From: Candidatus Iainarchaeum sp.
Lineage (GTDB): Archaea > Iainarchaeota > Iainarchaeia > Iainarchaeales > DTGL01
Length of the DNA: 10,584 bases
Direction: 5' to 3'
Assembly (NCBI GenBank): GCA_038886995.1
Contig: JAWALG010000031.1
Coordinates: 1-10,584, forward strand
The number at the start of each line of letters is the position of its first letter. Within the stretch, counting starts at the first letter, position 1. The notes below the pieces were generated by a model. It saw only the letters and a program-made list of their open reading frames with translations. It was not told the origin of the DNA and did no database searches. A program made the position numbers and the translations under genes. Shown here piece by piece: positions 1 to 10,584 of this stretch.

Positions 1-899
1 TGCTTTCTATTGGCATATGCGCTCACAATGAAGAAGAGAGCATAGTGAAAACTCTTGAGCACATTTTCAGGCAGACGCTTTGGAAAGAAACCCCGCCGCA
101 AATGAGAGAGATAATAATATGTGCAAATGGCTGCACTGATAATACTGCATCTATTGTGCGACAACTCTCAAAAGAACATCCTGAAATTAAGCTAATAGAG
201 ATAAAAGAAAAAAGCAAGGCATTGGCATGGAAAAAAATAGTGCATAGCTCAAGCCCACATGCTTCTGAGATCTTTTTCGTTGATGCTGATGTCATAGTTC
301 ACCATAGGGCATTGGAAAGAATAAGGGATGCTTTCAGAAAAAGGCCTCAGCTGATGCTTGTTGGCGGCTTTGCAATACCTTTTGGAGCAAATGAAGCTAA
401 AGACCCGCGCATGAGGGAAATTAATGCAGCATATAGGAAAAGAACACTTCAAAATAAGCCAGGGCACCTCTCAGGAGCACTTTATGGAATAAACAGAAGC
501 CATGCATTGGAAATCGCAAAGAAGATGCCAAATAACATACTTGTAGAGGATGCATACATACAAGCAGTAACCCCAAAAGAACGCTATGCAAAAGTTTTCA
601 GTGCAAAGGTCTACTTTAAGCCACCGCTAACTATGCACGACTACGAAATGCAGCTAAGGCGGTTTGAAGCTGGGCGAAAGCAGCTTATTGAGCTTGGGCT
701 AGCAAAGAAAAAGTCACTGGCGGCAGAACTAATGGCAAAGATAAAAAGAAGCCGTGGATTGCCACTCAGAACTAGGGTAGCCACTGGTTATAGGTGGCTA
801 AAAACTAAAGCATCTGCAAGGATTCAACGTGAGGACTTTTGGCCAAAAAATGTAAGCTCAAAGTTACACCGGTTTAGGCACAAGCAAACTAAAGCCTAA
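1..899 (+). CDS. Family 2 glycosyltransferase (GT-A fold), 5'-partial
   Basis: The frame is open from base 3 (LSIGICAHNEEESIVKTLEHI), the typical GT2 N-terminal strand plus NEE motif, so the start lies at or before the window edge and not at GTG 45. Also present: IIICANGCTDNT, the DxD motif in FFVDADV, and LVED. Very basic C-terminus. Overlaps the convergent HD gene by 11 bp. Confidence 0.88.
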   Translation, partial: LSIGICAHNEEESIVKTLEHIFRQTLWKETPPQMREIIICANGCTDNTASIVRQLSKEHPEIKLIEIKEKSKALAWKKIVHSSSPHASEIFFVDADVIVHHRALERIRDAFRKRPQLMLVGGFAIPFGANEAKDPRMREINAAYRKRTLQNKPGHLSGALYGINRSHALEIAKKMPNNILVEDAYIQAVTPKERYAKVFSAKVYFKPPLTMHDYEMQLRRFEAGRKQLIELGLAKKKSLAAELMAKIKRSRGLPLRTRVATGYRWLKTKASARIQREDFWPKNVSSKLHRFRHKQTKA

Positions 900-1659
900 A
901 TTCTCTCACGATTTTTTCTTCTTCGCCTTCAATCCTTGCAATTATCTCAACATATTCCTCAAGGCCTGAGTTATTTAACTTTGCTTTAATTAGCTCATCG
1001 ACCTGGAATATTCCTGCGGAATTCTTCATTACAACCTCAATTGAAACAGGCACATTCTTGCCCTTGCTTATCTTTATGTCTTTTATCGCCATTGCGCTTA
1101 CCGAGTGGATTGAAACACGACCCTTCTCGAAAGGAATCCTCGCACGGCCTTCTTTTGCGTCTAATGCATCAGCCAACCTTACGCACCCAGCTTCAAGTGT
1201 TAAAGGTGTGTAATCGACATGGTGGCATATTATTGCGTGCAACACTTCGCCCTTTACTATAACTGCTTCTTTTGTGTCGTAAGCAGCCGGCAGAAGCTTG
1301 TCTAGAATCCCTGATGCAAGCACTATGCTAAACTCAGCGTGCTTCTCCCTATGGACAGCATGCCCTACATCATGCAGAAGACCAGCCAAAACAACAACAA
1401 CTTCTGCATCATGCTTTGTCATCTTGTGGTCTTTTACCATTGCTGGCTCAAGACCTGAATCCATTAATATTCGCAAAAGTCGCAGTGCAACATTTGACAC
1501 AATAGCAGCATGCACCTTTCCATGGTCATTTATGTTCATGCGGTTAACTGCAATCATGTTTGCAGAATCCCAGTATTGCTCAATCTCTTGGCTTTTCTTT
1601 AAATTTTCTATTATTTTGATCAACTTCTTGTTGTCTTCCATTGGTAAATTCAAAACCAA
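889..1659 (-). CDS. HD-superfamily metal-dependent phosphohydrolase (COG3294-like)
   Basis: Motifs NDHGKVH, LLHDVGH, HH, LADALD, GRARIPF and IHSVSA. Start placed at TTG 1659 because SD GGTGA (1669-1665) lies 5 nt upstream; GTG 1668 and ATG 1641 are alternatives. Confidence 0.85.
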   Translation of the reverse strand: MVLNLPMEDNKKLIKIIENLKKSQEIEQYWDSANMIAVNRMNINDHGKVHAAIVSNVALRLLRILMDSGLEPAMVKDHKMTKHDAEVVVVLAGLLHDVGHAVHREKHAEFSIVLASGILDKLLPAAYDTKEAVIVKGEVLHAIICHHVDYTPLTLEAGCVRLADALDAKEGRARIPFEKGRVSIHSVSAMAIKDIKISKGKNVPVSIEVVMKNSAGIFQVDELIKAKLNNSGLEEYVEIIARIEGEEEKIVREFRL

Positions 1660-1668
1660 ACTAATCAC

Positions 1669-1866
1669 CTTCTTTTTAATTTATTTTAATTGATATAGTT
1701 AAAAACATAACAGCAACCAAAAGAATTAGCAAACAATTTTATATTACTAACCTATTTTTTGCAACGATCTTAATATAAATGGTCATGTTATAAAACTTTA
1801 AAAATGTAAAAATAACTATTTTTAAAGGATATTCTGCATTAATTTATTGCGCAAAAAAAGCTTTTT
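1669..1866. promoter_or_regulatory. AT-rich divergent promoter region for the HD gene (-) and tRNA-Ile (+)
   Basis: About 200 bp of non-coding, very AT-rich DNA. TATA-like TTTTTAAA at 1819-1826 and AAAACTTTAAAA near 1792-1803 on (+). The boxes actually used cannot be resolved from sequence. Confidence 0.5.
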
Positions 1867-1941
1867 GGGCATGTAGCTTAGCTTGGCTGGAGCACCCGGC
1901 TGATAACCGGGAGGTCGGCAGTTCAAATCTGCCCATGCCCA
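1867..1941 (+). tRNA. tRNA-Ile(GAT), intronless, CCA not encoded
   Basis: Full cloverleaf: acceptor GGGCATG/CATGCCC, D-stem GCTT/GAGC, anticodon stem CCCGG/CCGGG with loop CT-GAT-AA (GAT at 1902-1904), T-arm GGCAG-TTCAAAT-CTGCC, discriminator A1941 followed by TTA. Confidence 0.97.
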
Positions 1942-1946
1942 TTAAA

Positions 1947-3242
1947 TTAAGGATAAAACCTGTTTAATGTCCTGGGGAAAGGCACGACATCCCTTATGTG
2001 CTGTGCTTTTGTAACCCATGCAGTAAACCTATCAAGGCCTAAACCAAAGCCAGCATGCGGAACTGAACCATAACGCCTCAAATCAACATACCAGGCGTAT
2101 TGCTCTGGATTAAGGCCTTCTTCCTTCATCCTCTGCAGCATTTCCTTAAGCTCCCAAATGCGTTCGCCAGAGCCAATTATTTCACCATAGCCCTCTGGAG
2201 CAAGCACATCGCAGCAAAGAACATGCTTATCATCTTCCGGATCTAGGCGGTGGTAAAATGGCTTAAGCTCTCTAGGATAATGTGTCACGAGAAGCGGCAC
2301 TTTCCGGTCCTTTGTAATTTCCCTCTCCTCTTTTTCGCCGAAGTCGGTAGCTCCTTTGAGGTGTGGAAACCTTTTTTGCACTATTTTAAGAACTTCTTCA
2401 TAACGCATTCTGTCATATTTCTTATAAGCGCTTGGCTCAAGTGTCTTTGGGTCTCTGCCTAGTGCCTTAAGTTCCTTTTCATTCTCTTCAAGTACAGCAC
2501 TAACCATATAGCGAACCATGTTCTCCTCTATATCTAAAAGCTCTTTAAGGCCTATCCAAGGGAATTCTCCCTCAGCATGCCAAAACTCAGTGAGATGCCT
2601 GGTTGTTTTGCTCTTTTCTGCACGGAAGCTAGGCGCTATTGTATAAACATTTCCTAAGGAATACATAACAGCTTCTAGGTAAAACTGCGAGCTTTGTGTA
2701 AGGTATATCTTCTTTCCAAAATAGGGCACTTCAAATAACGTCGAGCCGCCTTCAACCATTCCTGAAACAAACATTGCGCCTTGCGTTTCATAAGCGTTTA
2801 ATTCTTTTCTCATAAACTCCCTAAAAGCCCTAAAAACAGTGTCTCTCACCTTTAATGCATCTCTCATCTTTGCACTCCTCAACCAGAGATGCCTAACATC
2901 AAGGAGGAACTCTGTTGAAAAATCTTTGTGTATGGGAAATTTCTCAGCAAGCCCAATTATCTTAAAATCATCAATTGACAGTTCAACTCCATGCGGTGCC
3001 CTTTCGTCCCTGCGCAATTCACCAGAAAGCTCAACACTTGACTCTATCGTTGCTTTGGAGCATTCCTTCCAAAGTTCTTTGCTTACTTTTTCTGAGTCCA
3101 CAACGCATTGCAACTCTGATGATTCATCACGCAACAGGAAGAATATTTTTCCTTTATGCTCGCGCATCCTCTTTACCCAGCCACGAATCCTTGCCTTTTG
3201 TGGAACTTTCTCGATGGCCTCAGAAATCTTGATAAACTCCAT
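1947..3242 (-). CDS. asnS: Asparagine--tRNA ligase (class IIb), 431 aa
   Basis: N-terminal OB fold (IRGWV..R...K.FF.LRD), RHLWLRS, YLTQSSQFYLE, motif 2 FRAEKSKTTRHLTEFW, GYGEIIGSGER, motif 3 YGSVPHAGFGLGLDR. Start is ATG 3242 (MEFIKIS) with SD GGGGT 6 nt upstream; the 56 extra codons in the ORF track are not synthetase-like. Confidence 0.96.
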   Translation of the reverse strand: MEFIKISEAIEKVPQKARIRGWVKRMREHKGKIFFLLRDESSELQCVVDSEKVSKELWKECSKATIESSVELSGELRRDERAPHGVELSIDDFKIIGLAEKFPIHKDFSTEFLLDVRHLWLRSAKMRDALKVRDTVFRAFREFMRKELNAYETQGAMFVSGMVEGGSTLFEVPYFGKKIYLTQSSQFYLEAVMYSLGNVYTIAPSFRAEKSKTTRHLTEFWHAEGEFPWIGLKELLDIEENMVRYMVSAVLEENEKELKALGRDPKTLEPSAYKKYDRMRYEEVLKIVQKRFPHLKGATDFGEKEEREITKDRKVPLLVTHYPRELKPFYHRLDPEDDKHVLCCDVLAPEGYGEIIGSGERIWELKEMLQRMKEEGLNPEQYAWYVDLRRYGSVPHAGFGLGLDRFTAWVTKAQHIRDVVPFPRTLNRFYP

Positions 3243-3248
3243 AAAAAT

Positions 3249-3300
3249 ACCCCTTATAATACACTCAATGTGGTTTAATAATAAAAATGTTAACTTTTTG
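3249..3300 (-). promoter_or_regulatory. asnS promoter (BRE/TATA-like) and SD
   Basis: The (-) strand reads CAAAAAGTTAACATTTTTATTATTAA, then SD GGGGT (3253-3249). The 12-mer AACATTTTTATT (3291-3280) recurs identically upstream of the beta-CASP gene (8059-8048). Confidence 0.55.
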
Positions 3301-3321
3301 CTTAATCCTGCGTTGTCTTGG

Positions 3322-4305
3322 CTACGGCGAATATATACCAGGAACTTTTGGAAATGCGGCTGCATGCCAAACTGCTTCGAGACCGCAGAGGTATCTTGTG
3401 AACCTTTCAATACCTATGCCAAAGCCAGAAGAAGGCGGAACGCCTTTTTTTAAAATTTCTAAATACCATTTAAAATCTTCAGGGTTCAGAGATGCTTCTC
3501 TCATTTTTTGCATCACTTTTTTAGCATCATGTTCCCTTTCACTTCCAGAAATCGCTTCACCATAGTCCTCGGGGTAAATAAGATCAAAATCAACCAGCGC
3601 ATCACAATTTTGTTTCTCATAGAAGCCCCTTGAGCCCAATGGATAATCTGTTATCCAAAAAAAACCACCAAAGATTTTGGACAAGAGTTTCTCACCATCC
3701 CAAGGAATCTCAGAGCCATATGCAAACTCAAGCCCTTCTGAGGAAAGCACATAAAATGCCTTTGCGTAGGTTATTTTCTTGAAAGGCCTCTTTGGCTTTC
3801 TAAGTTTTTGCCTAAAATAACTCAGCGCATCTTTGCACTCTTTCTTTAACCTTGAGATGCAGTAGCAAAGCATCTCTTCAGCCAGAAAAATTACATCATC
3901 ACGGTTATAGTAAGCGGCTTCGAGATCAAGCTGCGTAAATTCAGCTAGATGCCTTTTTGTTGCAATGCTCTCTAAAGGCTCTAGACGTATGTTTGGTGAG
4001 AAAGAAAATATCTTATCAAAAGCGGTGATTGCAAGCTCCTTATGCAGTATCATGCTTATTGTCACTTTATATGGCCTGCCATAGAAGTCAATAATAGCAG
4101 TACCGGCACCTCTAATACCAGTATCTGTGCAGCTGGAGATTATTGGCGGCCTAAGCTCAACAAAACCCTTTGACCTAAGAAACTTGTTTAGGTAAAAGCA
4201 AGCTTCAGATTGCACTTTTAAAGCCATTTTTGTCTGCTCTTGGCTGAAATAAAGGTGCCTTTTTTCAATCTTTTCAATCTCCTCACTTGAAATGAAAAGA
4301 CCCAT
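3322..4305 (-). CDS. asnA: Archaeal-type asparagine synthetase A (AsnRS/AspRS catalytic-core paralogue lacking the anticodon-binding domain), 327 aa
   Basis: Family signatures PIISSCTD, SMILHK, FSPNIRLE, RHLAEFTQLDLE, YGEAISGSERE, SSGFGIGIERF and FPKVPG; no OB fold. Start ATG 4305 preceded by SD-like GAGTGG. Confidence 0.9.
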   Translation of the reverse strand: MGLFISSEEIEKIEKRHLYFSQEQTKMALKVQSEACFYLNKFLRSKGFVELRPPIISSCTDTGIRGAGTAIIDFYGRPYKVTISMILHKELAITAFDKIFSFSPNIRLEPLESIATKRHLAEFTQLDLEAAYYNRDDVIFLAEEMLCYCISRLKKECKDALSYFRQKLRKPKRPFKKITYAKAFYVLSSEGLEFAYGSEIPWDGEKLLSKIFGGFFWITDYPLGSRGFYEKQNCDALVDFDLIYPEDYGEAISGSEREHDAKKVMQKMREASLNPEDFKWYLEILKKGVPPSSGFGIGIERFTRYLCGLEAVWHAAAFPKVPGIYSP

Positions 4306-4315
4306 AAAGACCACT

Positions 4316-4333
4316 CGCCTTTTAAAAAAGGCG
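4316..4333. promoter_or_regulatory. 18-bp inverted repeat CGCCTTTT-AA-AAAAGGCG between divergent asnA and Lrp genes
   Basis: Perfect 8-bp arms seen directly, AT-rich TATA-like centre, 10 bp upstream of the asnA start. An operator or promoter role is inference. Confidence 0.55.
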
Positions 4334-4380
4334 CATAGCACAGGCCTGCCATTAACAACTGTTTTCACAGGATAAAAAAG
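4331..4380 (+). pseudogene. Out-of-frame remnant of the Lrp/AsnC helix-turn-helix
   Basis: 4331-4366 reads AHSTGLPLTTVF in one frame and continues as HRIKK-MEKEGII in the -1 frame. Joined, this gives the Lrp recognition-helix pattern. The frame of ATG 4381 has a TAG at 4336. Confidence 0.75.
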
Positions 4381-4704
4381 ATGGAAAAAGAAGGCATAAT
4401 AAAAAAATACACTGTTGATGTTGATGCAGAAAAACTAGGGCTTGGGGTTTGTGCATATATCCTTGTCAACATACAACAAAACTCGCCAGATGGTAAAAAA
4501 TATTCACAAAAGGAAATAGCTGCTTACATAAGAAAGATGTTTGCAAATGTTGAAAGCGTTGCAATAGTTACTGGGGACATTGACATGATTATAAAGGCAA
4601 GATTCAAGTCAATAAAGGAGCTTAACTCATTCTTAACTGCAAAGTTGAGAAATGTAGATGGTGTTGCACACACAGTTACATCAGTTGTTCTTGAGGAAGT
4701 TTAG
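4381..4704 (+). CDS. Lrp/AsnC-family regulator, C-terminal ligand-binding (RAM) domain with linker; N-terminal HTH broken
   Basis: MEKEGIIKKYTVDVDAEKLGLGVCAYILV, VTGDIDMIIK, LRNVDGVAHTVTSVVL. Overlaps the convergent IMPase gene by 29 bp. Confidence 0.85.
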   Translation: MEKEGIIKKYTVDVDAEKLGLGVCAYILVNIQQNSPDGKKYSQKEIAAYIRKMFANVESVAIVTGDIDMIIKARFKSIKELNSFLTAKLRNVDGVAHTVTSVVLEEV

Positions 4705-5437
4705 CCATAAACTCCTTTTGGAGTTTTGCATTAGAAGCAAGAAGATACTTATCATTTATATGCCAATGCCTGCCATGCTGGTTAACAACTACGCCGCCTG
4801 ATTGACGCACTATTATAGCACCAGCAGCACCATCCCAAGGGTTTATGTTGTTGTGGAGCATAAAATCTATGCGGCCGCAGGCAATATAGCAAAGCTCAAG
4901 CGCAATAGCGCCAAAGTAACGGTAAGTTGAAAAGAGTTTGCCCTTTGCAAGCTCTTGAACCTTCTTCGCGAGCGTGATGCTCATAGATGCAACTGCGTTA
5001 TCAAGAGAATCCTTCTTAGAGACGTGGATCCACTCGCTGTTTAGGTAAGAGCGCTTTTCTTTTAATGCATAAAAAAGTTCGTCCTTTGTTGGATCATAAA
5101 CAACACCAATCAGCGGCTCATTGTTCTTCACCAAAGCAATGGACGTGCAATAGAAAGGAATGCCCATTGAGTAGTTCCTTGTGCCATCTATTGGATCAAC
5201 AATCCACAAGAAATCCGATTTTGATGGCACCTTGCCCTTTTCTTCACCTATAAAACCAATCTCTGGAAATTCGCAAGAAAGCCTTGCAATTATGGCCTGT
5301 TCTGCCTCAAGGTCAGCATTGGTCACAAGCTCTCCCTTTGAATTCTTTTTAGAGATCTTTAAGTCACAGCTTCTGCGAAGCGCAATCCTTCCGGCTTCTT
5401 TAGCAGCTTTGATTGCAACATTAAGGTATTCTTCCAT
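4676..5437 (-). CDS. suhB: Inositol monophosphatase family protein (IMPase/FBPase-like)
   Basis: LVTNADLEAE, GEE, WIVDPIDGTRNY, GVVYDP, GAIALELCYIACGRID, PWDGAAG. SD GGTGG 4 nt before the ATG. Confidence 0.92.
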   Translation of the reverse strand: MEEYLNVAIKAAKEAGRIALRRSCDLKISKKNSKGELVTNADLEAEQAIIARLSCEFPEIGFIGEEKGKVPSKSDFLWIVDPIDGTRNYSMGIPFYCTSIALVKNNEPLIGVVYDPTKDELFYALKEKRSYLNSEWIHVSKKDSLDNAVASMSITLAKKVQELAKGKLFSTYRYFGAIALELCYIACGRIDFMLHNNINPWDGAAGAIIVRQSGGVVVNQHGRHWHINDKYLLASNAKLQKEFMAKLPQEQLM

Positions 5438-5445
5438 AAAACCAC

Positions 5446-6195
5446 CTAAAACTCTAAAGCAAAAAGGTCATGAGCAACATAAACCTTTCCATTGTAAATT
5501 GACTTTACAATTTTTTTTAGGGGCTCTGACTCAACTGCTGGATAAAAATGTGTGAGCATCAATGCTTTTGCCTCTGCTTCTTTTGCAATTTTTGCGCATT
5601 GCATAGAAGTCATGTGTTGCGCAGAGCCAACTGAATCTGGGAACGAACAATCTGCAACAAGCAGGTCTGTATTCCTACCAAGGGCAACAAGATTTTTAGT
5701 GTAAGCAGTATCACCGGAAAAAGTAACGCTTTTGCCATGCGCCTCTAACCTATAGCCAATGGTGTTTTCATGGGCCATCTGCAATGACTTTACCTTAAAG
5801 CCAGGCACAACTGTTGTGGTATTTTCAAGCTCTTTAGTTATTATCCTGAAATTTGCCTCTTTCAGAATTGGGAAGGCGCTAATTATTTTTTCTATGAAGT
5901 CATTTAGGCCTTTTGGGCCTAAGATGTTTATTTGTGCAGAACTCCTTACATCACCAAATTTTTGCACCACAATCTTATAAGCCAAAAAGGCCGCAAGGTC
6001 TGATGAGTGGTCTGGATGATAGTGTGTTAAAAAAATGCTGCCTATGCTTAAGACATCAGTGGCCTTTTTAAGGTTCAAAAAAGATCCACTGCCTAAGTCA
6101 ACAACTGCCTTTGCTTTTTCAGATTCAACCAAAAAGCCCGAGCATGCCCTTGTGCCTGAGAGGATTGCACCAGAGCCAAGCACTGTTACCTTCAT
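5446..6195 (-). CDS. MBL-fold metallo-hydrolase, RNase Z/ElaC-like (short form)
   Basis: VLGSGA...RACSGFLV, THYHPDH (HxHxDH), MAH, SGDT, HMT, LTHFYP. It has ADCSF where RNase Z has HEAT and no obvious exosite, so rnz is not assigned. ATGA overlap with the upstream gene. Confidence 0.85.
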   Translation of the reverse strand: MKVTVLGSGAILSGTRACSGFLVESEKAKAVVDLGSGSFLNLKKATDVLSIGSIFLTHYHPDHSSDLAAFLAYKIVVQKFGDVRSSAQINILGPKGLNDFIEKIISAFPILKEANFRIITKELENTTTVVPGFKVKSLQMAHENTIGYRLEAHGKSVTFSGDTAYTKNLVALGRNTDLLVADCSFPDSVGSAQHMTSMQCAKIAKEAEAKALMLTHFYPAVESEPLKKIVKSIYNGKVYVAHDLFALEF

Positions 6196-6881
6196 GGTAC
6201 AAAACCAGCCGTATTTTTATTATATGCATAATGTGAACAATTTTTATTAATTGGGCATTCGCTGCATAAAGGCCTTTTTTTGCAGAAATTCTTACCTAAG
6301 GCAACAAGAAGCGCATGAAATTCATTGTAAAGAGCAGCATTTTTTGGAAGGTTTTTCTCAAAGAACTCTTTGAGTTTTTCCCTATTCTTGAACCTTATGC
6401 CAAATACTCTAAATATTATTCGCTCAGTGTATGCATCAACTACAAAAGTTGGCTTTTCTGCAGCGTATAAAATTATTGAGTCCGCAGTTTCAGGGCCTAT
6501 GCCCCTTATAGAAAGAAGCTCTTCGCGCAGCTCTTTGATTTGTTTTTTTAGGAATGAATTTAGGTTGCCTTTATAGTTGCGCATCACATAATGGCAAAAT
6601 GCCTTTAAGGTGGCCGCTTTCTGGTTATAATAACCAGCACTCCTGATAAGATTGGCAAGCTCCCTTTCTCTCATCGAGTTAATTGCTTTAATATTAAGCT
6701 TCCTTTTTGTTTTCAATACACATATTGCCATTTCAACATTTTTCCAAGAAGTGTTTTGGGTGAGTATTGCACCAACGCAGATCTCGAACTTTGTTTTTGC
6801 TGGCCACCAGTGTTGCTCACCAAAAATTTTCATGAGTTTAGAAAAAAATTTTTTTAATTCATGAGAGCTGCATTGCTTCAT
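6192..6881 (-). CDS. Endonuclease III-related HhH-GPD protein with C-terminal 4Fe-4S motif (COG2231-like)
   Basis: WWPAKTKFEICVGAILTQNTSWKNVE, GYYNQKA, HhH LLSIRGIGPETADSI, FVVDAYT, EFHALLV, CKKRPLCSECPINKNC. Glu replaces the lyase Lys of true Nth. Confidence 0.9.
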   Translation of the reverse strand: MKQCSSHELKKFFSKLMKIFGEQHWWPAKTKFEICVGAILTQNTSWKNVEMAICVLKTKRKLNIKAINSMRERELANLIRSAGYYNQKAATLKAFCHYVMRNYKGNLNSFLKKQIKELREELLSIRGIGPETADSIILYAAEKPTFVVDAYTERIIFRVFGIRFKNREKLKEFFEKNLPKNAALYNEFHALLVALGKNFCKKRPLCSECPINKNCSHYAYNKNTAGFVP

Positions 6882-6900
6882 AAGAAAAAGTTCCTTATAG

Positions 6901-6934
6901 AAAAGCTTATTAATAAGTTTTTACTTTTATAAAA
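6901..6934. promoter_or_regulatory. Palindromic, probably bidirectional BRE/TATA promoter
   Basis: AAAAGCTTATT|AATAAGTTTTT (6901-6922, one mismatch; core CTTATTAATAAG perfect) reads as A-rich BRE plus TTATTAA on both strands. A second palindrome TTTTATAAAA lies at 6925-6934. The (-) box is about 28 bp from ATG 6881 (leaderless geometry). Confidence 0.6.
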
Positions 6935-6962
6935 ATATAATATTTTGAAAAGGGGTGGAAAA

Positions 6963-6992
6963 TTGCCAGCAAAGAAGAAGAAGAAGAAATAA
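6963..6992 (+). CDS. Candidate 9-aa lysine-rich micropeptide MPAKKKKKK
   Basis: TTG CCA GCA AAG AAG AAG AAG AAG AAA TAA. SD GGGGTGG (6952-6958) 4 nt upstream, TATA upstream, T-tracts downstream. No expression or homology evidence. Confidence 0.5.
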   Translation: MPAKKKKKK

Positions 6993-7006
6993 AATGATTA
7001 GCAAAA

Positions 7007-7039
7007 TTTTCTCTTTTTTATTTTCTTTTTTCTTCTTTT
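7007..7039 (+). terminator. Oligo-T/pyrimidine tract, archaeal terminator-like, on (+)
   Basis: TTTTCTCTTTTTTATTTTCTTTTTTCTTCTTTT begins 15 nt after the micro-ORF stop. Confidence 0.5.
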
Positions 7040-8024
7040 ATTTTTCGCAGTCCCAAATTGTTTTTTGGTTTGAATCAGTGTCAAGCTGCTTTGCGCTAAT
7101 TCCAAATCTGTGCCTTATGTGCTGTGCAAACTCTTTTGAAAAACCGTGTGTTGTGTAAACTTTCTTCGCACCGCATTCCTTTACATATCTTATGAGCTGG
7201 TCAAAGTCAGCATGGTCTGAAAGAGGAAATATTTTATCAAAGCAGCCCTTGTAAGGCCAACCGCTTGCTTTCGCACTCGAAACCCTTTTGCCAATGGAGT
7301 ACTCTATTGCTTGAAATAAGTGTGTGCTACACAATGACGGCGGCAATATTAGCACTTGAGAATCGCGAAGGTTGTGGTCAAGCTTGTAGTAAGTGCCAAG
7401 CTTGATTCCAAAGTCCTCATAAACCTTGTTGTTCTCATATATCTTCTCGTGCACTATTGGCGCTATGCCTAAGTACTGATTTGAAAATGCGGTAAGCTCC
7501 TGGGCTTTTCCCAAGGCATAGCCAGAGAGCACTAAAAAATGACCTCTTGCAAGCTGCTTCTTAGCCCAAAAGGCAAAATCTTCATACGCCTTTTCCCTCT
7601 CAGGGAAAACATATTCTGGCAAGCCAAATGTTGTCTCTATTACTAAGGTATCACATTGCAGTATTTCTGCGCCTTTTGTTATTAGCGAGTCCTGAAGTTT
7701 AAAGTCAGATGTTATTGCAATGCTTTCATCACATTCAATGTAAACCTGGGCTGAGCCAAGTATATGGCCAGAGTTTCTAAGCGAAATACCTAATGATCCA
7801 AGAGCAATTTTCTCGCCTAGGCATAAAGGCCTTTTCTTTGCAAAAAAACTCTTTTCCTTTTCAATTAGCTTAAGCGTTGCTTCTGAGCCAATGACAGAGC
7901 CCCTTGAAGCAAACACATGGTCTGCATGTGCATGCGTAACTATGCTGTGCTCTGCTGAATTGCAGTCAACTGCAAGATTAACGCCGTCGGAAAGCAAAAG
8001 GCCTTTTCTCCAAAAAATATCCAT
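7038..8024 (-). CDS. MBL/beta-CASP family nuclease (COG1236-like), 328 aa
   Basis: THAHADH, SGHILGSAQ, TSDF, motif A IETTFG, GYALGKAQE, motif B LSDHADF, motif C THG. Confidence 0.88.
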   Translation of the reverse strand: MDIFWRKGLLLSDGVNLAVDCNSAEHSIVTHAHADHVFASRGSVIGSEATLKLIEKEKSFFAKKRPLCLGEKIALGSLGISLRNSGHILGSAQVYIECDESIAITSDFKLQDSLITKGAEILQCDTLVIETTFGLPEYVFPEREKAYEDFAFWAKKQLARGHFLVLSGYALGKAQELTAFSNQYLGIAPIVHEKIYENNKVYEDFGIKLGTYYKLDHNLRDSQVLILPPSLCSTHLFQAIEYSIGKRVSSAKASGWPYKGCFDKIFPLSDHADFDQLIRYVKECGAKKVYTTHGFSKEFAQHIRHRFGISAKQLDTDSNQKTIWDCEK

Positions 8025-8041
8025 GCATTAATAATAATGCA
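8024..8041. repeat. Inverted repeat TGCATTA-ATAA-TAATGCA at the beta-CASP start
   Basis: Perfect 7-bp arms with a 4-nt spacer, lying between the TATA-like box (8055-8048) and the ATG. Confidence 0.45.
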
Positions 8042-8162
8042 GCGGAGAATAAAAATGTTGGTGAAGCCAAGAAACTATTGGCTGAAACTCTAAGAATTCA
8101 ATAAAGTTCTATTTATTTTTCTCGTTTATCTTGCGCTTTTCTTTTTTTGACTTGGTTGATAC

Positions 8163-8180
8163 AAAAACAATTATAAATAA
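8163..8180 (+). promoter_or_regulatory. BRE/TATA promoter of the coiled-coil gene
   Basis: AAAAACAA followed by TTATAAAT (8171-8178). This predicts a TSS near 8197-8201, downstream of ATG 8183, and so favours ATG 8213. Confidence 0.55.
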
Positions 8181-8212
8181 GTATGCATTTTTTATATGCG
8201 GGGCTGAGGCAT

Positions 8213-9310
8213 ATGCAAGACGCGCCTAAAGAACTTGTTGGAAGGTGCATAGAGCGTTTATCCTACTTACAATTAAAAATGCGCGGCTCAAACTGGGCTG
8301 AGCTTTCCTCAAATGCTTTTGTGAGGCAAGCACAAGGTGCTTTAGAGGAGCTTGAGGAAATTGAAAAGATTCTTTCCGGAATTTCAAAGGAAGCAAAAGA
8401 GCCAAAGGAGCACGAGTTTGAAGACATAATAAGGGAGCACCGCAAGCTGATAACAACACTTAAAAGGAACATAGAATATGAGCAAAACAAGATCGCGAAG
8501 GATCATCGCATTGCGCCGCCAAACCCAGAGCTTTTTGCCTCGCTTCAGCAAAAAGTACTTTCACTAATGCTGAGGACAAGGTTCTTCATGGAGCGCCTTA
8601 TGCTACATATTGGGCGCAAGGAAACTTCAGCTGTGGGAAAAGTAGAACAAGGCAAGCTACTTGAATTGCTTGAGCAAAAAGAACGTGAGCTCCAAGAACT
8701 GAAAAGGAAGTATGAGGATGTGAAAAAGAGCGTTTTCTTTAGCATTGAGGAAAAAAGCGCTGCTGACCTTGAACAGGAGCTATCACAAATAACGCTCGCG
8801 TTTGAAAAAGAAAAAAGGAAGCTTGAGGAGACATTCGCGGATTACAGGCACAAGATTGCTTCATTGCAGTCAGAGTTTATGCAGCTTGCTGACAGGCTTC
8901 ACGAAACGCAGAGGCGCTTTGATGTCTTTTGCGAAAAAAGCTCTGAGTTAGTGCATTTGCTAAAAAAGGAGAGAGATTTTGCTAAAAAGCTTGTGTTAGA
9001 CATTGAGGCAGAAGTAATGGAGCTCAGGAATACGTACAGCAACGAATTGCTTAAGCTTGAACAAGCCAAGCTTGAGGCAAAGAAAAGCGCTGAGAAGGAA
9101 TATGAGGCAAGGATAAGGGCCTTAGAAGACGAAATAATTGCAAAAGAAGAGCTTTTGAAGCATTTTAGGGATATGGCTGCAAGCACTGATTCTGAGAGAA
9201 AAGAGCTTAAAGAAAGGATTGCCTTCTTGAACGCGGCCATGGCTGCGAGGGAAAAAGAGGAAAAAGCAAGAAAAGAAGGCAAAAATATAAAAAAGGAAAG
9301 AAAAGAATAG
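8213..9310 (+). CDS. Long alpha-helical coiled-coil protein of unknown function, about 365 aa
   Basis: E/K/L/A/R-rich heptads throughout, no proline after IAPPNPE, no Walker A motif and no TM segment. Start 8213 is preceded by GGGGCTGAGG; ATG 8183 is the alternative. Confidence 0.8.
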   Translation: MQDAPKELVGRCIERLSYLQLKMRGSNWAELSSNAFVRQAQGALEELEEIEKILSGISKEAKEPKEHEFEDIIREHRKLITTLKRNIEYEQNKIAKDHRIAPPNPELFASLQQKVLSLMLRTRFFMERLMLHIGRKETSAVGKVEQGKLLELLEQKERELQELKRKYEDVKKSVFFSIEEKSAADLEQELSQITLAFEKEKRKLEETFADYRHKIASLQSEFMQLADRLHETQRRFDVFCEKSSELVHLLKKERDFAKKLVLDIEAEVMELRNTYSNELLKLEQAKLEAKKSAEKEYEARIRALEDEIIAKEELLKHFRDMAASTDSERKELKERIAFLNAAMAAREKEEKARKEGKNIKKERKE

Positions 9311-9319
9311 TTTGCTAAG

Positions 9320-10584
9320 TTATCCGTTGTTGTAGTAGGTTGTATATCCCCTGTAAGGGTAACTTGTACCACTATATGAGTAAGAGGTATAGCTTGGGTA
9401 GTAAGTGCTTGAACTATTTGTGTATGTAGCGTATGAGTAAGTTGGCTTGTAGCTAGAGTAGGTGCCTGTGCTGCTATAATTACTTGGATAAGAGTATGGT
9501 GTGTATGATGTATATGAACTGTTGTATGAATAGCTTCTTGATGTTGGTGAATAATAACTTGACGAGTAAGAGTAGCTGGAGTAACTATTTTGATATGTTG
9601 GATATGATGAGTAACTACTATTGTAAGTGGTAGCTGTTGATGTAGTGTTTGTTGAGCTCTTTGAGCCAAAGCCAAAGAACCTTGCTATTCTTGAGAGCCA
9701 GCTCCCGGAGCTGCTCGAGGAGCTTGAATTACTACTATTGCTGCTTGAATATGTTGTTGCCCCCATCGAAGAATTATTGGCTGTAGATGTTGTCTTTGAC
9801 TCTACGATTGATGTAAGCCCTGTACTCTGCGCATAATAGTATGCCTGACTTGCGTATACAGGCCCTTCCGCATTGATTGGCTTGCTAGCAATCAGCTTAC
9901 CTCCTTGATATGCTTCAACAATTATTGGCGCACTTGAATCAGCAGGTGCGGCTAAAACATATTCTATTCCAGAATTGTCTCCTGAAGATGAGCCAACCTT
10001 GTTGTATTCACAAAGGAATGTACCGTCAGCCCTCTGCTCACAATGTGCTGAAGGCCCACAAATCATTGTTGCTCTAGGAACGTCTTCGCACCAAAACATC
10101 AGGTAATGTATGTATATATCAGGTCCTATTTTGGGGTCGCAAAATCGCGGAGTTCCCACTATTCTTCCTTCGGTGCATATCCTTGTAATGCACTTGTTAT
10201 AATAAGTCACACCGAAATATGTGAACTGTGGGAAACATCCAAGTTCGCACTTTGCGTAGTTTCCACCTTTAAATGGATTTGTCTGCCCACCTTCAACCGT
10301 ATAGGCAAGCTGCAAATAGCCAGTGTAGAATTGCCCTCTCAATGCACGCTTGATCTCATCTTTTATAGAGGGGTCGTTCTGCGGCTTGGACTCAATCGCA
10401 CTGAAAAGCCGCACAAAGTCCTGGTTGAGTATCTTATTTCCCTGAAGGTCAGTAAAATACTCGTGCATCTGATTTACGTCATAATAGCAAACAGGCGTTG
10501 CAAGCTCAACCCTTTGTGCAAAAGCACCGTTGGAAAATAAACCAAAGTATACTGCCAAAATCAAAGAAAAAGCAAAAAACTTTT
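9320..10584 (-). CDS. Secreted/cell-surface protein with Cys-rich region and Ser/Tyr/Thr low-complexity tail, 5'-partial
   Basis: The frame is open to the window edge: KFFAFSLILAVYFGLFSNGAFA|QRV is a signal peptide with an A-x-A site. It has 10 Cys in the N-terminal half, a Ser/Thr linker and a Tyr-rich C-terminus. Confidence 0.82.
   Translation of the reverse strand, partial: KFFAFSLILAVYFGLFSNGAFAQRVELATPVCYYDVNQMHEYFTDLQGNKILNQDFVRLFSAIESKPQNDPSIKDEIKRALRGQFYTGYLQLAYTVEGGQTNPFKGGNYAKCELGCFPQFTYFGVTYYNKCITRICTEGRIVGTPRFCDPKIGPDIYIHYLMFWCEDVPRATMICGPSAHCEQRADGTFLCEYNKVGSSSGDNSGIEYVLAAPADSSAPIIVEAYQGGKLIASKPINAEGPVYASQAYYYAQSTGLTSIVESKTTSTANNSSMGATTYSSSNSSNSSSSSSSGSWLSRIARFFGFGSKSSTNTTSTATTYNSSYSSYPTYQNSYSSYSYSSSYYSPTSRSYSYNSSYTSYTPYSYPSNYSSTGTYSSYKPTYSYATYTNSSSTYYPSYTSYSYSGTSYPYRGYTTYYNNG

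Follow-up and report, generated by a model that had tools for sequence, protein, structure and literature searches.

We consider it reasonably likely that a 156-nt gap between two minus-strand genes of a Candidatus Iainarchaeum genome (positions 6882-7037) harbours an independent micro-gene for the nine-residue peptide MPAKKKKKK, that this is one of two paralogous copies in the genome, and that the micro-gene functions through its peptide, which would be a soluble polycation with RNA, ribosomes or DNA as binding partners. The window, by which we mean the whole 10,584-nt stretch analysed here, is contig C31 of the source assembly (865,833 bp in 38 contigs, 88.6% complete, 40% G+C). A stand-alone translated micro-gene appears to be the best reading of the gap, and this reading rests on comparison: among relatives, the Shine–Dalgarno motif (SD), spacing, start codon, frame and stop codon persist, and the rest varies as coding sequence. 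That the micro-gene functions through a polycationic peptide is our further inference.

A preliminary description of this DNA had claimed a full plus-strand expression cassette in the gap between the two minus-strand genes, and the sequence contains exactly that (Table 1). A 4-nt spacer separates the SD from the TTG start codon. Two parallels drawn at the time within the window can also be read directly from the sequence: suhB has the same geometry (GGTGG, 4 nt, ATG), and the HD gene has AGGTGA followed by a TTG start. The oligo-T tracts at the far end of the cassette extend into the convergent beta-CASP-type gene, covering its stop codon (7038-7040) and final codons.

Table 1. Features of the cassette, its flanking genes and the second copy (positions refer to the window unless another contig is named).
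Feature	Position	Strand	Detail or basis
HhH-GPD glycosylase-type gene	6192-6881	-	ATG at 6881; domain match
A-rich stretch with palindromic TATA-like box TTATTAATAA	6901-6915 (box 6906-6915)	both	sequence
SD GGGGTGG	6952-6958	+	core GGTG 6954-6957, that is, -9 to -6 from the start
Micro-ORF MPAKKKKKK (copy A)	6963-6992	+	TTG 6963-6965; CCA GCA and six Lys codons 6966-6989; TAA 6990-6992
Oligo-T tracts (T6, T4, T6, T4, T5), likely archaeal terminator	7007-7052	+	sequence; family-wide T5+ enrichment
328-aa beta-CASP-type gene	7038-8024	-	weak RMMBL match
Micro-ORF MAAKKKAKKKK (copy B)	contig C21:11402-11446, locus L046	-	pattern scan

The SD geometry of the micro-ORF is the modal one of its genome and lies above chance. 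A census of 587 stop-to-stop frames of at least 200 codons from the same genome shows G, G, T and G peaking at -9, -8, -7 and -6 upstream of first start codons, exactly where the GGTG of the micro-ORF stands. GGTG precedes a start codon by 4-16 nt within the first 40 codons in 167 of 575 long frames, compared with 25 of 513 internal control sites. The GGGGTGG heptamer alone is unspecific, with 32 copies in the genome, only four of which precede an ORF of at least 60 aa. The combined pattern GGTG-N3-8-start-N3-18-(AAR)4-stop has two matches in the 866-kb genome, both of them poly-Lys micro-ORFs, and none in the reversed control.

Orthologous loci were retrieved with the beta-CASP-type protein, which yielded five same-genus genomes in which both flanking genes are adjacent. 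Three of these (G002, G004 and G001) keep the cassette at the syntenic site with GGGGTGG, the 4-nt spacer, TTG, the reading frame and TAA, a constancy that supports the self-contained micro-gene as a predicted entity. The encoded peptides are MPAKKKKK, MPAKKKKKK and MAKKKTKKKKK, at flanking protein identities of 79%, 67% and 60%, respectively. Compared with the genome of the window (G000), the ORF of G004 shows three base changes, all synonymous (CCA to CCG and two AAG to AAA), and that of G002 shows two AAG-to-AAA changes and the deletion of exactly one codon. These three genomes thus differ only synonymously or by a whole codon, which bears out the synonymous AAA/AAG variation with frame conservation that the preliminary description had proposed looking for. 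In G001, residues differ too, and the 75-nt flanks have fallen to background identity (0.47 upstream and 0.48 downstream), yet the cassette persists.

The element is absent from the other two syntenic relatives, G003, which has a 78-nt gap, and G005, which has a 436-nt gap of other sequence; it can therefore be lost, or dispensed with. In relatives that keep the element, we did not see the pattern that had been named as contrary to a gene, a purine tract retained with the SD, start or frame lost; the two of five that lack the element have lost it as a whole. A metagenome scan with the beta-CASP-type protein returned three distant loci.

Two other frames in the gap were considered and rejected. 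An upstream in-frame TTG at 6945 would give a 15-aa form, and in G004 it is followed directly by TAA, so that 6963 is the conserved start. A 67-aa alternative-frame ORF at 6955-7158 on the plus strand has no SD of its own and comprises about 32 codons in G004 and about 19 in G001. This ORF is Arg-rich at its start and Phe-rich thereafter and extends in antisense orientation into the beta-CASP-type gene; the T-rich sequence probably gives rise to it as an artefact.

Copy B, on another contig of the same genome, carries the SD GGGGGTG, with a TATA-like element AATTAAATA upstream and dense T-tracts downstream. It sits directly behind a co-directional MacB/FtsX-type permease gene and has a convergent nitroreductase gene on its other side. 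Its syntenic sites encode MAAKKKAKKK in G002 and MAKKKKAKKK in G004, and the differences consist of a start switch from GTG to ATG, synonymous changes and whole-codon indels. When the genome was scanned for SD-led K/R-rich ORFs of 5-55 aa, only short noise and copy B were returned; copy A appeared only in the list of ORFs without an SD, as the 15-aa form from TTG 6945.

The palindromic TATA-like box has its centre approximately 29-30 nt from the glycosylase ATG. It is kept in G002 and G004 and also stands beside the glycosylase start in G003 and G005, both of which lack the micro-ORF; because it persists without the micro-ORF, it serves the glycosylase gene at least. The BRE/TATA element that the preliminary description assigned to the plus-strand cassette is therefore present but not exclusive to the micro-gene, as it fits the divergent glycosylase gene as well. 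The box is likely to be a shared divergent promoter, or else primarily that of the glycosylase gene. By hand count, the TATA centre stands 51-55 nt ahead of the micro-ORF start codon, both in copy A (G000 and G001) and in copy B. Archaeal promoters have a usual spacing between TATA box and transcription start, which would place starts at approximately 6936 on the plus strand, giving the micro-gene an SD-containing leader of about 26 nt, and at approximately 6884 on the minus strand, giving a near-leaderless glycosylase mRNA. A palindromic TATA-like box (TTATTAATAA or CTTTATTAATA) also lies between micro-ORF and divergent gene in the Aenigmatarchaeota loci L073, L085, L093, L107, L113 and L114, and its recurrence in unrelated lineages suggests bidirectional promoters.

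Downstream, a T5+ run occurs within 80 nt of 28 of 33 archaeal micro-ORFs (median 18.5 nt), compared with 186 of 660 positions drawn at random from these loci. Searches against Rfam found no family at the window micro-ORF nor in 14 loci of the family described below, and the predicted transcript folds no better than shuffled sequences (z of -0.51 for the plus strand and +0.05 for the minus strand), leaving an RNA-only reading unsupported. A search of sequencing runs listed no RNA run containing the locus, and one RNA run from the same study showed nothing on the stretch, with 6964-7045 masked as a repeat. AAG takes five of the six lysine codons here and AAA one, compared with an AAG share of 43% genome-wide and 55% inside lysine runs. 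The longest A-run is mostly 5-6 nt across the oligolysine family, and the preference for AAG is weakly consistent with avoidance of slippery A-runs.

By its sequence, the micro-ORF is a member of a family of predicted genes of the form M-(A/P)-(A)-K5-8, 7-11 codons long and scattered through DPANN archaea and some CPR bacteria. A strict pattern applied at the family level (13 genomes) matched only the syntenic sites of G000, G001, G002 and G004, with none in the control. At the order level (196 genomes), a looser pattern gave 42 matches against 17 in the reversed control, and reading by eye identified seven of the 42 as complete in-frame ORFs of M, A/P/T and K only: two in G000 and one each in G001, G002, G004, G168 (MAAAKKKKKKK) and G170 (MAAKKKKKKK). 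In the class of the window (215 genomes), a strict pattern gave 12 matches against one in the control, the same seven being in frame, so that six genomes carry the element by this pattern. A second archaeal class, entered by way of a locus from the species-wide scan described next, yielded 31 strict-pattern matches in 24 of 301 sampled genomes, with one in the reversed control, and all 31, read by eye, are in-frame ORFs of 7-11 codons (for example, MAKKKKK to MAKKKKKKKK, and MAAKKKKKK).

We then scanned 185,579 species genomes with the pattern GGTG-N3-8-start-(Ala/Pro)-Ala-Lys5-N0-9-TAA, in which the AAR codons are preset and the frame of the stop is not forced. This gave 47 loci. Complete ORFs of 8-11 aa account for 35 of them (by length, 3 of 8, 20 of 9, 10 of 10 and 2 of 11 aa), mostly MAAKKKKKK; the remaining 12 belong to longer ORFs of 14-268 aa. 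Because the pattern leaves the stop frame free, the proportion in frame (35 of 47) and the sharp peak at nine codons are informative. By record title, 27 of the 35 short ORFs are archaeal and of DPANN type; they derive from 22 assemblies, with two copies in five of these, and the records are labelled Aenigmatarchaeota, Woesearchaeota, Nanoarchaeota, Iainarchaeum or simply 'archaeon'. The other eight are bacterial by record title, mostly Patescibacteria/CPR. The same pattern found 13 matches in AT-rich DNA of viral contigs, none of which is a short ORF. Within one genome, the identical peptide MAAKKKKKK recurs in unrelated contexts.

The window copy shares the traits of this family. It has a GGTG-type SD 3-8 nt from an ATG, GTG or TTG start (the spacing in the family is mostly 5-7 nt), an in-frame stop right after 5-8 Lys codons in which G is confined to third positions, and an intergenic location with a TATA-like box upstream and an oligo-T run downstream. 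The relatives found through synteny, for which no pattern was used, show the same form of a Lys run followed by a stop. As similar ORFs of 7-11 codons occur in other contexts and phyla, the micro-ORF is very unlikely to be a mere by-product of the beta-CASP terminator.

Two side observations concern the size and arrangement of family members. One archaeal record (L110) has tandem micro-ORFs, MAAKKKKKK and MAKKKKK, approximately 100 nt apart, each with its own GGTG. Nine loci from archaea and bacteria (L070, L072, L082, L087, L090, L092, L095, L102 and L116) have K/A-rich ORFs of 25-79 aa starting with M(P/A)AKKKKK, and these longer ORFs may grade in size into the micro-ORFs. One of them, K/A-rich and 42 aa long, gave no significant match when used as the query of a homologue search.

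Thirty of the 35 short ORFs lie outside any ORF of at least 80 aa. Their neighbours vary by lineage and include a bifunctional-nuclease-domain gene with AlaX, an HTH_3 protein, Nre and a lysine-aminomutase-like radical SAM gene, among others. Of the 25 archaeal loci with a downstream ORF, 17 have it in convergent orientation, a count in which many contexts are orthologous and hence non-independent. No modifying enzyme of the ThiF/MccB type was found among the 11 ORFs of the window and the 39 of 64 neighbour ORFs of family members that were scanned, and copy B alone follows a MacB/FtsX-type permease gene.

Six bacterial loci, mostly in CPR-labelled records, resemble one another in organization. 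A 10-codon ORF encoding MAAKKKKKKK lies between serS and secA in L100, L109 and L111, the three for which both neighbours were scanned or read, and L094 has serS upstream and a SecA-like N terminus downstream. A conserved palindromic hairpin, UACCAAUUGAUCANUUGGUA, is found 3′ of the ORF in five of the six (L074, L094, L100, L106 and L109; not L111), and in all six a GC-rich terminator stem with compensatory changes follows. This bacterial element may yield a small regulatory transcript or serve as a leader to secA.

In the scheme we propose for the archaeal micro-gene, plus-strand transcription would start from the TATA-like box at the position given above. Translation from the SD and TTG would yield MPAKKKKKK, from which the methionine would probably be removed to leave PAKKKKKK with a charge of about +6, and termination at the T-tracts would give an RNA of roughly 80-115 nt. 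As the peptide is too short to fold and there is no constant gene partner, its simplest activity would be electrostatic binding to RNA, ribosomes or DNA. Oligolysine could thereby be the genetically encoded equivalent of polyamines, or a parallel to very small basic ribosomal peptides of the eL41 kind.

Polyamines and Lys/Ala-rich H1-like or protamine-like DNA-binding proteins are small flexible polycations that neutralize the charge of nucleic acids. Polyamines differ from the micro-ORF product in being enzyme-made metabolites, and H1-like proteins in being several-fold longer; a likeness to the latter lies in the K/A-rich ORFs of 25-79 aa that share the N terminus of the micro-ORF in the wide scan. 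No member of the spermidine synthase or SAM decarboxylase family turned up in the genome (88.6% complete), which keeps arginine decarboxylase and two deoxyhypusine synthase genes (C27:1588-2445 and C7:12024-12935). In the 301-genome sample, strong full-length spermidine synthase matches occur in none of the 24 carriers and in 32 of 277 non-carriers, a difference that is not significant and is uncorrected for kinship. The polyamine link is a trend only. Carriers are organisms with minimal biosynthesis, which is circumstantial evidence for a polyamine-like role. A bolder conjecture, tentative and on balance doubtful, is that DPANN and CPR cells carry the shortest conserved stand-alone genes yet seen (7-11 codons), with free oligolysine as a polyamine substitute or a minimal cofactor that binds rRNA or the ribosome.

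Two known systems come close in particular respects. One published account describes eL41 as the smallest and most basic archaeal and eukaryotic ribosomal protein (25 aa in yeast), rRNA-binding, non-essential and uneven in archaea; it sits at a subunit bridge as a defined helix of mixed Arg and Lys (PMC9932298). There it contacts helices 27, 44 and 45 of the SSU rRNA. The micro-ORF product would resemble eL41 in being tiny, extremely basic, ribosomally made, unevenly present and easily missed in annotation; it differs in being a plain oligolysine of 9 aa, about a third of the length of eL41, and in that its ribosome binding is hypothetical. The 25-position Pfam model of eL41 (PF05162, Ribosomal_L41) has no match in the whole genome at E <= 10, and it stays below the cut-off in every control genome too. 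The mccA gene is a seven-codon gene for the microcin C precursor with its own SD; its short transcript ends in a terminator, carries one ribosome and is translated (PMC4231749). Its likeness to the micro-ORF, an ORF of fewer than 10 codons with its own SD, provides a precedent for size and expression. The difference is that mccA heads an operon of peptide-modifying enzymes, whereas none was found beside the micro-ORF, nor any other constant neighbour, and the compositions are unrelated.

A small toxin of a type I toxin–antitoxin system was considered and rejected, because a peptide made up of Pro, Ala and six Lys lacks any hydrophobic stretch to span a membrane. Text and keyword searches, with supplements and subscription journals outside their reach, found no published description of an oligolysine micro-gene or of a gene-encoded free hexalysine.

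Leader peptides and minigenes are also very short ORFs with runs of a single codon type, and they control a downstream co-directional gene in cis through alternative RNA structures. A corresponding explanation of the micro-ORF, which we regard as unlikely, is that the act of translation or the small RNA matters and not the peptide: the element would sense lysyl-tRNA or the state of the ribosome through its Lys codons, act as an RNA stabilized by a bound ribosome, or be an antisense RNA to the 3′ end of the convergent gene. Its single-codon-type run is typical of leader peptides, the CPR ORF between serS and secA is followed by the conserved hairpin and by a terminator stem with compensatory changes, and the frequent convergence of the downstream ORF in archaea (17 of 25 loci) also speaks in its favour. 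However, there is no co-directional downstream gene to regulate here or in most archaeal loci, the T-tracts follow close behind the stop, and the convergent partners vary by lineage, so that there is no common antisense target. Unlike in a leader-peptide attenuator, the next gene is convergent, and the transcript has no structure above that of shuffles (fold z of -0.51). The Lys-sensing leader, an option raised in the preliminary description, fits poorly here because no co-directional gene lies downstream.

We consider it quite improbable that the ORFs are near-neutral sequences, born recurrently from A/T-rich terminator regions and perhaps expressed, without a selected function. The complement of oligo-T reads as lysine, an SD and a start codon arise easily in small AT-rich genomes, and the ORFs usually lie at the 3′ ends of convergent genes. 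The sequence has low complexity, the lengths of the Lys runs vary, and the distribution is patchy (three of five syntenic relatives, and 6 of 215 and 24 of 301 genomes, counted with strict patterns in the latter two). Because the complement of an oligo-T terminator consists of Lys codons, repeated independent origin is possible, and the pyrimidine complement of the Lys run may also help to terminate the convergent gene. Against neutrality stand the cassette shared by G000 and G001 within flanks that have diverged to background identity, the likewise conserved copy B, and the length peak at 9 aa (20 of 35). The second archaeal class is in frame throughout (31 of 31), whereas none of the 13 AT-rich viral matches is short, and MAAKKKKKK is identical in unrelated contexts of a single genome. 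That there is no gene at all, the purine run being the complement of a minus-strand terminator of the beta-CASP-type gene, the TATA box belonging only to the glycosylase gene, and SD, start and stop coinciding by chance, seems very improbable: T-rich pyrimidine tracts do follow the beta-CASP stop on the minus strand, the box is correctly spaced for the glycosylase gene and persists without the micro-ORF, and GGGGTGG is unspecific, but relatives share the SD, its spacing, the start, the frame and the stop, copy B is conserved too and follows a permease gene of the same orientation, and the family spreads across phyla.

If the preferred reading, a translated micro-gene with a functional oligolysine product, is true, the family lies below the length floors of gene callers and protein databases and is hence invisible to them, and it would nevertheless be conserved over large parts of the DPANN archaea, occur in CPR bacteria and set a new lower size limit for conserved stand-alone genes. 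Minimal cells would then meet some of their demand for nucleic-acid counter-ions through translation and not through metabolism. Genes shorter than 12 codons can be found with comparative scans that look for an SD, a start codon and a short homopolymeric run of codons.

The profile scan of the window took in 11 ORFs, several of which are of interest apart from the micro-gene. The ORFs at 8183-9310 on the plus strand (375 aa) and at 9320-10582 on the minus strand (at least 420 aa) have no Pfam match. Two adjacent minus-strand ORFs, at 1947-3410 and 3322-4368, are of the class-II aminoacyl-tRNA synthetase type (Pfam tRNA-synt_2), and their longest frames overlap by 89 nt. The second of these has no OB anticodon-binding domain; it could be an enzyme of the AsnA kind or a paralogue.
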